Part shown: positions 1 to 64,000 of the stretch, piece after piece
How the letters are laid out: each line of letters opens with the position of its first letter
How positions within the stretch are numbered: position 1 is the stretch's first letter
Source of the DNA: a virus
Reading direction: 5' to 3' (one strand)
IMG/VR virus record: IMGVR_UViG_3300033056_000001
Coordinates: 1 to 64,000 of that record
Length of the DNA: 64,000 nucleotides
Made by a program: the position numbers and the translations under genes
Notes under the pieces: generated by a model
What the model was told of the DNA's origin: nothing
The model's input: the letters and a program-made list of their open reading frames with translations, nothing else
Databases searched by the model: none

Positions 1-1012
1 GAGTTATATTATCGGATTAGATCACGGAAACGGCTGGGTAAAAGCGAAAACTGCATCGAATGAATTAACGCTTCCATCTTATTATGCGAAATTAGAAACA
101 GTTAACGAAGGCTACGGAAACAATAAAATAGAAGTAAAAGAGTACGAAAGTAACATTTCGAAAGGTGAGAAATTCGTCTGGGGCGAAGAAATAAACCGCA
201 TCGACCACGTAGTTCCAACTTACGGCGCGCAAGATCGCTACAAACAAACGCCATACCGTCTGCTTACCGAATTCGCACTCGCAGAAGCAGCGTCTAAAGA
301 AGGTGACGCAATCTCGGACGTAATGGTCGTAACTGGCGTACCGTCAATCGAAAAAGGCACCGACTCAGAAAAAGACCTCATCAACGTAGTGCGCGGCGAC
401 CACCTCGTCAATATCAACGATAAAGGAATCATCTTACGCGTATCAGACGTTAAAGTCCTTCCGCAGCCGGTAGGCGTTGTAATGTCTGAATACCTTGACG
501 CAGACGGCTTCGTAGAGGACGAATCGTTTGAAACGGATAGCGTGGCCGTCATCGACATCGGAACGGGTACAACGGACATCGATCACGTTAAATCGCTCAA
601 ACGTCAGAAAGGCGACTCTGATTCGATTCTGCTCGGCATGAACGATGTTTACCGCCGTGTGGCCGACTGGATCAATTCGCAAAACCCATCGGCGCGCGCG
701 ACGGCCAGCAAAGTCGAAAGTCAGTTCGCGAATGACAGCTACGTAATCTCTAAACGCTCAGTAATCGAAATTGACGACATCAAAGAGCGTTCACTGGACG
801 AAGTGGCGGCCGAGTTAAAGACGGAAATCATCGGACGATGGAAAACGTGGGAACGATTCGACCGCATCTTACTAACTGGCGGCGGCGCGACGCAATTAGG
901 CCAACGCTTACAATCGCTTATTCCTGACGCTGAAATCGTTAAGAGCCCGCAGACGGCCAACGTAGAAGGTTTTTATCGTTATGGTAAATCGCTAGTAGGA
1001 GACGATGAGTAA
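1..1012 (+). CDS. Actin-like DNA segregation ATPase (ParM/Alp family), 5' end truncated by window edge
   Basis: The frame of ORF 323..1012 stays open back to nt 2 (SYIIGLDHGNGWVKAKT...). Actin-fold signatures present: GLDHGNG (phosphate 1), VIDIGTGTTD (phosphate 2), ILLTGGGA (adenosine). Stop overlaps the start of a small RHH gene (TAATG), as in parMR loci. Confidence 0.75.
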   Translation, partial: SYIIGLDHGNGWVKAKTASNELTLPSYYAKLETVNEGYGNNKIEVKEYESNISKGEKFVWGEEINRIDHVVPTYGAQDRYKQTPYRLLTEFALAEAASKEGDAISDVMVVTGVPSIEKGTDSEKDLINVVRGDHLVNINDKGIILRVSDVKVLPQPVGVVMSEYLDADGFVEDESFETDSVAVIDIGTGTTDIDHVKSLKRQKGDSDSILLGMNDVYRRVADWINSQNPSARATASKVESQFANDSYVISKRSVIEIDDIKERSLDEVAAELKTEIIGRWKTWERFDRILLTGGGATQLGQRLQSLIPDAEIVKSPQTANVEGFYRYGKSLVGDDE

Positions 1013-1284
1013 TGGCGCGTAAAATTTATCAACTTTCGTATGACGACGAATTGGACCACGATATTGTGGCGTTGTTTGAGAAACTCGATAAGCTGCCGAA
1101 GGATCGCAAGTCGGAGGCGGTGAGGTCGGCATTACGTATGTATGCGGATTATATCGGAGATTCGCCACGGTTATATTTTCCGCAGGTGAACTTCGGGCAG
1201 GCGCCGACGGCCGTTCCGGTTGAAGTGCCGAAGCCAGAAAAGAAAAAGAAGAAACGACCAGGATTTACGGGGGATGACTTTTAA
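1012..1284 (+). CDS. ParR-like ribbon-helix-helix centromere-binding adaptor (putative)
   Basis: 90 aa. RHH pattern: beta strand KIYQLSY, helices DHDIVALFEKL and RKSEAVRSALRMYA. Basic/acidic C-terminal tail KKKKKRPGFTGDDF. Translationally coupled to the ParM-like gene. Confidence 0.5.
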   Translation: MARKIYQLSYDDELDHDIVALFEKLDKLPKDRKSEAVRSALRMYADYIGDSPRLYFPQVNFGQAPTAVPVEVPKPEKKKKKRPGFTGDDF

Positions 1285-1298
1285 AGGAGGCGGAAAGT

Positions 1299-1436
1299 AT
1301 GTGGTTAATTATTACGCTATTAATAATCGCAGTTTTATTCGCAATCACACCGATGATTTTACTCCTAAGAAAACGAAAAGTGAATTACGCTAAAGAGTAC
1401 GAAAAGTATTTAGCGAATAACAATAAGGACTATTGA
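1299..1436 (+). CDS. Small membrane protein (45 aa), not in ORF track
   Basis: AAAGGAGG RBS 8 nt upstream of ATG. Sequence MWLIITLLIIAVLFAITPMILLLRKRKVNYAKEYEKYLANNNKDY, one TM helix. Followed by a terminator. Confidence 0.4.
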   Translation: MWLIITLLIIAVLFAITPMILLLRKRKVNYAKEYEKYLANNNKDY

Positions 1437-1442
1437 AGATAC

Positions 1443-1467
1443 GGCGGCCACTACGGTCGCTTTTTTA
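1443..1467 (+). terminator. Intrinsic terminator ending the par operon
   Basis: GCGGCC-actac-GGTCGC hairpin (one G-U pair) followed by TTTTTT. Confidence 0.55.
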
Positions 1468-1473
1468 TTTGCG

Positions 1474-1501
1474 CAAAAGAAAAGACGCCGTTTCAGGCGC
1501 C
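1474..1501 (-). terminator. Intrinsic terminator after the replication-relaxation gene
   Basis: Minus strand reads GGCGCC-tgaaac-GGCGTC followed by TTTTCTTTTG. Overlaps the stop codon. Confidence 0.55.
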
Positions 1502-2139
1502 TAACCAATTCGTATAGATATTCCATCGTTCTTAGGTTTCGGCTTCGTGGCCGCCAATAACTCGGATACGTCTTTCGTTTGAATAATACGCACGTACTCG
1601 CTGCTCACGTTGTATTTATGGTCGGCGATAATCCAAACGGCGGGGAATCGTTTTACCTTAAACGGTAAGCACTCACGCCATAGCTCCGACCGTGCGAACG
1701 CCTCATACCTGGCGATTTTCTGCTGCATGACTCTCGCCGTGTACCGCGTATTCTGAACCTCCGCGAAGAAGGCGGAACCGCGCCAGAACATGCAAATGTC
1801 CGGCCGTACATCTACGTTAGGGAATTGCGACTCAACAGCGAAATGTTTCAGATCCTTCTCGCCGTGGCCGCGCAGTTGAAGGTAGAAATCGGTGATTTTA
1901 AGGAAGTGGTCGACTTTTTGTCCGTTGGTTTTAATGCGGGCAGGTTTCGGAAAGTATACGTAAGGCTGACGGTTAGTATCAGCCTCGACATATCCACGAT
2001 CGCGCAGCCGTTTTAATACTTCGTTTGCATGGCGGATAGGATTCTTTGTGTCGGCGAAAAAGAGGGCCGCCAGCTGGTCACGCGTCATTGCGCGGAATTG
2101 TTGAAGCGTAGAGATTATTTCGAGGTCACGTTTTCTCAT
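1501..2139 (-). CDS. Replication-relaxation family protein (wHTH N-terminus)
   Basis: 212 aa. N-terminal pattern RDLEIISTLQQFRAMTRDQLAALFF...LKRLRDRGYV is typical of the Replic_Relax family. Overlaps the upstream FtsK-like gene by 4 nt, a pairing known from Gram-positive plasmids and phages. Confidence 0.65.
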   Translation of the reverse strand: MRKRDLEIISTLQQFRAMTRDQLAALFFADTKNPIRHANEVLKRLRDRGYVEADTNRQPYVYFPKPARIKTNGQKVDHFLKITDFYLQLRGHGEKDLKHFAVESQFPNVDVRPDICMFWRGSAFFAEVQNTRYTARVMQQKIARYEAFARSELWRECLPFKVKRFPAVWIIADHKYNVSSEYVRIIQTKDVSELLAATKPKPKNDGISIRIG

Positions 2140-3347
2140 TCGGATTCATCCTCCCAGTTTTCATCGTCTTGCCCGAAGATATTATCGGTGAGTTTTTTGA
2201 GGTCCGGCTCGGCGGCCGGCGGAGTTGGCGTCACATTCGTCGCAGACTTAGGCGCTCGCCAGTAAACGTTCAAAAGTTCCTTCGCCACGTCTAAATCGAG
2301 GTATGGCGCTTTGAGCTCGGTATTCTCGCCGCGGAAGTCGATTATAAACTGACCGCTGCTTTTAAGCTTCTCGGCGCCTGGCGTTTCGAGTATCTCGGCG
2401 CTAGTTTGATTGCGTACTTTAAAGCCCATACTTACGTCAAGACAATCACGAAGGGTAGTATCGATAACTTTATGCGAAGGGCGCTGCATCGATAGAATGG
2501 CGTAAATTCCAAGCGCACGGCCCATCGCTACCAATTCGATTAGCTTGGCGTTGAGCTCTTTGTCATCGCGCAGCATTACGTATTCGTCGATACATAATAG
2601 AATATAAGGTTTGCGGTGTTCTTTCGGCAGTTTGTCGATGTGGTCAATTCCGAAGACTTCGAGTAGTTTGGTGCGGTCGATCATTTCGGCGTGCAGTTCG
2701 TCAAGAATACGATTGGCGCCGCGTTTGTCGCTTTCGAGTGCTTTCGTATGTTGGATATTACGGAACAGGTGAAACTCCGACCGTTTACAGTCGATGAGGT
2801 ACAACGAAAGCTCTGACGGCTTTTTCGTAAGGATGAGCGTTGTTAGTATAATGCGTAGAATTGAAGACTTACCGGAGCCAGGGACGCCGCCGATGACCGC
2901 ATAAGGATTCGTAACCATATCATACGTAAACCATTTGCCGCGCTTATCTTTGCCGCAGACAATCGGCATTTTCTTGCCGTGGATCTCACGCATGAACTCG
3001 CCGTAGTTATAGTCGATTGTGTTTTGGTTGCTGCGGTTAAATATCGTAAGCGTGAAAACCTTATCTTCGCCGGATAACTCGATGTTGCCACCGAACGACT
3101 GCCGGAATACATACTCGCGCTTACGGAGCTCATCTGGCGAGTATCCCAACGGAATTGAAAACACATACGTAAATGTTTCCGATTCAGTGTCCGGCCGCAT
3201 ATCAAGTAGGCGAGGGTACTGGCGAATTTGCTTGCCGCCGCTGTTTTTATGTGCGATGTAAATGCCGCCTGCATTGAACGCCCGTTTTAACGCTCTACGC
3301 GCCATTCTCAGCGTTTTCTTTTGCGCTAGATAGTTACGTATACTCAT
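2136..3347 (-). CDS. FtsK/SpoIIIE-family DNA translocase ATPase
   Basis: Walker A GGVPGSGKSS, Walker B ILLCIDEY, and the FtsK-type motif GRALGIYAILSMQRPS. Start moved to Met58 of ORF 2136..3518: GGAGG lies 7 nt upstream and an ATGA overlap joins it to the preceding membrane-protein gene. Confidence 0.85.
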   Translation of the reverse strand: MSIRNYLAQKKTLRMARRALKRAFNAGGIYIAHKNSGGKQIRQYPRLLDMRPDTESETFTYVFSIPLGYSPDELRKREYVFRQSFGGNIELSGEDKVFTLTIFNRSNQNTIDYNYGEFMREIHGKKMPIVCGKDKRGKWFTYDMVTNPYAVIGGVPGSGKSSILRIILTTLILTKKPSELSLYLIDCKRSEFHLFRNIQHTKALESDKRGANRILDELHAEMIDRTKLLEVFGIDHIDKLPKEHRKPYILLCIDEYVMLRDDKELNAKLIELVAMGRALGIYAILSMQRPSHKVIDTTLRDCLDVSMGFKVRNQTSAEILETPGAEKLKSSGQFIIDFRGENTELKAPYLDLDVAKELLNVYWRAPKSATNVTPTPPAAEPDLKKLTDNIFGQDDENWEDESE

Positions 3348-3661
3348 CCGACTAACCTCCATAAGAACGCCATTAGAAAGCCGAAGAATGTGACGGGCAT
3401 TAAGACGTTGGCGGCACCGGCGATTAGTTCCGCAGCTTGGGACGCGCCTCGGCTGGCGAAGTGATTTTCGAGAAGGTTGGATATTATCGCGGTCAAGCCG
3501 ACTGCTGATACGAGCCAATATGCGCCTGCAATTTCGGGAGACATGCTGAAAAATCCCGCCCAGGTGAATCCGAAAGAGTAGATCGGTGCGCTAATTTTTC
3601 GTGGCTCATGACGATAGTTTCCAGACATAAAATCGTTGAATTTAATCGTTTGTACTTTCAT
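3344..3661 (-). CDS. Membrane protein, first gene of the FtsK-like operon
   Basis: 105 aa with 2-3 hydrophobic helices (FGFTWAGFFSM, AYWLVSAVGLTAIISNLL, VLMPVTFFGFLMAFLWRLV). GGAGGT RBS. Translationally coupled to the downstream gene. Confidence 0.5.
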   Translation of the reverse strand: MKVQTIKFNDFMSGNYRHEPRKISAPIYSFGFTWAGFFSMSPEIAGAYWLVSAVGLTAIISNLLENHFASRGASQAAELIAGAANVLMPVTFFGFLMAFLWRLVG

Positions 3662-3680
3662 TGTACATACCTCCTAATTA

Positions 3681-3758
3681 TACGTGTTGCTACACGGGTT
3701 TTAACACGGTTACTACTTACACGTGTTTACAAGCGTGAACAACAAGCGAGAGAAAGCT
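3681..3758. repeat. Iteron-like array of five (T)ACAC(G/A)(G/T)GTT repeats
   Basis: Copies: TACGTGTT 3681, TACACGGGTT 3691, TAACACGGTT 3702, TTACACGTGTT 3718, CTACACAGGTT 3748. They lie in the divergent intergenic region between the FtsK-like operon and an HTH gene. Confidence 0.6.
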
Positions 3759-3931
3759 ACACAGGTTCTGTTAGGAGTGAAATGAAGCGAGAGTGGAATG
3801 GAACGACGATAGCTTTAAAATACTATATGGGCGTAGGGTTGGTTATGTTTACGGATTTTTGTAATTTCGTGAATAATTTCCGTAAAGGTTGGCGAGGCTG
3901 TTGCTAACGAAATCAAACGGAGGTAATTCGA

Positions 3932-4156
3932 ATGTGGGGCTTGGGTAAGAAACGAACGAAGCTTGGTCGATTTTTAGATAAGAAAGGTCGTACGCAGAAT
4001 GAACTTGCGAAAGCTGCAGGCGTAAATAAGGAGACGATTAGCCGAGCGTGTAGCGATCCGAACTATTCGCCGACGGTCAAGACGTTGAGTAAAATTATGA
4101 AGGCGTTGCGGAAGTTAGATCCGAATGTAAAGGCGGAGGACTTTTTCGATTTATAG
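3932..4156 (+). CDS. XRE-family helix-turn-helix regulator
   Basis: 74 aa. HTH segment RTQNELAKAAGVNKETISRACS. GGAGGT RBS. Divergent from the FtsK-like operon across the iteron array. Confidence 0.7.
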   Translation: MWGLGKKRTKLGRFLDKKGRTQNELAKAAGVNKETISRACSDPNYSPTVKTLSKIMKALRKLDPNVKAEDFFDL

Positions 4157-4159
4157 ACA

Positions 4160-4205
4160 AAAAAAATAAGCGCCCACCCTACGAAAAGGTGAGCGCCGTT
4201 TTGTT
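4160..4205. terminator. Bidirectional intrinsic terminator
   Basis: A-tract, then GCGCCCACC-ctacgaaaa-GGTGAGCGC, then TTTTGTT. Serves the convergent genes 3932..4156 (+) and 4204..4620 (-). Confidence 0.6.
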
Positions 4206-4620
4206 AGCCGAGCATTGCCGAAATCATTACGTATTGTTTCTGGTCGCAGTGTATATGCAGTTTACACTCAACGCCATCTTCGCCGACCAGATAAACGAAG
4301 GCTTTCGATGTGTCTTTACGTCGTCCGCCGACCGCAGCGCCAGCGATTCCGCCTAACGGGCCTGCTACGATTGTCCCCGCGATTGCTCCGCCAGCCGCCT
4401 TGCCTGCGCTACGTTTACCGGATTTCGCCCATTCGATTCGCGCCAACTGCCAGCGCTTTTTATCTGCGAAAGGTAACTCCGTAATAACTTCGCCTGGCTT
4501 ATCGCCTTTGACTAGGTTTGCATTGCGAATCGGCACCGGAATGTGCTTATCTGTTAATACGTGTCCTCCGCTCAAAATATTAAGTTGAATGCGCTGACGA
4601 AACAATTCTTTCCAACCCAT
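4204..4620 (-). CDS. Glycine-zipper membrane protein, function unknown (stand-alone unit)
   Basis: 138 aa. Central AGKAAGGAIAGTIVAGPLGGIAGAAVGG glycine-zipper segment. GGAGGAG RBS. Own TATAAT box upstream and own terminator downstream. Confidence 0.5.
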   Translation of the reverse strand: MGWKELFRQRIQLNILSGGHVLTDKHIPVPIRNANLVKGDKPGEVITELPFADKKRWQLARIEWAKSGKRSAGKAAGGAIAGTIVAGPLGGIAGAAVGGRRKDTSKAFVYLVGEDGVECKLHIHCDQKQYVMISAMLG

Positions 4621-4656
4621 CGAAATCTCCTCCGTTTTAGTTTCCGTTATTTTCTA

Positions 4657-4686
4657 ATTATACTATATGTACGGACGAAAGCGAAA
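4657..4686 (-). promoter_or_regulatory. Putative sigma-A-type promoter for 4204..4620
   Basis: The minus strand has a perfect TATAAT (plus 4657..4662) with a weak -35 (TTCGCT) 17 nt upstream. Located after the holin stop. Confidence 0.35.
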
Positions 4687-4725
4687 AAAGATTCGCAATC
4701 GTCGAAAGTTTTTACTTCGTGCTGG

Positions 4726-4908
4726 CTAGTCGTCTCTGTTATTCGGATTATGTTTCGTGAAGAAGTACGCAGTAATCGCGGACAATGCGCCAATTAGCGC
4801 CGTGATAATCGTGTTGACTGTTTCGGAATCGTCGCGAAACATAAACATCGCCGTACCGAGTAAGCCGAGCACGCCGATAGATATTACGTATTCGAATCGG
4901 AATTTCAT
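4726..4908 (-). CDS. Holin-like small membrane protein
   Basis: 60 aa, two TM helices and a charged C-terminus (KHNPNNRDD). Start overlaps the endolysin stop (TAATG). Confidence 0.55.
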   Translation of the reverse strand: MKFRFEYVISIGVLGLLGTAMFMFRDDSETVNTIITALIGALSAITAYFFTKHNPNNRDD

Positions 4909-6116
4909 TACTTCGCCTCCTTATAGTACCAGCCTTTCTCGTTAAGGAATCGCTTAACTTTAACGAGGTCCAGTCCTCTAGCCGTAATTGTAGCGCTCGG
5001 GTTTCCGCCTTTCGCAAGGTTTAAAGCGCCGTCTAGTCCGATCGACTTCAAGAACGTACGGAACTCCGCTTCCATTGCCGGATTCAAGCCGCCTGTCTTT
5101 AACGTAACTGCGATTGGCTCAACGTCTTTCATTTGGACAAATCCGCCAGGAACCGCCCATGCTGCAGTCGTATATCCGTAAACGCTAAACACCGTGCCTG
5201 CTTTTAACGTTTTAGTCTTTTCGCTAATGTCAGCGTTTTTATATACGCCAGTAGCTACTTTCGCTTTAACTTGAACAGCGTATTTATCGCCAAGAGATGT
5301 TACTTTCGGCATTTCCTTCGCTGGCTCAACTTTCGCAGGTTCAGCCGGTTTAGTTTCGACTGCTTTCGCTTTTGCGTCAATTAAGTCGGCTAGTTTTGCG
5401 ATTGTTTTAGGTCCAGCGATTCCGTCTGCGTCTAAACCGTTCGCTTTTTGGAACGCCTTGATTGCCGCGACTGTTTTAGTGCCAACCACTCCGTCTACAG
5501 TTCCGAGGTCAAAACCAAGCGAAGTTAGTTTCGCCTGTACATCGATTACCGCTTCACCTTTCGAACCTAATTTAACGATAGTGCTTCCGGCTTCAACTTC
5601 GACTTTGATTTCGGAAACGTTTCCGCCTTTAACTTTTGCGATAACTTCCGCTTTGAATTGCGCCCAGCCTGCCGGATCCACAACGTAGAAATGCGGGCAG
5701 TCTTTGCCCGTTACGTCGTAGTGACGAATCATATGCGTAGACGGATCGATTCCGTGACGTTTACACACATCGGCTGCTAGTTCGACCGTGTTAGCGCGCA
5801 TTTTCGTGAAGACGCCGTCGCTGTTTACGCACATTTCGATTCCGATTGAGTTTGCGTTACGGCAGCTTGGATGAACGTATTTCTTAGCGCCAACGTGGTA
5901 GCCGAGTTCATTTTCGGGTAGTGCGCGTACGATTTGCGTACAGTCTACGAGATAGTGAGCGCTAGCAGAACGGTCGGTACTGTTGAAGTAGTTACGGTTA
6001 GCCATTGCGTTTGCGCCTTTACCTTCGTTTGCTGTCCAGTGAATTACGAGATACTTCGGATCTATTTTACGTCCTGGTCGATTATGACCGCTGATTAATT
6101 TTTCAGTGATATTCAT
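4908..6116 (-). CDS. Endolysin: N-acetylmuramoyl-L-alanine amidase (Amidase_2/PGRP) with PG_binding_1 and a C-terminal wall-binding region
   Basis: N-terminus VIHWTANEGKGANA...SAHYLVD...GIEMC...HYDVTGKDCP carries the zinc amidase motifs. The middle GSKGEAVIDVQAKLTSLGFDLGTVDGVVGTKTVAAIKAFQKANGLDADGIAGPKT is a peptidoglycan-binding domain. Confidence 0.9.
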   Translation of the reverse strand: MNITEKLISGHNRPGRKIDPKYLVIHWTANEGKGANAMANRNYFNSTDRSASAHYLVDCTQIVRALPENELGYHVGAKKYVHPSCRNANSIGIEMCVNSDGVFTKMRANTVELAADVCKRHGIDPSTHMIRHYDVTGKDCPHFYVVDPAGWAQFKAEVIAKVKGGNVSEIKVEVEAGSTIVKLGSKGEAVIDVQAKLTSLGFDLGTVDGVVGTKTVAAIKAFQKANGLDADGIAGPKTIAKLADLIDAKAKAVETKPAEPAKVEPAKEMPKVTSLGDKYAVQVKAKVATGVYKNADISEKTKTLKAGTVFSVYGYTTAAWAVPGGFVQMKDVEPIAVTLKTGGLNPAMEAEFRTFLKSIGLDGALNLAKGGNPSATITARGLDLVKVKRFLNEKGWYYKEAK

Positions 6117-6212
6117 TTCATCGCTTCCCTTCGTTCAATTTTAATCGTATAATAAGCGTAAGTGTCGGCGCCGCAATACTTTGGAGAGAGAGGCGCGGCA
6201 GTCCGACCGCAA

Positions 6213-6464
6213 TTAAAAAACGATTGATACTACGATTCCGCCTATTCCGATGAATAATGAAACCGCGATACCAATCGCCCATTTAATCGTTGTAGATAAT
6301 TGCGAGATGTCTCTTGCGTTTTCATTTGCGAGGGCTATTCCTTGTTCCGCTTTCTTATCAGCCTCTTCCGCTTTACTCCGCGATTCCATCGCCCAGTCTA
6401 ACTTCGTTTCCAGACGAGCCAATGCGATTGCTACGTCAAACTCTCGATTAGTTGGTTCGGACAA
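6213..6464 (-). CDS. xhlA: XhlA-like lysis-associated membrane protein
   Basis: Coiled-coil N-terminus plus a C-terminal TM helix (WAIGIAVSLFIGIGGIVVSIVF), like PBSX XhlA. Start set at an internal TTG preceded by AAGGAGGTG. The longer ATG at 6548 lacks an RBS and overlaps the promoter of the divergent gene. Confidence 0.65.
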   Translation of the reverse strand: MSEPTNREFDVAIALARLETKLDWAMESRSKAEEADKKAEQGIALANENARDISQLSTTIKWAIGIAVSLFIGIGGIVVSIVF

Positions 6465-6549
6465 TTTGCGCACCTCCTTTTTAGGGGATTTCTTACTATG
6501 ACTTAAGTTCCAAAAACATATATTTTCTGTATAATATCTTGTAAACATT

Positions 6550-6558
6550 TGGTATAAT
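6550..6558 (+). promoter_or_regulatory. Extended -10 promoter (TGgTATAAT) for the O-antigen-ligase-like gene
   Basis: TGGTATAAT lies about 65 nt upstream of ATG 6621, and a strong TGGAGG RBS lies 5 nt before the ATG. Confidence 0.5.
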
Positions 6559-6620
6559 GTATAGCTATGAGCATTTTTTCATATACTAATTAAATTTAAT
6601 GTAAATACTTTGGAGGAAAA

Positions 6621-7937
6621 ATGAAAATATTAGTTATATTTATCTTGTACTTTTTGATTTTTGCATTTTGGAACATCTTTTTTGCCAAAAGAGATAAATT
6701 TAAAAATTTGTATTTAGTATTTTTCTTGTTCTTATTTAGTTTCTACCTATCTACTCCGTATTATCAAATAAATCTAGATGGTTCAAGGGAAAGCGCATCG
6801 TTACATACTGTTTTCGTAGCCTTGATTGTTTGCTTGTTTTTTGTCGCAAATAAAAGGGTTCTTAAACCAGGAAAAGAACTGATATTATTTATCCCTATAT
6901 TCTTCCAAGCTTTAATTACTGTGTTATACTTTAAGTTTAGTAATATTGCGGATGTCTTTGGTATTTTAAATGCTTATATAAGTATTTATCTGATTATCCT
7001 TATATATCGGAGTGTACCCAATATAGATATTAACAAATTTTTATACAGTATAAACTATCTAGCTTTGGTAAACGGAATTTTAGGTATGGCTCAATACATA
7101 ACGGGCAAAAGTTTATTGATCGGAAGTTTCAATAGTTCAATTCTTTATACAGAAGGTATGGTAGATATAAAACGTGTCATAGGATTAGCAGGAGCTAATA
7201 ATGCTGCCGGTACTTTTAGTGCTATACTTTTCGGCGTTGTCTTGTATAATTTACTAAAGAAGCGAGATATTCTAAGCTTAATAACCTTAATTATAACGAC
7301 TGTATTTGCTGTTTTAACTTTCACTAGGGTTGGCTATGTCGCTATTTTTGCAGAAGTTTTAATTTTTTGGTTTTTATACAAACCGAAAACAAAGAGAACT
7401 CAGTTTACAAAAATAATTTCGTTTTGTTTTGGCCTTCCTATTATAGTAATCGTCACTAGTAGTTTCGTTTCAGGCCTAATTAATAAATTATTTACGGAAC
7501 GTGGTGATACGTCCTCAGAAAGATTTAGGCAATTCCAAAGGGCATATGATTATGTTATTTCTAACAATTGGTTTTCAGGAATAGGAATAGGTCAATATAA
7601 ACCATATCTACTCAATAACTACCGAATAGCTGATTTACCAATACACTCTCAATACTTAAATGTTTTAGCAGAACAAGGAGTACTTATCTTAATTGTTTTT
7701 GTCCTCTTTAATTTCACGATAATTTACAAGATACTTAGAAACAAACACATAGATAAAGATTTAAAAGTACTAACAGTGGCGATTTTTTCGGCAAACTTTA
7801 TGTGTTCTAACTTTAACCCCAACCAATTTTATTACATGAATAACGTGCTTTACTACATTATTATGCTTGGTTTATATTTTTACGCGAAAAGATATAAAGT
7901 AGCGCCTTTGGATAAAGAGTTAAAAATAGCAGCATAG
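6621..7937 (+). CDS. O-antigen ligase/polymerase-like (Wzy_C family) polytopic membrane protein
   Basis: 438 aa with about 10-12 TM helices. Wzy_C-like motif region: FTRVGYVAIF ... PIHSQYLNVLAEQGVLILIV. Very AT-rich (roughly 25-30% GC by eye) compared with its neighbours. Opposite strand, with its own promoter and terminator. Confidence 0.75.
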   Translation: MKILVIFILYFLIFAFWNIFFAKRDKFKNLYLVFFLFLFSFYLSTPYYQINLDGSRESASLHTVFVALIVCLFFVANKRVLKPGKELILFIPIFFQALITVLYFKFSNIADVFGILNAYISIYLIILIYRSVPNIDINKFLYSINYLALVNGILGMAQYITGKSLLIGSFNSSILYTEGMVDIKRVIGLAGANNAAGTFSAILFGVVLYNLLKKRDILSLITLIITTVFAVLTFTRVGYVAIFAEVLIFWFLYKPKTKRTQFTKIISFCFGLPIIVIVTSSFVSGLINKLFTERGDTSSERFRQFQRAYDYVISNNWFSGIGIGQYKPYLLNNYRIADLPIHSQYLNVLAEQGVLILIVFVLFNFTIIYKILRNKHIDKDLKVLTVAIFSANFMCSNFNPNQFYYMNNVLYYIIMLGLYFYAKRYKVAPLDKELKIAA

Positions 7938-7961
7938 ACGTTATTGTCTATGCTTTTTTAT
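7931..7961. terminator. Intrinsic terminator between convergent genes
   Basis: Perfect 9-bp hairpin AGCATAGAC-gttatt-GTCTATGCT followed by TTTTTT. An A-tract on the other side allows bidirectional function. Confidence 0.7.
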
Positions 7962-7967
7962 TTACCA

Positions 7968-9506
7968 TCAGTTACCGGTTATCATTCGGTCATCAACAAA
8001 TATACTACCGACTTGAAGCCAACCGCGAACAACATATTTACTTCCAGCCGTTCCAACCTCTGAAAGAGTTCCTACATTTTCAACGTAAGTGTCGTACCCT
8101 GTTATAGATGATGGTTTTGCGTCGTTCATATGTCTTGTAGTCTTTTTAGCGAAAAAGTGGATATTCCCAACGTATCCTGTAGTGTTGACATCTTTAATGA
8201 TATTACCTTGATTAGAGTTTGACGTAGAATAAACTCCGAACTTGTTATTAACCGATGTTTTAGTCGTATCAATCGATTCTATAATAATATTTTTAAGGAG
8301 GATGTTTGTTGGTTGGGAAATACCATTTGAATCTAATAAAATACCATGCCCTTTAGTTGCTGTAGACGTATCATTTTTACCGTTTGTACCCTTAACTGTA
8401 TTGTCTGTAATAACTAACCTATCCGAACCAGCCAGAACCACAATACCGTTATTTGAAGCGTTTAATATTTTATTACTGCTTGCAACGGTTCCCTTTGTAT
8501 TATACAGAGTTAATGCACCCATACTTCCGTAAGAACTACTTTCGTCTACTATATTTCCGCTAACGATATTATCATCTGACTGCCAAATTTCAATTTGATG
8601 GAATCGATTATTCTTAGACGTGTTTCCGATAATCGTATTTTGATAAGCTACTTTACCGCTGCCCCCGAATGATGTAATCCCTTCTTGTCCGTTACCTTCA
8701 CAGTAATTTCCGATAGCTTTACAATATCGAGCGCCTTTGCCTAACGTCGAGTTGTAACCGAATAAGATACCCTGACCGCCGTTATTCTTAACTCTGGGAT
8801 TGTTTAATACGAATACGCGAGTTCCGCTTAATACGTTTATGTGTGCGCAGTCGTTTTGTTCTACAGCGTAACCTCCAAACTCGGCAGGGTTATCGAAGAT
8901 GCTGTTAGTAATCAATATATTATCGCTATCGTTGTCGACAATAATACTGCTTTTTGTGATGTTGTTGAACTCACAGTTAGATACGTAGGAATTTTTCGCA
9001 CCGTAATAGTAAACACCAACAACGCCAATGTTTGTGAATTTACAACGCTCAAACGAGACTCTTTCTTTACCGTCCGCTTGAACTACGAAATTGTATCCAT
9101 CAAAATTAATTCCGATAAATAAGTTTCTATTCATAGCGTCCATGAATTTAGTCGTACCGCTGCCTGCTATCTTCGATTGGTTTCCGACAAACGTAAGATC
9201 ATCATAAGAAGTTATTTTCGTTTTTATATTGTATGTTTTATTATTTTTTAGAGTAACAATACGCTTACCATCGGTATTTGCTTTGTTTACAGCACGTTGA
9301 AATCTAGCCGAATCATCAACCTCGGGAGCAACGATAGGGAATGATTCCAAATGTACGGAACTCTCAGCCAAAACATCAATTTTATCTGCATTCTCTTTCG
9401 CCTTTGTGTCGAGTTTCGTAAAGTTATTATTTAACTCCGTCCGTTTGAAATAATCCGTCTCCGCCCATATATCCATTCCTAGATTCGGTGTTTTATTCGA
9501 TGCCAT
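7968..9506 (-). CDS. Tailspike / second receptor-binding protein with right-handed parallel beta-helix (pectate-lyase-like depolymerase fold)
   Basis: 512 aa. The N-terminus MASNKTPNLGMDIWAETDYFKRTELNNNFTKLD is homologous to the N-terminus of the adjacent fibre. Repeated PbH1-like units are present (ILITNSIFDN, VKNNGGQGILFG, IGNYCEGNGQEGITSFG, IIGNTSKNNRFHQIEIW, VSGNIVDES, ILNASNNGIVVLAG, ITDNTVKG). GC is lower than in the tail genes. Confidence 0.75.
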   Translation of the reverse strand: MASNKTPNLGMDIWAETDYFKRTELNNNFTKLDTKAKENADKIDVLAESSVHLESFPIVAPEVDDSARFQRAVNKANTDGKRIVTLKNNKTYNIKTKITSYDDLTFVGNQSKIAGSGTTKFMDAMNRNLFIGINFDGYNFVVQADGKERVSFERCKFTNIGVVGVYYYGAKNSYVSNCEFNNITKSSIIVDNDSDNILITNSIFDNPAEFGGYAVEQNDCAHINVLSGTRVFVLNNPRVKNNGGQGILFGYNSTLGKGARYCKAIGNYCEGNGQEGITSFGGSGKVAYQNTIIGNTSKNNRFHQIEIWQSDDNIVSGNIVDESSSYGSMGALTLYNTKGTVASSNKILNASNNGIVVLAGSDRLVITDNTVKGTNGKNDTSTATKGHGILLDSNGISQPTNILLKNIIIESIDTTKTSVNNKFGVYSTSNSNQGNIIKDVNTTGYVGNIHFFAKKTTRHMNDAKPSSITGYDTYVENVGTLSEVGTAGSKYVVRGWLQVGSIFVDDRMITGN

Positions 9507-9529
9507 TTAATCGACTCCCTTCGTTGTTA

Positions 9530-9563
9530 AAACGCAAATAAGCCCGCAAGTTAATGCGAGCTT
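9530..9563 (-). terminator. Intrinsic terminator after the tail fibre gene
   Basis: Minus strand reads AAGCTCGCA-ttaact-TGCGGGCTT followed by ATTTGCGTTTT. Overlaps the fibre stop codon. Confidence 0.5.
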
Positions 9564-11586
9564 ACTCTGCGATAGGTTTTAACGATTCAATTTCCGCTTT
9601 AAGTGCCGAGATTTCCGCATTTGACGCCTCAATGTGCGCTTCAAATTTCGCAGATAACTCCTGAACCGATTTAATAAGTGGCGCAATAAACTCTTCGTAA
9701 CCAACCGTTAATACGTCGCTACCACCGTTTTCTTTATGGTCTTGGAATCCGCCGAACTCAGCGCCCGTTTCGTCCATAACCGCTTTAACTTCTTGCGCGA
9801 TAACGCCTTGATGATAGCGAGTGCGCTTCTTGCTGCCGTCGTGATCGTTTACGATGATTTCGCCAGTTTCTTCGTTAACAACGAGATAGTCATCGCGATA
9901 GTCCCAACGGAAATCAACCGGACGAATCTTCTTAATGAAATCGAGTCCAAGCTGCGTATCACGAATGTCCGCCTTGTCGCGCATGTCTGAACGGTTCTGA
10001 ATAGCGCCGTAAGCATAAACGGTAGTACCCGTTGTCCCGAGTTGAATTTGATTGTCGCCACTAATACGGCTGTCAAATCCGATTGCAGTAGATCCGCTTG
10101 CTCCTACGGTGTTTGTGCCGTCTTGGTTATAGCGCATTGCTCCGTACCCTAATGCGGTATTCTTGTCGCCAAAACTTACGTTAATGCCTGACAATGCGCC
10201 AATCATTACGTTAAAGTCGCCGACTAAGTTACGTCCCGACCACGTTCCAAGCGCCGTGTTATTCTGACCACTCAACGAGTTCTCCATCGAATAGTTTCCG
10301 ATACTCGTATTGTTGTCGCTGACTTTAAGGTTCGCCGAGTTATTCGAATACCATGAGCTCGTTACTGATCCGCTTGTATTGTTATCGATAGGCGCTGTAA
10401 TTTCGAACGTGTCATTTAGAACGTTGGAGATGACGTATTGATTCTCCTCGACCGTTTTTAAGTTAGCGCCTGACGTCAGTAACAACGAAACAAGGTAACC
10501 GTTTTGTAAGCCATGCGCCGGAATAGTTACCGTAATCTTTTTGCCGGACCATACGTAAGTGCCAGATCCGCTCCAAGCGATTTTATTCTTGCCGTCGACT
10601 GTCATATCGGATTGTAAGTTGTACAGCGAGTTATAGCCCATTGATACGTTGTTTTTTGCTTTCGTAATGTTCATTGCGCTATATGAACCGACTGCCGTGT
10701 TATTGTCGCCGACTGTATTTAACAGCGCATTGTTACCGATTGCAGTAACGTTGTTAATGTCGTATTTCGTGTAGTCGACAATCTGGCCGGTTAAATCTAA
10801 CGGAGCCACGCCGCCGATTGCGTTAACGCCAAGCGCCGTATTATAGCTTCCGTTCTTCGTACACTGCATCGAGTTACGTCCGATTGCTAAGTTGTGATGT
10901 CCGTTGATGTTATAACGAAGGGCGTTGATTCCGATACCTACGTTACGAGTTGCGTTAAATGAATCTGACGTGTCCGTTAACTTCGTATTTAGAAGCGCCT
11001 CGTTTCCGATTGCGATGTTATGTTTCTCTCCGCTAAGTGCGGAAGATAACGCATCCCAACCGATTGCGATGTTGTTGTACGAACCGACTGCGTTCTTCAT
11101 CGCGTAGCCGCCGATTGCGATATTTTTGTAGAATTTATTGGATCCGTCATAACTCGGAAATGTTGGCGCCTGTGCTGCCGCTCCGAGTCCAGCAGAAATA
11201 ACGCCGTGATTCATTCGCATGACGTTCGCAAAGCTGGCGTCTAAGTAAGCGCCGTTATTTAAAAATCTTCCGTTCACGTATTTGTTTTTCGTAGGTAACG
11301 AGTTTACTAAGTACGTTTTCCCGCCGAGGTCAACGACTTTATCGGCGAAAGTAGATTCGATCGTATTAAATACCGCCGAATCGTTCGCTACTCCGTCACC
11401 TACTGCGTTAAATTCCCGCAAGTTAATAATGCCGTCGGTCTTCTTCGCTAATGCGTCAAAACCGGCTGACACTACCGTTGCGTGAGCGTCGATCTTATCG
11501 AAGTTATCATTAAACTCCTCGCGGTCAACATTATCGATTGGCGCCCACGTATTTAGATTCAAATTCGGTGTTTGATATGTCGCCAT
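9562..11586 (-). CDS. Tail fibre with YadA-head-like repeats and a C-terminal Peptidase_S74 intramolecular chaperone domain
   Basis: 674 aa. Many N(T/I)A(I/L/V)G..A repeats (NIAIGGYAM, NIAIGWDAL, NIAIGNEAL, NVGIGINAL, NLAIGRNSM, NTALGVNAI, VTAIGNNAL, NTAVGSYSA...). C-terminus SDMRDKADIRDTQLGLDFIKKIRPVDFRWDY...GVIAQEV...LTVGYEEFIAPLIKSVQEL plus a coiled coil is typical of auto-cleaving S74 chaperones. Confidence 0.85.
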   Translation of the reverse strand: MATYQTPNLNLNTWAPIDNVDREEFNDNFDKIDAHATVVSAGFDALAKKTDGIINLREFNAVGDGVANDSAVFNTIESTFADKVVDLGGKTYLVNSLPTKNKYVNGRFLNNGAYLDASFANVMRMNHGVISAGLGAAAQAPTFPSYDGSNKFYKNIAIGGYAMKNAVGSYNNIAIGWDALSSALSGEKHNIAIGNEALLNTKLTDTSDSFNATRNVGIGINALRYNINGHHNLAIGRNSMQCTKNGSYNTALGVNAIGGVAPLDLTGQIVDYTKYDINNVTAIGNNALLNTVGDNNTAVGSYSAMNITKAKNNVSMGYNSLYNLQSDMTVDGKNKIAWSGSGTYVWSGKKITVTIPAHGLQNGYLVSLLLTSGANLKTVEENQYVISNVLNDTFEITAPIDNNTSGSVTSSWYSNNSANLKVSDNNTSIGNYSMENSLSGQNNTALGTWSGRNLVGDFNVMIGALSGINVSFGDKNTALGYGAMRYNQDGTNTVGASGSTAIGFDSRISGDNQIQLGTTGTTVYAYGAIQNRSDMRDKADIRDTQLGLDFIKKIRPVDFRWDYRDDYLVVNEETGEIIVNDHDGSKKRTRYHQGVIAQEVKAVMDETGAEFGGFQDHKENGGSDVLTVGYEEFIAPLIKSVQELSAKFEAHIEASNAEISALKAEIESLKPIAE

Positions 11587-11598
11587 CTCACCGCCTCC

Positions 11599-12612
11599 TT
11601 AATCGAATTCTAATCGTATTCCTAAATCGCTAAATTTCAGTACGTCCGTATCTGCTTGCGTCGTATTCTCTAATCTCGACCAGGTTGCCGGAGCCTGCGG
11701 ATATGAAGCCTGCAACGTTTCCCACGAATAGCTATTTGCGTCCTCGAATCGCATGTCGACCGCTTCAACCTCCGACCACGGCACGAATGAATATCCGAAA
11801 ACAGGCTTGATGTGCGCCGGTATGACTTCCTGGACTGCGTGCTTAACGTCCGGCATATTCTTCGGCACACCTCGCCGCTCAGTAATCTTGATGTTTAAAG
11901 AGTTTGCCGAGTTTCGTTCGGTTACGTCCGATTTATAAAACGAGCCCACAATCGACTTCATGGTCGCCAACGTTGACGTATTTGTTCCGCGTAGCTTTGC
12001 GTTAATAAGATTTCGTCTTGCTTCATTCGAACGATTCGGTACGTACTCTATGCCGAGAATGTTTTCCCAACGGTCGAGCGTGACGTCATTACTAACGACG
12101 AAGAATTGATCGAATAAACGATTTAACTCCGCTCGTACTTTTGTAATCTCGTTAGCTTCCGTTTGAATAATTTTCATAGCTTCGCGAATGTCGCCGTAAT
12201 ACTTCGGCAAGTAATCTTTCATTGCGTAAAGGTTGTCGCGGTCAGTTCGATACGCTGTCGCTGTGGCCGTTGCAGTAACCGAAGCGCTAACTGTTTTGTA
12301 AACGATGACTCGACCGGTAGCTTTCGCTGTTGCAGTGGCGCTACCTTTTGCGTATTTAAGAAGTCGAAACTGCTTCGTCGAAATAGTCGATTTTGCCAGC
12401 ACGCTAGCCTTGACGTATCGGACAGTGCGAGTATTAGCAACAGTAGACGCCGCTCCCGAAGAAGCCGCGCCTGTTTTCATTCGCTTGATGATTTTCGCTT
12501 GTACTTTAGCCGAACCGGTAAGGTTTCCTTTAGAACGATAAATAGCCCGCGCTTTACCTTGCGTGGTTGCTTTCGCCTGCAGCGTGTTTATGCCAAGCGT
12601 TATAATCGCCAT
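11599..12612 (-). CDS. XkdU-like baseplate/fibre-associated protein (DUF2313) with low-complexity N-terminal extension
   Basis: The C-terminal 210 aa starts MKDYLPKYYGDIREAMKII...LDRWENILGI, a DUF2313-type sequence. The N-terminal ~125 aa is an Ala/Thr/Lys-rich repeat. Its position after the baseplate J gene matches PBSX. Confidence 0.7.
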   Translation of the reverse strand: MAIITLGINTLQAKATTQGKARAIYRSKGNLTGSAKVQAKIIKRMKTGAASSGAASTVANTRTVRYVKASVLAKSTISTKQFRLLKYAKGSATATAKATGRVIVYKTVSASVTATATATAYRTDRDNLYAMKDYLPKYYGDIREAMKIIQTEANEITKVRAELNRLFDQFFVVSNDVTLDRWENILGIEYVPNRSNEARRNLINAKLRGTNTSTLATMKSIVGSFYKSDVTERNSANSLNIKITERRGVPKNMPDVKHAVQEVIPAHIKPVFGYSFVPWSEVEAVDMRFEDANSYSWETLQASYPQAPATWSRLENTTQADTDVLKFSDLGIRLEFD

Positions 12613-12625
12613 TTAATACACCGCC

Positions 12626-13012
12626 TTACGCTAACGTGATTGTAACGTCGCCCGCTGCTACTTTTAGTTGGTCCGTAGACGAAATAGTTTTCGCTGTTGT
12701 TAGTACGCCGTAATAAAGCATGTTGCCCGCTGTTGCTGCGTCATAGATAGCGAAATGTGTGACGGTTCCCCAGCCGGCAGTTGCGACCGGAAATAGTACG
12801 TCTGCCGAGTTCGAGCTCGCTCCGTTTGAAGGTGCTGCGAAAGCCATCGACTGACGAGCGTATGCGCCGCCTGTAACTTCTGTTCCTGTTGCTGCGTCTG
12901 TAGGATCGCTAGTAAATAACGCCATGTAGACCGTTGCTGGCGCTGTATATGCTTGACCACGTAAGGTTGCGTTAACCAACGCGTTTTCTAAATAATCGCT
13001 CATTGCTGTCAT
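12626..13012 (-). CDS. Conserved phage tail-associated protein (function unknown)
   Basis: 128 aa. The pattern LRGQAYTAP..VYMALFTSDPTD..TGTEVTGGAYARQ...FP.ATAGWGTVTHFAIYDA..GNMLYYG recurs in many prophage tail modules (from memory). Confidence 0.5.
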   Translation of the reverse strand: MTAMSDYLENALVNATLRGQAYTAPATVYMALFTSDPTDAATGTEVTGGAYARQSMAFAAPSNGASSNSADVLFPVATAGWGTVTHFAIYDAATAGNMLYYGVLTTAKTISSTDQLKVAAGDVTITLA

Positions 13013-13025
13013 CTAAAATTCCTCC

Positions 13026-14093
13026 TTAGTTTTGCGTTACGACAACCGCACCAACAAACGGCACTTCATCGTCCGATAGAATAATATTTGCAACGGATCC
13101 GTTAACGGTTAAGTTTGCGTAATCGACTACGCCTTCAGCGTCAAGAATGGCGTTACCAATCTGCGAATAACGGACCGTCGTTTGTTCAAATGCGACGCTC
13201 TTTAGATAAGTTGTAACGTTATCGATAATGGTTGCAGTAATTGAATCGATAGAAGCTCCGTCAACTAGCGTTAATGTTGCTCTAACGTCGATTGGCACTT
13301 CGTTAACTCCTACAACCGTAACGTCTGCACCGATTGGACGAACAGACTCGATGTACGTATTCGCTGCGTCAATAACTGTCTGCGAAGGACATCGCTTCTC
13401 TTCGTTAACAAGTACGACTTTAACTGTTCCGGCGCCATTCCATAACGGATAACACCTAACGTCAGATACACCGTTAACCTCTTTCGCCCAGGCTTCGTAT
13501 TGATATTTGTTTCCGCTAGTAATCGGACGACTTACGTATTCTTGATAACGAGCGTATAAAGCTTCGTCATCTTCTTCGTCATAGCCGCCAGTAAATTCTG
13601 CGGTATTTGTAACGCCAACAATTCCTTCACTTACTAGTTCGCCGAGGTCAACGATTTCGTCTGCGCCTACGTTTCCATCAACGCCGCCTACTTCCGCTTC
13701 TGCAGGTGCTAGTGCAAAGCCGTCCGTAATTGTGACCGTTTCAGTTGTAACGAAGTAGATCGGTTCTTCATCGAGTGTACTTACGCGTGTATCTGCCGGA
13801 ATATCAATACCTTCGGATCCTGTAAACCGAAGCATTCCCGTCGCCTTTACCGCTGCCTTTCGCGTCAATCCTTGCTCGGCTACTTTGCGGTCGAGGTATT
13901 CGCCGTATGCTCCGTCAGCAAATCCGAGGTCGAGCACGTTATCCATTTCCATATAAGCTTGCGCAAATTCAAGCGCTGCAGGTGCCAGCATGTCATAAAC
14001 GACCGAACCTTCTCGCTTATCGACGTCGGAAGGGATGCGAGCCAACATGCGTTCAAGAATGGATTCGTATGTTTCGCCGTCAAATATCGTCAT
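13026..14093 (-). CDS. Baseplate J-like protein (XkdT-like)
   Basis: 355 aa. N-terminus YESILERMLARIPSDVDKREGSVVYDMLAPAALEFAQ is typical of the Baseplate_J family. Gene order is PBSX-like. Confidence 0.85.
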   Translation of the reverse strand: MTIFDGETYESILERMLARIPSDVDKREGSVVYDMLAPAALEFAQAYMEMDNVLDLGFADGAYGEYLDRKVAEQGLTRKAAVKATGMLRFTGSEGIDIPADTRVSTLDEEPIYFVTTETVTITDGFALAPAEAEVGGVDGNVGADEIVDLGELVSEGIVGVTNTAEFTGGYDEEDDEALYARYQEYVSRPITSGNKYQYEAWAKEVNGVSDVRCYPLWNGAGTVKVVLVNEEKRCPSQTVIDAANTYIESVRPIGADVTVVGVNEVPIDVRATLTLVDGASIDSITATIIDNVTTYLKSVAFEQTTVRYSQIGNAILDAEGVVDYANLTVNGSVANIILSDDEVPFVGAVVVTQN

Positions 14094-14527
14094 TACGTCA
14101 CCTCCAATTCGTCGAATTTGATTTCTTCGCCGTTACTATCCGTAATAGAAAACGAAATCGTAACCGTGTCTCCTATAGCCGTAACCTTTAAGTCGTTTAT
14201 ACTATCGATACGATCGTCATAAACCAACGCTTCCTCGATAACGCGCGGTATGTCCGTTTCGATAAACGCCTTTGTTACGCTGGAACCGATGAGGTCTTCG
14301 AGTTCGCATCCGTATTCGTCTGTGTAAATTAAAAACCGCTCACGGGCTGTAATTAACGCCTTGTGAATGGCTTGCTGTAACGCTTCAGTTTCATCGATAA
14401 AACCGCCGATGCGGCCGGTTGTGAAATCGAGTTTATATGTTTTCGAAGGCTGGACGTCTTCTTCCGCTTCTGTTTCGGCAAGAAGTTCCGCCAATTCCTC
14501 TTCGCTAAAGTCCGGTACTAAAGGCAT
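14093..14527 (-). CDS. Baseplate wedge protein, XkdS-like (DUF2634 / gp25-W-like)
   Basis: 144 aa. IGGFIDETEALQQAIHKALITARERFLIYTDEYGCELEDLIG motif. ATGA-type coupling to its neighbours. Confidence 0.65.
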   Translation of the reverse strand: MPLVPDFSEEELAELLAETEAEEDVQPSKTYKLDFTTGRIGGFIDETEALQQAIHKALITARERFLIYTDEYGCELEDLIGSSVTKAFIETDIPRVIEEALVYDDRIDSINDLKVTAIGDTVTISFSITDSNGEEIKFDELEVT

Positions 14528-14805
14528 TAATATCTCACCGCCTTATCTAATACGTAAAATAATGTTTGGGCTTCGTTGCTGGCTACGATAACACGGTCGC
14601 CTTCTTGTAACGGAGTGTCAGATAACCTACCTGCGAAGATCAAATCGCCTTTATCTAAATCGAAGCCAAGACTGTCAATCCGAATCAAGACTTCCGGAGG
14701 CGGCGCTGTGACCGTTCCGAGTTCGATTTCGACGTCTTTGTTGTGGCCGTGTTTGCGCATCAACTGCACTAGTTGCGAGAATCCATCGCCTTGCGGTTTT
14801 GTCAT
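14527..14805 (-). CDS. XkdR-like small baseplate protein (DUF2577)
   Basis: 92 aa. Called from position and size, between the hub and the wedge gene as in PBSX. Confidence 0.5.
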   Translation of the reverse strand: MTKPQGDGFSQLVQLMRKHGHNKDVEIELGTVTAPPPEVLIRIDSLGFDLDKGDLIFAGRLSDTPLQEGDRVIVASNEAQTLFYVLDKAVRY

Positions 14806-14817
14806 ACGATCGCCTCC

Positions 14818-16809
14818 TTAGAATTTAATAAAGTTACGCGGATTGACTGGGTTTTTCCAGCGTCCGTTATGAATCTCGAAGTGTAGATGCTGACCGGTTG
14901 ATCGTCCGGTATTACCCATTAATCCGATTTGCGTTCCTTGCGCTACTTTATCGCCGACTTTGAATCGACGTGAACCTTTGCGCATATGACCGTAAACTGT
15001 TTCGTATGTCTTGCCGTTAATGTTATGAACGATGAAAATAACCTCGCCATAACTTGCCGATACATACGATTTCGATACGGTTCCGCTTGCTGCCGCCTTA
15101 ATTGGAACGGTACCTGCTTTCGCGATATCAAGTCCTTCATGCGCTCTGCCCCAACGTTGCTTCATTTCGCTTGTGACCACGCCCTCGCACGGTCTTATGA
15201 ATCCGTTGCTGTTCGTAACCTTTCCGCCTGCGCTTGTCGTAGTTGTGACGGTTTTAGTTGAGCCTTCGTAGTAACGAAGTACGTGCGGAACGTAGTTAAC
15301 GTCGCCATAGCGTCTATAGCGATACTTCTTCGCCATTGCTGCGGAGAATGCTTTAACGTTAGTCATGTTGTAGCCGCCGCGTGCTTTTGCATATGCGATA
15401 AATCCTTGACCGAAGTTGTATGACTGCAACGCCAATTTGACTTCGCCGGCCTTTTTCAGAACTTGCGCGAAGTATTTAACGCCTTGCTTAATCGATGCTT
15501 CATATCGAAGTACGTTTCGGCCTAAACCGAGTGACTCTGACGATTGGAATAAATCCGGGTAACGTCCGCCAGACTCTTGCATCATTAACGCCAATAAAAG
15601 CTCCGTATAAGATTCGATTCCGTTAGCTCGCGCATATTTACGAACCGTTGGCTCCCATTTACGAACGATCTGCGGAACCTTCGCTCTGCCGCCTTTAATT
15701 GTCGTTGTAGTTGTCGTAGTTGTCCCGCTTGAACTTCCGTCAGAGCTTTCCGCTTTCTTCTCTTCCGGCGGATCGTAGTCTTCTTCGGCAATATCAAACG
15801 TACGTGATAACGTAAGAGACATTGTGTGATACCCGTCGGGACCGAAGTTGTGCGAGTCAGTGATAACGTAAAAAGCGCCGGAAATCTGCGTCATTGATTC
15901 GCGTACCAAAATTGACGTTCCGCTAATGACGTTTTCGATTCCGAGCGATTCGAGGTTGAACTCCTGCTCCGGCTTATTGATTCTCGGTAGCATGTTTTTC
16001 GCTAGGGCCTGCAGCCTTTTCGTATCTGTAATATCGCTGACGTGCTCGTAATGCTGCATCGTTCCATATACGTTCTTTGCGTTTTGATCGACTGTGAAAG
16101 CGTGAATCGGCTTATCCTCGTCACCGCCCGTCAAGCTAACTTGCGTCTTAACATCGTCCATATTCGAAGAATAACTGGCGCTAATTAAGTTCGCTCCATC
16201 TTCGATATACATGCGTGTTAACTGCTCCTTGCGTTCGACTAAATGTAAATAGCCGCCCTTCGACTGTAGTGAGAATTGGCGGTTGTTCTTTTTGCGCGTT
16301 TCAGTTAATGCGATAACAATTACGTCCCATAACGTTTTATCGCGAAGGATTAGTTTCGGTATTGCGTATCCAGTGTCCGAAATCTTACCCATCTTAATGC
16401 CGAACCTTTTACATACGTATTTAACGATGTCAGACGCCTTTTTATTATCAAACCTAAAACTATCGGAAACTTTCGTTAAGTAGTGGTTCGCATCATACGC
16501 CGTAATTGACTGTTCGCCTTGATCGTTGATTTCGTAGCTGAAGATGATTCCTTGAAACAGCTCGGTCCCGCCCGATAAGATTCGGATTCGACGGCCTAAT
16601 TTAAAAGCAACCGCGCGTGTCTCTCCATCTTTCGTATTCATTAGCGTAACGTCACATTTACGACTAGCTTGCGCCAAATCACCGGAAATCGTAACGCCCA
16701 TATTAGCGTCGTTCATAAAGACCGCTTTACTGCCTTCGTAGTAAATAACGCTTAGATTCGTACGGTCGGTATCGTAACCACTGTTAACGGTAACTTTTTT
16801 CGTAGCCAT
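14818..16809 (-). CDS. Tail hub (XkdQ-like) fused to a lysozyme-like muramidase and a Peptidase M23 domain (tail-associated lysin)
   Basis: 663 aa. N-terminal ~340 aa is hub-like. A Ser/Thr linker (SSDGSSSGTTTTTTTT) follows, then ELLLALMMQESGGRYPDLFQSSE (CwlT-type lysozyme-like), then HEGLDI...GNTGRSTGQHLHFEI (M23 HxxxD / HxH). Confidence 0.85.
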   Translation of the reverse strand: MATKKVTVNSGYDTDRTNLSVIYYEGSKAVFMNDANMGVTISGDLAQASRKCDVTLMNTKDGETRAVAFKLGRRIRILSGGTELFQGIIFSYEINDQGEQSITAYDANHYLTKVSDSFRFDNKKASDIVKYVCKRFGIKMGKISDTGYAIPKLILRDKTLWDVIVIALTETRKKNNRQFSLQSKGGYLHLVERKEQLTRMYIEDGANLISASYSSNMDDVKTQVSLTGGDEDKPIHAFTVDQNAKNVYGTMQHYEHVSDITDTKRLQALAKNMLPRINKPEQEFNLESLGIENVISGTSILVRESMTQISGAFYVITDSHNFGPDGYHTMSLTLSRTFDIAEEDYDPPEEKKAESSDGSSSGTTTTTTTTIKGGRAKVPQIVRKWEPTVRKYARANGIESYTELLLALMMQESGGRYPDLFQSSESLGLGRNVLRYEASIKQGVKYFAQVLKKAGEVKLALQSYNFGQGFIAYAKARGGYNMTNVKAFSAAMAKKYRYRRYGDVNYVPHVLRYYEGSTKTVTTTTSAGGKVTNSNGFIRPCEGVVTSEMKQRWGRAHEGLDIAKAGTVPIKAAASGTVSKSYVSASYGEVIFIVHNINGKTYETVYGHMRKGSRRFKVGDKVAQGTQIGLMGNTGRSTGQHLHFEIHNGRWKNPVNPRNFIKF

Positions 16810-17477
16810 TAAGGAATCACCAACTTCATACCGGCTTTGAGTCGATTCGGATTCTTACCGATTGTCTTTTTATTAGCGTCGTAGATTGTGCGCCATTTCT
16901 CGCCATTACCATAGTAGCGTTTCGCGATAATAAATAAGCTATCGTTCTTCTTAACGGTGTATGTGCGCTTCTTCGACGAGGTAGTTGTCGTCTTTTTCTT
17001 TGTGCTTGGCGGACGTGTCGCTTTTGGTTTCGACGTAACCTTCGTAGTTTCGTATCGAACTGGCAGCCATTTAAACTGCTTTAGCGTAATAGAGAAATAG
17101 ATGTCGCCACGGTTACCCGCACGTTCTACTTCGTAAGTGAAGTCGCGAACTGTTACGAGATAATTAATTTTCGAGCCAGTTACGATAAAGCGAATCGGCA
17201 ACTTACGGTCGCGCCACTTTTCGATGATTTCAACGTAAGTATAAGGCGCCTTGAATCCGCGATATTCGCAATATGATTCGTTGTAGTTTGCCGGAAAGAA
17301 CGTACCAAACGAAAACTCTTTAAGTCCACGATCACCGAAGATAGTTACTTCGCCGAGGTTAGCGACCGTTACATCGTTGAATCCAAACGGAGAAGTTACG
17401 TTGAGTGTGTCGGGATTGACCGGCAGTCGCACACGTTCGGTATTGCGTTCATTTGTTAACCAAAACTCAATTGCCAT
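16809..17477 (-). CDS. XkdP-like tail protein with C-terminal LysM domain
   Basis: The C-terminus YTVKKNDSLFIIAKRYYGNGEKWRTIYDANKKTIGKNPNRLKAGMKLVIP is a LysM domain. Located after the tape measure gene. Confidence 0.8.
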   Translation of the reverse strand: MAIEFWLTNERNTERVRLPVNPDTLNVTSPFGFNDVTVANLGEVTIFGDRGLKEFSFGTFFPANYNESYCEYRGFKAPYTYVEIIEKWRDRKLPIRFIVTGSKINYLVTVRDFTYEVERAGNRGDIYFSITLKQFKWLPVRYETTKVTSKPKATRPPSTKKKTTTTSSKKRTYTVKKNDSLFIIAKRYYGNGEKWRTIYDANKKTIGKNPNRLKAGMKLVIP

Positions 17478-19318
17478 TATGCGCCTGCCTCCCCTGCTAA
17501 GTAGATTTTTCGTGCTAGTGCTGACGCTAGTTTATCAACGTCTGCATCTTCGCGGATCGTTGTTCCGTTTAAGTTGATCGTTACGCCTCCACCTGTACCT
17601 TTCGCGAATTGGCGGTTTTCCTTCTTCGTCAAGACACGCTCGCCCTGGTGAAGTCGGTACATCATACCGTTACGTGGTACGTACGATTCGCCGTGGTAAG
17701 ACGATTTGTTTTTCTTCGACTTTGACTTCGACGGCCCCATTCCGGCTTTTGTGCTTGCGACACTTGGCGCTTTGAAATTTGGCATCTTAAACGACGATAC
17801 TGCGCTTGTGAACGCGTGGAATCTACCTTTAACTTTATCGATTACATTACCGATTGCGTTAAACGCTGAGGTACCTACCGCTTTGACTTTATCCCAGTTT
17901 TGACAAAGTTTAATACCGGTTGCGATAAGACCTCCGATAGGTCCGGAGAATGCTAGTATTTTCGTAATGAGACTTCCGAATTTAGACCATAATTGCTGTG
18001 CCTTTGCCTTAACGGTATCCCAGTTACGATAAAGAGCTACACCAATAGCTATCAAGGCTGCGATTGCTGCGATTACTAGTCCGATAGGGTTAGCTAGTAA
18101 AGCGACGTTGAATCCCATTTGCGCTGCGGTTGCGAGTAACGTTCCGGCTCGATATGCTGCCATTAACGTATTAATAGTTTGAATAATCGTCAGTGCCGCC
18201 ATTGCTCCACGGAAAACAACTACTGCAGTCGTTACGCCGACAATCGTTTCTTGTACAAGTGTCCAGTTTTGAACGATGAAATCACCGACCTGTTTCGCTT
18301 TGTCGTACATGAACTTTAACGCGTCACCAACCGGCGCCAATAACGATTGTGTCGATTGAAAATTCGCTTTAATCGTAGGCCAGTTCGTTTTGATGTAATC
18401 GGAGAACTTCGCTGCTTCAGCGCCGAGGAACGAGAACGCTGTACCCATCGACTTGAAGAATCCGTCTAGTGCTCCGTCACTGACCGCGTTTTTAATATCA
18501 ACGATAATCGGTTTTAGCGACTTCAACGCCTCGAAACCGACTGCTCGGAATTTCATCGATAGAGCTTCTTTAATCTGCGTAATGTATCCTAACGACGTGC
18601 TACCCATCGCGGTTACGAGTTTGTTCGTCATACCCATTTTGTTGTACAACTTATCGAGTTCTTTTAACTGCTGATCTAACGGAAGGTTCTTGATGTCGTT
18701 CAGCGCTTTACGCGGCATCTCGAATCGCTCAACCATCGACTGCGTATCGCCGCTCATTAACTCCTTCATCGCCATTACTGCGCCTTCAACACCCTGTTTC
18801 GGATCTACTGCGAGTAATCGTTCCGTTAAATTCCATATTTGTTCGAGTTGCTTAACATCCTTCGTCTGTGAGATAAACGATTTAGAATTCGAGAACATTT
18901 CCGATGAATCTAAAACGGGGGATTTGATTGCGAACGAGTTTAACATTTTCTGATAGTCTTTTGAAAGTTTCTTATCGTCAAACATTGCGTCGATAGTTAC
19001 TTGCGATTGTTCCATTTTCATCGCTTCGCCGACGGTGGCTTGCAACGTTTTATAAGCGCCTGCTGCCGTTATTACTCCTGCGGATAAAGCTCCGATACTC
19101 TTCAACGCTGAACCTGCGCTACTGCTAAAGTTAGATAAACCGCCAGACGCACCGTGTGTTGATCGTGTAAATCGACCCATCGAATCGTGCAATCGACCGT
19201 TAGCGTCACGGAAAGTGTTGGCTGTCCGCTGTGCATTTCTAAGAGAGTTGTTAACGTTGCGCAAACCACGCGACATATTATCTCTAAGCGTTAAGACTGC
19301 GGTTAAATCGTACGCCAA
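17477..19318 (-). CDS. Tail tape measure protein
   Basis: 613 aa, helical, with a hydrophobic glycine/alanine-rich central segment. TTG start preceded by GAGAGGAGG. Follows the chaperone frameshift pair. Confidence 0.85.
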   Translation of the reverse strand: MAYDLTAVLTLRDNMSRGLRNVNNSLRNAQRTANTFRDANGRLHDSMGRFTRSTHGASGGLSNFSSSAGSALKSIGALSAGVITAAGAYKTLQATVGEAMKMEQSQVTIDAMFDDKKLSKDYQKMLNSFAIKSPVLDSSEMFSNSKSFISQTKDVKQLEQIWNLTERLLAVDPKQGVEGAVMAMKELMSGDTQSMVERFEMPRKALNDIKNLPLDQQLKELDKLYNKMGMTNKLVTAMGSTSLGYITQIKEALSMKFRAVGFEALKSLKPIIVDIKNAVSDGALDGFFKSMGTAFSFLGAEAAKFSDYIKTNWPTIKANFQSTQSLLAPVGDALKFMYDKAKQVGDFIVQNWTLVQETIVGVTTAVVVFRGAMAALTIIQTINTLMAAYRAGTLLATAAQMGFNVALLANPIGLVIAAIAALIAIGVALYRNWDTVKAKAQQLWSKFGSLITKILAFSGPIGGLIATGIKLCQNWDKVKAVGTSAFNAIGNVIDKVKGRFHAFTSAVSSFKMPNFKAPSVASTKAGMGPSKSKSKKNKSSYHGESYVPRNGMMYRLHQGERVLTKKENRQFAKGTGGGVTINLNGTTIREDADVDKLASALARKIYLAGEAGA

Positions 19319-19866
19319 TTATTTCGACCTCCTCTCTGCCTCTTTTCTCGCTTTCTCTTCGTCTTCGTTACGGACAGCAATCGATGCGTAACTCATTAAG
19401 CGTTGCTTCTTAGTCCACGTATAAATCTCATGCATCGGAATGTTGTAATGCTGCGAAATTACGTGAATCGTCCACGCTTCGTCACTGTCCCTGATTATTT
19501 TTTTGCTTGCGCTAGGGTTGTATCAAATCCGCTGATGTCCATAATTTTCTCGACTACTTTAGCGATTTCGCCAACTTTAAGCGCTTTGTTAACGCAGTCG
19601 CTCGCTTCAGCAGCTCCGTAATGTTTAAGTAATGCCGCATCGTCGAAGTTAGGCTCAACACAGCTTCTGGCGATAATTAAGTTGTTAAGTTCCTTCTGTT
19701 TTAACTCACCGTCATACGTAGCTTCTTCTTGCGCCTGTTCAAATACGTCCTGGTCTAGCGCTTTAACGATGAAATCTGCGTCCAATCGTTTAATATAAAC
19801 CGTATCTTGTACGTCTGGATTTGCGCTCAATAATGCCTCTAATGCGTTAGGTTTGTTCGTTGCCAT
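19319..19866 (-). CDS. Tail assembly chaperone, -1 frameshifted long product (about 182 aa)
   Basis: The -1 frame is open for 59 codons from the A AAA AAA slippery site to a TAA at 19319..19321 (IIRDSDEAWTIHVISQHYNIPMHEIYTWTKKQRLMSYASIAVRNEDEEKARKEAERRSK). It ends just before the tape measure start. Confidence 0.6.
19495..19866 (-). CDS. Tail assembly chaperone, XkdN-like (short, in-frame product)
   Basis: 123 aa, between the tube and tape measure genes. Ends ...AQAKK on an A7 run. Confidence 0.7.
   Translation of the reverse strand: MATNKPNALEALLSANPDVQDTVYIKRLDADFIVKALDQDVFEQAQEEATYDGELKQKELNNLIIARSCVEPNFDDAALLKHYGAAEASDCVNKALKVGEIAKVVEKIMDISGFDTTLAQAKK
19498..19504 (-). promoter_or_regulatory. 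Programmed -1 ribosomal frameshift slippery heptamer A_AAA_AAA
   Basis: Seven consecutive T on the plus strand immediately 5' of the TAA stop, in X_XXY_YYZ register with the chaperone frame. Confidence 0.6.
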
Positions 19867-19924
19867 CTATAATCATCCTTTCGGTTGCTTTCGAATTTAA
19901 AAGCGAGCCGAAGCCCGCCGTGTC

Positions 19925-20344
19925 TTATACGTACATGAATCGAGTGAATGTGAACGGAAGTTCTTCTTCAACGATTGAGCCGACTTCGTAGTTCAAAATC
20001 GGAATCGTATTGAATTGAACGCCTTTCACACGAATATAAGCCTTTGATTCAGGGCTTTCCGGATCATTAATTCCGAACAGCAGCTCCGTAACAAAGGCTC
20101 CTTTTGCGTCGTTTGTAATTTGCGAGATTGCTTTGATTAGTTCATGCGTAACTTTGTAATTCGTAATTGTGCCTGTATATTCAATCGTCGTCGCTTTTTT
20201 ACCAACTGCGCGAGTGCCGGAGCGAACGATATCTTCGTAGTTAATTTCCGCTTGTAATTCAACGCCTTTAGCATTCGTCATCCATTTACCGTTATAGTAA
20301 ACTTTGCAGAATGAGCCGTTGATAGTTTTAGTAGCATCTAACAA
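19925..20344 (-). CDS. Tail tube protein (XkdM-like)
   Basis: 139 aa, directly downstream of the sheath gene. Size and position as in PBSX-like contractile tails. Confidence 0.75.
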   Translation of the reverse strand: MLDATKTINGSFCKVYYNGKWMTNAKGVELQAEINYEDIVRSGTRAVGKKATTIEYTGTITNYKVTHELIKAISQITNDAKGAFVTELLFGINDPESPESKAYIRVKGVQFNTIPILNYEVGSIVEEELPFTFTRFMYV

Positions 20345-20359
20345 TTAAGCCGCCTCCTT

Positions 20360-21424
20360 TTAAAGTTGAATGTTAATGAAGATGCGTTCCATCGAATCGA
20401 CTTCGGTATAACTGATAAGTAAGAACACTGCGTCGCCGACTGACTCTTTCGTTGGATCTAGGCGAACTGCAGGCGTATCGTCTTCGTCGGGAAGGATTAA
20501 TACATCTTCGTTTTCAAGCGTCTCTAAGTACGCTGTAATAGCTGCGATTAAAGCGACCTGTCCTGCTTCGTTGTTCGAAAGTTGGCCGATAAAGTTATCG
20601 CGTGCTGCTTTCGCAAGGTCAGTCGAGATTGCTTGGCGCGCACGAATAGAACGGATTTTCTTTCCGCTCGTCGTTAAGCCTTGTTCGATTTTTGCTTTCT
20701 CGCCGTCATGCGAAATAACTAATGAGCCCGCTTGAAGCGCTGCTTTGATTTCGCTGTTACGTAAGCGTTTAGTAACGTCGTCAATCGGAAGGACCGCATA
20801 AGTAATCGATTGGTTAATCTGCTTACCTGCGATAAGACCTGCGATATAAGGCGCATACTCTCGCGATGGGTAATTAATTCCGGAAACGTTTCCGCCTACG
20901 ATGAGATTTACGGAATAGTCGTCTTCTAATCGTGCTGAACGAGCGTTACCTAGTGTCGGATCTAAGTCCGTAGTTGCATCGCTGCCGAATACGACCATAA
21001 AATGCTTACCTTCGCCCGCATTCGTTTTACACCAAGTAAGCGTGCTGTCTTCTTGTGCGTCCGCCGCGCCTTTCGGATAAACGAATACATTGAACGGGCG
21101 TGCTTCGAATGCGTTTCGCATTGTAACGAAGTCTGCATCCGCTGGCGTTGCTGGCATCGTATAAACTAAAACTTCTGCTGCGCCTGCTTGAAGCGCAAAC
21201 TTAATCGGCTGTACGTTAGCAGAACCGAATAAAGTAACCGCGTCTGCCTCGTTCTCAACTGTGTAAAATTGTTTCGCTGTAGCTGATCCGCCTGTATACG
21301 TAAATAAAGGCATTGCTACGATTCCGCGGTCGCCACCGTTAATCTGAGCAATTGCCGCTTCTTCGAAATTGACATACAAACCTGGGCGAATCGGTAAATT
21401 CGTTGGATCCCATTGAGCTGCCAT
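20360..21424 (-). CDS. Contractile tail sheath protein (XkdK-like)
   Basis: 354 aa. N-terminus WDPTNLPIRPGLYVNFEEAA is typical of small sheath proteins. Followed by the tube gene. Confidence 0.85.
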   Translation of the reverse strand: MAAQWDPTNLPIRPGLYVNFEEAAIAQINGGDRGIVAMPLFTYTGGSATAKQFYTVENEADAVTLFGSANVQPIKFALQAGAAEVLVYTMPATPADADFVTMRNAFEARPFNVFVYPKGAADAQEDSTLTWCKTNAGEGKHFMVVFGSDATTDLDPTLGNARSARLEDDYSVNLIVGGNVSGINYPSREYAPYIAGLIAGKQINQSITYAVLPIDDVTKRLRNSEIKAALQAGSLVISHDGEKAKIEQGLTTSGKKIRSIRARQAISTDLAKAARDNFIGQLSNNEAGQVALIAAITAYLETLENEDVLILPDEDDTPAVRLDPTKESVGDAVFLLISYTEVDSMERIFINIQL

Positions 21425-21443
21425 CGAATCACTCCTTATCGTT

Positions 21444-22007
21444 TTATAGGAACTTTCCGCCTTCTAAATCGCGCATTCTAAAGGACTCGACTTCATTCAT
21501 CGTCATGTCGTCCGAAGTATCGTCCGGCGTTAACGAACCGTCTAGTCGTCCCCATTGCGCATAGTCTGCGGTTGTTTTAATCTCAATACGTTGAACAGTC
21601 GGAGCTTCATCTTTCGGAGTTGCGCCTTTACGCGTCGTCCCGACTAAAACGCCAATTACAGCGTCAAGATTGTCCGCCGTCTTGAACGGTTGAGAAAAAG
21701 AAAGAGACTCGACGGTTAAGTAGCGAGTCCCTTCAATCGGTATCTTTATTACGTTGTTGAATCGGTCTGTCAGCGCGTCAATTTTCGTTAGTAAATCAAC
21801 GTTGCTGAGTCCGAAGTAAACTATTTGATATTCGCGATTCAATACGTAGCTTGCGGACGTATCTACGCCGGAGTTCATTCGCTGAACACGTACGCAGATT
21901 TCGCCTTTAACCGGCTTTTCGGGTACGTATTGCTTGTTAACTTTGAGCGTAGGGAAGTCCGTTTTGATGACGTCTGATATCGCGTTGATTTCATCGATTA
22001 AGCCCAC
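21444..22007 (-). CDS. Tail completion/terminator-position protein (unknown family)
   Basis: 187 aa, between the HK97 gp10-like gene and the sheath gene. Called from position only. Confidence 0.4.
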   Translation of the reverse strand: MGLIDEINAISDVIKTDFPTLKVNKQYVPEKPVKGEICVRVQRMNSGVDTSASYVLNREYQIVYFGLSNVDLLTKIDALTDRFNNVIKIPIEGTRYLTVESLSFSQPFKTADNLDAVIGVLVGTTRKGATPKDEAPTVQRIEIKTTADYAQWGRLDGSLTPDDTSDDMTMNEVESFRMRDLEGGKFL

Positions 22008-22010
22008 GTA

Positions 22011-22433
22011 TTAAAACCCCCTTCGCCTAGCTGCTTCACGTAGGTCGTTTTCAAGCCAACGCATCCACTCCGCCTCACGCTCTTGCGCCGGTTCGTCGAG
22101 AAACTTTAACGATGTGCCTTGCGTTGACAGATTCGTAGAACTCGGCGCTTCTTCGTGTAAGTAGTAACCGTAATTAAATCGACCATATCCACGTGAACTG
22201 TTTGTCGCATTGCCGGTTACGATAACCTTCGAATTAGTGCCGTTCCCTTCTACTGTTCCGTTAATTTGGCGTCGTAAGTTTCCGTCGTCTAACGGGGCTA
22301 CATCGCGAGATTTCTGAACCCAGTCGTCTTTGATTTCGTCCATTGTGCCGTGAAGCGATCTTTGCGCCTCATCCTCGAATCCTCTTAGCGCTCGCATCAA
22401 TCCGGTTAGGTCTAGCTCTAAGTCACGCGCCAT
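22011..22433 (-). CDS. HK97 gp10-like head-tail joining protein
   Basis: 140 aa. LDLTGLMRALRGFEDEAQRSL...DWVQKSRDVAPLDDGNLRRQI resembles the HK97-gp10 family. Confidence 0.6.
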   Translation of the reverse strand: MARDLELDLTGLMRALRGFEDEAQRSLHGTMDEIKDDWVQKSRDVAPLDDGNLRRQINGTVEGNGTNSKVIVTGNATNSSRGYGRFNYGYYLHEEAPSSTNLSTQGTSLKFLDEPAQEREAEWMRWLENDLREAARRRGF

Positions 22434-22750
22434 TATACATACACCTGCGTCAGTGTCGCTTTACCATTCGGCATACGAATCGGTTTGATTTTTATCGGAG
22501 TTCGTTTGACTGTCACGCCTAGTTCATTCGTATAACTGATTTCGTCGTCATAACGTATATCCGGTAACTTATCGAAAAGGAACGATACTTCCGAAACAGA
22601 CTCTTCGCCTAATTGGTTTTGTACCGTGGCCGTCGTTTCTTCAGCACGACATTTAAGCGTAAATTCAACCGGTTCGCTTCCGTTTCCCCAGTCGTCCTTT
22701 ACGCCTTGCCGAATAATAGTGGCCGTTTGCTTTAACGGGATTAACGCCAT
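22433..22750 (-). CDS. Head closure / head-tail adaptor protein (putative)
   Basis: 105 aa. Called from position and size in the connector module. Overlapping start and stop with its neighbours. Confidence 0.45.
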   Translation of the reverse strand: MALIPLKQTATIIRQGVKDDWGNGSEPVEFTLKCRAEETTATVQNQLGEESVSEVSFLFDKLPDIRYDDEISYTNELGVTVKRTPIKIKPIRMPNGKATLTQVYV

Positions 22751-23143
22751 TTACAGCACCGTCCATTTCGCAGTTCGCGCTCGACTAACGCCCAGCATTT
22801 CGTATACTTCGTCGGGAATAAAACCCGCTAAATCTACCGGTGCGCCGTTCTTCGAGCCGATTCCATCCTTGAACGTGAAGTTAATGCCGGAAACTCCGAA
22901 ACTAGCGACGCCCTGCTGCGCCATTTTGTTCGTGTCGTTGAAGATTGCGCCGAGGGCAGCGCCAAACAGATAATAGGCTTCGTTGGGGATTTCGATATCT
23001 TTGAACTTGCGGTCGATTGTCCGCTTGCTAACGTTGAGTAACATTTGCTTGCGATCGTCGTCCGAGTCGAGGAAATCTTCGTTATCAATTGCGTTAAATT
23101 TGATATAGTCGTTGGCTTCCGCTAAATTCCACACGTAAAGCAC
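22751..23143 (-). CDS. Head-tail connector protein (putative)
   Basis: 130 aa, first of the connector genes after the capsid. Called from position only. Confidence 0.4.
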   Translation of the reverse strand: MLYVWNLAEANDYIKFNAIDNEDFLDSDDDRKQMLLNVSKRTIDRKFKDIEIPNEAYYLFGAALGAIFNDTNKMAQQGVASFGVSGINFTFKDGIGSKNGAPVDLAGFIPDEVYEMLGVSRARTAKWTVL

Positions 23144-23153
23144 CTCCGTTTAT

Positions 23154-23375
23154 TTATTTTGCGGAGGGTTTGCGTGCTGTCTTCGGCTTGGCCGCCGGTT
23201 TCGCCTCCGCTTTTGGTTCGTCGACGCGTTGAACGTCTACTAGCGATTCAAGTTCTGCGATGATAGCTTCGTCTTCAGTTACGAAACGACCGTCGTTAAA
23301 TTTGTGAAACTCTTCGCCTACATAAAAGCCAAGTGATAAGTAATGCGATTTAAATTCTGCCAAGATATTCACCAC
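23154..23375 (-). CDS. Small protein with Lys/Ala/Pro-rich tail (capsid-associated?)
   Basis: 73 aa ending KAEAKPAAKPKTARKPSAK. AGGTGG RBS. Start uncertain (GTG at 23375 or a TTG 12 nt downstream). Confidence 0.4.
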   Translation of the reverse strand: MVNILAEFKSHYLSLGFYVGEEFHKFNDGRFVTEDEAIIAELESLVDVQRVDEPKAEAKPAAKPKTARKPSAK

Positions 23376-23377
23376 CT

Positions 23378-23410
23378 AAAAGAAAAGCCCGCAGAATCAA
23401 CTGCGAGCCG
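23378..23410 (-). terminator. Intrinsic (probably partial) terminator after the major capsid gene
   Basis: Minus strand reads GGCTCGCAG-ttgatt-CTGCGGGCT followed by TTTCTTTT. Confidence 0.5.
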
Positions 23411-23420
23411 TTTGTATTAA

Positions 23421-24503
23421 TTAGTTAAGTCCTTTAAGACGTCCGTGTGCTTTCTCTTGTTTGAATTCTAATGTGTATTCCCCAACTAACATACCAACAG
23501 TGTAGTCACCTTTGTCTCCCATGAATTTGTGGAAGAATTCGCGTCCTACTAGTGGGCGGATAGCCATACGGTTAGTATCAACGAATAGTAACTCGTCAGC
23601 AGCCAAGTTGTTGTTTAACGCGATTTCGAATTGACCGAAGTCATTGATTAACGTGTCAACTACTTCACCACGTGAGTTTTCGCTGCGTCCGATTTGTACT
23701 TTGTTAGTATCTAGCGCAGAAAGTTTACGTTTTTGTTTAGCGCCTACGATTACTTTGTAGTCTCCGCCAGTAGCGAAACCGCCAGCTTCGTAGATTGATT
23801 GTCCTAAGTTAGTTACAGCGTCTAAAGTTAATGCGCCGTTAACGTTTGTTACGTTAGATTGGATGAATTGACGGATACCCTTCATTTGACGGATTTGACC
23901 GTTTTCGTATTGGATACCGTTGATTAATGCTTTTTCTAATTGAAGCGCAAGCTCAACTTGTTTCTTTTGTTTCTCGTACTCGTATAAGTCACCGATTCCG
24001 TATTGTTGAACCGCTGCAGCTGTACCAGAGATTTCAACAGCGTCATCAAAGATTTGAGTTTTGTTAGACTTCGGAACGCGTGCTTTGTAACGAGCTCCAC
24101 GAACGTCAGCACCCTCTTGGCCTTCAACGAATTGAACTTCGATTTTAGCTCCGTCAGCGATTGCTGCTGCAGTAGTTCCAGCATATCCGCGAGTAACAGT
24201 TAAAGTAGTACCTGAAACAGCAGTAACAAGTAATAACTCTTCGCCGATTTTAACAACGTGACCAACACGGAAAGGCTCAGCGCTTGCAACTACAACAGAA
24301 GTGTCAGAAACTAATTTAGCGCCTGCTACTGTTGATTCGTCAGAGATCATTTCATCTTCGAACCATTGGTGTGTAGTTTGCGTTACAGCTTCAGAGAAAC
24401 CTAATAATGAAAGTAAAGGTGTTTGATGTGGATTTAATAAAAGAATTTCATCTACTACCGACTGCTTCTTACCAATTAGACTAGCATCATAAATTTTTGC
24501 CAT
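23421..24503 (-). CDS. Major capsid protein (HK97 fold, DUF5309/SU10-like family)
   Basis: 360 aa. N-terminus YDASLIGKKQSVVDEILLLNPHQTPLLSLLGF...THQWFEDEM is characteristic. Preceded by the scaffold gene. Strong RBS and biased codon usage. Confidence 0.85.
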   Translation of the reverse strand: MAKIYDASLIGKKQSVVDEILLLNPHQTPLLSLLGFSEAVTQTTHQWFEDEMISDESTVAGAKLVSDTSVVVASAEPFRVGHVVKIGEELLLVTAVSGTTLTVTRGYAGTTAAAIADGAKIEVQFVEGQEGADVRGARYKARVPKSNKTQIFDDAVEISGTAAAVQQYGIGDLYEYEKQKKQVELALQLEKALINGIQYENGQIRQMKGIRQFIQSNVTNVNGALTLDAVTNLGQSIYEAGGFATGGDYKVIVGAKQKRKLSALDTNKVQIGRSENSRGEVVDTLINDFGQFEIALNNNLAADELLFVDTNRMAIRPLVGREFFHKFMGDKGDYTVGMLVGEYTLEFKQEKAHGRLKGLN

Positions 24504-24540
24504 GTGAGTGAATCCCCCTGTAATTTAAAGTTTTTAGAAT

Positions 24541-24566
24541 TAAAAAAGACGCCTAAAAAGGCGCCT
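24541..24566 (-). terminator. Hairpin plus U-tract between the scaffold and capsid genes
   Basis: Minus strand reads GGCGCC-ttttta-GGCGTC followed by TTTTTTAATT. Confidence 0.45.
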
Positions 24567-24581
24567 GCTTAAACGTTGATA

Positions 24582-25253
24582 TTAAATTCCTAATTCGCGC
24601 TTTAATTGCGCTAAAGCCATGCGATCTTCAATCTTGCCTGTGCGTTTTGCTTTCGCTGCGGCCTCGTTTACTAATTGCTCGGCTGTCTTCTCGGAAGTAT
24701 CGCGGTTTCCATTCGTACTTTCGCCGATTGGTTTCTGCGGCTTCTTAACTTCCGATAAAAAGCTATATTGTTCAACAAGCGTATTTAACACGACGTCTAA
24801 TCCGTTTACTTCGCCGTCTTCGACTTCTACCGCGGATAAGTCGGCTAGTTTTAACGCAGCGTCGATACGGTCAGCCGGAATGTTTACGCTTGGTGCCGCC
24901 TTAATGAATGCATTGACGATATCCTTACGTTTAGCCTGTTCGCGAACCGCTTCAAGCTCTTTCGCCAATCCCTGCTTTTCCTCTTCGTACTTCTTAGCGA
25001 TTTCCTCTAAACGTTCCTTTTCCGAAAGCTCAGACATGCGTTTTTCTTCGAGTAACTTTTCGTACTCGGACGCTTTCGTTTTAATCTCGTCGTAATCGGA
25101 ATACTTGTCGGTCTTCTTACGCTCACGTTGCAGGCGTTTTTCGATTAACTCGTTTACTTCGTCCTGTGTGAACGTTTTGACTTCGGGCTGTGCCTCGACT
25201 TGTTCTTCCGTTTGTTCAACTTCGACTTGTTCGTTTTTGATTTCTTCGCTCAT
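24582..25253 (-). CDS. Capsid scaffolding protein (DUF4355-like)
   Basis: 223 aa, highly charged coiled coil. FTQDEVNELIEKRLQRERKK motif. Located upstream of the capsid gene. Confidence 0.8.
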   Translation of the reverse strand: MSEEIKNEQVEVEQTEEQVEAQPEVKTFTQDEVNELIEKRLQRERKKTDKYSDYDEIKTKASEYEKLLEEKRMSELSEKERLEEIAKKYEEEKQGLAKELEAVREQAKRKDIVNAFIKAAPSVNIPADRIDAALKLADLSAVEVEDGEVNGLDVVLNTLVEQYSFLSEVKKPQKPIGESTNGNRDTSEKTAEQLVNEAAAKAKRTGKIEDRMALAQLKRELGI

Positions 25254-25328
25254 AGTATCTCCTCCGTTTTAAAGCCGTCGCTTATAATGTCCGTAGCTTT
25301 TAAAGTCCTCAACGTTTGGACGGTGTTT

Positions 25329-26159
25329 TTATACGCGGTCAGGCCGTTTCACCGGACTAACTACGTGTTTACATCGTGGGTGAAATATTTCTCGGTTAGG
25401 TAACTCGCTAATGTATGGGTAATCTCCTTCGGCCGCTGGCGTTAGCTTTACGATTTTACCTTCCCAGTTACGGCACGCATCTTTAGCGCCGTGGCTCGAA
25501 ATGACACCATAATAAGCGCCTCTACTAACCCCGTCGTTAATGGTCGCCTCTTTATGCGCATTAAGCATTTTCGTTTGAACAACCGTTTCTACGTATACTT
25601 CCGGCTTCCAACGCCTTCTGCTTGCGTCAATGATTCCGGTTTCGACTGCGGAACCTAACTGCTTGCGTAAATTCGCTACTAATTCGCTCGTCAGCGCCGA
25701 TGTACCGTTTATACCTTTAGTAGTGTTTGCGCGAAGCACTTCCGCCGTAACTTGCCGGATTGTTGTGCGGACCTTACGGTTTACATTCTGCGTAACCTGC
25801 AGCAAATCGTCTTGTGTATCGGCAACGACCGTTTTAACTAAGTCGCTGTTTATCCGACTAAACTTAACGATATTTTCTGCTTCGGCTACGGTATTAACGA
25901 TTTCTAGCGCAATGATTGATCGTACTATACCGTCGTTAACTGCGACTGGCACGTTCGTCTGAATCCATGCGCTAGTTGTTTCGTCAAGTTGTGCGAGTAT
26001 GTCAGCGATTGACTTTAACGTTGCGTTCGCTGTGGCTCGCTGAAAATCGTTGAGATTCATTCGTTCTAGTTCACGCTGTATATCAAGCATCGCCTGTTTA
26101 TATGCATTCACTAATTTCGAAATCTCATATTCGTAATTCGGAGGCGGTAATTCTCGCAT
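25329..26159 (-). CDS. Minor head protein (SPP1 gp7 / Mu F-like head morphogenesis)
   Basis: 276 aa, directly after the portal gene. C-terminus ...CRNWEGKIV...HPRCKHVVSP is typical of the family. Confidence 0.7.
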   Translation of the reverse strand: MRELPPPNYEYEISKLVNAYKQAMLDIQRELERMNLNDFQRATANATLKSIADILAQLDETTSAWIQTNVPVAVNDGIVRSIIALEIVNTVAEAENIVKFSRINSDLVKTVVADTQDDLLQVTQNVNRKVRTTIRQVTAEVLRANTTKGINGTSALTSELVANLRKQLGSAVETGIIDASRRRWKPEVYVETVVQTKMLNAHKEATINDGVSRGAYYGVISSHGAKDACRNWEGKIVKLTPAAEGDYPYISELPNREIFHPRCKHVVSPVKRPDRV

Positions 26160-27688
26160 TACTTAGTCGCCTCCTCCTGCGGTTGATTGAATATCGAAGA
26201 ATCGACCGTACCCATTGCGGTTGTTTCATCGTCTTCGATGCGGCTCATGATTTCCTTCGCTTTGTCGTCGTCTACTTCGTCCTGGCGCTTGATTGCCGAC
26301 TGAACGTCTATCGTAGACTTGCCCGCTGTACGAATCTGCATGATTTCCGCTTCTTCTTTTTCGTTTTTAGGAATGCCGTCTTTCCACATGATCTTCGGAT
26401 AGACTGATTCGCCTGCGTATTCGCCGAATTGTGAATCGAATAGATAACACGTATACAAGGCATCGCGGATTCCTTTATCGTAGTGATTGCGGATCCTGCG
26501 AACCTTACTGATAATCGGCATGAAGCGTGCTTTGATCGCTGCGCCGTCTGTATGCGAAGTTCCTGTTCCGCCTGAGTCTCCGTCAGCCATCGTTGTACCG
26601 AATAACCACTGCGGCGTCTCGGACATCTGGAATATATACGAAACTAGGAAGTTGATTTCCTTAAATACATAGTCTAATTGACCGTCCCATGTAATAGCGC
26701 CAGGTGTTGCGTCTTCTTTCGTAATCGGAATGTACTTTCCGCCGAAACTAACACTGTTGCCTACGCCTTCTAAGTCGGGGCCGTATAATGTTGGATCGCT
26801 GTGCTTCATTAAGATAAAATCGAGTTGCGCGATGCGGTCTTCGATAGCCTGCAGCGCCTTCTCAATCTTTTCGATGAATCCGTCGCCTTGCCAGTCGTCA
26901 TCTACCGAAGAATACGGAATGTGAAACACCGGAATATGCGAAAGGCCAGTTTCGACGATATCTTCGTCACGTCCAGTCGCTACTTTGTCGCCGATTGTAT
27001 ATAACGTGATAGGTGTGCCGTACGTATTATCTACGCCGACTTCTGGGCGAGTAATTAATCGATATCTTTCGTATAGAATGTAGCCGGGAATGTGACGCTC
27101 GATGTTCAAATACGGAATCTCATCGTTACGAGTCTCAACCCATTCAATCTGCGCAATATTTACCGCTTTGAACTTCTTAACGTCGCCGTTACTTGTTTCC
27201 GGAAACACATACGAAGCGTTAACGTGCTCGATAATCGGCTCCATTTCAACGTCTTCAGGCACGTCCAGCCCTAAACGTGTGAGCTCCGAGTAATCTTGGC
27301 GATAACCATAACGTACTTTTACGAAACTGTCGCCGCGATATCCGTTTGACGTTGTGCTTTCATAAATAAGCGTGTTTAAATCGTTTTCTTCGACGTAACT
27401 GTTCAGCGCCTTTTGTTCGTTGCTGCTGTCCGGTTTGCCTGCTTCGTAAATTGGCGCATCTCCTACGAGTAGATCCGCAGGTTTTAGCGTCAGAATGTAC
27501 GGTAGGTTAATGGCGATATATAGAACGTCGAGTTGCGGTCGTTGCGGCGAGTCTTTTAGTAGTAATCGCGCTCGATCGTATACTTCCCATTGCTGACCTT
27601 TGAAGAACTTACGCATTCGGCTGTATTTAGCTAGCCTTTGAATTGAATCTTCTGGCGGAAACTGTTTACCGGTTTCAAATAATGCCAC
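26159..27688 (-). CDS. Portal protein
   Basis: 509 aa, between TerL and the minor head protein, with an acidic C-terminus. GTG start with a GGAGGT RBS. Confidence 0.8.
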   Translation of the reverse strand: MALFETGKQFPPEDSIQRLAKYSRMRKFFKGQQWEVYDRARLLLKDSPQRPQLDVLYIAINLPYILTLKPADLLVGDAPIYEAGKPDSSNEQKALNSYVEENDLNTLIYESTTSNGYRGDSFVKVRYGYRQDYSELTRLGLDVPEDVEMEPIIEHVNASYVFPETSNGDVKKFKAVNIAQIEWVETRNDEIPYLNIERHIPGYILYERYRLITRPEVGVDNTYGTPITLYTIGDKVATGRDEDIVETGLSHIPVFHIPYSSVDDDWQGDGFIEKIEKALQAIEDRIAQLDFILMKHSDPTLYGPDLEGVGNSVSFGGKYIPITKEDATPGAITWDGQLDYVFKEINFLVSYIFQMSETPQWLFGTTMADGDSGGTGTSHTDGAAIKARFMPIISKVRRIRNHYDKGIRDALYTCYLFDSQFGEYAGESVYPKIMWKDGIPKNEKEEAEIMQIRTAGKSTIDVQSAIKRQDEVDDDKAKEIMSRIEDDETTAMGTVDSSIFNQPQEEATK

Positions 27689-27779
27689 AGAACGACCTCC
27701 TTCCTTTTTATAGTTGTTTAGTTAGCACATATCAGTAAATAATCATATTGGAAAAGACTTCTGCTAATAAAACAGATTC

Positions 27780-29546
27780 TTACATCCACGAAGGCTTTTG
27801 GCGTACCTTACGTTTACCCTGTTTCGATACTGATACGGAAATTTCGCAGCTATCGATAAGGTCATCGTTGTCAGCGCCGTAACGTTCAAACTGTTCAAGT
27901 AACAACGCATGTCTTCGCGAAAACTGTATCTTTCCGGTTTCTATATCCGGTAACATCGCCTCAATACGAAGCTCTTTACGGCTTCGCTGAAAGACCTTTT
28001 TAACGCGATTGTGTGCCGGATAACCCGTAATAGCTAATCGTTCTTTAAGCTTATCTACGAAGAATTCCTGCGCCATCTGCGCCTCTGCTCCGATTACGTC
28101 CGGCTGTAACTCTCGTACTTTATTAACGATAACTTCCATAAAAACGTCAGGATGAACGCGATCGCCATACGAATCTATTACGTAAACGACGCCTGTCTCT
28201 CGATGTCTTGCCGTTGCTGTAATCGCTGAGTAATCCCCGCGTTGTTTTCCCATCGCAAAGTCAATTCCGAGTGCTATCGTATAGTCCTTATGCGGAAACT
28301 GACGCGCCGGATCCTTATCGTCCCAGTACGTAAACTTCTCCGGATTGAATAGCATCGATTCTTCGTCGATAGGGTTGTTCATATACTCGGTGTTGAACGC
28401 TTTCGAGCCGTTGTCCCATTTCCACGCCATTAGCTTAAATAACGGCTGTACTTCAGGCCAGAGGACATTGGCGCCGCGGTCCATTTCGTCCTTATTCGCA
28501 ATATAAAAGAGCTCCGCCGTCTTTGCCGAGCGTGGATCTTCTCTATTTACGTATATCTGACGGCACTCTTCCCATAGGTCCATTCGTTCGGGCAAGTCGA
28601 TAATCGCTTGATATCGTTTCGCCTCGAAGTCAGCACGGTGTTTCATGACGTCGATTAAAAGTGATTCGTGATGGACTGTCGTACCCATGAATACGGTGGC
28701 AGTCTTTTTACCTTCCGGATCACCTAACGGAATTACTACTTGGCGGAACCAATCCTTTAGTTCCTGGCGCAACTGCTCCGTATTTGTGTTCCGTTTATCT
28801 TCTAAATCATCGCAGACAATTAAGTCCGGTCGATTTCCGTTCCAGTTACGTCCGCGTAGCGCTTGCCCTGACGAAGCAGCCTGCACTAGCGTAAGCATTT
28901 TCTGTTTACCGTTGCCGAGGTCTTCCCAGGCGATAAACTCTCCGCTGTTATCCTTCGGATTCATCTGCTGTTTAGGCGAAAGAATCTGGCCGAAATCGCG
29001 AATTAACTTTTCGTTGCCTTGCAGCTGTAACTTAATCCATTCGAGGTTAGCGCTAGCAACTGACGGCGTTTCCGAGATAATAATGATGTATTTACGCTTA
29101 CGATAAACGATTTCGTGTATCGGAAATGCTTTCGATAAGAAGCTCGACTTCGCATGTGATCGTGGCGCCGCAACTACTACGCGCTTGTTTATTTCTTCGT
29201 TCGATACTACGTTCATGATGTCGCAGATTTCATGATGGAAGTCCGGCGCGTGCTTCGTTATTGTGGTCATATCGTCGTCATGCTCAAATGCCGGAATCCA
29301 GTTTCCGCTATTATCGGGATTGGCGTTTTCACCGAACCAGTTATATGCGAAAAACAGCAGGTCGGTATCGCCTCGTTCGATTGCCTCTAAACGTTTCAAC
29401 TCGCGAATATACATCGCTAAGTCACGCTTTTCATCGGCGGTTAATTTGTCTATGTTGCGCGTTCTAGGGACGATGTACTGCCGCAGCTTATCGATTTCTT
29501 TTCTGCGTGTTTTTGCATCGCTCCAACTACCGTTAGTCCACGACAT
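27780..29546 (-). CDS. terL: Terminase large subunit
   Basis: 588 aa. Walker A-like VVAAPRSHAKSS, Walker B LIVCDDLED, and a C-terminal RNaseH-like nuclease region (LGIDFA...D). Followed by the portal gene. Confidence 0.85.
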   Translation of the reverse strand: MSWTNGSWSDAKTRRKEIDKLRQYIVPRTRNIDKLTADEKRDLAMYIRELKRLEAIERGDTDLLFFAYNWFGENANPDNSGNWIPAFEHDDDMTTITKHAPDFHHEICDIMNVVSNEEINKRVVVAAPRSHAKSSFLSKAFPIHEIVYRKRKYIIIISETPSVASANLEWIKLQLQGNEKLIRDFGQILSPKQQMNPKDNSGEFIAWEDLGNGKQKMLTLVQAASSGQALRGRNWNGNRPDLIVCDDLEDKRNTNTEQLRQELKDWFRQVVIPLGDPEGKKTATVFMGTTVHHESLLIDVMKHRADFEAKRYQAIIDLPERMDLWEECRQIYVNREDPRSAKTAELFYIANKDEMDRGANVLWPEVQPLFKLMAWKWDNGSKAFNTEYMNNPIDEESMLFNPEKFTYWDDKDPARQFPHKDYTIALGIDFAMGKQRGDYSAITATARHRETGVVYVIDSYGDRVHPDVFMEVIVNKVRELQPDVIGAEAQMAQEFFVDKLKERLAITGYPAHNRVKKVFQRSRKELRIEAMLPDIETGKIQFSRRHALLLEQFERYGADNDDLIDSCEISVSVSKQGKRKVRQKPSWM

Positions 29547-29587
29547 TACATCGCCTCCTTTCTGCGTAATTATTTTTTAATTTATCG

Positions 29588-29618
29588 TTGACTTTCGATT
29601 ATGTATCGTGTTATATTG
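29588..29618 (+). promoter_or_regulatory. Putative promoter of the recombinase gene
   Basis: TTGACT at 29588, and TGtTATATT (extended -10) around 29610..29618. Spacer is 17-19 nt depending on which -10 is chosen. Confidence 0.45.
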
Positions 29619-29648
29619 AATGTAACAAAACGAGATAACGTTACGAAA
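29602..29648. repeat. Left copy of an imperfect direct repeat flanking the recombinase gene (contains a TGTAAC-N14-GTTACG dyad)
   Basis: Sequence TGTATCGTG-TTATATTGAATGTAACAAAACGAGATAACGTTACG. Compare with 30362..30421. Confidence 0.6.
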
Positions 29649-29660
29649 GGGGATTCCGAC

Positions 29661-30203
29661 ATGAACATCGTCCAACCAATCCGTAAGAAAACCGACATTA
29701 ATAAAATGAAAGCTGCGCTAGGTAATCCGCGCGACAAGTTACTGTTTATTTTCGGCATAAATTCAGCGTTAAGGATCTCCGACATACTAAAGCTAAAGGT
29801 TGGCGATGTTCGCGGTAAAGATGCGCTGAAACTGCGCGAAACTAAAACGAAAAAAGCGAAAGACTTCCTGCTGAATGATTCGATTAAGAAGGCGCTGAAG
29901 GAAATGTTACCTACCGACGCTAAAGACGGCGACTGGCTGTTTCCGTCACGTAAAGGCGACAAGGCTATTACGCGAGTTCAGGCGTATCGAGTATTAAACG
30001 CCGCCGCTGAACGTGCTGGCTTGGCGATTGAAATCGGAACACATACGTTAAGGAAGACATTCGCTTACCATGCGTATAAAGCAGGCGTTGATCTTACGTT
30101 GCTAATGTCCGTATTAAACCATTCAAGCCAACGCGAAACGCTTAAATATATCGGAATCGTCCAAGACGACGTTAACAGCGTATTTGCTGGCGTTAATTTA
30201 TAG
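29661..30203 (+). CDS. Minimal (catalytic-domain-only, 180 aa) tyrosine recombinase
   Basis: Catalytic residues are recognisable: ALRISD (Arg), HTLRKTF (His-x-x-Arg), LNHSS (His), ETLKYIG (Tyr). Start moved to Met21 of ORF 29601 (AAAGGGG RBS). About the size of FimB/FimE/RecV-type recombinases. Confidence 0.85.
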   Translation: MNIVQPIRKKTDINKMKAALGNPRDKLLFIFGINSALRISDILKLKVGDVRGKDALKLRETKTKKAKDFLLNDSIKKALKEMLPTDAKDGDWLFPSRKGDKAITRVQAYRVLNAAAERAGLAIEIGTHTLRKTFAYHAYKAGVDLTLLMSVLNHSSQRETLKYIGIVQDDVNSVFAGVNL

Positions 30204-30228
30204 AAACACTATTCGTTAGAATCGAAAG

Positions 30229-30266
30229 GCCCTCCGCCTACTTGACGGAAGGGCTTATTTTCGTTT
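30229..30266 (+). terminator. Intrinsic terminator after the recombinase gene
   Basis: GCCCTCCG-cctacttga-CGGAAGGGC (one bulge) followed by TTATTTTCGTTT. Confidence 0.5.
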
Positions 30267-30361
30267 ATGCTGACGTAAAGTCAAACGTTATTTTGATACG
30301 CCGATTTTTCTGGCGTCAGGAAACGGGATTCGGAGTGGGGCGGCCTGGGGGCTCGGTCCCG

Positions 30362-30421
30362 TGTATCGTTCATTCATTCGTTTGTATATCGAATGTAACA
30401 CAAACGCTTTATGTTACGTTT
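30362..30421. repeat. Right copy of the imperfect direct repeat flanking the recombinase gene
   Basis: Sequence TGTATCGTT(cattcattcgt)TTGTATATCGAATGTAACACAAACGCTTTATGTTACG. Shares TGTATCGT, TATAT(T/C)GAATGTAACA, AAACG and GTTACG with the left copy. Confidence 0.6.
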
Positions 30422-30689
30422 AAATATTAATTAAATCGTTGATATAACAACGTTCGCAATGAATCAAATGCGTTATTAATTACGAATACATTTATGCATG
30501 CGTCATATCAACGTTTGTGCTACGCTATTAACCTACGTATAATGCATAAGATACTGCATAAACGACAGTCATTCCGAAAAGTTTCAGGCGCCTGTCTGTC
30601 AGACCCTACGTGCTGGTAGATAGTACATCGTAGTACATACGCTACTCACACTACCGCCGAGTATCTACTATTATATAGTACGTACTATC

Positions 30690-31094
30690 TTACGCCTTGT
30701 ACTCCTCGCCATCTAACCTCTTAGCAAACGACTCTATCTCTGCGTCAATCACATCGTAATCCACACCGTTAGTATTATCGACTGCTGATACTTCGTGCTT
30801 CTCCGTTAGCATTTCGTTAAGCTGTAATACGAGCTTAGCCATCGCTGCATTCTCCGTTTCTGCTGCAACGCGGTAGATATTATCGAGTACTTCCGGTAGC
30901 CTCGACTGTGCATTCCGTACCATCTCACGCTTTAACTCTCGCTCAAATAACGGATCCTTCTTCCAGTTGAATATCGTTGTTCTACCTACGCCTACTTCCT
31001 GCGCTATCTGTTCCGCTGTAAGACCGCCTTGCTTCGGTTGTGATAACAGCTTAATAGCGTGATAGTGTTCGGTAGATAATCGTTTAAGTGCCAT
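30690..31094 (-). CDS. Terminase small subunit candidate (HTH, phBC6A51-type)
   Basis: 134 aa. N-terminal HTH GGLTAEQIAQEVGVGRTTIFNWKK, acidic C-terminus. It is the last gene before the TerL region, but is separated from terL by the recombinase cassette. Confidence 0.55.
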   Translation of the reverse strand: MALKRLSTEHYHAIKLLSQPKQGGLTAEQIAQEVGVGRTTIFNWKKDPLFERELKREMVRNAQSRLPEVLDNIYRVAAETENAAMAKLVLQLNEMLTEKHEVSAVDNTNGVDYDVIDAEIESFAKRLDGEEYKA

Positions 31095-31110
31095 TCGTTG
31101 TCACCTCCGT

Positions 31111-31218
31111 TTAGAATACAGACGCTCCAACTAAAACGCCTGCACCGAATATAAGTACAGCTAATCCAATTCCGAATACACCTACGATAAACCATATAAC
31201 GCCTTCTAATCCGTCCAT
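31111..31218 (-). CDS. Small membrane peptide (35 aa), not in ORF track
   Basis: MDGLEGVIWFIVGVFGIGLAVLIFGAGVLVGASVF. Ends 16 nt before the TerS-like start. Weak RBS. Confidence 0.35.
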   Translation of the reverse strand: MDGLEGVIWFIVGVFGIGLAVLIFGAGVLVGASVF

Positions 31219-31239
31219 ATATTCCGTCAGTCCTTTCGT

Positions 31240-31428
31240 TTAATCGAATATCTCGTATACGTCAATGCCGAGAATATTTAACGTTTGAGCTAATCCCGCT
31301 GCTTTGTAATACGCCTTTTCCGACTGCTTATCGTTTAAGTCTGCGTGAATATCTTTGCATAATTCATCACGAAATTCCTTTAGTTTACGTATTTGTTCAT
31401 CGGTTAACTTATACGTTTCTTCGCTCAT
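31240..31428 (-). CDS. Hypothetical protein (62 aa)
   Basis: Start moved to MSEETYKL (GGAAGGAAG RBS). The longer ORF to 31506 has no RBS. Confidence 0.5.
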   Translation of the reverse strand: MSEETYKLTDEQIRKLKEFRDELCKDIHADLNDKQSEKAYYKAAGLAQTLNILGIDVYEIFD

Positions 31429-31544
31429 ATTCCGCACTTCCTTCCGTTTAGTAATACGAGTACATAAAGTACAAAACCTTCTGTCCGCTGCCGCGTCCAG
31501 TATCATCGTCCCTTATTACTTATATGTATTAGGCGATGGTCTTT

Positions 31545-31595
31545 AAAAGAAAACGAAAAGACGCCGCCGAGTCACGGTCTTTGTGACGAAGGCGG
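31545..31595 (-). terminator. Two-tier intrinsic terminator separating the middle genes from the packaging/late genes
   Basis: Minus strand reads CCGCC-ttc-GTCAC-aaagacc-GTGAC-tc-GGCGG followed by CGTCTTTTCGTTTTCTTTT. Confidence 0.6.
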
Positions 31596-31706
31596 AATCC
31601 CTTAATTGTTTTACTTAGGCGTATGTGCTAACAAAGACTAAGAAATAATTCGAAGCCTAAAATCGCTGTATCCCTTGTCGCTCTAAGCGCGAAGGCACTT
31701 TTTAAG

Positions 31707-31756
31707 TGTCCGAATAATGTCGTGTTTTTGGCTGATTTGTCCGAATAATGTCGTGT
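31707..31756. repeat. Two perfect 19-bp direct repeats TGTCCGAATAATGTCGTGT, 31 bp apart (start to start)
   Basis: Copies at 31707..31725 and 31738..31756, in the 3' flank of gene 31774..32583 and upstream of the terminator. Confidence 0.7.
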
Positions 31757-31773
31757 CTGTTATCAACGCATTC

Positions 31774-32583
31774 TCATTTAGACACGTTAAACATCGCCAC
31801 TAACGTATTATCTGGCTCGGTATCCTTACGATAAAACACGCTAGGATTGAACGTATATCTTTCCGGATCTCCTCCGACTTTAATTCTCGCAATCACGTAT
31901 TTGCCATCGAATGTCATCTTCGGCAATCTCCTGCGAAGCGTGTCCGGATCTACGCCAATCACTTGCGCCAATTCCTTACGATTGAACCAACGTATCTTAG
32001 TCGGATCCTTTTCGAATGGATTCTCGCATAAAGCGTTTGTTTCCTGGTGAACGTAAGGCAACATGCGATAAATCAAGCCGATGTCTGTCGCTTTTACTTC
32101 GCGATAAACGTGCTTAATCTTCGTTGTATACGACTTAACGACGTATTGGTTATTGAAAGCACCGCGGAAGTGATAACGTTCATTTACCGCATATGTGCCG
32201 TTAGTGTTCTCGTTGATAACGCCGTGCTCAATACACGCTTTAATAAAGTCGTAGAATGTGCTTCGTTTTCGTTTCAGTTGTAAGACGCTCATCATATCAG
32301 CTGTACTCATCGGTGACTTATCCGAATTAATAAGAGTACCTCCGTCATAACTAACGTAGCATTGTAAAAGCATTAAATAACCGCACTGCGCAGTTGTCAG
32401 TACGGTGTAGACTTCGTTTAAGTTTTTCATATTCGAAGCAGTAAAGTCGTGTTGACGTCCTCGCTGCCATTTTTCGATTTCTTGTTTGCGAGCGTATGAT
32501 TCGGCTTGTTTTCGATTGATTATCGAATTATCGGCCGTTACGTCTTCGCCAGTTTCAATGTTGATAACTCGTAAAGTACTCAT
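31774..32583 (-). CDS. Hypothetical DNA-binding-like protein (possible wHTH regulator)
   Basis: 269 aa. GGGAGGG RBS. The segments FYDFIKACIEHGVI and NRKELAQVIGVDPDTLRRRLPKM look HTH-like. Located between the GIY-YIG gene and the late genes. Confidence 0.45.
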   Translation of the reverse strand: MSTLRVINIETGEDVTADNSIINRKQAESYARKQEIEKWQRGRQHDFTASNMKNLNEVYTVLTTAQCGYLMLLQCYVSYDGGTLINSDKSPMSTADMMSVLQLKRKRSTFYDFIKACIEHGVINENTNGTYAVNERYHFRGAFNNQYVVKSYTTKIKHVYREVKATDIGLIYRMLPYVHQETNALCENPFEKDPTKIRWFNRKELAQVIGVDPDTLRRRLPKMTFDGKYVIARIKVGGDPERYTFNPSVFYRKDTEPDNTLVAMFNVSK

Positions 32584-32784
32584 TGTTTTCCCTCCCGTAT
32601 TTTATAAACGGAAAGGGCGGTCGGAGCATACCCGACTCATTCGTTTCCCTTGCCTGTCTTGCAATTAGATGTACTAAGACTCACAAAACAAAAGTTAATT
32701 CGCTCTGAGAGCTCCATAGCAACATCAAGATTACTCATTCCCACTCTATAGGTGCCTAAATAGCCATTTTAGGATAGTATTTTG

Positions 32785-33372
32785 CTAGAGTTTCTTCCTC
32801 AAATCATGTATTTTAGCCCTAATTCTCGGCATTTCGACCTCAATTTCCGCCAGTCTTTCGCCGTCCCTTAACGCCTGCCCTAGCGATAATTCATTAAAAT
32901 AGTCGTCGTCCAGCAATTCGTGGTCCGGATTCTCTTCGAATTCCTCTCCGTCATTCATGTACGACCATTCAATCGACTGCTTTTCTTCGGATAGTTGGTA
33001 CAGCGTATACTCTAACCGGTCGATTTCCTCCTCAATACCAGCGCGAACTTCCGGAACCTCATCGTAAACTTTGGCGACATTATATTTCGGCTGCAATTCG
33101 TTAATGAAGAACGTCTCGTATACTTCCCGTTCGTAATCATCCGGAATATCGTATAGCTGGATTGTTTCGATTTGACCAACGAATAACTTACTGCGCCCGT
33201 CTCCTCGGCGATGATCCGCCAGTCTTTTACGGAACTGCATCGTTTTACCGACGTATAAAACAAGGCCGAAGCGATCTTTGAATACGTAGACCCCTCCGAC
33301 TGACTCTCGCAAGCTGTTAATCTCTTTTAGCGTAATTGTGGCGTATACTTCCGGCGCTGTTATTTTAATCAA
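32785..33372 (-). CDS. GIY-YIG nuclease (homing-endonuclease-like)
   Basis: GGVYVFKDRFGLVLYVGKTMQFRKRLADHRRG ... YETFFINELQPKYN carries the GIY..YVG..R..H..E..N motifs. 195 aa. Confidence 0.8.
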   Translation of the reverse strand: MIKITAPEVYATITLKEINSLRESVGGVYVFKDRFGLVLYVGKTMQFRKRLADHRRGDGRSKLFVGQIETIQLYDIPDDYEREVYETFFINELQPKYNVAKVYDEVPEVRAGIEEEIDRLEYTLYQLSEEKQSIEWSYMNDGEEFEENPDHELLDDDYFNELSLGQALRDGERLAEIEVEMPRIRAKIHDLRKKL

Positions 33373-33374
33373 CG

Positions 33375-34121
33375 TTAATTCCCCCTTAATTTGAATAGCT
33401 TGCGTTTTTCTAATCGATACTCAATTCCGTAACTATCTTCGTCATTTTTTATCGCTAACTTACGCGTACCTACAACGTCGCCAGGCGGAAATACTTCTTC
33501 TACGTAGGTGATTCGGCGGTCGTCCCAGCGCATTTGTTCGTCGCTCAAGCAAGGATATTCCGGTCCTTCATCTTCCGGTAGATAAACGAATCCTTCAGCG
33601 ATTTGACGAACGAACTCCTTCGATTTATAGTCACGTTCAGCGAATCGGTTAGCAATTGCGTTAAAAACTGCGTGCGAAGGCTCCTCGATACGTAGTCCGG
33701 CTGATATTGCGTTTAACCACTTATCGAGCTCATCCGTTATATATAAGTCGTGCGTTGGATCACCTTTCGAGAATGTCTGTCCGCTAGACATGTTCGCTGC
33801 GATTCGATTTAGGGCGCCGTTAATGTGATAACGAACAACCCTAGCGTCGATACCGAGTACCGCAGCGCATTCCTCTAACGTTAATTTTGCGAAATAGTGA
33901 AGCGCGATTGTCTGTCGCTGCCTCACCGTAAGTACCTCGCCGTTCATTGCAACGTCTAAGTCTGCGAGGATTACTGCTGTATCGATATCACCGCCGTAGA
34001 ACATCGTACTATTCAGGCGATAAACATCCTTTAGCAGCGCCGTAACGCCGTCCTTATCATACGAATACTGCTCGTCGTACTCTCGGCCTTTTTTATAAAT
34101 ATCGCGGGATACTGCACCCAT
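33375..34121 (-). CDS. Sigma-70 region-4-like HTH protein (ArpU/late-regulator-like, atypical architecture)
   Basis: LTVRQRQTIALHYFAKLTLEECAAVLGIDARVVRYHINGALNRI is a region-4 HTH placed at residues ~64-107. There is no clear region 2. The C-terminal 130 aa domain is unknown. Confidence 0.55.
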   Translation of the reverse strand: MGAVSRDIYKKGREYDEQYSYDKDGVTALLKDVYRLNSTMFYGGDIDTAVILADLDVAMNGEVLTVRQRQTIALHYFAKLTLEECAAVLGIDARVVRYHINGALNRIAANMSSGQTFSKGDPTHDLYITDELDKWLNAISAGLRIEEPSHAVFNAIANRFAERDYKSKEFVRQIAEGFVYLPEDEGPEYPCLSDEQMRWDDRRITYVEEVFPPGDVVGTRKLAIKNDEDSYGIEYRLEKRKLFKLRGN

Positions 34122-34402
34122 TAAACCACCTCCTCATCACGTTTTAATTCCGCTTCATACGCTTTGATTTCGATTTTCTTCTTAACGCTGACGCCTTTTT
34201 TGCCGAAAATGAGCCAGCTAGATAAATCGTCTAATTCTCGAATGTCCGGCTGCTCGCCCGTTGTATTTACGTAAGAATCCGTTACCGCCTGTACTAACGC
34301 ATTCTTGTAAGCTGCATCCGAATAGTCATTGCGAGTGATTGCCGTCACCGCACGATTAAATTCCGTTTTGTAATCTCCGTTGATATCAAATGTAAAAGTC
34401 AT
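34121..34402 (-). CDS. Hypothetical protein (93 aa)
   Basis: Start moved to MTFTFDING (ACGGAGGAA RBS). The upstream part of ORF 34121..34759 overlaps a plus-strand gene and its promoter. Confidence 0.5.
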   Translation of the reverse strand: MTFTFDINGDYKTEFNRAVTAITRNDYSDAAYKNALVQAVTDSYVNTTGEQPDIRELDDLSSWLIFGKKGVSVKKKIEIKAYEAELKRDEEVV

Positions 34403-34440
34403 TATAATTCCTCCGTTTCTAATTTTCGTTTTATTTACCG

Positions 34441-34468
34441 TTGATTTAGCGTATAATAAATCTATAAT
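34441..34468 (+). promoter_or_regulatory. Near-consensus sigma-A promoter
   Basis: TTGATT, 16 nt spacer, TATAAT (34463..34468). A second TATAAT lies at 34452. GAAAGG RBS and the ATG at 34494 follow. Confidence 0.55.
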
Positions 34469-34493
34469 CCATTCCGAAAGGTTGTGTCGTTTT

Positions 34494-34883
34494 ATGTCGC
34501 TTAATTTCGAACCGTTAGTCAAGAACCGCGCCCGTAACTTCGGCAAGTATATTACGCTAGACAAGCAAGGCCGCATCATGCTGAGCGCCGAGTTCCGCCG
34601 TGAGTTTTCGCCAATCCAATACGAGAAGCAGATTCCGTTTGATGTTTTCGTCTTCCTAGAGAAGTCGCGTAAGATAATCGGAATCGTTAACGCTGAGAAA
34701 GAACGTATGGTGGCTAGCGATAGGTTGCGCGTGGATAAGCGCGGATACGCTAACGGCAAGGATATCGCCGAGGCTTTCCGCTTAGATCCGAAACAAGGTC
34801 CGTATCGTTTTACGTATGAAGGGCGTAGTGGTCACGAAGGTTATACGCTTGATACGTTTCGGTTAGTTGAATCCGAAAGCTGA
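34494..34883 (+). CDS. AbrB/MraZ-like (SpoVT-AbrB fold) small protein, opposite strand to its neighbours
   Basis: 129 aa. YITLDKQGRIMLSAEFRREF matches the D.KGRI.IP..FR looped-hinge motif. Has its own promoter. The 3' end overlaps the convergent methyltransferase gene by 43 nt. Confidence 0.5.
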   Translation: MSLNFEPLVKNRARNFGKYITLDKQGRIMLSAEFRREFSPIQYEKQIPFDVFVFLEKSRKIIGIVNAEKERMVASDRLRVDKRGYANGKDIAEAFRLDPKQGPYRFTYEGRSGHEGYTLDTFRLVESES

Positions 34884-35788
34884 TCCGCCAGTGCCTTACC
34901 GATTTCATACGCTACTTTCGATGCGATTCCGTTGCCTACGATTCGGTATTGAGCGCCTAGACCAAGTTCTTCCGGCAACGTATACCAGTCAGGCACGGAT
35001 TGAATTCGTAAACATTCGCGCGCTGTAAATCGTCCTGGCGCTCGGCCCGGATGAATCGGTTGACCGCTGTTGTGGTGCGCTGGAATCGTATTACACGGAC
35101 CGTCCCACGATTGAATGCGATTGGCCTGACCGTAAGTGTATTCGCTTTTTGGCGTCCAGTATCGTCCGTTTACTTGCTGTTCTGGCGCCGGTAAGTCGCC
35201 AATAACGTCGTGTAGAGTTTTCGTACGGTATTCCGCTGGGTTTGGCTCCGGAAACTTAAACGTAAAGCCGAGGTCCTGGCGAATACCTACGATAAATACA
35301 CGCTCGCGCTTCTGCGCTACTCCGTAATCCCATGCGTTAACTAACTTCCAACTAACGTTATACCCTAACGCCTCAAACTCTGCGATTAGCTTATCAAATG
35401 TATGTCGGTGCTTCTTCGAGATAAGTCCTTTTACGTTTTCGAATACGAAGAACTTCGGCTGCTTAATTCGAAGCGTGTCTACGTATTGCCAAACGAGTTT
35501 ACCGCGCTCGCCCTCTTCGCCTACGCCATCACCTGCTTGCGAGTAGTCTTGGCAAGGTGGTCCGCCGAACAATCCGTCAGTGTCGGGGAATTCGTGAGGA
35601 TCTTTCGTGCTTAGGTCGGCTAACTCCGCGTGATCTCCGAGGTTCTTTTTGTAGGCGTTGATTGCCTGCGCATTGAAGTCGTATGATTTGACGATTTTAT
35701 AGCCGGCGAGTAACATTCCTATAGCTCCGAGCCCGCCTCCGCAATACACTTCCGTTAGTGTTAATCCGTTCATTTCTAACTGTTCCAT
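34841..35788 (-). CDS. DNA (cytosine-5)-methyltransferase (orphan)
   Basis: Motif I VYCGGGLGAIG, motif IV GGPPCQDYS, motif VI FENVKG, and a C-terminal QxRxR-like region ...GNGIA. Start set at MEQLEMNG (GGAGGTGG RBS). Confidence 0.9.
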   Translation of the reverse strand: MEQLEMNGLTLTEVYCGGGLGAIGMLLAGYKIVKSYDFNAQAINAYKKNLGDHAELADLSTKDPHEFPDTDGLFGGPPCQDYSQAGDGVGEEGERGKLVWQYVDTLRIKQPKFFVFENVKGLISKKHRHTFDKLIAEFEALGYNVSWKLVNAWDYGVAQKRERVFIVGIRQDLGFTFKFPEPNPAEYRTKTLHDVIGDLPAPEQQVNGRYWTPKSEYTYGQANRIQSWDGPCNTIPAHHNSGQPIHPGRAPGRFTARECLRIQSVPDWYTLPEELGLGAQYRIVGNGIASKVAYEIGKALADQLSDSTNRNVSSV

Positions 35789-35865
35789 TCGTCCACCTCC
35801 GTAAAATAAGAAAAGCGACCGCCTCAATCGAGAACAGTCGCTAGTTAATCAATATTCAATTAGAA

Positions 35866-36459
35866 CTACTCTCCGCGACTTAACTTCTCTACGCCTAGCT
35901 CCGCTAATATACTGTCGATTTGATCGTACAGCGAATCAGGCGATAGATTATTCAACACCTCGTAATCAGGCGTTATCTTGTCAATGAACGTTTCGGTAGG
36001 ATTCGTTAAGTCTGTTTCGGTGAAATTGTCGCCAGCTTCTCGCGCTCGCTCAATGCGAAGCTCATCTGCTGCAGTAATTCGTATAATCGTAAAGTTCTCG
36101 GCTTGCATTCGTCTGTATTCCGGCTCTTTCCGCATGTCACTAATAACGACGAGTGGCGCATTGTCGGCGTTAATCTTGCGCATCACCTTTTCGACCCAAA
36201 CGTCGTCGCCTAAGATTTCGCAGGACATTTCGCCGAATTTGACGTAGCCTGCGCGTGGTTTCGGTATGTGCGGGACTTGCGGATATGCTCGGTGAAACGC
36301 CACTTTCATTTCGTCAGCAAATGCGTAAGTGTTGAATCCGTAGAACAGCGATAGGTAGCTTGCGGCTAGGTCTTTTCCAGCCCGAAATTTCCCAGCGAGT
36401 ACGATTCTTACTTGTGGCTGATCGATTACTTTTCCGCAGTCTTCACAACGTTTAACCAT
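35866..36459 (-). CDS. dNMP kinase-like P-loop protein
   Basis: IVLAGKFRAGKD P-loop, FADEMK, and a phage deoxynucleoside-monophosphate-kinase-like layout. Has an N-terminal CxxC. Confidence 0.6.
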   Translation of the reverse strand: MVKRCEDCGKVIDQPQVRIVLAGKFRAGKDLAASYLSLFYGFNTYAFADEMKVAFHRAYPQVPHIPKPRAGYVKFGEMSCEILGDDVWVEKVMRKINADNAPLVVISDMRKEPEYRRMQAENFTIIRITAADELRIERAREAGDNFTETDLTNPTETFIDKITPDYEVLNNLSPDSLYDQIDSILAELGVEKLSRGE

Positions 36460-37198
36460 TCCGCAACGCCTCCTCTAATTCTCTTCGTAACTTATGCAAG
36501 CTGTATACGCTCAACGTTTCTAGTACGCCGGTTTCTCGCACTCTGTCCGCAATCGACTTCTCTTCAGCCTCCGCACCGTCGCCTAAGTCGCTTTTATGCT
36601 CGATAACCACCGTAAGGTTTTGTTCCAATTCTTCGACGTCTTTTTCGTTCTCATCTATACGTTCTTCCAAATCAGTAACGTCGTCCTTCACGTTTGTCAA
36701 TTCACGTTTTAGGTCGGAGAGTTCATCCTCTAAATCGCTTAATCCAGCGACTATTTCTAATCGTAATTTCTTTTCCTTCGCAACTTCCTGCGCAAGATTT
36801 GCGATTAAGTCAGTTTCGGTGAGTGTTGGCGTTGACTCGATTGGTTCTAATACGAGATATCTCGAATGGTTCATTAATGGAGCCTTATCGGTGGTTATAC
36901 CGCACAAGATATGATCGTCGTCTTTTACGGTGTGTATTTCGCCAATCTTTCCGTAACCGAAGTCTTCAACTACTACAATCAAATCTCCGATATCTGCCTT
37001 ACGATTGACCTTGCGGTATAGTTGCGAGTTGTGTTCGATGACTTCTTCGCAGTCAGTGACGTCGACCAAAAATCCGCTTCCTACTCGATGTTGAGGTAAT
37101 CCGAAATCTTCTGTTATATACCGAGAATTAAACACCTCCCCGATTTTATTTGCGTACCAATAATTCGGGCTGCTCGCTTTTACAATTCGAATTTTCAT
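36452..37198 (-). CDS. Hypothetical protein with two SH3/KOW-like segments and an acidic coiled coil
   Basis: 248 aa, good coding context, no recognisable catalytic motif. Confidence 0.5.
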   Translation of the reverse strand: MKIRIVKASSPNYWYANKIGEVFNSRYITEDFGLPQHRVGSGFLVDVTDCEEVIEHNSQLYRKVNRKADIGDLIVVVEDFGYGKIGEIHTVKDDDHILCGITTDKAPLMNHSRYLVLEPIESTPTLTETDLIANLAQEVAKEKKLRLEIVAGLSDLEDELSDLKRELTNVKDDVTDLEERIDENEKDVEELEQNLTVVIEHKSDLGDGAEAEEKSIADRVRETGVLETLSVYSLHKLRRELEEALRNG

Positions 37199-37200
37199 AT

Positions 37201-37929
37201 TTACGCCTCCTCGAAAAATTTATCCGTCCAACCTTCGACTGCTACGACTTCTTCTCTTAATCTCTCGGCTAATTGCGTTATTTCTGACTGCGCTCCACGT
37301 CCGGCTTTCCTTTTCGCATAGAAGTCGAGTAGTGCTCGTAAGTTTACCGTCATGACTAGATTCGTTGCTGCTGCATTCGGTAGGACTGAGCGAGCGTCTT
37401 CTGCTGGCACGCCCGCGTCTCTGAGTACATCGTAATAACTCTGAAGCGTCTTCATAATCGATGTGAAATGTACTTCCGCATCTGAATTTTCACTAATACT
37501 ATCTGGCATTACATAATCGAATCCTTTACTACGATCACCGCTGCCGAACTTCACATAACGCTGTGACTGAACGCTGAAGCTAAATCCAACTCTATGACGT
37601 GTGAGCTGCGCTAGTAGTGCTCGGCTGACTCCTTCGACTGCAAACGTAAATGTAATATGCTCGACAGTCGACAGATGTTTAGAGCGCATAATTGTACGGA
37701 TTAATCTATCGGCTTCTGTTCCGCCTTCTCCGTCCGTTGCAGACTTACCGAAGTACTTGGCGCCTTCTTTCGCTACAATTTCGCTCGGCTTATTCGGTGA
37801 GTAACACGTTCTAATCGCTGACAGTCCGACTACTTGACCGTCAGTTGTTGGTACTGACCATTCACGTAAATGCGTTGAGTTAACGAACTCCTCGGCTAAC
37901 TGCGTGTGTGCCATTAACGTAACTTTCAT
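37201..37929 (-). CDS. thyX: FAD-dependent thymidylate synthase ThyX
   Basis: ThyX signature RHRVGFSFSVQSQRY (RHRxxSxxxxSxR). 242 aa. Confidence 0.9.
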   Translation of the reverse strand: MKVTLMAHTQLAEEFVNSTHLREWSVPTTDGQVVGLSAIRTCYSPNKPSEIVAKEGAKYFGKSATDGEGGTEADRLIRTIMRSKHLSTVEHITFTFAVEGVSRALLAQLTRHRVGFSFSVQSQRYVKFGSGDRSKGFDYVMPDSISENSDAEVHFTSIMKTLQSYYDVLRDAGVPAEDARSVLPNAAATNLVMTVNLRALLDFYAKRKAGRGAQSEITQLAERLREEVVAVEGWTDKFFEEA

Positions 37930-38375
37930 TCGCCTGCCTCCTCGCTAGTATCAAAAGCTAACTGACCGTTATTTTCTTCTACGATCGGATAACTCGCTTG
38001 TCTTTCAATCTCCGCTTCCAACAACGGTTCCGGACGAACAAACGTCGGCGGCTTCATCACCTTACCCGTTTCCGGATTCGTATGGACCTTGCCGTCAGGC
38101 CATAGCTTCGACATGTTAGCGCGATGTACAATTGCGAATAACTCTTCCGGCTGTACTCCGATTTCAACTAACGTACCTAATGCGAGATACATCAGGTCAA
38201 TCATGGCGTCTGCCTGGTCGACTACTGTGTTGGCGTCAAAGAATTCCGTTAACTCTTCGTCCATATAACCGAATCTATCTTCGCGGCGTTTCTTATCCAT
38301 AACAGTCGGCGCAGTAGCTACCGGCTGATTCATTACCGTTTGAAAATCGCGCACCATTTCGTATTGTTTATTCAT
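37926..38375 (-). CDS. All-alpha NTP pyrophosphohydrolase (MazG/dUTPase-like)
   Basis: RFGYMDEELTEFFDA...DQADAMIDLMYLALG has the EExxE/D metal-binding helix pattern. 149 aa. Confidence 0.6.
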   Translation of the reverse strand: MNKQYEMVRDFQTVMNQPVATAPTVMDKKRREDRFGYMDEELTEFFDANTVVDQADAMIDLMYLALGTLVEIGVQPEELFAIVHRANMSKLWPDGKVHTNPETGKVMKPPTFVRPEPLLEAEIERQASYPIVEENNGQLAFDTSEEAGE

Positions 38376-38524
38376 TTTTCGTCCTCCTCGATAATTTGGA
38401 ATTCCGTTCTATATTCGTCTGCTATACATTTCGGACAGCAATTTACGTCCTGTGTTGCGGAAATACTTAATTCGTAGAATCGTTTGAAACGGTAGGAGCA
38501 CTTCGGACATTCGTACTTAGTCAT
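38372..38524 (-). CDS. Zinc-ribbon protein (50 aa), not in ORF track
   Basis: MTKYECPKCSYRFKRFYELSISATQDVNCCPKCIADEYRTEFQIIEEDEK. ATGA overlaps at both ends. Confidence 0.45.
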   Translation of the reverse strand: MTKYECPKCSYRFKRFYELSISATQDVNCCPKCIADEYRTEFQIIEEDEK

Positions 38525-38799
38525 CGTATACTTCCTCCGCTCATTAATTTTTCGATTGCTTCTATTAACGGTGCATTGTCGGGCTGATTCCGTAAAATAT
38601 ATAGCCGTAACTCGTTGAAATTCCGAATGCCTGCTTCGGCCCTCAGTCGGTCGCTATCCCGCTTCCAATAGTCGGCTACATGGCGGACGGTTAAAAAGAT
38701 ATCATGGCGATCTTTATCCGTCATTGCTACGCCTCTGTTTTCGCCTAATACGTGGCATAAGTGATGGCCGGCGGCTTCTATGCGAGGATCGTATCTCAT
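38521..38799 (-). CDS. Hypothetical protein
   Basis: 92 aa ORF, translationally coupled within the operon. Confidence 0.5.
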   Translation of the reverse strand: MRYDPRIEAAGHHLCHVLGENRGVAMTDKDRHDIFLTVRHVADYWKRDSDRLRAEAGIRNFNELRLYILRNQPDNAPLIEAIEKLMSGGSIR

Positions 38800-38957
38800 A
38801 CAACGTCGTCCTTATCGATAATCGCTAGGTCATCGTCTATTTTTAATCCGTATTTATCTAAGACAGCTTCGATATTTCCGAAATCGCATTCTCCGCCTTC
38901 TATTTCGCGAAGTAACTCACGATACACCGCCTTTAAATCCTCTCGGAATTGCTCCAT
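38796..38957 (-). CDS. Hypothetical acidic protein (53 aa), not in ORF track
   Basis: GGAGGGGG RBS. MEQFREDLKAVYRELLREIEGGECDFGNIEAVLDKYGLKIDDDLAIIDKDDVV. ATGA overlap with the next gene. Confidence 0.4.
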   Translation of the reverse strand: MEQFREDLKAVYRELLREIEGGECDFGNIEAVLDKYGLKIDDDLAIIDKDDVV

Positions 38958-38988
38958 ACCGTAACCCCCTCCGATTTATAATTTACGT

Positions 38989-39567
38989 CTATTCAAAAAC
39001 GACTGCCTCAACGTTATTTATCTTCAATACGAGCCCGCGCACTACTTTCTCGGCGTTTGCCTCCGCCTTATCCTGCGCCTGCTTATCATTCGCAATGTCC
39101 TTACGTATAGCCTTTTCCGCTTTCTTGTATAGTGCCTTCGTCGTCTCTTCCGAGATATCTTTGCGAAACACTCCGCTGCTCTTATGGACGTCGGTTGTGT
39201 CATACGGAAGGCTGAGCGAGATTAGCTCCGGCTGCGGCAATCGAACCTTCACAACGTTGCCAGACGTCGTAACTTCGATTTTCGCCGTATTGATTCCAAG
39301 CTTAAACGGTCCTTCTACGTGGACGAACGCCTGCTGATCTCCGTACCACTTAGCGTCGAGATACGGAATTGTCTTTTCCGCTTCGCCTGTTAGCGTGACG
39401 AGTTCCGCTGATTTCGTTAAGTTGCGGAGGATTGTTTCTTCGTTGAGGACGACCGCTTTAGTGACCTGCGGCTGCGCTTCGGCTTTATCCGTGTGACCTG
39501 CGATGTTGAACGTTAGACTGCCTACGATGATGGCTCCGGCTGTGAATGCGATTAGCGTGCGTTTCAT
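38989..39567 (-). CDS. Secreted/membrane-anchored DUF4230-like protein
   Basis: 192 aa. N-terminal signal/anchor MKRTLIAFTAGAIIVGSLTF. The overall pattern resembles the DUF4230 family (from memory). Confidence 0.5.
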   Translation of the reverse strand: MKRTLIAFTAGAIIVGSLTFNIAGHTDKAEAQPQVTKAVVLNEETILRNLTKSAELVTLTGEAEKTIPYLDAKWYGDQQAFVHVEGPFKLGINTAKIEVTTSGNVVKVRLPQPELISLSLPYDTTDVHKSSGVFRKDISEETTKALYKKAEKAIRKDIANDKQAQDKAEANAEKVVRGLVLKINNVEAVVFE

Positions 39568-39767
39568 TTGCCGGACTTCCTTTCGAACTCTTTTATTAAT
39601 TCGTATAGATCATCGAAATCACTATCCCACGGAACAGCAACGTTTACATTGTAGTTTATAGCGAATTTCTTTCCGCAGTTATGACAACCGAGTTTATCAG
39701 TGTTTGTCGATACCTTTTCGATTGTATAAAACGAGTGCTTTCCGAAGAAACATTTAATTCGTTTCAT
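39564..39767 (-). CDS. Small zinc-binding protein
   Basis: 67 aa with C..GKH...CHNCG cysteine/histidine pairs. Confidence 0.45.
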   Translation of the reverse strand: MKRIKCFFGKHSFYTIEKVSTNTDKLGCHNCGKKFAINYNVNVAVPWDSDFDDLYELIKEFERKSGK

Positions 39768-39794
39768 CTCATCGCCTCCACTTCGTAATTTTCG

Positions 39795-39890
39795 TCATTT
39801 ACAAAACGTATATTCGAATAAAAATTTCATTACGAAACCTAGCGTCGTACCTACGACTAAGCCTGCGGTTGCCACTGCGATGTATTTCAT
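39795..39890 (-). CDS. Small membrane peptide (31 aa), not in ORF track
   Basis: GGAGGCGACAAC-ATG. MKYIAVATAGLVVGTTLGFVMKFLFEYTFCK. Confidence 0.3.
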   Translation of the reverse strand: MKYIAVATAGLVVGTTLGFVMKFLFEYTFCK

Positions 39891-39901
39891 GTTGTCGCCT
39901 C

Positions 39902-40555
39902 CTACCAGTTGAGATTATCCGCATGTTGCGCGAGTTTACCTCGGAAGTTAACACTTAGTTTTACAACGTTGCAATACTCTTCGCCTTCGAAATGTTCAAT
40001 GTACGGAGCGAATCCGCTTTTGCTTTCGTCAGGTAAATCGCATTGTCCGACGTGCCCTTCCATAATAACGGTGCAACTATCGTGAATACGCGTCAGAATC
40101 TTCTTTAAGTCACCTTTCGTAAAGTTCTGGCTTTCCGCAATTACAACCGTTTTATCTTTCAGGTTGATACCGCGAGCGAACGTATGTGACATCGGATAGA
40201 CCCACACATGCCCCGCTTTAAGTGCGTCGACGTTCTCTTCGTTGTAGATTACCTTTTCGGGAACCTCTGCGATTTCTAGTAGCGCATCCTTCAACGGAGT
40301 TAAATATTCGCTTTCCTTTTCCGTTTGATTACCTGGACGGAATCCCATTCGCTTCTCTTCCACTGGCGCAAAGACGTATACGAGTGGCTTTCCGATGATC
40401 TTAGCGCAAGCTACTGCGAGAGTAGTCTTACCGCTTCCGCTTTTCGCATTTACAATCGTAAGCTGCTTATCGAAAATTGAATCGACGTAAGCTCGTTGTT
40501 CATTCGTTAGTTTCGGCTCAAATCCGAATAGTAAGTTGTTTTCCGGTAATGGCAT
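39902..40555 (-). CDS. phoH: PhoH-like ATPase
   Basis: Walker A NAKSGSGKTTLAVA and Walker B VVIAES... PhoH-family length and layout. Confidence 0.8.
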   Translation of the reverse strand: MPLPENNLLFGFEPKLTNEQRAYVDSIFDKQLTIVNAKSGSGKTTLAVACAKIIGKPLVYVFAPVEEKRMGFRPGNQTEKESEYLTPLKDALLEIAEVPEKVIYNEENVDALKAGHVWVYPMSHTFARGINLKDKTVVIAESQNFTKGDLKKILTRIHDSCTVIMEGHVGQCDLPDESKSGFAPYIEHFEGEEYCNVVKLSVNFRGKLAQHADNLNW

Positions 40556-40634
40556 TGCGACCGCCTCCTCGATTGATTGTTTCGCCTTACACTAGATACT
40601 ACGAAGCGTATAATTACTTCGCACAAAATAAACG

Positions 40635-40662
40635 AAAAAAAAAGCCCGACATTTCTGCCGGA
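40635..40662 (-). terminator. Intrinsic terminator after nrdF
   Basis: Minus strand reads CCGGCA-gaaa-TGTCGGG followed by CTTTTTTTTT. Confidence 0.65.
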
Positions 40663-40674
40663 CCTGCTTCGTTC

Positions 40675-41712
40675 TTATAAATCGTCGAACCCGTTCGCAT
40701 CTGACGCCTTCGTATACTGGCGTGATTTCTGCTCGAAGAAGTCCGTCTTGCCTAAGTCGACCTCCTGGTAAGCGATGATCCAACGCATCGGATTCTCGTT
40801 GTAGCCTTCGAATGGTTTATCGAATCCTAGCTGTTTACAGCGCTTGTTTGCCATAAATTTGATGTATGCGTCTAGTTCCGCTTTGCTTACCCCGTCGAAT
40901 TTATCGCCAACAACACCATTCCCCCAAGCAATTTCTAATTCGGCAGCACGAACGAATGTATCTCGAACGAACTCGGCTAGTTCTGGCGTGTTGTGTTCTG
41001 GATTTTCGTCTAGTACGGCTTGAAATATCTTGATAAATAAATCAACGTGTAATTCCTCATCACGATTAATAAAATTTATCATTGTTGACGTCGAAACCAT
41101 TTTTCGATTTCGTGCTAAGTTGTAGAAGAAAGCAAATCCGCTGTAGAAGAATAATCCTTCGAGAATAACGTCATAAACAATAGATTTTAAGAAATTAGCG
41201 ACTGTCGGATCCTCAGCAAAATCTTTATAGCCATCCGTTACGAATTCATTACGTTCAAGCAATAACGGTTCAGTACGCCAGTAATCAAATACCTCGTCTT
41301 GTTTCGCTTTATTAACAACGCTTGAAAGTACGTACGAATAAGAATGGTTATGTACGACCTCCTGCTGTGCTAAGATAATCATTAAAGCGTTAATTGAAGA
41401 GTCGGTGATGTAGTCTGCTGCTTTCATTGCGTAATCTGATTGAATTGAATCTAATAATGCTAAAAGTCCGATAATCTTTAAGAATGATTCTTGCTCATCC
41501 TTTGTTAGTTGCGGGAACTGCTTGATATCTTGCCCCATGTTAACTTCGAAAGGTACCCAAAAATTAGCTAGCATTCTCTTATATTTAGGGAATGCGAACG
41601 GGAATCTTACGTCATCCCAGTTTAGGATATTCGAGGACTGTCCATTGACAATCCCCGTTGATCTATTCGGTGCGTTTACGTCCACTAATTTACGTTTTTC
41701 CATATTAAGCAA
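40675..41712 (-). CDS. nrdF: Ribonucleotide reductase beta (R2) subunit
   Basis: Di-iron ligand helices present (EVVHNHSYSY, ILEGLFFYSGF, RDEELH). 345 aa. Confidence 0.9.
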   Translation of the reverse strand: MLNMEKRKLVDVNAPNRSTGIVNGQSSNILNWDDVRFPFAFPKYKRMLANFWVPFEVNMGQDIKQFPQLTKDEQESFLKIIGLLALLDSIQSDYAMKAADYITDSSINALMIILAQQEVVHNHSYSYVLSSVVNKAKQDEVFDYWRTEPLLLERNEFVTDGYKDFAEDPTVANFLKSIVYDVILEGLFFYSGFAFFYNLARNRKMVSTSTMINFINRDEELHVDLFIKIFQAVLDENPEHNTPELAEFVRDTFVRAAELEIAWGNGVVGDKFDGVSKAELDAYIKFMANKRCKQLGFDKPFEGYNENPMRWIIAYQEVDLGKTDFFEQKSRQYTKASDANGFDDL

Positions 41713-42247
41713 CCTCCCAATTTTTAGATAGAATAAAAGTATGGTTTAATTTTTTATAATAAAAACCTGATGGATTTTTCCTAATGCTTTTAATTAAATA
41801 GTCGTAGTTTACATTTAAGTCTTCAGCGCACTCTAATACAGAAGAAAAGAAGCGAACATTGCCCGCAGAATCTTTCAATAATACTGGACACTTACTACGA
41901 GGTATTTTGGGTACTTTTTTATTAGTCGTAGCAATCAGACCTGTATCAACAGCATGTTTTATATTATTAGAAGGACTGACCCACTCTAAGTTATTCGGAT
42001 GATTGTTAGTTTTATCGCCGTCGATGTGATTAACTTGTGTTTTTACTTTGGGATTATCGTTATCAAGCCAGGTAAGCGCCACTACCCGATGGGCGCTATA
42101 CCATTTCTTGTTAAGACAATACTTAAAGTAACCGTTAGTTCCTGGAAGTTCTTTCAAAACCCTCTTAGTAATTGAATTTCTAATCTTACCTTCGAAATTA
42201 ACCTCGTAATCTAAATCCAACGGAAAAGGTAACCATTCGAACAGCAT
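41705..42247 (-). CDS. HNH homing endonuclease (NUMOD4 + HNH_3-like) between nrdE and nrdF
   Basis: WLPFP..DYEVNFEGKIRN and NHIDGDKTNNHPNNLEWVSPSNNIKHA. Clearly more AT-rich than the flanking RNR genes. Confidence 0.85.
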   Translation of the reverse strand: MLFEWLPFPLDLDYEVNFEGKIRNSITKRVLKELPGTNGYFKYCLNKKWYSAHRVVALTWLDNDNPKVKTQVNHIDGDKTNNHPNNLEWVSPSNNIKHAVDTGLIATTNKKVPKIPRSKCPVLLKDSAGNVRFFSSVLECAEDLNVNYDYLIKSIRKNPSGFYYKKLNHTFILSKNWEVA

Positions 42248-42265
42248 CGTATCAACCTCCGTATA

Positions 42266-44566
42266 TTATGAGTAACAGTTTTCGCAAGCTTCTTCGCTTG
42301 TTTCTGACGTAGAGCGAACGTAATAAGTCGTTTTCAATTTGCTTTTCCATGCCGTCATATGAATATCGAGTAACTCAGCCGCCTTCACATCGCTGTAAAC
42401 GTAAATATTAAACGACTGCGATTGGTCGATATGACGCTGACGTGCCGCATTCTGAGCGATACTAGCCTTCGCATGTCTTACGTCGCGGAAATACGAGTAG
42501 AAGTTGCGTGTTCCTGGCGATAAGTCAGGCGCAGTAACCGGAATCTTCGCGTTCTTTTTCTCAACTGAATACTCTAATCGGAATACTGGATCGCTTGCTG
42601 CCGTAGAACCTCCGATATCTGCAGTAGATCCGTTAGGTGCTGGCGACATTAAGTAACCGTTGCGGATTCCGTTGTTTTGGATATCGTACGCTAATTGATT
42701 CCATCGTCCAGAACCCTCGCCAATTTCCGGAATATCATCTACGTGATTTACGTAAAAACGTCTGACGAAATACTCTCCGGTTTGGAATTCGCTACCTTCG
42801 AATACTTTGTAGGCGCCTTTCTCTTTCGCTAAATCAGCGCTCGCCTTAATCGTCAAGTACGCAATATCCTCGTATAACTCATCCGCTAACTTAACTGCGT
42901 CGTCCGACAACCATGGAATCTTCTTCAACGCTAAAAGGTGATGCCATCCGAATGCTCCGAGTCCTACTGCGCGGTACTTTTCGTTAGTCATGCGCGCCTG
43001 TGGTACTTCGATAGTATTCAAGTCTATTACGTTATCAAGCATACGAACTTGAATCGGAATTAACTGCTCCAAAACTCCGTCCGTTACTGCACGCGCTAGA
43101 TTAATTGACGATAGGTTACATACAACGAAGTCGCCTGCTTTCTTGCGAATGATGATTTCGTCGCCTTCCGTTGTCTCTTCGACTACATACGTTGGGCTTT
43201 GGTTCTGCGTGATTTCCGTACAAAGATTCGAGCAATAAATCATACCAGCGTGTTTATTCTGATTCGCACGGTTAACTGTGTCGCGATAGAACATATACGG
43301 CGTGCCCGTTTCAAGTTGCGAAATCATAATACGTTTGAAAATCTCAATCGCTGGAACCTTCGTTTTAGATAGTTCGTTAGATTGTACGCATTCTTCGTAT
43401 TTCGTACGGAAGCTGCCTGCGCCTTCTTCTTCGTCGTAAAAGTCCTGCAGTCGGAACCCCATTACTTGCTCGACTTCGTGCGGATCGAATAAGAACCAAT
43501 CGCCACGCTTTTCGACTTGCTCCATGAATAAATCCGGCAAGCAGACGCCTGTGAAAATATCGTGAGCACGTTGGCGTTCGTCTCCGTTGTTCAAACGCAA
43601 GTCTAAAAACGCTTGAATATCCTTATGCCATACGTCCTGGTAAACAGCGATTGCGCCCGGTCTTTGACCCAACTGATCTACTGATACCGCCGTATTATTT
43701 AACTGCTTAATCCACGGAACTGTTCCGCTGCTGACGCCTTTGAATCCCTTAATGTCGCTACCACGGCTTCGAATGTTCCCCGCGTATACTCCGATTCCGC
43801 CTCCGTCTTTAGATAAGCGAGCAACATCAGTATTACTGTCGTAGATGCCACGTAAACTATCGTCGATTGTGTCGATAAAGCAACTCGAAAGCTGGCCGTA
43901 TGTTTTGCCCGCGTTAGCTAGCGTTGGAGTTGCTACCGTCATATACAAACTAGACAGCGCCCAGTACGCTTCTTTTACGAGTGCGATTCGGTTGTTCTTT
44001 TCCTGCGACATTAACGTCATCGCGATAACTAAGAAGCGCTCTTGCGGAAGCTCATATACGTTCTTTGCGTGGTCCGTCGCTAGGTACCGGTCAGATAGCG
44101 TAAACAAGCCGAAATAAGTAAATAGTTTGTCGCGCTCCGGATCAATAACCGTGCCTAATTCGTTGATTTCCTCTTTCGAATAGGTTTCGAGTAGCTTCGG
44201 ATTATATATACCCTTGTCGGTCAACGTAACCAACAACGAATAGAAGTCTCCGTACTTATTGACCGCATCGTACACGCGATTCTTTGACGCTTTCTTGTAA
44301 AGCTGGCGATTCAATACGTATGCTGCAACGTAAGTCCAGTCCGGCGTACGAGCGCTAACGTTCTCCAACGCGGCTAAGATTAGTAGATTCGAAATCTGAT
44401 CGGCGCTATATTCTTCCTTTGCGTCAATACTGCGAATGACTTTTTCGCTGTAGCTTTCTACGTCTAGTTTTGGATATCGGTGTGCAGCCGACTGGATAAA
44501 CGCTAGCAGTCGGTGCTCATCGAAAGGTAATTTGCGTTGGCCGTTATTTTTAGTAATTGTCGTCAT
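42266..44566 (-). CDS. nrdE: Ribonucleotide reductase alpha (R1) subunit
   Basis: 766 aa. Active-site NLCTEI, the SSCFI cysteine, and a C-terminal CxxC tail (EEACENCYS). Confidence 0.9.
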   Translation of the reverse strand: MTTITKNNGQRKLPFDEHRLLAFIQSAAHRYPKLDVESYSEKVIRSIDAKEEYSADQISNLLILAALENVSARTPDWTYVAAYVLNRQLYKKASKNRVYDAVNKYGDFYSLLVTLTDKGIYNPKLLETYSKEEINELGTVIDPERDKLFTYFGLFTLSDRYLATDHAKNVYELPQERFLVIAMTLMSQEKNNRIALVKEAYWALSSLYMTVATPTLANAGKTYGQLSSCFIDTIDDSLRGIYDSNTDVARLSKDGGGIGVYAGNIRSRGSDIKGFKGVSSGTVPWIKQLNNTAVSVDQLGQRPGAIAVYQDVWHKDIQAFLDLRLNNGDERQRAHDIFTGVCLPDLFMEQVEKRGDWFLFDPHEVEQVMGFRLQDFYDEEEGAGSFRTKYEECVQSNELSKTKVPAIEIFKRIMISQLETGTPYMFYRDTVNRANQNKHAGMIYCSNLCTEITQNQSPTYVVEETTEGDEIIIRKKAGDFVVCNLSSINLARAVTDGVLEQLIPIQVRMLDNVIDLNTIEVPQARMTNEKYRAVGLGAFGWHHLLALKKIPWLSDDAVKLADELYEDIAYLTIKASADLAKEKGAYKVFEGSEFQTGEYFVRRFYVNHVDDIPEIGEGSGRWNQLAYDIQNNGIRNGYLMSPAPNGSTADIGGSTAASDPVFRLEYSVEKKNAKIPVTAPDLSPGTRNFYSYFRDVRHAKASIAQNAARQRHIDQSQSFNIYVYSDVKAAELLDIHMTAWKSKLKTTYYVRSTSETSEEACENCYS

Positions 44567-44757
44567 TCAACATCGCTCCCTTTTTCTTCTTTTTCAATTA
44601 ATTCAATCGTATCTTGTAAACCGCGCAATATCTCTTCGCGTTCTCGCTTCTTTTCGACTACTTTCCGTTCAGCTCTTACGATGTCGTATTCGTTATCCTG
44701 CAGCGATTTCTCTTGGCGATGTTTCATGTTATATAATTCGCCTAGCGTATGTTTCAT
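44563..44757 (-). CDS. Hypothetical coiled-coil protein
   Basis: 64 aa, overlapping start and stop with its neighbours. Confidence 0.45.
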   Translation of the reverse strand: MKHTLGELYNMKHRQEKSLQDNEYDIVRAERKVVEKKREREEILRGLQDTIELIEKEEKGSDVE

Positions 44758-45299
44758 TTCGAAATCAACTCCTCGTTAATTAAGTACGCTAATCCCAAAG
44801 CCGCTGCGTCCGATTCGTCATCGCAAGCAAACTCGCCTTTGTAACCAGTAATGGTTCGAACCGAAGCTTCAATTTCTTCTTTCGTTGCAACTCCCGAACC
44901 AACTACGATATTCTTCATATTCGACTGTGGAATGCCGAGGTGTATTTTCCGCTTGCCTTTACGGTCGACTGTAACGAATTGCGAAAACTCTAGTCCGAGA
45001 AACTCAACGGCCCTCGCACACGCTGCCCAAGCGCTAAGAACCGGATAATTCTGTTTCGATGATTGACCGTGAAAGTCTTCGCGAGTTACGATATCGATGC
45101 CTTTTCCGATGTGATTCGATATAAAAGAAACGGCCCACGCATAGACTAATTCGTGCCGTATTGCGTGGCTTAGTTTTGTATTTGGTTTAACGTGACTCAC
45201 TGCGATGATTTTCGGTTTGTTGTCCCGAACCTCAATCAAACATAGGCCGGGAGAGCTGAGACTTGTATCAAATGAGAGTATCCTAGTAATCGTGGGCAT
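44754..45299 (-). CDS. RuvC-like Holliday junction resolvase
   Basis: Catalytic acidic residues in RuvC order: ILSFDTS (Asp), TREDFHG (Glu), DDESDAAALGLAYL (Asp/Asp). Confidence 0.65.
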   Translation of the reverse strand: MPTITRILSFDTSLSSPGLCLIEVRDNKPKIIAVSHVKPNTKLSHAIRHELVYAWAVSFISNHIGKGIDIVTREDFHGQSSKQNYPVLSAWAACARAVEFLGLEFSQFVTVDRKGKRKIHLGIPQSNMKNIVVGSGVATKEEIEASVRTITGYKGEFACDDESDAAALGLAYLINEELISK

Positions 45300-46203
45300 C
45301 TTTTACCCTCCTTAAAAATTCTCCGAACTGCGACTTAGTATTATTCTTATATCCATAAGTCATATGGAAACTTTTATGGCACCTTCTGCATAACGTAGCG
45401 CCATTGGAAACATCGAATCTTAATTCTTCTTTTGCGTCATAAGATTCTATATGATGAGCAACCATGATTTCCTCAGATATACCACACTTTACACAAGTAT
45501 TATCATCACGCTTTTTAACATGCCTCGCCCATTTACGAATAGGTCCGTCAGCACCTCTACCTAGCCTTCTTTGTCTTTCTGTTCTCTCACTGTTCCAATT
45601 ATGATGATTTTCTCCTTTTCGCTTTTCTGATGAACACTCTTTACATCTGTTCCCGTTAAGAAAACTTTTGAAGGTAATTTTTGATTTATTGCCGCAACTA
45701 CAAATGTAATTTAATTTAGCGTGATTGTTCGTGTACGTCTTATCCAAAAGAATGCATCCTGCGGAGGAGAAGTATGAAGATACAAAACTATAATCGTATG
45801 CTAATTTTTCAGCTACTTTAGATACGCCACACGCCTTACATCTTTTACCTGTTTTGAAATCAGATAATGTTATCTTTGAAGAATTACCGCAAGAGCACCG
45901 GTATCTCATAGCTGTGTGGTTGTTTTCGTAATTATCTTCAAGTAATTCACACCCTCCGTTTACAAACACTTCTTTCGCCTGATCTATTGTTAATTTCTTC
46001 AGCGCAGCGACCTTTTTGGCGCCACAATGTCTACATCTTATTCCTCGTTTGAATCTGTGCGTTTGTGTATAAGCTTCGTTCCCACAAACACATTTATATC
46101 GTAACTTTTGATTACAGCCCAAGTATTCATCTTCCAATAACTCGCAACCTTCCTCGGAAAACATGGTTTTTAGTTCATCTAGGGTATATTTACCCGCCAT
46201 CAA
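45283..46203 (-). CDS. HNH endonuclease with three tandem zinc-ribbon repeats
   Basis: Three ~48-aa repeats (GCELLEDxY....LxYxCxCGN...T...F..G.RC..CG) followed by HNH (CVKCG...HHI...N...LCRRCHKSFH). AT-rich. Confidence 0.75.
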   Translation of the reverse strand: MMAGKYTLDELKTMFSEEGCELLEDEYLGCNQKLRYKCVCGNEAYTQTHRFKRGIRCRHCGAKKVAALKKLTIDQAKEVFVNGGCELLEDNYENNHTAMRYRCSCGNSSKITLSDFKTGKRCKACGVSKVAEKLAYDYSFVSSYFSSAGCILLDKTYTNNHAKLNYICSCGNKSKITFKSFLNGNRCKECSSEKRKGENHHNWNSERTERQRRLGRGADGPIRKWARHVKKRDDNTCVKCGISEEIMVAHHIESYDAKEELRFDVSNGATLCRRCHKSFHMTYGYKNNTKSQFGEFLRRVKDAHDY

Positions 46204-47201
46204 ACCGCCTCCTCTTCGCGTGTATCAACGATAAACTCATACGCCTCTAAATACTTTTTCTTCTTCCATTCCGGTAAACTCGACTTCATTGCCAGCGAAG
46301 CCTGCTTTCTAATTTCCGTAACCTCTTCGTCGCTAAGATCCAGCGCACACGCCGTTTTGAAGTTGTTGAATCCGAATCGCTCGATGTCCAGTTTCGGTGC
46401 CTCGCCTGTTGCCACCGCTTCTGTAATCGCTGCAAAGTTGTCGAGTACTTCACGTTTCATCTCTTCGGTAATCTCTACGCCAAACACTCGCACGTCAGGC
46501 GTTTTCTCGTATTCTTCCTTCGTCATATTCCACGCCTTCTTACTAGCGTTCACATATACGACTAAGTAATAATCGACGTCATACATGAGCGAATAACACG
46601 TAATCTGCTTAACGTGGTCCTCTTTCGGTTCACGCATCGAATGAAGCGACGTTTGTGCTGCGGTAGTTTGTTTCGATTTAATTTCGAGCCCTACGCGAAT
46701 GATCTCGCCATCTTCATTTACGTAGTCAAGTACGCCATCGCACGTACCTAACAAGCTAAATCGCTGACCGTTATGTTCAATGAATCGCTGCGTCTTAACG
46801 AAGTCTTCGAAGAATGGCTCGCCTGCTTCCGTTCGTGACATTCCGAATCGAGGTCGTTCGCCAGTAAACTTTTCGTAATGACGTTCCGCTAATAAGACCT
46901 CGCGCTGTAGCCAGTCGCCCAAACTTGTGCCCTGCGCAGTCCAGCGACGTCGCCACGGTTTCACATCTTCGTCGTCCTTACGTGCTTTCTTCGCTTTTAC
47001 GTATAGTTCACGCGGACAACTGTTGGCGCTACTTGGCGAGAAATATACGCTTTTGAAGTCTAGTCGTTGGTATTTGCGTTTTACCTTTGCGTATATTTCG
47101 TGAAGCCAGGCGTCTAGCTTATCGTCATATGGCTCCCGGTAAGAATGGAACGTATCTAAGAATTCGGTAAAGTCCTGCGCAATTTGATTAACGTTTGTCA
47201 T
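46200..47201 (-). CDS. PD-(D/E)XK nuclease (RecB/Cas4-like exonuclease fold)
   Basis: The motifs GTCDGVLDY ... VGLEIKSKQ fit D...ExK. 333 aa. Confidence 0.55.
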   Translation of the reverse strand: MTNVNQIAQDFTEFLDTFHSYREPYDDKLDAWLHEIYAKVKRKYQRLDFKSVYFSPSSANSCPRELYVKAKKARKDDEDVKPWRRRWTAQGTSLGDWLQREVLLAERHYEKFTGERPRFGMSRTEAGEPFFEDFVKTQRFIEHNGQRFSLLGTCDGVLDYVNEDGEIIRVGLEIKSKQTTAAQTSLHSMREPKEDHVKQITCYSLMYDVDYYLVVYVNASKKAWNMTKEEYEKTPDVRVFGVEITEEMKREVLDNFAAITEAVATGEAPKLDIERFGFNNFKTACALDLSDEEVTEIRKQASLAMKSSLPEWKKKKYLEAYEFIVDTREEEAV

Positions 47202-47407
47202 TCAGTTTCCTCCGTCTCTTTATCTAACGATTCTTTATTCGTTGCCACTAAAATAACTTCCGCCGGCTTATGCAACGCCTCGCTATACGCAACAACTATC
47301 GCAGCAATCACTAACGACTGCACTAGCGTAAAATCTACGAAGTCCGTCATCGGAACCAATACGTAGTTGACTGCGGCGATGATTGCGAATTTTAGTATCG
47401 GGTTCAT
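47198..47407 (-). CDS. Small membrane protein
   Basis: 69 aa with two hydrophobic helices. Confidence 0.45.
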   Translation of the reverse strand: MNPILKFAIIAAVNYVLVPMTDFVDFTLVQSLVIAAIVVAYSEALHKPAEVILVATNKESLDKETEETE

Positions 47408-47688
47408 TTCGCTGTTCTCGCGTATTCTAAAGCATCCTCGAACTCATTTATCGCAGTCGGTCCGCTTGTACGCGCCATTTCGTGACCATTTCGTAAGAAT
47501 ACGATTAGAGGCGCTTGCTGCATTCTGTATTTATCGATAAGTGTTTCGCGAACTTCAGGCAGTACCGCGTCGATGTTCGTGTATTCGATATTTACGTTAG
47601 TTAACACCGTTTCCTGTTCCGATAAAAATAGTTTAGTAGGACCGCAGTAACGGCAGTTGTTTTTAGTTAGCACTTTAATTTCGATCAT
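47404..47688 (-). CDS. nrdH: NrdH/glutaredoxin-like redoxin
   Basis: 94 aa with a CRYC (CxxC) site near the N-terminus after a beta strand (IEIKVLTKNNCRYCGP). Thioredoxin-fold size. Confidence 0.65.
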   Translation of the reverse strand: MIEIKVLTKNNCRYCGPTKLFLSEQETVLTNVNIEYTNIDAVLPEVRETLIDKYRMQQAPLIVFLRNGHEMARTSGPTAINEFEDALEYARTAK

Positions 47689-49869
47689 TTAAATAGCCCC
47701 CTTTATTTTTTCAAACCATTCGTCTTCCTCTACTTTGTCAAACCAACGTATTGGATTTATTTCTACGTCGCATCGAACTGGAACGACCATTGTTACCGCC
47801 TGCTCCATCGTTTCTTTGATACGGTATAATTCGTCTCTCTGAATATCTGCGGGACATTCGATGACCAGTTCGTCGTGTACCTGCAGTAGTATCGAAGCGT
47901 CAGTCTCTTTTAACACCGGCTGCAAATCGACGATAGCCTTTTTCAGAATCGACCCAGCGCTTGCTTGCACCGGAAAGTTACCCGCCATACGATCCGCTCT
48001 AAAATGTTGGAAACGGTCCTTCGATCGGTAATCGGAATTCAATCTACGCTTACGGCCGAATAAGTCAGTAACGTAGCCTTGTTTGCGAGCTAGTCGTTTC
48101 TGTTCGTCCATATAACGCTTGATGCCCGGATAACCTTTGAAGTAGTTGTCGATGATTTCCTGCGCCTCTTCCTTCGTAATTTCAAGTGTATTAGAAAGGC
48201 CGGCCGCGCTCATTCCGTATACAATCCCGAAGTTAACTACCTTCGCCTGCTTACGAAACTTCTGCTGCGGTGAGCCCTGCGTTTCTTTGTCTTTCTCGAT
48301 GTCCTCATACGTAAACTTGCCTGCGCTAATCATCGAAGCTGTCATCGAGTGAATGTCGAGCCCTTCTTTAAACGCCTTGATTAGTTCCTTTTCGTTAGCT
48401 AGATGCGCAAGTACACGTAATTCAATTTGGCTGTAATCAATCGAAACTAAGATGCGTTCTTCACTCGTCGATAGGAACAGCTGCCGTATTTCCGGTCGTT
48501 TAGCCGGTATCTGCTGCGTATTAGGATTCGAACAAGTGAATCGCCCAGTCGCCGCCCCAAGCGTATTGTGCCAGGGATGGATTCGACCGTCGCTCTTAAC
48601 CTCTTTCGGTAGCTTCTGCGTAAATGCTTGGCGGAGCTTACCTACTTCGCGATACTCGAGCATTTTCGGAATCACTGGATGCGCGTTCTTGATTTTCTTC
48701 AACGCCTTAACTCCGGTAGATCCTTTTTCTAAATCCGGAAGCTTTAAATCAACGAATAACTTTCGCTTCAGTTGAACCGGGCTGTTTAGGTTAATTTCCT
48801 CGCCGAACATTTCTGTTATCTCAGCGATCAATTCCGATTCTTCTTTCGCCAGTTTTTCATCGATAGTACTAGCAGCGTCCTTATCGAATCTGATTCCGCG
48901 AATATCTGACCAGATAAATTGGCGACAAACCGGCATTTCAATTTCGAATACTAGTCGCTGGATTTGCTTTAAGTCGTCGCTTTTGCTGTAGAATTGCGAT
49001 ATCCAATCGTAAAGCATTAACGTTTTCTCTGTATCACCTGCAGCGTAAGGTAACGCCACATCTAACGGAATCTTATTAAACTGCGTATTCGGGAATAACT
49101 GGTCGAAGTTGTCGCTCGGTATCTTTAGCCAGTCGGTGATTAAGTCTTTCAATCGGTGCGACCGGTTTTCATCGAACGCCATCGCCATGATCCTCGTGTC
49201 AGCGTGCAAGTTATCGATTAAGTTAACGCCGTACTTTACGTAGAACCATTTGCAGTCGAAAGGGGCATTGTGCATCACCGTTTTAACTCGTTCCAGGTGC
49301 GGTTTCAATAGTCCGATAATGTCAACACCGATTAATCCTTCTGGTGTTTCTTCGTGATTTAACGGGACGTAGTAATGACGTTGCCGCGTCGATACTGAAA
49401 ATCCCGCCATGTTACCGCGCCAAGGATCTAGCGCACCGTTATCTTCGCCGAATGTCTCGCAGTCAAGACCGACTAAATCAGCCGTTTGCAAATCTGCGAT
49501 TAAGGCGTCGATGTCAGTACGCGTTGATACTAGCACGTAATTACTCGGAGTCTTCGCCACTAACTCCACTAACTTCTCTTCACGTTGGCTCTCCGCTAAA
49601 TCCTTCCACAGCCGAAGCGCCTCCGCCTTCGAGAATCGCTTGCTCACATCCGCCGGATTCCTGCCGACCTTACCCGAAGCCATCGCCTGTTTGACTTCGA
49701 GTAGTTTCGCTTGGTCGGAATCGGAAGTTTTCATCGATAGGATACGCTGCCACGCCTCCTCGATAGTTTCATTCGCCGCAGCCTTGCGCTCGCTTGCCTG
49801 CTTAACGCGCTGCTTGGCGGTAGTGTCTTTTTCGCTGTCGTTGCCGCTTAGTTTTAATCGTAGCTGCAA
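47689..49869 (-). CDS. Family A DNA polymerase (Pol I-like) with 3'-5' exonuclease domain
   Basis: Exo motif LDCETFG. Pol motif A (DYSQIELRVLAH), motif B (RKQAKVVNFGIVYG), motif C (QVHDELV). TTG start with a GGAGGTG RBS. Confidence 0.9.
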   Translation of the reverse strand: MQLRLKLSGNDSEKDTTAKQRVKQASERKAAANETIEEAWQRILSMKTSDSDQAKLLEVKQAMASGKVGRNPADVSKRFSKAEALRLWKDLAESQREEKLVELVAKTPSNYVLVSTRTDIDALIADLQTADLVGLDCETFGEDNGALDPWRGNMAGFSVSTRQRHYYVPLNHEETPEGLIGVDIIGLLKPHLERVKTVMHNAPFDCKWFYVKYGVNLIDNLHADTRIMAMAFDENRSHRLKDLITDWLKIPSDNFDQLFPNTQFNKIPLDVALPYAAGDTEKTLMLYDWISQFYSKSDDLKQIQRLVFEIEMPVCRQFIWSDIRGIRFDKDAASTIDEKLAKEESELIAEITEMFGEEINLNSPVQLKRKLFVDLKLPDLEKGSTGVKALKKIKNAHPVIPKMLEYREVGKLRQAFTQKLPKEVKSDGRIHPWHNTLGAATGRFTCSNPNTQQIPAKRPEIRQLFLSTSEERILVSIDYSQIELRVLAHLANEKELIKAFKEGLDIHSMTASMISAGKFTYEDIEKDKETQGSPQQKFRKQAKVVNFGIVYGMSAAGLSNTLEITKEEAQEIIDNYFKGYPGIKRYMDEQKRLARKQGYVTDLFGRKRRLNSDYRSKDRFQHFRADRMAGNFPVQASAGSILKKAIVDLQPVLKETDASILLQVHDELVIECPADIQRDELYRIKETMEQAVTMVVPVRCDVEINPIRWFDKVEEDEWFEKIKGAI

Positions 49870-49884
49870 GTCGAATCACCTCCG

Positions 49885-50094
49885 TTACAAATCAACTCGC
49901 CCACAGTTCTCCTTTTTATATTCGTAAGCAAGCGTATCTACGTTATCTCTCGCCCACTCTACGAAACAACTCTGGTTACAGTAGTGGACTTCGCGTTTGT
50001 CATCGTAGAATGCCGATTGGCCTTCGTATAGTTCTGCGTTGCATTCGTTGCAGAGCGCAGCCAGCTTTCCTGCGGCTAGGACCGGCTTGCTCAT
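49885..50094 (-). CDS. Small cysteine-rich (zinc-binding) protein
   Basis: 69 aa. CNECN ... HYCNQSC. Confidence 0.45.
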   Translation of the reverse strand: MSKPVLAAGKLAALCNECNAELYEGQSAFYDDKREVHYCNQSCFVEWARDNVDTLAYEYKKENCGRVDL

Positions 50095-50585
50095 CGGTCG
50101 AACCGCGCTTCTACTGGCGTGATTAGTTCGATCTGTCCGATATGCGATTTCTTAATACCGTTAGCGAATACGCCCACTTCTGTTCCGGAGAATTCAGGTG
50201 CAGGAACTAGTTCTCCGATTGTACCTACTCTATGTCCGAAAGTCGTGTCAGTCACGCGAACAATATCACCGGATTTGAATTCGTTAAACTTGCGGCCAAT
50301 CTTCGACCATTTATCTTCTACTTTACGGAAGGCTTGAACGTCTGATTGATATCCATTCGCTATTTGTTTAACATAGACGAAACCACGCCCCATATCGTAC
50401 TCGATCTTTTCAACACTATAAAATTCTCCGTTATTAATTGTTAAGCACCATTCTTTAACGATTAAAACGATATCACCTTTCGTAGCGTCGCCTTCAACTT
50501 TCGCATAAACAGCGCCGTCATACTCAACCTTCGTAATCTCACCGTTAACCATATCCAACGTTTTAACTCCGTTTAACTTTGCCAT
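50091..50585 (-). CDS. Hypothetical protein (two KOW/SH3-like segments)
   Basis: 164 aa, coupled within the operon. Confidence 0.5.
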   Translation of the reverse strand: MAKLNGVKTLDMVNGEITKVEYDGAVYAKVEGDATKGDIVLIVKEWCLTINNGEFYSVEKIEYDMGRGFVYVKQIANGYQSDVQAFRKVEDKWSKIGRKFNEFKSGDIVRVTDTTFGHRVGTIGELVPAPEFSGTEVGVFANGIKKSHIGQIELITPVEARFDR

Positions 50586-50980
50586 TACGCAATCTCCCCT
50601 TTTCGATTAAAATTTATCGGTAAATGCGTCCACTTTTCCGCCAGCTTATCTTCCGTCGTCCAGTACTCGCCGATCTCTCTATTCGGAAACATATAAACCT
50701 CGTTATCGAGTATGCCGATTAAGTAGCTGCAATCACTCAACGTATAAGTCGTACCGTTATTCTTTTTGGCGTAGACAACGACCTGACCTTCGCGATCGAG
50801 CCGTCGTCGTGCCGTTTTGACTTGAATTTTGATTAGCGTTGAATCGTCGCCAGGAGCCGTCACCCACAGATCCGCAGGTTCGGGCGTTACTGGCTTGGCG
50901 ATTGTGTAGCCGTTAGCAATCAACGCTGTTTGTGCGAGGAGCTCGGAGTGAGCGCCTTTATCAACCGTTTCGTGCGCCAT
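50585..50980 (-). CDS. PD-(D/E)XK endonuclease (archaeal-Hjc / group-I-intron-endonuclease-like family)
   Basis: GAHSELLAQTALIANGYTIAKPV..PADLWV.....LIKIQVKT fits the E...D...(Q/E)VK motif of that family. Confidence 0.5.
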   Translation of the reverse strand: MAHETVDKGAHSELLAQTALIANGYTIAKPVTPEPADLWVTAPGDDSTLIKIQVKTARRRLDREGQVVVYAKKNNGTTYTLSDCSYLIGILDNEVYMFPNREIGEYWTTEDKLAEKWTHLPINFNRKGEIA

Positions 50981-50994
50981 TCACTTCGCCTCCC

Positions 50995-51780
50995 TTAAAA
51001 TTCGTATTGCTCATTTCCGTTTGCAAAATCGGAATCGTTTCCGCCATTGTCGGCGTCAGTGTCAAGGCTCAGCCCGATTAAGTTTAAATCGAAGCCAGCC
51101 GCGACTAAGTTTTCTTTCTGCGTCTTCTCGTCGGCCTCAAACAGCAAGCCTTCGAATAGTTTCGAATTAAACGACTGACCGACTGCTTTCTCGAAGTTCG
51201 CACGCTCTTTGTCCGTTAAGTCATCGTCCATGTCAATAATCGGCATAAGCGTAACTTTCGTATCCTGGCGAGCGCCCTGCTTCGATAACTCGAACGCCAT
51301 CTTGTCGAGTTTCTTTCCGTATTTATTAATAATTGCGTAAAGCTCTTTCGCCTGCACTTTCGTAAAGTCAACTACGATGTCGGCTCCGTCAGTTAAGTCG
51401 TGGAATCCGATAGCGTAGCGCTCTTTGCCCGCATACTTATACGCTTCCTGGCGAATCGCCTTCACTTCGTCCTCGCTGGCGCCATTGTCCGCAGTTGCTT
51501 TCGCTTTATCGTAGTAGTGTTGGCTCGCTTTGTCCCACGGAGTAGGATTCGATTCTACGTAGCCGCGATCGTTTCGCGTTGACGGATTCTTGGCGACGAA
51601 AGTGTTAACCTTCTTAAATACGCCGTAGCCGAAATACTGCATGATATCTTCGACGCCTTGTACTTTAACTTTCAGCGTTGTGCCCGACTTAAACTTCGCA
51701 AACTCTGACGAAGCTGCTGCTCCCGCTGATTCTTGGTTTAATGCGCCTAGTGCCGCTGCACCCGTTTTAAATTGACTCAT
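50995..51780 (-). CDS. Putative ssDNA-binding protein (gp2.5-like; acidic C-terminal tail ending in Phe)
   Basis: 261 aa, next to the replication genes. C-terminus DTDADNGGNDSDFANGNEQYEF. No canonical OB-SSB motif recognised. Confidence 0.4.
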   Translation of the reverse strand: MSQFKTGAAALGALNQESAGAAASSEFAKFKSGTTLKVKVQGVEDIMQYFGYGVFKKVNTFVAKNPSTRNDRGYVESNPTPWDKASQHYYDKAKATADNGASEDEVKAIRQEAYKYAGKERYAIGFHDLTDGADIVVDFTKVQAKELYAIINKYGKKLDKMAFELSKQGARQDTKVTLMPIIDMDDDLTDKERANFEKAVGQSFNSKLFEGLLFEADEKTQKENLVAAGFDLNLIGLSLDTDADNGGNDSDFANGNEQYEF

Positions 51781-51947
51781 TCAATCCGCTCCCTTTTTCG
51801 TTTTGATTTTTTGAGCGCGGGTAATCCCGAACCCAATCGCAAAGCGCAGATATCTACTATGAAAACTCTGCCAGCGCGAAGCAGTAGCCGAGCGACACCT
51901 AATTACCTAATCATAGTCTCTACACTCTCCGATTGAGCACGGAGTTA

Positions 51948-52724
51948 TTACTCCGTATTCTCAAAGCAACCGTCGTAGTATTTTTTATAATCATCGACTG
52001 TCATTTTGTTGACCTCAGCCAAATACTCTATAGTAGCGTCAAATCTTTCTTGATCTAAGTTATAGATGAGTTTATTAGACTGAAACCACTCGAAGATGTT
52101 TTTATCTTGTTTGCTTGCGTTTAAATTAGCATTTAAAGGAAGGATGTTTTCAAGAACCGTGCCTCTATGTCCAGTAGCGATGGGGATAACGTGATCTATC
52201 TGTACATCTTCTCGTTTTCCTGAAAGTGCACAAGAGTTATCGAACTTAGCTAATACTTCCTTCCACTGGATATCTGTTAGATTGTTTGGTAATTTTTTAA
52301 CGCGGGCCCTCCGGTTACTATCTTTGGTTCTGATTTTCTCTGGATTCCTGTGACGCCATTCTTGGTGAACTTTTCTATAATGCTCCGGATTCGCTCTTCT
52401 AGCTTGGCGTTTTTGCTCAATGCGCCTTTCGTGGTTAGCTTTATACCAAGCGTCCAATCGATCTGCGTTATCCTCCCTCCACTTTTTTCGATACTCTTTC
52501 ACTTTATCTGTATATCTATAAACGTGAGAGCAGGAGGAACATTCTCCCCTGGTACTAGCGAAAGCTTTTTTGTCTGCCCAAAAATCGTTTATATACGTGA
52601 CTTTATCGCATTTTCTACATACTTTAGCTACTATTTCACCTGAACTATTTTCGTAATAAATAGTTCCTTTTCGATTTTTCTTCTCGATGCAACCTTGCGC
52701 AAGTAATTCTTCACGCAAACCCAT
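51948..52724 (-). CDS. HNH homing endonuclease (paralog of 58988..59686)
   Basis: N-terminal zinc-ribbon Cys pairs, a basic middle, then IDHVIPIATGHRGTVLENILPLNANLNASKQDKN. AT-rich. Confidence 0.8.
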   Translation of the reverse strand: MGLREELLAQGCIEKKNRKGTIYYENSSGEIVAKVCRKCDKVTYINDFWADKKAFASTRGECSSCSHVYRYTDKVKEYRKKWREDNADRLDAWYKANHERRIEQKRQARRANPEHYRKVHQEWRHRNPEKIRTKDSNRRARVKKLPNNLTDIQWKEVLAKFDNSCALSGKREDVQIDHVIPIATGHRGTVLENILPLNANLNASKQDKNIFEWFQSNKLIYNLDQERFDATIEYLAEVNKMTVDDYKKYYDGCFENTE

Positions 52725-52820
52725 TCGCTATCACCTCCGCTTGACTTTCATTCGCCGATTTGTTACGTTATAAACCTAGTTGTAAGTTTTTGCTGGGCGT
52801 ATAGTTCTCCGCTATACGCC

Positions 52821-52910
52821 TTAATTGCGTTTTAAATCGAGGTACGTTACGACGAACATTCCAACGATAAACGCGATTGCCGGAGCTGCTTCGAATATCA
52901 TTTCGTGCAT
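52821..52910 (-). CDS. Small membrane peptide (29 aa), not in ORF track
   Basis: GAGGAGG RBS. MHEMIFEAAPAIAFIVGMFVVTYLDLKRN. Confidence 0.3.
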   Translation of the reverse strand: MHEMIFEAAPAIAFIVGMFVVTYLDLKRN

Positions 52911-52933
52911 ACTTCGTCCTCCTCTTGCGCTTG

Positions 52934-53437
52934 TTACTCCGCTAAGTAAGCGTGAGCGTTTTGCTTCAACGAATTAAAATCGAATTGTTTGTTTCGGCGT
53001 TCTTCATTTAACGACTGTAATTCGCTGTTTACCGCATCCAGTTTCGTTTGAATTGACGAGATGACTTTCGGAGACTTAGCTCGCAAACTATTTAACGTTA
53101 ATTGCGCTTGTTCGATTGACAGCTGCGCAATTCTTACGGCGAATTCTTTATCTAACTTCTTATGAATACGCTCGGCTTTTGCGATTTCTTTTTGAATCGC
53201 CTTTACTACCTGGCTATTAAACGTAATGTCTTTCGTTTCGATGATCGTAATAACATAGTTACCGTTGACAACAATGCGCTTATCTTTATGAAGGTAATTT
53301 TCGTTACCTTTATCGATTCCAACGAACTTAGCCGCCTGCATGATTTGATTAATCCAGTTTTCCGCCTGCTCCGGTTTAACTCCGAATCTACTTACCGCAC
53401 GTTCGATTGCATGTCGGCGTGGAATATACTTCTTCAT
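52934..53437 (-). CDS. Hypothetical coiled-coil protein
   Basis: 167 aa ORF. Confidence 0.5.
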   Translation of the reverse strand: MKKYIPRRHAIERAVSRFGVKPEQAENWINQIMQAAKFVGIDKGNENYLHKDKRIVVNGNYVITIIETKDITFNSQVVKAIQKEIAKAERIHKKLDKEFAVRIAQLSIEQAQLTLNSLRAKSPKVISSIQTKLDAVNSELQSLNEERRNKQFDFNSLKQNAHAYLAE

Positions 53438-53556
53438 CCGAGTTTCACCGCCTTGATTGTACCTAATTTAATGTAATCCGCTGGATCTTCGTAGGGCTTT
53501 AGTCCACCGTTATATATTTTTTCCACATCTTTCGACAAATTTTTCGGGTTTTTCAT
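53434..53556 (-). CDS. Hypothetical protein (40 aa), not in ORF track
   Basis: GAGGT RBS. MKNPKNLSKDVEKIYNGGLKPYEDPADYIKLGTIKAVKLG. ATGA overlap with the next gene. Confidence 0.4.
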   Translation of the reverse strand: MKNPKNLSKDVEKIYNGGLKPYEDPADYIKLGTIKAVKLG

Positions 53557-53710
53557 CTCAATTTACCTCATTTCCATTGTTTATTTACGAAATATCATAT
53601 AAAATAGCGTTAGAAGTCATAAAAAAGAGGTTTCATTTCTTTTCGAATGACGTATAATAATAATAAGAATACACGTCGGGCCTCACGCCTGAAGTTCCGA
53701 CGTATCGAAA

Positions 53711-54322
53711 TTAAAGCGCAACCAAGTAGTCGGTATGATTGCCGAATTGCTTTGAATCGAATTTGCCTGCCAGCTTTTCGAGTTTGCGTGTAACAGTGTA
53801 ATGATGCATTCCTAAACTTTTCGCGATTGCCAACGCTGAAGATTTAGGTTGTGTCCGGTAAGCTTCAACGATTGCCGTCGTTGTTGCATCCGAATCTTTC
53901 GTAAGGAAGTCGATCAGTTGCCTCTGGTCGGCTTCTTTTATTTCCGTAACTTCTTCCGCCAAGTTGAAGTCGTCTGCGATTTCGAAAGTTGCCGCTTCCG
54001 AATCATCTTCGTTTTGTTGCCACGTTGTTTCTCTTTCGCTTAGTTTCTTTTTCTTACGATAAACATCCGTTCTTGCTCTCGCTACACTGGAAAGGTAAAA
54101 TTTGATGAAGTCCGTTGAGCCGTCGTATTTGCCGATACAACGTAGTAACGTGTCTTCGTAGATTGCGTGAACTTCGTGCTTATCTGCTCGAATCGATTTG
54201 CCGATCTTTTCGAACGCTCTAGCACCTTTCGCAATTACCTCCGCGTAGATTTCGTTGAATACTTCGTCTGAACCAGAAGTTTGATACGCGATTACTAAGC
54301 TATTTAATTTTTTCATTTCCAT
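53711..54322 (-). CDS. Sigma-70-family (ECF/phage-type) sigma factor
   Basis: Region-2-like FNEIYAEV...DFIKFYLSSVARARTDVYRKKKK and region-4 HTH SSALAIAKSLGMHHYTVTRKLEKL. AGGAGGAA RBS. First gene after the aimP-like terminator. Confidence 0.7.
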   Translation of the reverse strand: MEMKKLNSLVIAYQTSGSDEVFNEIYAEVIAKGARAFEKIGKSIRADKHEVHAIYEDTLLRCIGKYDGSTDFIKFYLSSVARARTDVYRKKKKLSERETTWQQNEDDSEAATFEIADDFNLAEEVTEIKEADQRQLIDFLTKDSDATTTAIVEAYRTQPKSSALAIAKSLGMHHYTVTRKLEKLAGKFDSKQFGNHTDYLVAL

Positions 54323-54532
54323 TATTTATTTCCTCCTATCGTTGGTTACAACTGATATTACGAACGTTGTTTTTAGTTCGCACACATTTTCGAAAAACTT
54401 TTTAACTTTCTTTTTTTTTCGAAGTTAGTACGTTCTCGTCCGTACTTGTATTTATATAATACATGCTAATTGAGGATTTTTATGGAAAAGGGCGTGGATT
54501 TTACTTGGTCATTTTAAGTCCTTTTTACACAC

Positions 54533-54560
54533 AAAAAAAAGAGCGCCCAACTAGGCGCTT
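54533..54560 (-). terminator. Strong intrinsic terminator 22 nt after the AimP-like ORF
   Basis: Minus strand reads AAGCGCC-tagttg-GGCGCTC followed by TTTTTTTT. Confidence 0.75.
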
Positions 54561-54581
54561 CAAAAACGTTTATTCCTGGAA

Positions 54582-54683
54582 TCAGCCTCCGCGTGGTACA
54601 TGAGCAGAAGCATCACCGCCGAACAGGATAAGGGCTCCTACAATGATCACCGCAGCAACTACAAATGGTAAATACTTTTTCAT
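54582..54683 (-). CDS. aimP: AimP-like secreted signalling pre-pro-peptide (33 aa), not in ORF track
   Basis: MKKYLPFVVAAVIIVGALILFGGDASAHVPRGG. Basic N-terminus, hydrophobic signal segment, C-terminal ...HVPRGG. The GAGGAGG RBS overlaps the stop of the AimR-like gene. Confidence 0.7.
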   Translation of the reverse strand: MKKYLPFVVAAVIIVGALILFGGDASAHVPRGG

Positions 54684-54697
54684 AAGAAATTTCCTCC

Positions 54698-55885
54698 TCA
54701 TTTAGCGAATTGCCCGTATACCGCCTCTGCCACAGATTTTAGAGTTTCGGATTTTCTTAGCTGTTCTAACGGTAGTTGCGCAAAGAATAAATCACCGACT
54801 TTCAAGAATTGGCTTAACGATTTAAACAGCATATCACTGTCGTTAGTGGCTAACCCTTTGTAATAGAAGTAGTACATCGCTTCTTCCGCTTCACTAACTT
54901 CCTTTTCGATAATCTCTAGGGCTTTACCTTTATCGCCCCATTTTGCCTCATAATGCGCAATTACTACCGGTACGCCTTCCGTAACCTTTACTCCATGGTG
55001 CGCGTCTAAAAACGGGAGGAACCATCGTTCTAACTCGTCAGCAAAACCTTCGTAATTAGCTTCGCGGTAAACATCGATCGCCTGCTTCGTATTTAGCACG
55101 CTCAGCTCGTAGCTTTCGAATGTAAACGACGTTCCTAATAGATAATACGAATTCGCTTTAAATATCGCACAAATATCCTGTGAAATATTTTTTGTTGCGT
55201 GCTCTCTTGCCTTTTCTACGTCTGCCAATACGTATAAAAAGCGTTTCCCTAATAGATCATTGAGCCTTACCTCAAAAGACATTCTGAAAAAGCAATCTTT
55301 CAAATTATACACGTCTTGTTCAATTTCATCACATATCCTAGACATAGTATGTAGATAAGCTGCTGATGTTGAAAGTATTCTATAACATACGTTAGCCTCT
55401 ACTAAGTTTAATAATAGTTTCATCTCACTGTCGTTTGTAGACACTTTTCTGACTTTATCTAACATTTCTTTATTTTTTATTTCTCCAGCTTCGTAGCTGG
55501 ATATCATTCCGTAAAGAGCACCCCAACGTTTTAAATTTTTATTTGTTGAAGTATCAACCTTTACTTTAATATAGTCATTTAAGACATCTAAATTTTTGTT
55601 TAGAGATAAGTACTCCATCGCAGCTTTTATATTTTCAGGTAACTCTAATTTGTATGCCCAATCTATAAGTTGAACATCGTCCTTAAATAAACTTCTTGAT
55701 ATTTTATAGAGTTTACAAAAACCAGGCTCCACTCCTTCATATAGGTATCTTCTCATAGTTCTAACATCTACTTCTGCAATTCTAGCCAAATCCTTAACCG
55801 GTATATTTTCTTCCAAACAATCCAACATTGTTTCAAGTGCGTTCCCGATCAATCGCAACACCCTTTCGAAAGTGCCTGCCAGCAT
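54698..55885 (-). CDS. aimR: AimR-like arbitrium receptor / transcription regulator (N-terminal HTH plus TPR-like helical repeats, RRNPP-type)
   Basis: 395 aa. HTH IPVKDLARIAEVDVRTMRRYL. All-helical body. The C-terminus YYFYYKGL...FLKVGDLFFAQLPLEQLRK resembles SPbeta AimR (from memory). The true start may be an internal TTG near 55852, preceded by GAAAGGG. Confidence 0.8.
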   Translation of the reverse strand: MLAGTFERVLRLIGNALETMLDCLEENIPVKDLARIAEVDVRTMRRYLYEGVEPGFCKLYKISRSLFKDDVQLIDWAYKLELPENIKAAMEYLSLNKNLDVLNDYIKVKVDTSTNKNLKRWGALYGMISSYEAGEIKNKEMLDKVRKVSTNDSEMKLLLNLVEANVCYRILSTSAAYLHTMSRICDEIEQDVYNLKDCFFRMSFEVRLNDLLGKRFLYVLADVEKAREHATKNISQDICAIFKANSYYLLGTSFTFESYELSVLNTKQAIDVYREANYEGFADELERWFLPFLDAHHGVKVTEGVPVVIAHYEAKWGDKGKALEIIEKEVSEAEEAMYYFYYKGLATNDSDMLFKSLSQFLKVGDLFFAQLPLEQLRKSETLKSVAEAVYGQFAK

Positions 55886-55895
55886 TATATTTTTA

Positions 55896-55924
55896 TTGAC
55901 TATGTAAATCTAAGATGTTATGTT
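55896..55924 (+). promoter_or_regulatory. Putative promoter for the plus-strand HTH gene pair
   Basis: TTGACT, 17 nt spacer, TATGTT. Back-to-back with the aimR promoter. Confidence 0.45.
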
Positions 55925-55925
55925 T

Positions 55926-55953
55926 ATTATACACAAAATGTCTGACGAAGCAA
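55926..55953 (-). promoter_or_regulatory. Putative aimR promoter
   Basis: Minus strand reads TTGCTT, 16 nt spacer, TATAAT. Confidence 0.4.
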
Positions 55954-55986
55954 ACATTTTTTTGGATAAAAAAGGAGATAATTATT

Positions 55987-56193
55987 ATGATAAGTTATGA
56001 GCCATTTAAAGAAACACTCAAAGAGAAGAACATAAAAATAAGCCACCTTCGTACTGATAAAGGAGGATTTCTTACTACTGATGTTATTAGACGTATTAAT
56101 AAGGGAATGAACATTGATATCGTTAATATTGAGAAGATTTGTAGAGAGTTAGATGTACCAATAGAAAAAGTTATAAAATTCGTTAAAGAATAA
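55987..56193 (+). CDS. XRE-family HTH regulator (68 aa)
   Basis: Start at MISYEPFK (AAAGGAG RBS). HTH IKISHLRTDKGGFLTTDVIRRINKG. AT-rich. Confidence 0.65.
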   Translation: MISYEPFKETLKEKNIKISHLRTDKGGFLTTDVIRRINKGMNIDIVNIEKICRELDVPIEKVIKFVKE

Positions 56194-56251
56194 TTGGACA
56201 CATTTTCCTGTTTTGTTGTATAGTTAGTCTGTCACCTTTGGATGGAGGTGT

Positions 56252-56476
56252 TTGATGTACGAGGTAGGAAAGTGCAGACTCAAGATACTTCTGAAAGAAC
56301 GTAGGATCACGCAAAACGAATTCGCTAGTATGATGGGTATGTCGAAGCAGCAAATCAACGATTACATAACGGGCCACACAGCCACAATGTCGTTAAAAAC
56401 TGCGAAAAACATCGCACATAAGCTCGACTGCTCCATTGATGATCTATACGAATGGACACGTTCAAAGACGAAGTAA
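56252..56476 (+). CDS. XRE/Cro-CI-family HTH regulator (74 aa)
   Basis: ITQNEFASMMGMSKQQINDYITG is a classic HTH_3. GGAGGTG RBS. Confidence 0.75.
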   Translation: MMYEVGKCRLKILLKERRITQNEFASMMGMSKQQINDYITGHTATMSLKTAKNIAHKLDCSIDDLYEWTRSKTK

Positions 56477-56512
56477 AAGGCGATTCCCACAATCGCCCCT
56501 GCACTTCCGCCT
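56477..56512 (-). terminator. Intrinsic terminator ending the early/replication operon (after primase)
   Basis: Minus strand reads GGGCGATT-gtggg-AATCGCC followed by TTTTACTT. Confidence 0.55.
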
Positions 56513-56541
56513 CATGGTACGCCCAAGAACGTACTCACTCG

Positions 56542-57519
56542 CTAAAAAATACGCAAAGCCCTCACCGCTTTAGCCCCTAGAATTATTTCACGTAAACACT
56601 CCGGTCCTTCTTTCGTTAAAACTTCATTCGCATCTTTACACGTATCAATGTTTGCGACTGCCAGTTCGCAATGCCCACGCATTTTCTCAACGACTTGATC
56701 CCGCAGTTTGCCTCCCGCTTTATCATTATCGCCCAACACGATCAACCGACGAATCGGCGACCGAATGAGTAAATCGCGTTGATAGTCCGTAAAGTTTGCT
56801 CCGCCTAACGCAAGTCCAAGCAGTTTCGCGCCGCTGCTCATCGCCGACATTGCATCGATTTCAGCCTCGGTCACAACCGCCGTAGTCGCTCGCAAGCGAT
56901 AGACGTTATTCAATCCGTATATTAGATTTCGAATCGGTACGGCGCCTTTCTCGTAGTAAAACACCTTGCCGAGTGTCTTACGATACTTCACGTTGGCCAG
57001 TTTTCCGTTCGTTGAGTACCATGGTATCACGACCGTTCTATTAGACGAATCGTAACCGGTGGTCATAAATCGCTGCACCTTTTCCGTTATGCCCCTTCGC
57101 GTTAGATAGTCCGATTCATTTGACGCTGAGTATCTCGACATAAAGGTATCCGGCAGGTACATTTTCGGCTGCGGAAGTGTTAGCTTCGGTAGCACCAACG
57201 CCAACTCGCAATCGGTTGCCTTGCCGTATTTATAAACGAGAAATTCTTCGGCCTCCTCGTAAGTCTCATTGCGAAGAAATGCCAGTAACTTCGCGAAATT
57301 GCCCGAAGACCACTCGGAGTCGTATGCGCCGCTGTCGCCAAAACAGCCGGCGTACTCACCGGTCAAATTTACGAAGAACGAAGGGTTGCCGTCATCTCTA
57401 AAAGGTGAAGCTGCGATTAGTTTGTCGCTGGTCCAACGTGGTCGCGTCCAATTGAAATTTTCAAGCTCGGTTTGTATGTCGATTTCCATCGGCTGACTAC
57501 GTATCTTGATTATACTCAT
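56542..57519 (-). CDS. DNA primase (TOPRIM domain)
   Basis: TOPRIM motifs VVTEAEIDAMS and VLGDNDKAGG. N-terminal degenerate zinc-finger-like SPFRDDGNPSF. AGGGGTGG RBS. Confidence 0.8.
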   Translation of the reverse strand: MSIIKIRSQPMEIDIQTELENFNWTRPRWTSDKLIAASPFRDDGNPSFFVNLTGEYAGCFGDSGAYDSEWSSGNFAKLLAFLRNETYEEAEEFLVYKYGKATDCELALVLPKLTLPQPKMYLPDTFMSRYSASNESDYLTRRGITEKVQRFMTTGYDSSNRTVVIPWYSTNGKLANVKYRKTLGKVFYYEKGAVPIRNLIYGLNNVYRLRATTAVVTEAEIDAMSAMSSGAKLLGLALGGANFTDYQRDLLIRSPIRRLIVLGDNDKAGGKLRDQVVEKMRGHCELAVANIDTCKDANEVLTKEGPECLREIILGAKAVRALRIF

Positions 57520-57644
57520 TTTTCCACCCCTTGTCTTCTAATCTGTCAAACTTTTCGGAATAGTTTTCCGTCATTTCGTGCGTGATTAAGAACATATTGG
57601 CGGAATTGTTACACCGTTGTAAATATTGTGACGATTAGTTGGCA

Positions 57645-58988
57645 TCAAAAATCAAACTGTGAAGCCGCCGCCTGTCCGGTTTCCAGCTCGCGAACCAATC
57701 CGTAGTTAGGCATGTATAATACTTCGACCTGGGCGCCTTCGCTTGAACTATTACGAGACTTGCCGATCTCGATAAGCCCTTGCCCGTCTAACGTATCAAT
57801 ACCGAATGTGTTCGCTGCATCTTCGAGTACTGCTTTCGTTTTCTTAATTTCCGCACGCTTTGGCGCTCTTAACTCACGATTACCTTCTTCGTCAGTGTCG
57901 TCGCGCACCTCTTCCGCCTGCGTGATAACGTGAATCACCGTACCCGTAAGACCTGCCATTCTACGAATCTTCTTACTCGTATTCGCCACGTCACCGCCAG
58001 CCACTCGCGCTGTGTTAGCTTCGAAGTCCATTAAATAAATTGGATCGACGACTACAACGTCTGCTTTCGTTTGGTGTATATCGGATTCCAGCTGCGCCAC
58101 ATCGCGCTTGTGAAAGTCTACGTCATCGGCTGCACGTAAAATAATCTCACCTTTTAGCGATTCATTCAACGATAATAAGAACACTTCGAAGCCACTTTCG
58201 AACTCTTCCGACAATTTACCAGTGAGCAATGCGCGGTTCTCAAAACCCACGTCGTAGTTGACTCCTTCGATGTTTGCATCGATGATTCCCTGGCGTGCGG
58301 ATAGCGAAGAATACGCTCGCGCCATCCATTCAAAACGGCTCATCTCCATCGCCCATACGAGAACTCTAGCGCCTTGTGTTGCAGCTTCTAACGCTTCCTC
58401 CATTGTGAATACGGATTTACCGCGACCGGATCGCCCGTACCAACTATACATATTTCCGCTGAGATAACCGCCGACTTCGTTGTTGATTGTGGCGAATTTA
58501 CTTTTCCAAATCTTGAATGATTCGCCTGACTTGCGGCGTTTGTATTCGTCTAAGAACGCTTGGGTATCGGTCTTTAAGCTTGTGCCTATGACGTCTAGAA
58601 CGTCTGTTCTCATCTTAACCCGATTTGCATGAGAAATCAAGAGGTCAGCTAATTTATTTCCATCACTTTCGTTGGTGAACGCATCTACAAATTCCTGCTC
58701 TATAAAGTCTTTTATTTCTATTTTGGCTTTATGTGATTTTACTTGTTTTACTAAAAACGTAAAACTATCCTCTACTTGTGGAACATATTCAAATTCATTA
58801 CATTCTGAAACTACTGTCGCGTAAGAAGGTGTTTGGTTCTTATTATTGGCCGCGTATTTTTGAATGAAATCAAATGTTTCTTTTTCTCCTTTTGTGGAGA
58901 AGTGTGAAATATCGATAGCGTACTTGTTAAATACACTCACATCATTACCGTCTATAACTTTTGATAGCAACATATTCCCATAATTCAT
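57645..58988 (-). CDS. DnaB-like replicative helicase
   Basis: RecA-like core: Walker A GRSGRGKSVF, Walker B VVVVDPIYLM. DnaB-type N-terminal domain. 447 aa. Confidence 0.85.
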   Translation of the reverse strand: MNYGNMLLSKVIDGNDVSVFNKYAIDISHFSTKGEKETFDFIQKYAANNKNQTPSYATVVSECNEFEYVPQVEDSFTFLVKQVKSHKAKIEIKDFIEQEFVDAFTNESDGNKLADLLISHANRVKMRTDVLDVIGTSLKTDTQAFLDEYKRRKSGESFKIWKSKFATINNEVGGYLSGNMYSWYGRSGRGKSVFTMEEALEAATQGARVLVWAMEMSRFEWMARAYSSLSARQGIIDANIEGVNYDVGFENRALLTGKLSEEFESGFEVFLLSLNESLKGEIILRAADDVDFHKRDVAQLESDIHQTKADVVVVDPIYLMDFEANTARVAGGDVANTSKKIRRMAGLTGTVIHVITQAEEVRDDTDEEGNRELRAPKRAEIKKTKAVLEDAANTFGIDTLDGQGLIEIGKSRNSSSEGAQVEVLYMPNYGLVRELETGQAAASQFDF

Positions 58989-59686
58989 CAGCTTACCTCC
59001 TTGTTATCTGCACGTCTGTCTCGCCATATATCTACTGAATTTCTTTTAAACCCATAGGTATCGGTATCCCTTGACACTTGCTCTAAAGATCGTGGGTTTT
59101 CAAAGCACCAGTACACATACTCTTTGTACTCGGTCGGTGTCAGTCCGTTTAATTCAGCTAGGTAATTAACGGAATACTCAAATACCTCGATATCCAGGTC
59201 CGGCCTTTCTTTTATCCACTCAAAGGGATTCTTATTATTCTTTGCGCAATTTATTGTTCGACTAACGGGAAGTAGATTCTCCTTGATTGTTCCGCCATGT
59301 CCAGTAGATATTGCTACGAAATGATCTACACCTAGGTCTTCATCTATTGATTTAACCTCAGATATAGCACACTTAAAATTGAATTCCTTAACAAGGTTTA
59401 TATAATCGCGACTTTCCCACTCTTTCGGTAAAGCTCTCGCCATATCTTGGTAGGATTTACTTGGGTAAGGATTACCTTTCTTTTTGTTTCTTTGATAGTG
59501 ATTTTTAGCCCGTTGGTTTCTACATGACCTACAGATTGATGTTTTAATATTCTTACCTGGCGAATTACTAATTGTAAAATCTTCAACCTTTTTCACCAAA
59601 ATACATTGGCTACATTTTCTAGAAAGAACTTCCTCCCCGTCGATAATAGAAAGGAAGTCAATGATTTTTCTAGGCATTCGCATCAC
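58988..59686 (-). CDS. HNH homing endonuclease (paralog of 51948..52724)
   Basis: VDHFVAISTGHGGTIKENLLPVSRTINCAKNNKN and C-terminus YLAELNGLTPTEYKEYVYWCFEN (compare YLAEVNKMTVDDYKKYYDGCFEN). AT-rich. Confidence 0.8.
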   Translation of the reverse strand: MMRMPRKIIDFLSIIDGEEVLSRKCSQCILVKKVEDFTISNSPGKNIKTSICRSCRNQRAKNHYQRNKKKGNPYPSKSYQDMARALPKEWESRDYINLVKEFNFKCAISEVKSIDEDLGVDHFVAISTGHGGTIKENLLPVSRTINCAKNNKNPFEWIKERPDLDIEVFEYSVNYLAELNGLTPTEYKEYVYWCFENPRSLEQVSRDTDTYGFKRNSVDIWRDRRADNKEVS

Positions 59687-60263
59687 TCACCTTCGCTAAA
59701 AACGCATCGTACTTCGCAATCTTACGTTCATACTTCGCTTTATCTTCCGGAAACACTTCGATAGCATCCGTCAACGCTAAACGGCTATCCAACGCGCGAT
59801 CCACCATTTCCGCCTTCTTCTTACGCGCTGCCTTCTTTTCCGCTGCCACTTTGTTCGATTGCTCACGGTAAGATAATTTACGTTCGTTATCCTTCGCCAT
59901 ATTAATCGCCCCTTTATCTTCGAATTGATAAATCGTAATATCCATAGCATCAAACTTACGCGCCTTCTTCGGCTTCGGTCCCATATTCGCTATAAAGTCG
60001 TCCGCCTGGGCCGCATCTGCTACTAGCGTCAAATCTTCGTCACAAGCGACTACCCATTCGTCCGTATGAATATTGATAACGTCGTAATAAACTTCGGTGA
60101 ATTTTTCGTTAGCGTAGCGCTCGACGTCTACGTGCTGACAGTCGACTTTGAAAAACCCTTCGTAGCCGTCCACTTCGACGATTTCACCAGGTAACGCTAC
60201 AAATTCGAAATTAATCTCCACTTCGTCGCGGTCAAACTCTTCGTTGCGTCCTTCGTTGTTCAT
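59670..60263 (-). CDS. Hypothetical protein (acidic N-terminal half, basic coiled-coil C-terminal half)
   Basis: 197 aa ORF. Confidence 0.5.
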   Translation of the reverse strand: MNNEGRNEEFDRDEVEINFEFVALPGEIVEVDGYEGFFKVDCQHVDVERYANEKFTEVYYDVINIHTDEWVVACDEDLTLVADAAQADDFIANMGPKPKKARKFDAMDITIYQFEDKGAINMAKDNERKLSYREQSNKVAAEKKAARKKKAEMVDRALDSRLALTDAIEVFPEDKAKYERKIAKYDAFLAKVSDANA

Positions 60264-60445
60264 TCGCCATCGCCTCCGTTATGTTTAAGTGATTTGCTCA
60301 ATTCACGCCAATACTCTACCGTTTCTTCTTTAAAGTCGAATTTGACGCCGTTATTAGCACGTGCCTCCCACCGTATTAAAAGATGAAATCCGTATAAAGG
60401 TATACACATCAACAAAACTATTAATTTTTTAATGCGGAGTTTCAT
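60260..60445 (-). CDS. Small membrane protein
   Basis: 61 aa. TM helix LIVLLMCIPLYGFHLLI. Confidence 0.45.
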   Translation of the reverse strand: MKLRIKKLIVLLMCIPLYGFHLLIRWEARANNGVKFDFKEETVEYWRELSKSLKHNGGDGE

Positions 60446-60463
60446 TCGTCATCGCCTCCGTTT

Positions 60464-60637
60464 TTATTTATCACCTACAACTAACCAACGAACTAACCAA
60501 TACGGCCATGTAAATACAACAATCGCTAGAAACGGTAAGAACATTAGCCAATAACCGCTATGATCGTCTTTACACGCCCAAACTACGAATGTGATGCCGA
60601 TAATTAAGTAAATCGCAATACTTATAACTACAATCAT
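60464..60637 (-). CDS. Small membrane protein (57 aa), not in ORF track
   Basis: MIVVISIAIYLIIGITFVVWACKDDHSGYWLMFLPFLAIVVFTWPYWLVRWLVVGDK. ATGA coupling to the upstream ORF. Confidence 0.35.
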   Translation of the reverse strand: MIVVISIAIYLIIGITFVVWACKDDHSGYWLMFLPFLAIVVFTWPYWLVRWLVVGDK

Positions 60638-60783
60638 TCGCTATCGACTCCTACAGCTAGCCCGAAAAAATAAGTCGACGCATATGTGAACATAAAGAGT
60701 ACGCCTTGCCACGTAGTTAGGTCAGTAAAGCCGAAAAACAAAGTAACAAATAATAGTGATATAAACATTAGTGTAGGTTTCAT
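60634..60783 (-). CDS. Small membrane protein (49 aa), not in ORF track
   Basis: MKPTLMFISLLFVTLFFGFTDLTTWQGVLFMFTYASTYFFGLAVGVDSE. ATGA overlaps at both ends. Confidence 0.35.
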   Translation of the reverse strand: MKPTLMFISLLFVTLFFGFTDLTTWQGVLFMFTYASTYFFGLAVGVDSE

Positions 60784-61067
60784 CCCACCGCCTCCTCGCC
60801 TGTAATAAATACTAAGACTTTCGCTGGGCCTTCAATTCTTTTAACCTCCCCGACAGAATCAGAAATAACGAGAGTGTGTCCTGCTGCCGTACAAATCTCG
60901 CTTACGGCTGATCTTAAAAGTAATTCCTTACGCAATTCATTCGTCGGGATATCCTGCAATTTACTGCCTTCCTCTTCTGTCACTTTTCCAATACCTTTGC
61001 AATAGAAGCAGTCTTTGTAAGGTCCGTATACTTCGTCTACGCAAACACATTCAGTTTTGTTACTCAT
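60780..61067 (-). CDS. Small cysteine-rich protein (DnaJ-type CxxCxGxG-like motif)
   Basis: 95 aa. CVCVDE...CFYCKGIGKV. Confidence 0.45.
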   Translation of the reverse strand: MSNKTECVCVDEVYGPYKDCFYCKGIGKVTEEEGSKLQDIPTNELRKELLLRSAVSEICTAAGHTLVISDSVGEVKRIEGPAKVLVFITGEEAVG

Positions 61068-61079
61068 TCCGCCGCCTCC

Positions 61080-61166
61080 TCAAACGTAATATTTTAATGC
61101 CAACGCAAAGGCCAGCACGTCTATCGTAAATACGAGAATCGTCGCAATCCACCAACGTCGGCTCAT
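61080..61166 (-). CDS. Small membrane peptide (28 aa), not in ORF track
   Basis: MSRRWWIATILVFTIDVLAFALALKYYV. ATGA overlap with the upstream gene. Confidence 0.3.
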   Translation of the reverse strand: MSRRWWIATILVFTIDVLAFALALKYYV

Positions 61167-61954
61167 TTACGCATCCCTCGTTTCGATGTGCCCGTATACT
61201 GAATTTCTAGCGCCATGTCCTTAATTCTGTCCGCCAGTCTAGCTTCGCCGAATACTAACGGAAGGTCCTTAATCGGAATATTACTCGTATAAATCGTGGG
61301 TAGCTGATTCGATACCCTTGCGTTAATTATCGAATGTAAATCTCCGCGGAATCCTTCCGTCACATTATCGCGAACACCAACGTCATCAAGTACGCAAAAC
61401 GGAACAACTTTCGCCTGTTCAATCGTCTTGTAATATCGTTGGGCTGCCGGCTCTGCTACCGAATCTGGCACGCGTGGCCGATTGAATTGGTTATAATCCG
61501 TTTGCAGTTGGTTGACATCGACGAATAGGACCGGTCGCTGCAGCATCTGCGTTTTATGCGTCAAGGATCCGATATAGTGCGTAATTAGATACGTATTAGC
61601 AAGCGCGCTAGCCGTCGTAGTTTTACCGGTTCCAGGTGACGCCGACCATAAATACAGCGATTTAATGCGCTCTCCTGACGGCTCAAACTGGCGTTTAAAG
61701 CTGTCTGCGTACGAGTCTAATACGTTAGCTAGGGTCGGTGTTTTATCGTCTATTTTGACGGTTAAATCGCGTGTAGGCATGTTCTTTACGGTGACTAGTC
61801 GATAGTCATTCGGAATGCTGGCCGCCGCAACTCTGCCGCCATTTCCCGAGGCCGCGTGCAGTGAGACGAACGCTTGGCATCGCGAGTTGCAGGACGCTTG
61901 GTTGCCTGCGTTTTTACATACGCCTGCTAGGACGCAATTACGTTCGTTAGTCAT
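61163..61954 (-). CDS. DnaC/DnaI-like AAA+ helicase loader
   Basis: Walker A SASPGTGKTTTA, Walker B FCVLDDVG. Cys-rich N-terminus (CVLAGVCKNAGNQASCNSRCQAF). Confidence 0.7.
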   Translation of the reverse strand: MTNERNCVLAGVCKNAGNQASCNSRCQAFVSLHAASGNGGRVAAASIPNDYRLVTVKNMPTRDLTVKIDDKTPTLANVLDSYADSFKRQFEPSGERIKSLYLWSASPGTGKTTTASALANTYLITHYIGSLTHKTQMLQRPVLFVDVNQLQTDYNQFNRPRVPDSVAEPAAQRYYKTIEQAKVVPFCVLDDVGVRDNVTEGFRGDLHSIINARVSNQLPTIYTSNIPIKDLPLVFGEARLADRIKDMALEIQYTGTSKRGMRK

Positions 61955-62309
61955 TCACATCACCTTTCCCAAACGCTTTTTTGATATCTTCCGAAAACTG
62001 ATCTCTTGTTAAGTTTTCAAAATAACTACTGACAATCTTCATTCTATCCTTCTCCGTAACTACCGGAATTTTATCGCAAAACGCTTTTCGCTTATCAGTT
62101 ACATTTCCAATAACTTTGTAATCCTCGCCACAGACCATCGAGTACTCACCATTCTCATCGATGATTTCAGCGTCAAAACCATCCAAGCTTCCTACAACGA
62201 CGTACTTATTGCCGATTTTGTGACTTGGTGCGTAGTGCGAGGGAATAATTTCGATAATATCAAACGGCTTTACATCATGATCCGTAAACAACTTCCGTTC
62301 TTCACTCAT
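61947..62309 (-). CDS. Hypothetical protein
   Basis: 120 aa ORF in the early operon. Confidence 0.5.
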   Translation of the reverse strand: MSEERKLFTDHDVKPFDIIEIIPSHYAPSHKIGNKYVVVGSLDGFDAEIIDENGEYSMVCGEDYKVIGNVTDKRKAFCDKIPVVTEKDRMKIVSSYFENLTRDQFSEDIKKAFGKGDVND

Positions 62310-62353
62310 TAAATCCGCTCCTTTTAACGTTTTATTGGTGTTCCCTTGTCTTA

Positions 62354-62656
62354 CTATTCGAAGGTTAATACGGCTTTAATTTCACGGCGAAATCCCTTTA
62401 TTTCCGCGAGCAATTCCGCAAAGGTTTCCGCTTGGCTGTCGCGTACCTGTTGTTCGAAAATAACCTGCAGCGCATCCTCAACGCGAGTACAATATTTATA
62501 ATCACGCCACACTTCGCGAACCTCGGCGGAAGCTCCTTCGGATTTACGTTTCTCCCAGTTCGGCGCCTTCGTTGGATCCGATAAGTGTTTACGTTGAATG
62601 ATTACGTTCATAGCATCACTCTTCAATCGGTAATTTTCGTTAACTTGGATATTCAT
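62354..62656 (-). CDS. Hypothetical protein
   Basis: 100 aa ORF in the early operon. Confidence 0.5.
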   Translation of the reverse strand: MNIQVNENYRLKSDAMNVIIQRKHLSDPTKAPNWEKRKSEGASAEVREVWRDYKYCTRVEDALQVIFEQQVRDSQAETFAELLAEIKGFRREIKAVLTFE

Positions 62657-62657
62657 A

Positions 62658-63062
62658 TTAAAACCACCCTTTCAACTCGTTAATATTTTCGGAAGATTCC
62701 GTCTTTTCTACTGGCGCCTCTTCCTCCGCAAACAACCTTTCCGCTTTCATCTGCAGCTGGACTTTCGGCAGTATCCTATCCGCCATGTAAGTCCGCATAA
62801 AATAGAAGTTCAGCGTCGGATACTTCGGCGTCGGCTTATAGTCGGCAAAGCAAGCGTCGATAAACGCCTTGACCGTCGCCTTATCCGTTTTCTTAATCAT
62901 GTCGCTAATCATTCCGCAGTCACGCTTGACGGCTCCTACGTAGTCTAGTCCGTAGAGTTCGCGATGGCGGTCGTATAAATAACTACGATAGGTCGTTACG
63001 TTCCAATCGGCAATATCTCGCGCTTGCCAGTCGTCGGCTTTCGGTAATTTAGGCTTCGGCAT
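62658..63062 (-). CDS. Hypothetical protein (possible replication organiser by position)
   Basis: 134 aa, upstream of the loader and helicase genes. No motif recognised. Confidence 0.45.
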   Translation of the reverse strand: MPKPKLPKADDWQARDIADWNVTTYRSYLYDRHRELYGLDYVGAVKRDCGMISDMIKKTDKATVKAFIDACFADYKPTPKYPTLNFYFMRTYMADRILPKVQLQMKAERLFAEEEAPVEKTESSENINELKGWF

Positions 63063-63282
63063 CTACGTCCCACCCTTCGATAATATCTTCGAGAGAATGA
63101 ATCGAATACTTATTAATGCGATATTCTAATTCGGATAGCAATTCAGCATATTTTTCGTTTTGTCTTTCAAGTTTCTGAATTTCTATCTGCGCTATCATGT
63201 GTAATTCGTGAAAACTTCCGCCTAATTTACTTTTCGCCGTTCTTGACGATCCTTTAAATAGTTCGCGTTGGAAGTTTGACAT
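63049..63282 (-). CDS. Hypothetical protein
   Basis: 77 aa ORF. Confidence 0.45.
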   Translation of the reverse strand: MSNFQRELFKGSSRTAKSKLGGSFHELHMIAQIEIQKLERQNEKYAELLSELEYRINKYSIHSLEDIIEGWDVDAEA

Positions 63283-63584
63283 TACTTCGACGCCTCCTCG
63301 GCTTTATATTTCGTAATCAATTCTTTACGCGATATTCCGAGTAACTTTAATGCGTGGGACAGTAGTGCATAATCTTCGAAGTCTTCTTGGCGGCAGTAGT
63401 CGCAACTAGTTTCTTGTTCCCAAGATGAACCTTCCGGAGTGTATCCGTCCTCCTCTTGGCGATATCCTTCAACTTCGGCGCAATCATCGCAACACCAGTG
63501 ACGTCCGCAATCACAACTTACATAATCACCACAATCCGGAAAAGTATGACCGCAGTTTTCACAAGCGTAAAAATCTACTCCCAT
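63282..63584 (-). CDS. Cysteine-rich (multi zinc-ribbon) protein
   Basis: 100 aa. CENCGH...CGDYVSCDCGRHWCCDDC...CDYC. Confidence 0.5.
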   Translation of the reverse strand: MGVDFYACENCGHTFPDCGDYVSCDCGRHWCCDDCAEVEGYRQEEDGYTPEGSSWEQETSCDYCRQEDFEDYALLSHALKLLGISRKELITKYKAEEASK

Positions 63585-63815
63585 TTATTCCGCCTCCTTA
63601 TCTAGAAACGATTTGATTTTACGTAATACCATTAACCTTCCGTGAGTGTCGCCATGTTCATCGCCCATACGGTATGCGTCATCAAAGTTACCGCCGCTCG
63701 CATCGCAAGGGTTAAAGTCATCTTCTAGCATTTCGTTAATTTCTTCTTGCTCCGCTTCATACGTAGGTAGTTCTGCCTCAATGTATTCTTTAATCATTTT
63801 TAATACTTCGCTCAT
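63585..63815 (-). CDS. Hypothetical acidic protein, first gene of the early operon in the window
   Basis: 76 aa. AAGGGAG RBS. Preceded by an AT-rich repeat-containing region. Confidence 0.5.
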   Translation of the reverse strand: MSEVLKMIKEYIEAELPTYEAEQEEINEMLEDDFNPCDASGGNFDDAYRMGDEHGDTHGRLMVLRKIKSFLDKEAE

Positions 63816-63937
63816 ATAATCGCTCCCTTTCGGTATCTTTTATATTTAATTACTTTGTCGACTATAAATATACTCAAGTAACTTGTTACGAAGAGTCGTA
63901 CGTTAGTACGAAAGCACTTATGTCGCTATCTCTTTTT

Positions 63938-63977
63938 ATTCTTTATAGAATCATTCTTTATATAATTATTCTTTATA
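63938..63977. repeat. Three direct ATTCTTTATA repeats with 15-bp periodicity
   Basis: Copies at 63938, 63953 and 63968, upstream of the early operon. The nearby palindrome AAGTAACTT occurs at about 63876 and again (AAGTAACTT) at about 63980. Confidence 0.6.
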
Positions 63978-64000
63978 CAAGTAACTTTTTTCCGTTAGCT

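Follow-up and report, generated by a model that had tools for sequence, protein, structure and literature searches.

The window, a 64,000-nucleotide stretch of viral DNA, carries a tyrosine recombinase gene (29661–30203, plus strand; 180 aa, with Pfam and PHROG matches) between two terminase genes that are both on the minus strand. On one side lies terL, encoding a large terminase subunit of the T7 type (27780–29546; phrog_38 at 5e-93, with NCBIfam termin_lrg_T7 below its cut-off), and on the other a terS-like gene for an HTH small terminase subunit (30690–31094; phrog_2538 at 1.1e-18 and Pfam HTH_Tnp_1_2). The recombinase gene is thus antisense to both of its neighbors, and the strands and coordinates agree with the placement given by an earlier sequence-only reading of this DNA. 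Its promoter, TTGACT-18 nt-TATATT with a TG ahead of the −10 box (29588–29617, plus strand), looks strong: of the promoter-like sites in the region, it scores highest, with 10 of 12 matches. The gene is followed by its terminator, a G+C-rich hairpin and a T-run (30224–30258), the stem of which (30230–30252) was found on the minus strand too in the scan and is conserved in relatives through compensatory differences. A near-identity DNA search of GenBank phages with the recombinase region gave no match, and an exact query of an assembly index with the recombinase returned no record.

The recombinase is a catalytic domain without a core-binding domain

The 180-aa protein matched Pfam Phage_integrase (PF00589) over residues 22–164 (9.4e-25; 87.8 bits against a cut-off of 27.1 bits) and phrog_216 "integrase" (1.4e-58). 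It consists of the catalytic domain only and has no core-binding domain. Homologues are 178–185 aa long in all but two cases, and PF00589 is the sole domain in every one of the 120 matches listed. Alignment to XerA gave R38, K62, H128-x-x-R131, H154, and Y163 as the catalytic residues; in 30 homologues, R38, K62, R131, H154, and Y163 are invariant and H128 is at least 90% conserved. A sequence search of the PDB returned XerA (4a8e, 7.5e-11) over its catalytic part only. The AlphaFold2 model (pLDDT 89.9) matched XerA (5hxy, 6.7e-9) and also Cre in Foldseek, and the isolated catalytic domains of the HP1 and P2 integrases matched it with a TM-score of ~0.7, normalized to the target.

By sequence profile, modeled fold, and catalytic residues, the protein is a member of the tyrosine recombinase superfamily, and recombinase activity is predicted for it. 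The sequence-only reading had described it as a catalytic-domain-only recombinase of 180 aa with recognizable R, H-x-x-R, H, and Y residues, which the Pfam and PHROG matches and the XerA alignment bear out. The same reading likened the protein to FimB, FimE, and RecV; the likeness holds for size, but it does not extend to the sequence-family score or to an invertible layout. The profile classification that it had suggested reaches the superfamily and misses the Xer and FimB/FimE cut-offs.

Two related sites flank the recombinase gene

An imperfect repeat in the same orientation had been noticed on either side of the gene, each copy with a TGTAAC-N13/14-GTTACG dyad. The two copies (29612–29645 and 30385–30418) are 74% identical without gaps, and more so with one indel. 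The repeat is beyond chance: GAATGTAAC-N13-GTTAC is present in two copies flanking the recombinase gene and nowhere else in 64 kb. Exactly two occurrences, at the same two places, were counted for the 9-mer GAATGTAAC, for the 16-mer TATATYGAATGTAACA, and for TGTAAC-N10-18-GTTAC (for the gapped pattern, 2 observed against 0.36 expected). The dyad itself is found in both copies, but its spacing is N13 in both and N14 in neither. No third copy, for example at the partition or replication locus, was found in the window, where the 27-nt full-site pattern with up to three mismatches occurs at only two places.

Site 1, the upstream copy (GAATGTAACAAAAC-GAG-ATAACGTTACGAAA; 29618–29648, plus strand), has a strong left and a weak right half-site. 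It touches the −10 box directly and spans the expected transcription start and 5′ leader. The TTGACT...TATAnT promoter architecture is kept in relatives; the left half-site directly follows the −10 box in most of them, and the right half-site is weak or absent in many. Judging from this layout, site 1 is probably an autoregulatory operator of the recombinase promoter.

Site 2, the downstream copy (30391–30421), is a 31-bp palindrome, GAATGTAACACAA-ACGCT-TTATGTTACGTTT, with a 13+5+13 layout that is delimited by sequence and conservation. By analogy with lox, it is the putative true recombination site. Sites 1 and 2 are in direct orientation with a 773-bp segment between them, and only ~2 of their 7 central bases, as read from the sequence, are shared. 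Because the centers differ, strand exchange between the two should be blocked, and site 1 would not be a recombination partner of site 2. A weak promoter-like site on the minus strand (GTTACA-17-CATAAT) faces terL. No Rfam match for the dyads and no tRNAs were found. An RNA hairpin was discarded as the main explanation of the dyads: site 1 folds no better than shuffled sequence (−2.8 kcal/mol, z = −0.5), the single strands of site 2 form a modest hairpin (−8 to −8.6 kcal/mol), and neither belongs to an Rfam family.

Conservation and co-variation of the sites

The site pair is kept in dozens of related loci, with the promoter site 33–51 nt before the start codon and the palindrome ~165 bp after the stop codon (B. 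cereus-group loci). The central region at each position is conserved between genomes, yet it differs between the promoter and downstream positions. Across 23 distinct sites, the downstream palindrome has 80.6% symmetric cells against 34–46% in slid controls, with both-sided changes at columns 4–6.

The half-sites also change together with the recombinase. In three relatives (L032, L033, and L034), TerL is 96–97% identical to that of the window and the recombinase only 64–65%; TerS is 99–100% identical in L032 and L033 and only 49% in L034. Where the window has GTAAC/GTTAC half-sites, these three have (C)TCAAC/GTTGA(G), the switch affecting all four half-sites at the promoter and downstream positions, and a nearly invariant block separates the two switched patches. 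Two further loci (L037 and L171) are of the TCAAC class too, and L032 and L169 have mixed or ACAAC half-sites. Among 63 loci, 28 belong to the GTAAC class, 7 to the TTAAC class, and 6 to the TCAAC class. The half-sites are, by this co-variation, predicted to be cognate to the recombinase allele, where the specificity classes are clades and the co-variation represents only a few independent events. Residues that distinguish the classes (T61K, 96–106, and A138R) were dropped as evidence, being confounded with clade membership.

The module is found beside packaging genes in >60 related loci, even where TerL is only 30% identical. The sequence-only reading had proposed comparing related phages to define an empty site. 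Among close relatives there is none, every one that covers both flanks having the gene, and no inverted arrangement was found in >100 related loci. The recombinase is absent from the slot in some relatives (L175, L178, L187, Halcyone, and Tripp), so its function is dispensable for packaging as such. In two loci (L180 and L182), a 196-aa serine recombinase lies between terS and terL (Pfam Resolvase, 1e-34 and 1e-37).

Site 2 and the terminus region

Between the terminator and site 2 lies a conserved box, GTCAAACGTTATTTTGATACGCCGATTTTTCTGGCGTCA (30272–30318), which is nearly invariant in five close relatives, those with the other allele included, and is also kept in Lietuvens, phi18-2, 268TH002, and B. 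cereus plasmids; GATACGCCG is at 30295. The equivalent box in relatives lies outside the terminal repeat and ends 14–15 nt from the inner edge of that repeat, and we take the box to be a putative terminase recognition or cutting region.

The ends are known in three relatives, which represent two independent lineages. Their terminal repeats (Lietuvens, 437 bp; phi18-2, 309 bp; 268TH002, 310 bp) start at a homologous point, and in each of them the full palindrome is inside the repeat, 78–139 bp from its inner edge. By homology, a short direct terminal repeat is predicted in the window as a single collapsed copy (30319–30680), with its inner edge at ~30319 and its outer edge somewhere before the terS stop codon. 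Duplication of site 2 at both packaged ends is thus seen in the three relatives and predicted for the window through boundary-box homology only. The predicted repeat also contains an inverted pair of ATCAACGTT-containing motifs (30434–30518, inverted repeat I8), and four distant relatives as well as B. cereus plasmids have kept GCGTCAnATCAACG. Geobacillus phage GR1, considered as an additional case with known ends, was rejected: its record is circular, and its recombinase gene is far from terL.

Phage-plasmid lifestyle and spread of the recombinase family

A plasmid partition locus, consisting of parM (truncated where the window begins, its frame open from base 2) and a parR-like gene, occupies 2–1284 on the plus strand. 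ParM was identified by NCBIfam (2.3e-62) and Pfam actin-like domains, and the ParR match is weak. Replic_Relax, an FtsK-like protein, and AimR are encoded in the window as well. No other tyrosine or serine recombinase was found in the window, either by Pfam (non-structural ORFs of ~130 aa or more) or by tblastn, for which one full-length integrase and one serine recombinase served as queries. Among complete records, the nearest relatives are circular plasmids of Bacillus (NZ_CP133652 and pBWB403). Its gene content identifies the window as a phage-plasmid, apparently a temperate Bacillaceae siphophage in plasmid-prophage form.

The recombinase family is present on >3000 Firmicutes plasmids, and it is not confined to them. 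In the integrating phage 268TH002, a gene for a separate 351-aa integrase takes the place of the partition genes, and the phage keeps the small recombinase together with the site in its repeat. That the module is kept despite the integrase points to circularization as the role common to both lifestyles. In a Cytobacillus element (L211), which has a separate full-length integrase, the recombinase gene is beside primase and Alp7A-like genes. In other integrated phages, family members are placed after ArpU-like late activators, and no dyads like sites 1 and 2 were found beside one such member, that of phIS3501. Because these ArpU-linked members show no similar sites, the recombinase family may have another or additional role.

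A proposed module for circularization and multimer resolution

We lean, with moderate confidence, toward a Cre/loxP-like module that circularizes the incoming genome, resolves multimers, and has an operator on its own promoter. Packaging would use a T7-type terminase and short direct repeats at the genome ends, and the 180-aa recombinase, transcribed against all neighboring genes from a promoter of its own, would recognize the two sites. With site 2 in the terminal repeat, each packaged linear genome would carry two identical direct copies, one at each end, and recombination between them would make the incoming genome circular; the same reaction between copies of site 2 in plasmid multimers would return monomers. 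The half-site of site 1 abutting the −10 box would most likely let the recombinase repress its own promoter, and late transcripts running antisense across the gene would silence the recombinase at the stage when packaging needs concatemers. No binding or recombination experiments on any member of the family were found in the literature searched. Lacking a core-binding domain, the recombinase may need partners or act mainly as a DNA-binding regulator. The sequence-only reading had offered three interpretations of the repeats. One of them, dimer-resolution or autoregulatory sites of a plasmid-prophage, is favored by the plasmid gene content, the circular plasmid relatives, and the position of site 1 on the promoter; the other two, considered last below, are not.

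It is rather unlikely that the module serves plasmid multimer resolution only, with site 2 a cer/rfsF-like site that is merely near the packaging region and has no circularizing role. Any position on a plasmid would do for a resolution site, whereas this one is found every time within one and the same conserved terminus region, and it is inside the terminal repeat in 3 of the 3 relatives with known ends. The integrating phage 268TH002, having its own integrase, nevertheless keeps the module. In agreement with resolution as the sole role are the ParM/ParR plasmid lifestyle of the window, the frequency of the family on ordinary small plasmids, the L211 gene beside primase and Alp7A-like genes, and the role proposed in published annotations.

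The protein might instead be a recombinase-derived DNA-binding regulator of its own expression, of terL transcription, or of packaging, acting without recombination. The overlap of site 1 with the promoter region, the weak minus-strand promoter-like site facing terL, the missing core-binding domain, and the co-transcription of relatives in other phages with ArpU-like late activators would all suit such a regulator. We nevertheless consider it improbable, given that the family has kept its catalytic residues with little or no change, which speaks for retained catalysis, that a serine resolvase replaces the recombinase in the same slot, and that the geometry of site 2 is that of a recombinase core site.

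Three further explanations have very little in their favor. One of them, that the dyads act as hairpins or serve another protein (such as terminase or a repressor) as signals and are tied to the recombinase only by physical linkage, would fit the location of site 2 among packaging signals and its modest single-strand hairpin, but hardly the switching of half-sites with the recombinase allele where TerS is 99–100% and TerL 97% identical (L032 and L033) and the box between is conserved, nor the folding of site 1 and the empty Rfam search. An equally slim chance is left for a phage integrase using site 2 as attP for integration into the host chromosome: databases do label homologues "site-specific integrase," and some homologues are on megabase-sized contigs, but neither site 2 nor its flanks are broken in the plasmid sequences or in any isolate sequence, B. 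velezensis L212 and the B. gaemokensis scaffold L079 among them. Full-length integrases are encoded separately in 268TH002 and in the Cytobacillus element, the complete records nearest to the window are plasmid circles, and the window has a partition system.

The other two interpretations from the sequence-only reading, that the copies are attL/attR-like ends of a mobile cassette or that they form a switch deleting or inverting the 773-bp segment to control read-through from terS into terL, are likewise highly improbable. Two related direct sites do flank exactly the recombinase gene, the protein is of FimB/FimE size, and phages that are nearly identical in other respects have swapped recombinase alleles. 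Against both stand the differing centers of the sites, in the window and consistently in relatives, and the right half-site of site 1, which many relatives lack or have only in weak form; in Lietuvens, the palindrome in the repeat and the promoter site carry their better-matching half-site (GAATGTAAC) on opposite sides. The module is conserved, its arrangement being kept across TerL families only 30% identical, and close relatives show neither an empty nor an inverted state. Copy 2 belongs to the conserved terminus region, and in pBWB403 the gene is beside, not between, terS and terL.

The Cre/loxP-like module can be extended beyond the window, more tentatively and with somewhat less than even confidence, to the proposal that widespread temperate phages of Bacillaceae that have short exact terminal repeats circularize by means of a 180-aa recombinase and a repeat-embedded 31-bp site, with autorepression through a half-site, orthogonal specificity classes (GTAAC, TCAAC, and TTAAC), and possible replacement by a serine resolvase. 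Genes that are homologous (pBWB403) or presumably homologous (B83) have already been annotated as Xer-like, and neither the sites nor their logic seems to have been described before; our literature searches for functional work on the small recombinase family or on repeat-embedded sites returned annotation-level statements only. If true, the model would explain how temperate phages with short direct terminal repeats circularize before integrating or settling as plasmids, and why a small "integrase" is found beside the terminase genes of many Bacillus phage-plasmids. It would further establish a recombinase of very small size (180 aa with a 31-bp site) that has natural specificity variants, of interest for DNA recognition by tyrosine recombinases without an N-terminal clamp and possibly as a tool. 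In annotation, such genes should not count as integrases or as evidence of chromosomal integration.

Comparison with known systems

Cre/loxP of phage P1 circularizes the phage genome after entry and resolves plasmid dimers. PMC8026635 lists P1 and its Cre among the plasmid prophages. Like Cre/loxP, the module of the window combines the single tyrosine recombinase of a plasmid prophage with a palindromic site of ~31–34 bp that has an asymmetric center and a position allowing two direct copies on packaged DNA, and the expected roles are again circularization and dimer resolution. The catalytic-domain fold is also similar (TM-score ~0.73–0.76, normalized to the query). Unlike the window's recombinase (180 aa, no core-binding domain), Cre has 343 aa and two domains; loxP is 13+8+13 and site 2 is 13+5+13; and P1 packages by the headful with a long terminal redundancy, whereas the phage of the window has predicted short exact repeats and a T7-type terminase. 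The window's module has, in addition, an extra site on the recombinase promoter. There was no sequence match to Cre in the PDB search, and the relationship is at the superfamily level only.

The single-recombinase Xer systems (archaeal XerA/dif, XerH/difH, and XerS/difSL) resolve dimers, as the module is predicted to do, with one recombinase and a palindromic site, and XerA is the best catalytic-domain match. They differ in being chromosomal and in having two-domain recombinases, of which the window's protein matches only positions 98–261 of the 263 in the XerA model. It misses the NCBIfam equivalog cut-offs for XerA (87 against 220 bits) and XerD (59 against 329.6 bits), and dif is 11+6+11, in contrast to the 31-bp site 2 with its 13+5+13 layout.

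The tyrosine DNA invertases FimB and FimE are similarly small (~200 aa) and also lack the N-terminal core-binding domain, and PRK09870 aligns to residues 24–164 of the window's protein at 8.6e-15. The scores are, however, far below the family cut-offs (PRK09870, 54.9 against 221 bits; PRK09871, 41.9 against 222 bits), and the window has no inverted sites bounding an invertible segment, its two sites being direct and their centers different.

For the Xer-like recombinases of Bacillus plasmid prophages, multimer resolution has been proposed (PMC6669507, PMC8026635). In B83, gp02 lies between terS (gp01) and terL (gp04), which is the gene order of the window; B83 differs in its headful packaging (PMC6669507). 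The recombinases of pBWB403 and of the B. cereus B6 plasmid unnamed3 share 55% and 72% identity, respectively, with that of the window and have the same packaging-gene neighborhood, although in pBWB403 the gene is upstream of terS-terL. The reports on B83, pBWB403, and B6 annotate the gene only, without defined sites.

The small serine resolvases of L180 and L182 belong to an unrelated family with different chemistry, and their genes are co-oriented with the packaging genes, unlike the recombinase gene of the window. They nevertheless occupy the identical slot between terS and terL, which implies that they do the same job.

Results

The window genome is phage-like, with nearly all of its genes on the minus strand. 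Between terL (27780..29546, -; phrog_38 5e-93; NCBIfam T7-type terminase, scoring under the cut-off) and a gene for a terS-like HTH protein (30690..31094, -; phrog_2538 1.1e-18) lies the gene for a 180-aa tyrosine recombinase (29661..30203, +; Pfam Phage_integrase 9.4e-25; phrog_216 1.4e-58), with a G+C-rich terminator hairpin on its 3′ side (30224-30258; sequence and hairpin scan). Alignment to archaeal XerA places the catalytic set at R38, K62, H128-x-x-R131, H154, and Y163, and these residues are invariant or almost so in 30 homologues. The protein aligns with Xer proteins over their C-terminal catalytic part only; a single catalytic domain was found in all 120 homologues listed, whose length is 178-185 aa in all but two. 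The AlphaFold2 model is confident (pLDDT 89.9) and superposes on XerA, the isolated HP1 and P2 integrase catalytic domains, and the corresponding domain of Cre.

The sequence-only reading had placed a pair of imperfect repeats around this gene; they are present as claimed, and the motifs common to both copies have no further occurrence in the 64 kb. Site 1 (29618-29648) immediately adjoins the -10 box of the recombinase promoter, the best promoter-like site of the region (TTGACT-18-TATATT with TG upstream, 10/12 matches); its left half-site is good (GAATGTAACA), and its right arm retains the GTTAC core only. Site 2 (30391-30421) spans 31 bp and is almost perfectly palindromic. Alignment of 23 distinct site-2 homologues gives 13-bp arms around a 5-bp center, with arm symmetry in 80.6% of cells versus 34-46% when one arm is slid. 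Read directly from the sequence, the centers are unlike (site 1: ...AAAAC-GAG-ATAAC...; site 2: ...ACAA-ACGCT-TTAT...). Strand exchange by tyrosine recombinases requires identical overlap regions, so the two sites are poor partners for each other. Separately, GAATGTAAC has 31 one-mismatch matches in the whole window, against a mean of 18 in dinucleotide shuffles, none of which reached 31; this excess may be a composition effect. A close pair of such matches lies inside the portal gene (27076 and 27088).

Conservation and co-variation of the module

Using the recombinase and TerL as queries, we gathered >200 loci. More than 60 loci have terL(-), recombinase(+), noncoding region, and terS(-) in this order, down to TerL only 30% identical, and the layout of promoter and half-sites is widely kept among relatives. 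The recombinase does not split terS from terL in every instance of the module, because the terS-like gene varies in position: it lies downstream of terL in a B. velezensis locus (L212, JABAGN010000001), and in the Bacillus phage-plasmid pBWB403 (L163) it adjoins terL upstream, with the recombinase divergent from it. In B. cereus-group loci the full palindrome stands about 165 bp downstream of the recombinase stop codon, and its center is conserved across genomes and distinct from that of the promoter site.

Three related loci (L032, L033, and L034) have essentially the same phage backbone as the window (TerL 96-97% identical; DNA 84-100% identical over the compared terL portion), with TerS 99-100% identical in L032 and L033 and only 49% in L034. 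Their recombinases, however, are only 64-65% identical to that of the window, and at both the promoter and the downstream palindrome their half-sites are (C)TCAAC/GTTGA(G) versus GTAAC/GTTAC in the window. When these loci, and also L165-L169, are compared with window positions 29600-30450, the site changes fall in two separate patches; in L032-L034 a block of roughly 90 bp that separates the recombinase gene from the palindrome is 84-96% identical. Recombinase allele and sites have been exchanged as a unit, despite the conserved block in between. Further loci carry the L032-L034 class (L037 and L171) or a TTAAC class, and mixed or ACAAC arms occur in L032 and L169. That four half-sites change along with the recombinase allele is the pattern expected of cognate binding sites, with the specificity classes corresponding to clades and the independent events consequently few. 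Compared with the window and with L034, L033 also has an insertion of about 500 bp (L033:3589-4096) that separates its recombinase terminator from the conserved terminus box.

Site 2 and the terminal repeats

Genome ends are determined or evident in three GenBank records. As phi18-2 and 268TH002 are near-identical, the three amount to two independent lineages. The annotation of Lietuvens gives direct terminal repeats of 437 bp, and phi18-2 and 268TH002 have exact repeats at the start and end of the record (309 and 310 bp, respectively). In 3/3 the full palindrome lies within the terminal repeat, at a distance of 78-139 bp from the inner edge; on the outer side, a conserved box (GTCAAA..ATTTTTGA.A.GCG) stops 14-15 nt before this edge. 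The same box is found in the window (30272-30318), with the same G-rich stretch on its 3′ side, then the palindrome and ATCAACGTT motifs; B. cereus plasmids likewise have all four elements. By this correspondence we infer that the terminal repeat of the window would begin near 30319 and include site 2, the window showing a single, collapsed copy. An inverted pair of ATCAACGTT-containing motifs at 30434-30518, in the predicted repeat, is conserved in distant relatives and may serve for terS binding or as a signal for replication.

Phage-plasmid lifestyle, replacement, and integrating relatives

The window encodes ParM (NCBIfam 2.3e-62) and a ParR-like protein. The parM frame is open from base 2 (2-1012, +), the ORF list giving only an internal ATG at 323; the window edge cuts the gene, so the replicon extends past it. 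Also encoded are Replic_Relax, an FtsK-like ATPase, an AimR-like arbitrium receptor (54698-55885, -; Pfam 1.6e-54), a family A DNA polymerase, helicase, primase, ribonucleotide reductase, and ThyX. Pfam scans of non-structural ORFs of about 130 aa upward and tblastn with a full-length integrase and a serine recombinase found no second tyrosine or serine recombinase in the window. Among other genes, a Wzy_C/O-antigen-ligase-like membrane protein gene (6621-7937, +; GC 0.33), on the opposite strand between tail and lysis genes, looks like a lysogenic-conversion moron, and one GIY-YIG and two HNH genes (32785-33372, 41705-42247, and 45283-46203, -), one of the three lying between two ribonucleotide reductase subunit genes, are probably homing endonucleases.

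Among complete records, the closest are circular plasmids of Bacillus that are in fact phages, namely pBWB403 and B. cereus B6 plasmid unnamed3 (67.6 kb, gene order as in the window), and the recombinase family is present on >3000 Firmicutes plasmids. In phage-plasmid B83, gp01 is terS, gp02 an Xer-like recombinase for which multimer resolution was proposed, and gp04 terL (PMC6669507); pBWB403-like plasmid prophages have also been described (PMC8026635). Neither study defined the sites.

In two IMG/VR contigs with TerL 57-58% identical to that of the window, the slot between terS and terL is filled by a 196-aa serine recombinase co-oriented with the packaging genes (L180:1624-2214 and L182:808-1398; Pfam Resolvase 1e-34 and 1e-37), a non-orthologous replacement. 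A resolvase in the same slot speaks for site-specific recombination as such being what is needed there. 268TH002, which shares the overall genome plan of the window and has AimR and 310-bp repeats, carries a separate 351-aa integrase at the place of the partition genes and retains the small recombinase and the repeat-borne site alongside it; recombinase and intact site are also retained in B. velezensis L212 and a Cytobacillus element (L211). It follows that the small recombinase does not serve as the integrase and does more than maintain plasmids.

L211 is a plasmid-like element of the Cytobacillus kochii chromosome (CM126253, 4096404-4116946) with a PriCT primase, an Alp7A-like actin, and a small recombinase (72% identical) that has a palindrome about 250 bp upstream; the element is integrated beside clpP and a sequence that by eye resembles a tRNA gene, and it adjoins a separate, apparently full-length integrase whose called gene is truncated. 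More distant family members (44-48% identity) lie directly 3′ of ArpU-like late activators in integrating phages, among them many B. cereus, Streptococcus, and Listeria phages and phIS3501 (L213, NC_019502 15235-16259), where the two genes overlap and no GTAAC-type dyads were seen at the locus. These ArpU-linked members may have a different role.

Discussion

Cre/loxP-like circularization and multimer resolution, with autoregulation at site 1, is the most likely mechanism, and we rate it somewhat better than an even chance. After packaging, each end of the linear genome would have a directly oriented copy of site 2 within its terminal repeat, and the recombinase would join the two copies into a circle, just as P1, whose DNA is terminally redundant, is circularized by Cre acting on loxP. 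When the phage is a plasmid, multimers would be resolved by this reaction too. Opposite orientation, with its own promoter and terminator, would uncouple the recombinase from late transcription, and antisense late transcription through the gene could silence it when concatemers are needed. Beyond two cognate sites, one in the repeat of relatives, every step of this scheme is inferred.

Multimer resolution with no role in circularization is unlikely, since it leaves unexplained both the constant placement in the repeat and the keeping of the module in integrating phages. That the protein is a regulator without catalysis is less probable still: the invariance of the catalytic residues and the replacement by a serine resolvase both contradict it. 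The mobile cassette and the excision or inversion switch gating terS into terL, both raised by the sequence-only reading, fail on the differing centers, the absence of empty or inverted forms among relatives, and the deep conservation of the arrangement, and we consider them very improbable. An integrase with attP at site 2 is equally hard to credit, as every lysogen-derived sequence has site 2 intact. That the dyads are hairpins, or signals for another protein, is just as doubtful: folding is weak, and the half-sites co-vary with the recombinase allele on a background of nearly identical TerS and TerL.

The recombinase-and-site module is a real, conserved feature of a kind already known, such genes being annotated in Bacillus phage-plasmids. 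The delimitation of both sites, the way they change along with the enzyme, the placement of the main one within the terminal repeat, and the substitution by a resolvase appear to be novel; we found no published description of them in the searchable literature. Among known systems, Cre/loxP is closest by function, but the small recombinase does not belong to the Cre family. It resembles FimB/FimE in size, as the sequence-only reading had it, and in lacking a core-binding domain; the likeness ends there, as it scores below their cut-offs and has no invertible segment. Nearest by sequence and fold are the single-recombinase Xer proteins, from which it differs in failing both the Xer architecture and the Xer cut-offs.

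What the first reader, a model, noticed from the sequence alone, without database searches (positions are those of the whole stretch)
53711..54581. The arbitrium output position is occupied by a leader plus a phage sigma-factor gene rather than an obvious aimX
Downstream of the aimP-like ORF I see no convincing aimX-like ORF. Instead there is a strong terminator (54533..54560), then a ~210-nt AT-rich untranslated stretch. This stretch has two GGATTTT(T)A copies 22 bp apart (54474 and 54496) and small dyads (CGAAC..GTTCG around 54361..54380). Next comes a sigma-70-family gene (53711..54322), which heads the next long minus-strand block (SSB-like, DNA polymerase, RNR and so on). The preceding early operon has its own terminator at 56477..56512. 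The AimR/AimP unit therefore sits exactly between two lytic transcription units. Inference: peptide-free AimR could license sigma-factor expression, by activation or by read-through of the aimP terminator. That would wire quorum sensing directly into a sigma cascade.
Basis: inference. Interest (0 to 1): 0.75.

Follow-up and report, generated by a model that had tools for sequence, protein, structure and literature searches.

The report
Arbitrium switch wired to phage sigma gene
In this temperate Bacillus-type phage the peptide "arbitrium" quorum-sensing unit is followed not by the usual small aimX gene but by a promoter that appears built for the AimR receptor and reads straight into a sigma-factor-like gene heading the DNA-replication operon. 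More than 50 related phages share this unreported wiring.

Summary
aimR (Pfam AimR, E=1.6e-54), a 33-aa aimP (…HVPRGG), a strong terminator, an ORF-free ~210-nt stretch and a 203-aa gene lie as described. The 203-aa protein misses Pfam. NCBIfam sigma70-ECF (sub-threshold), its homologue family and fold searches all point to a divergent two-domain ECF-like sigma.

86 related loci add the rest. aimR–aimP–terminator–dyad(–P1) is a cassette inserted upstream of a backbone sigma gene, which keeps its own promoter P2 (GYGCGA-N15-17-TAWTAT) even in AimR-less relatives. Just after the aimP terminator sits a long-spaced inverted repeat. Its sequence differs between AimR clades, but its centre lies 47–48 bp from the −10 of a −35-less promoter (P1) in 13 of 14 loci. 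No terminator or aimX ORF separates P1 from sigma.

Best reading (inferred, ~0.6): peptide-free AimR activates P1 and so transcribes sigma and the early operon. Terminator read-through is disfavoured. This is a new variant of arbitrium. Cultured B. subtilis phages 268TH002/007 share the layout, but no paper found discusses it.

A P2-like motif is also embedded in aimR upstream of aimP and held by codon choice (GCG 18/18), which hints at a sigma-driven loop.

The parts
54698..55885 (-). aimR, the arbitrium receptor (HTH plus TPR). The true start codon may lie a little downstream of 55885.
   Evidence: Pfam PF22871, E=1.6e-54. phrog_1728, E=3.5e-56. All 30 representative orthologues next to sigma genes are also Pfam AimR.
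54582..54683 (-). aimP pro-peptide, 33 aa: MKKYLPFVVAAVIIVGALILFGGDASAHVPRGG. The predicted mature peptide is the C-terminal ...HVPRGG.
   Evidence: The ORF has a GGAGG Shine-Dalgarno, lies directly after aimR, and has a hydrophobic N-terminus. Relatives end in xPRGG, KVGG, IRVGA or PVPGG.
54532..54559 (-). Intrinsic terminator of the aimR-aimP transcript: AGCGCC-TAGTTG-GGCGCT followed by CT8.
   Evidence: Terminator scan. A terminator occupies this position in 55 of 57 AimR-bearing relatives.
54487..54524 (.). Predicted AimR operator: AAAGGAC-N24-GCCCTTT, a 38-bp long-spaced dyad with one mismatch.
   Evidence: It is positionally homologous to perfect dyads in relatives, such as L082 GGACATAAA/TTTATGTCC, L004 AGTAAACA/TGTTTACT and L034 AAGTACAC/GTGTACTT. 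Its centre lies 47.0 bp from the -10 centre, as in 13 of 14 loci. With that register fixed, only 1.3% of shuffles give such a dyad. Taken alone it is not significant (29% of shuffles). It lies in the low-identity cassette of the WIN/L082 comparison.
54450..54465 (-). Core of promoter P1. The -10 TATTAT is at 54461..54456, preceded by TG. There is no usable -35 (TTTCCA lies 21 bp away).
   Evidence: Read from the sequence. Relatives carry a strict extended -10 (TGnTAnnnT) in this position in at least 40 of 57 loci. The block is 94% identical to L082 although the dyad next to it has diverged.
54323..54449 (-). Untranslated leader of the predicted P1 transcript. It holds a 5' hairpin at 54446..54427, an AT-rich palindrome at 54423..54389, promoter P2 and the ribosome-binding site. 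It has no terminator.
   Evidence: RNA fold -24 kcal/mol, z=-2.56. The hairpin stem is kept in L082, L083 and L005 while the loop differs. No Rfam family matches. No terminator-like site on this strand.
54355..54383 (-). Promoter P2, the ancestral promoter of the sigma gene. It reads GTGCGA (54383..54378), a 17-nt spacer, then TAATAT (54360..54355).
   Evidence: G[TC]GCG[AGC] lies within 130 nt upstream of the sigma start codon in 69 loci, usually about 45-72 nt away, including loci that lack AimR. A position weight matrix (PWM) built without the window scores this site 38.4, against a shuffle maximum of 18.
53711..54322 (-). 203-aa divergent ECF-like sigma-70-family protein. It is the first gene of the SSB / DNA-polymerase / ribonucleotide-reductase block.
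   Evidence: TIGR02937, E=1.8e-6 but sub-threshold; 34 of 45 homologues hit. AlphaFold model pLDDT 85 with two helical domains. Foldseek PDB and BFVD lists are almost all sigma factors. The homologue in phage 268TH002 is annotated as a sigma factor.
55134..55182 (-). P2-like motif embedded in the aimR coding sequence, about 450 nt upstream of aimP. It may be an internal promoter for aimP.
   Evidence: PWM score 19.0. The motif sits at the same position (+658 to +724) in most AimR-bearing loci. The Ala codon there is GCG in 18 of 18 non-redundant genes against a 23% background, and Tyr is TAT in 29 of 33. It is absent from aimR of Waukesha92, BMBtp14, Wbeta, B83, LY4 and BUCT082. It coincides with a local identity peak between WIN and L082.
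40588..40636 (-). Second intergenic P2-type promoter-like site. It follows a terminator and lies upstream of the PhoH-like gene 39902..40555.
   Evidence: PWM score 21.9, above the shuffle maximum of 18; sequence. It is kept in close relative L103 (32.8). L088 and L089 show only a visually similar sequence that scores below the PWM threshold. It is not found at this position in distant relatives.
55926..55953 (-). Promoter of aimR: TTGCTT-N17-TATAAT. It is divergent from the XRE genes.
   Evidence: Read from the sequence. The region is 94-96% identical to L082.
55987..56476 (+). Two small XRE-type HTH genes (55987/55915..56193 and 56252..56476), divergent from aimR. They are candidate phage repressor and co-regulator.
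   Evidence: Pfam HTH_26 and HTH_3. The synteny is conserved. Homologues of the 74-aa protein sit directly upstream of sigma, divergently, in several AimR-less relatives.

Best explanation
This is a variant arbitrium switch. The regulated output is not a small aimX gene but the mRNA of a phage sigma-like factor and the early replication operon behind it.

**Proposed mechanism**
- aimR and aimP are transcribed from a consensus sigma-A-type promoter and stop at a strong terminator.
- Peptide-free AimR binds a 38-bp long-spaced dyad just downstream of that terminator (54524..54487).
- The promoter-proximal half-site of the dyad overlaps the -35 position of promoter P1. P1 has a good -10 and no -35, so it should need an activator.
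- AimR switches P1 on. P1 transcripts carry a structured ~125-nt leader and run without any terminator into the 203-aa ECF-like sigma gene and the SSB / DNA-polymerase block. This pushes the phage towards lytic replication.
- When imported AimP peptide (…HVPRGG) accumulates, AimR leaves the DNA and P1 falls silent. Sigma expression then rests on the ancestral promoter P2. P2 either is held down by the phage's XRE repressor or needs sigma itself, and lysogeny is favoured.

**Shown here:** gene identities, the cassette structure, dyad/promoter geometry, conservation, and the absence of a terminator or aimX ORF.

**Inferred:** AimR binding, activation, peptide response, sigma activity and the direction of the phenotype.
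For: 1. **Arbitrium parts.** AimR and aimP are identified, and a strong terminator follows aimP.
2. **Conserved synteny.** The order helicase-primase-[two XRE genes, aimR, aimP]-sigma-SSB-DNA polymerase is kept in 57 AimR-bearing loci. AimR-less relatives have sigma straight after primase or after one XRE gene, so arbitrium is an insertion in front of sigma.
3. **Mosaic boundaries.**
   - WIN and L082 are 80-95% identical in the backbone.
   - They are only 40-65% identical from aimR codon ~10 through aimP, the terminator and the dyad.
   - Identity returns to 78-94% exactly at the P1 core.
   - In L039 versus L043 the boundary falls between P1 and P2.
4. **Enriched dyads.** Perfect long-spaced inverted repeats are enriched just after the terminator: 6 of 27 non-redundant loci have arms of 7 bp or more, against a shuffle mean of 0.56 and a maximum of 3.
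   - L031 shows a symmetric change in both half-sites, GGAC/GTCC to GTAC/GTAC.
   - Half-site types track the AimR recognition-helix types.
5. **Fixed geometry.** The dyad centre lies 47-48 bp from the -10 centre in 13 of 14 loci with unrelated half-site sequences, including the window. The window's imperfect dyad in that register arises in 1.3% of shuffles.
6. **Match to published operators.** Published AimR operators are 6-bp inverted repeats 25 bp apart, downstream of aimP (PMC6458997).
7. **Promoter form.** An extended -10 without a -35 is found in at least 40 of 57 loci.
8. **Clear path to sigma.** There is no terminator and no aimX-size ORF between P1 and sigma. In many relatives P1 and P2 are only 35-65 nt apart.
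9. **Sigma-like nature of the 203-aa protein**.
Against: - Nothing here is experimental.
- The window's own dyad is imperfect and not significant without the family register.
- P1 is called from a -10 only. The TATTATATAA tract also reads as TATAAT on the other strand.
- P2 gives sigma an AimR-independent route, so the weight of P1 is unknown.
- The sigma assignment rests on sub-threshold sequence scores and on fold hits with E values of 5e-3 or worse and TM about 0.3-0.4.
- In one pair (L019/L022) aimR diverged while the whole intergenic region stayed identical, so the cassette boundary is not universal.
- The host is unknown because the window is a metagenome contig.
Confidence: 0.6

Rival explanations
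1. AimR does control P1, but the functional output is the leader RNA itself. It would be an aimX-like riboregulator, as proposed for SPbeta. The sigma gene would be expressed essentially from its own promoter P2, independently of arbitrium.
For: The leader is structured (z=-2.56) and 80-94% conserved between WIN and L082. P2 is ancestral and present without AimR. Kabel et al. state that SPbeta aimX seems to act as an RNA.
Against: No terminator ends a short RNA before sigma. In many relatives P1 and P2 are only 35-65 nt apart, which leaves almost no leader-specific sequence. Leader hairpins are not conserved beyond the closest relatives. No Rfam family matches.
Confidence: 0.1
2. The 203-aa protein is not an RNA-polymerase sigma subunit. 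It would be another two-domain helix-turn-helix regulator, for example a Cro/AimL-like early regulator or an antirepressor. In that case arbitrium would gate an ordinary early regulator and there would be no sigma cascade.
For: No Pfam hit for the window protein. TIGR02937 is below its cut-off. Family members also hit MarR/IclR-type winged HTH models weakly. Foldseek E-values are weak, with high rmsd.
Against: Top-50 lists in both PDB and BFVD are almost exclusively sigma factors aligned over both domains. 34 of 45 homologues hit sigma70-ECF, and two hit Sigma70_r2 at 5.5e-8. Depositors annotated a homologue in phage 268TH002 as a sigma factor; the genome announcement says functions were assigned by BLASTp or HHpred. 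The profile hits RpoE and SigK in the PDB.
Confidence: 0.15
3. Sigma is expressed by read-through or antitermination of the aimP terminator, so it forms one operon with aimR-aimP. The dyad and P1 would be irrelevant or serve another purpose.
For: No experiment excludes leaky termination.
Against: The terminator is strong (7-bp GC-rich stem plus T8) and conserved in 55 of 57 loci. The dyad lies downstream of it, where a DNA-binding protein cannot prevent hairpin formation. A conserved extended -10 promoter follows at fixed distance.
Confidence: 0.05
4. This rival concerns the nature of P2. P2 would be a sigma-A promoter repressed by the phage XRE repressor, like the cI/cro arrangement. AimR-driven P1 would simply be a repressor-insensitive bypass promoter. 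There would be no sigma autoregulation.
For: In AimR-less relatives a homologue of the 74-aa XRE gene is divergent from sigma across about 100-150 bp, a classic switch-region layout. P2 has an A-tract and a near-consensus -10.
Against: The GYGCGA element is kept in relatives that have neither an XRE gene nor AimR upstream (L007, L066, L073). The same motif is embedded in aimR under codon-level constraint, and it recurs upstream of the PhoH-like gene. Both points fit a dedicated promoter class better than an operator. A search for shared operator words was inconclusive.
Confidence: 0.3

Closest known systems
SPbeta/phi3T arbitrium (AimR-AimP-AimX)
   Same: An AimR HTH-TPR receptor with aimP immediately downstream. 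After aimP comes a long-spaced inverted-repeat operator, then an AimR-dependent promoter (PMC6458997). The predicted peptide is of the xPRGx type; SPbeta's is GMPRGA.
   Different: There is no aimX ORF or short aimX RNA. The regulated transcript is the mRNA of a sigma-like gene plus replication genes. The phage is about 66 kb and unrelated to SPbeta (no megablast match). The window's dyad arms are AAAGGAC/GCCCTTT with a 24-bp spacer, and the wider family shows 14-24 bp.
Extended arbitrium module aimR-aimP-aimX / aimC / aimL (phi106, Waukesha92, Wbeta, BMBtp14; Kabel et al., bioRxiv 10.1101/2025.11.23.689978)
   Same: The logic is the same: AimR output ultimately turns on an early lytic operon that carries replication genes. 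Small XRE-type HTH genes belong to the module.
   Different: In the extended module a 29-80-aa AimX antirepressor lies downstream of aimP. It is followed by a convergent aimC and a divergent aimL; I saw this layout in Waukesha92, BMBtp14, B83 and LY4. Here the HTH genes lie upstream of aimR, nothing convergent lies downstream, no AimX ORF exists, and the AimR-facing promoter reads directly into the early operon.
Temperate Bacillus subtilis phages 268TH002/268TH007 (and phi18-2)
   Same: 268TH002 has the same layout: primase, two HTH genes, AimR, sigma factor, SSB, DNA polymerase. It also has aimP (...NAIGG), a terminator, the dyad GAACAA-N18-TTGTTC and the extended -10 TGCTAATAT 48 bp from the dyad centre.
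   Different: Its sigma is only about 29% identical and its AimR about 16% identical to those of the window. The genome announcement does not mention arbitrium or the AimR-sigma adjacency. Its aimR lacks the internal P2-like motif.
Streptococcal ComRS-SigX (ComX) competence control (from my own knowledge, not tested here)
   Same: An RRNPP-family cytoplasmic peptide receptor directly controls the promoter of an alternative sigma factor gene. The peptide gene belongs to the same circuit.
   Different: ComRS is cellular, not viral. There the peptide activates the receptor, whereas AimP is expected to inactivate AimR. The sigma family and the biological output (competence) also differ.
Phage sigma cascades (SPO1 gp28, gp33/34) and autoregulated ECF sigma factors (from my own knowledge)
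   Same: A phage-encoded sigma-70-family protein sits at the head of a temporal gene block. There may be an autoregulated own promoter (P2).
   Different: Those cascades belong to virulent phages and are not gated by a quorum-sensing receptor. Whether this protein redirects RNA polymerase is untested.

Membership tests
Arbitrium communication system | AimR receptor: N-terminal HTH plus TPR peptide-binding domain | tested here: met
   Pfam PF22871, E=1.6e-54, covering residues 78-378. phrog_1728, E=3.5e-56.
Arbitrium communication system | aimP: a short secreted pro-peptide gene immediately downstream of aimR, with the mature peptide at the C-terminus | tested here: met
   A 33-aa ORF with a Shine-Dalgarno, a basic and hydrophobic N-terminus, and the C-terminus HVPRGG. 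Secretion and processing were not tested.
Arbitrium communication system | AimR operator: long-spaced inverted repeat downstream of aimP | tested here: inconclusive
   The window has AAAGGAC-N24-GCCCTTT with one mismatch. It is not significant alone but reaches 1.3% of shuffles in the family register. Relatives have perfect dyads at the same place and register. Binding was not tested.
Arbitrium communication system | aimX: a small AimR-activated gene or RNA downstream of aimP | tested here: not met
   No ORF of 25 aa or more, no terminator-bounded short transcript and no Rfam hit between aimP and the sigma gene. The downstream gene is a 203-aa sigma-like protein.
Arbitrium communication system | The peptide releases AimR from DNA and shifts the lysis/lysogeny decision | not testable with these tools
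   This needs EMSA with synthetic peptide and infection assays.
Extended arbitrium module (aimX/aimC/aimL) | A small HTH gene (aimC) immediately downstream of aimP/aimX on the opposite strand, with a divergent aimL | tested here: not met
   All genes downstream of aimP are co-directional: sigma, a 40-aa ORF, a 167-aa ORF and so on. The two HTH genes lie upstream of aimR. Compare Waukesha92, B83 and LY4.
SPbeta-like arbitrium architecture | SPbeta-type genome with sro/yop genes downstream of aimX | tested here: not met
   No nucleotide match to any INPHARED phage. The downstream genes are sigma-like, SSB-like, a PDDEXK nuclease and DNA polymerase A. sro homologues were not searched by profile.
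Sigma-70 family (group 4 / ECF-like) | Sigma-2 and sigma-4 domains recognisable by curated profiles | tested here: inconclusive
   Pfam gives none. TIGR02937 gives E=1.8e-6 over residues 38-187 but 27.6 bits, below the 42.9 cut-off. 34 of 45 homologues match, and two carry Sigma70_r2.
Sigma-70 family (group 4 / ECF-like) | Two-domain helical sigma fold | tested here: met
   AlphaFold2 model pLDDT 85, with helical N- and C-terminal domains joined by a disordered linker. The Foldseek PDB top 50 and most named BFVD top-50 hits are sigma factors; best PDB E is 4.7e-3, and the best BFVD sigma-annotated hit is E=4.3e-3. TM scores are low because of domain orientation.
Sigma-70 family (group 4 / ECF-like) | Binds core RNA polymerase and directs promoter-specific initiation | not testable with these tools
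   A candidate cognate promoter class (GYGCGA-N15-17-TAWTAT) was defined, but recognition by this protein is an inference.

The most novel reading that the evidence does not exclude
AimR-activated P1 is only the trigger of a self-amplifying sigma loop.

- The unusual promoter class GYGCGA-N15-17-TAWTAT (P2) would be the cognate promoter of this phage ECF-like sigma factor.
- It sits in front of the sigma gene itself, which would give positive feedback and lytic commitment.
- It sits in front of the PhoH-led module, which would be the next temporal class.
- It is hidden inside the aimR coding sequence about 450-500 nt upstream of aimP, held there by synonymous-codon choice. Production of the quorum peptide would then be sigma-driven.

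Together these would make a bistable, quorum-gated sigma cascade with built-in delayed negative feedback. That would be a fourth and mechanistically distinct arbitrium output.
Probability: 0.3. Interest if true: 0.8.

Novelty: new variant of a known kind. Interest (0 to 1): 0.62.

Why it matters
How arbitrium turns a peptide signal into lysis or lysogeny is the open part of the system. A 2025 preprint lists three unrelated AimX mechanisms and leaves about 20% of systems unclassified.

This family of at least 57 loci would add a fourth design. It spans Bacillus, Neobacillus, Cytobacillus and related hosts. In it there is no AimX intermediary: the receptor appears to sit directly on the promoter of an alternative sigma-like factor and the replication operon.

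The design also shows arbitrium behaving as a portable cassette of receptor, peptide, terminator and operator (plus P1 in one pair). The cassette plugs in upstream of an existing early promoter.

The idea can be tested now, because cultured B. subtilis phages 268TH002/007 share the layout, and phi18-2 carries a related sigma-like gene. If the embedded P2-like motif in aimR is a real promoter, it is also a clear case of regulatory DNA maintained inside a coding sequence by codon choice.

Tried and rejected
- **Megablast of the locus against INPHARED:** no match.
- **Pfam on the 203-aa protein:** nothing at E<=0.01; at E<=10 only two chance-level hits, eIF3_N and HTH_50.
- **Rfam on 53400..56700:** only a SAM-III hit at 19 bits against a 45-bit gathering score, E=0.67. 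Rejected as chance.
the distal copy lies in the dyad spacer and is not kept in L082 or L083. The proximal copy belongs to the conserved P1 core block. Not favoured.
- **CGAAC-N10-GTTCG as a LexA (Cheo) box:** the spacing is wrong, and a Cheo-box search of the window gives no more hits than chance and none at the promoters.
- **The 20-aa ORF 54464..54402 as aimX:** it has no Shine-Dalgarno, starts in the -10 and is lost in L005.
- **Dyad significance in the window alone:** 29% of shuffles match it. It is accepted only with the family register.
- **Plain GTGCGAAC word search:** not enriched. It was replaced by a position weight matrix (PWM) scan.
- **Search for repressor operator words shared between the leader and the XRE/aimR promoter regions:** a few AAAATGTNTG-like matches near chance level. 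Inconclusive.
- **P2-like site upstream of PhoH in relatives:** scored only in close relative L103. More distant relatives have weaker hits further upstream or none.
- **Profile search of PDB sequences:** the top hits were annexin and Z-alpha (chance). Sigma factors appeared only at E 0.01-0.4.
Full report
**1. What is in the window**

Read on the minus strand, the region runs as follows.
- The primase gene (57519..56542) comes first, then a hairpin with a weak T tract (56499..56471).
- Two small XRE-type HTH genes lie on the opposite strand (55987/55915..56193 and 56252..56476).
- aimR follows (55885..54698), then a 33-aa aimP (54683..54582, MKKYL…AHVPRGG).
- After aimP comes a strong terminator (stem 54559..54542 plus T8).
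- An ORF-free stretch of about 210 nt follows, then a 203-aa ORF (54322..53711).

AimR is unambiguous: Pfam PF22871, E=1.6e-54.

The only minus-strand ORF in the gap is 20 aa. It has no Shine-Dalgarno, starts inside the predicted -10, and is not kept in a relative.

The window is a metagenome contig of about 66 kb. It has no nucleotide match among 50,697 deposited phages. It carries partition, Rep, FtsK-like and tyrosine-recombinase genes, so it is a temperate or plasmid-like phage.

**2. Is the 203-aa protein a sigma factor?**

Pfam is silent, and PHROGs gives only a sigma family at E=0.049. Several independent lines nevertheless converge.
- NCBIfam TIGR02937 (sigma70-ECF) matches residues 38-187 at E=1.8e-6. 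That is 27.6 bits, below the 42.9 cut-off. It also matches 34 of 45 family members.
- Two distant members carry Pfam Sigma70_r2 at 5.5e-8.
- A family profile finds RpoE and SigK among solved structures at E 0.01-0.06.
- An AlphaFold2 model (pLDDT 85) shows two helical domains joined by a disordered linker.
- Foldseek returns sigma factors almost exclusively. In the PDB these are sigma-32, SigH, SigB and ECF SigL/SigH/SigE. In BFVD they are phage RpoE, SigK and SigF-like proteins. E-values are only 5e-3 to 1, and TM scores are low because of domain orientation.
- The depositors of B. subtilis phage 268TH002 annotated the 29%-identical homologue as 'RNA polymerase sigma factor'. Their announcement says functions were assigned by BLASTp or HHpred.

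I accept 'divergent ECF-like sigma-70-family protein' at about 0.8. Its activity is untested.

**3. The family and the cassette**

The 203-aa protein has more than 120 homologues. Many lie on 55-70-kb viral contigs or in chromosomes of Neobacillus, Cytobacillus, Mesobacillus, Bacillus, Paenibacillus and Brevibacillus.

I fetched 80 IMG/VR loci, four close relatives and two isolates.
- Synteny is conserved: helicase, primase, [two XRE genes, aimR, aimP], sigma, 40-aa ORF, 167-aa ORF, SSB-like, DNA polymerase.
- Fifty-seven loci have an AimR-sized gene within 460 nt upstream of sigma. All 30 representatives tested are Pfam AimR.
- Relatives without AimR have sigma directly after primase, or divergent from a single XRE gene.

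The sigma gene is therefore a backbone gene, and arbitrium is an insertion in front of it.

A sliding comparison with the closest full relative, L082, makes the cassette visible.
- Primase, the XRE genes and the aimR promoter are 80-96% identical.
- From about codon 10 of aimR through aimP, the terminator and the next ~45 nt, identity is only 40-65%.
- Identity returns to 78-94% at 54506 and stays there through the leader and sigma.

In another pair, L039/L043, the boundary falls between P1 and P2. In L019/L022 only aimR/aimP diverged.

**4. The control region**

Across the family the order after aimP is terminator (55 of 57 loci), inverted repeat, then an extended -10 promoter with no -35. 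The strict form TGnTAnnnT occurs in at least 40 of 57 loci, mostly 68-80 nt after the terminator (range 55-97). Then comes P2 (52 of 57).

The inverted repeats have long spacers, like the published AimR operators. Those are SPbeta ATCACT-N25-AGTGAT and phi3T ATGTTC-N25-GAACAT, both downstream of aimP (PMC6458997).

Examples from this family:
- L082: GGACATAAA-N14-TTTATGTCC
- L004: AGTAAACA-N20-TGTTTACT
- L020: TTGAAC-N21-GTTCAA
- L034: AAGTACAC-N22-GTGTACTT
- 268TH002: GAACAA-N18-TTGTTC

Four points argue that these dyads are AimR operators.
- Perfect repeats are enriched. Six of 27 non-redundant loci have arms of 7 bp or more, against a shuffle mean of 0.56 and a maximum of 3 in 300.
- Half-site types follow the AimR recognition-helix types.
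- L031 changes both half-sites symmetrically.
- The dyad centre lies 47.0-48.0 bp from the centre of the -10 hexamer in 13 of 14 loci whose half-sites are unrelated in sequence. The exception, L031, also fits if TACAAT is taken as its -10; that re-reading was done by eye.

This geometry puts the proximal half-site at about -41, the classic position for an activator that replaces a missing -35.

The window's own dyad is AAAGGAC-N24-GCCCTTT (54524..54487). It is imperfect and not significant alone (29% of shuffles). It does lie in exactly this register (47.0), and with the register fixed only 1.3% of shuffles match.

P1 in the window is TG-TATTAT (54461..54456) with no -35. Its transcript would begin with a conserved hairpin (54446..54427) and fold with z=-2.56. 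It meets no terminator before the sigma start codon.

**5. The second promoter, P2**

These two elements, preceded by an A-tract, form a conserved unit.

G[TC]GCG[AGC] occurs within 130 nt upstream of the sigma start codon in 69 loci, usually 45-72 nt away, including AimR-less ones. Sigma therefore has its own ancestral promoter, and AimR-P1 is an added upstream input.

A position weight matrix (PWM) built without the window scores this site at 38.4. Only two other places in the 64 kb exceed the shuffle maximum of 18.
- 40588..40636 scores 21.9. It lies after a terminator, upstream of the PhoH-like gene. It is kept in close relative L103 (32.8); L088 and L089 have a similar-looking sequence that scores below threshold.
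- 55134..55182 scores 19.0 and lies inside aimR.

The aimR-internal site recurs at +658 to +724 of aimR in most AimR-bearing loci. It overlaps a conserved protein motif, (I)CA…YY..G.S, but protein constraint does not explain the DNA.
- The Ala codon is GCG in 18 of 18 non-redundant genes, against 23% GCG usage overall (binomial 3.6e-12; not corrected for phylogenetic relatedness).
- Tyr is TAT in 29 of 33, against 61%.
- The motif is absent from aimR of six canonical arbitrium phages that lack this sigma.

This suggests a promoter class tied to this phage family. Its sigma is a candidate reader of that class, which would give autoregulation and sigma-driven aimP. I rate that at about 0.3-0.5. 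The alternative is a sigma-A promoter under XRE repression, with P1 as a bypass.

**6. Comparison with what is known**

Kabel et al. (bioRxiv 10.1101/2025.11.23.689978) sort arbitrium loci of the genus Bacillus into three groups.
- SPbeta-like: about 4%.
- 'Extended': aimR-aimP-aimX with a convergent aimC and a divergent aimL, about 75%.
- Other or generic.

They name three AimX mechanisms: an RNA, a MazE-like antitoxin and an antirepressor. Sigma factors are not mentioned.

I checked the extended layout directly in Waukesha92, BMBtp14, B83 and LY4. The present layout fails its defining feature, because no convergent HTH gene lies downstream. It also lacks aimX.

Full-text searches found no paper that links arbitrium output to a sigma factor. 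The announcement of 268TH002/007 mentions neither arbitrium nor the sigma gene, although the GenBank record annotates AimR next to a sigma factor.

From my own knowledge, the nearest functional analogue is streptococcal ComRS-SigX. There an RRNPP receptor directly controls an alternative sigma gene, but in a cell rather than a phage and with the opposite sign of peptide action.

**7. Verdict**

Activation of a promoter reading into the sigma gene is the best-supported mechanism (about 0.6).
- Terminator read-through is unlikely.
- Sigma also has an AimR-independent promoter.
- The sigma activity and any cascade remain to be shown.
- This is a new variant of a known kind. It is widespread and experimentally accessible.

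Noticed in passing
window 55134..55182 (-), inside aimR: A P2-type promoter-like motif (TTTGTGCGA-N16-CGTATTAT) is embedded in the aimR coding sequence about 450 nt upstream of aimP. The same motif sits at the same codon position in most sigma-linked aimR genes. Its Ala codon is GCG in 18 of 18 genes against a 23% background. The motif is absent from canonical aimR genes.
   Followed up: partly
window 40588..40636 (-), upstream of the PhoH-like gene 39902..40555: A second intergenic P2-type site lies right after a terminator. Its internal dyad is CGAAG…CTTCG where the sigma copy has CGAAC…GTTCG, a symmetric double change. It scores in close relative L103; L088 and L089 look similar by eye but fall below the PWM threshold.
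   Followed up: partly
L082 5616-5744, L083 1788-1916, L031 5650-5778, L005 about 5633-5760: In the closest relatives the aimP product does not end at the xPRGG motif. It carries a C-terminal extension (…DPRGGFIFFNK, …LPRGGFIFTK, …DPRGGIIILDTLMQ). The mature peptide would then need cleavage on both sides, unlike canonical C-terminal arbitrium peptides. The window's aimP ends at PRGG.
   Followed up: no
window 323..1012 (+), 1501..2139 (-), 2136..3518 (-), 29601..30203 (+): The window carries a ParA-like partition protein, a replication initiator, an FtsK/SpoIIIE-like translocase and a short tyrosine recombinase. The phage may persist as a plasmid prophage or use unusual integration. Relatives occur both on roughly 60-kb contigs and inside chromosomes.
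   Followed up: no
window 51948..52724 (-): An HNH / endonuclease VII-like gene sits between the 167-aa ORF and the SSB-like gene. In relatives it is absent from this position or found elsewhere, for example next to the helicase in L004 and L013. It looks like a mobile homing-type insertion.
   Followed up: no
window 53557..53710 (-), between the sigma gene and the 40-aa ORF: This 154-nt intergenic region is 78-90% identical to L082. It contains a long hairpin (ACGTCGG…CCGACGT) and AT-rich promoter-like sequence. The sigma gene may therefore be partly insulated from the genes behind it.
   Followed up: no
window 55926..55960 (-), aimR promoter: A 10-bp-arm palindrome, AAAATGTTTG-N6-CAGACATTTT, overlaps the -35 of the aimR promoter. 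Similar half-sites lie at the promoter of the 74-aa XRE gene (56196..56208) and just upstream of the P2 -35. These are possible repressor operators, but the matches are near chance level.
   Followed up: partly
L034-L060 (B. cereus-group-like relatives): These loci have 405-aa AimR proteins whose aimP overlaps the 3' end of aimR. Their mature-peptide-like ends are …KVGG or …RPGG. Many alleles share one backbone, which would make a good natural series for specificity swaps.
   Followed up: no
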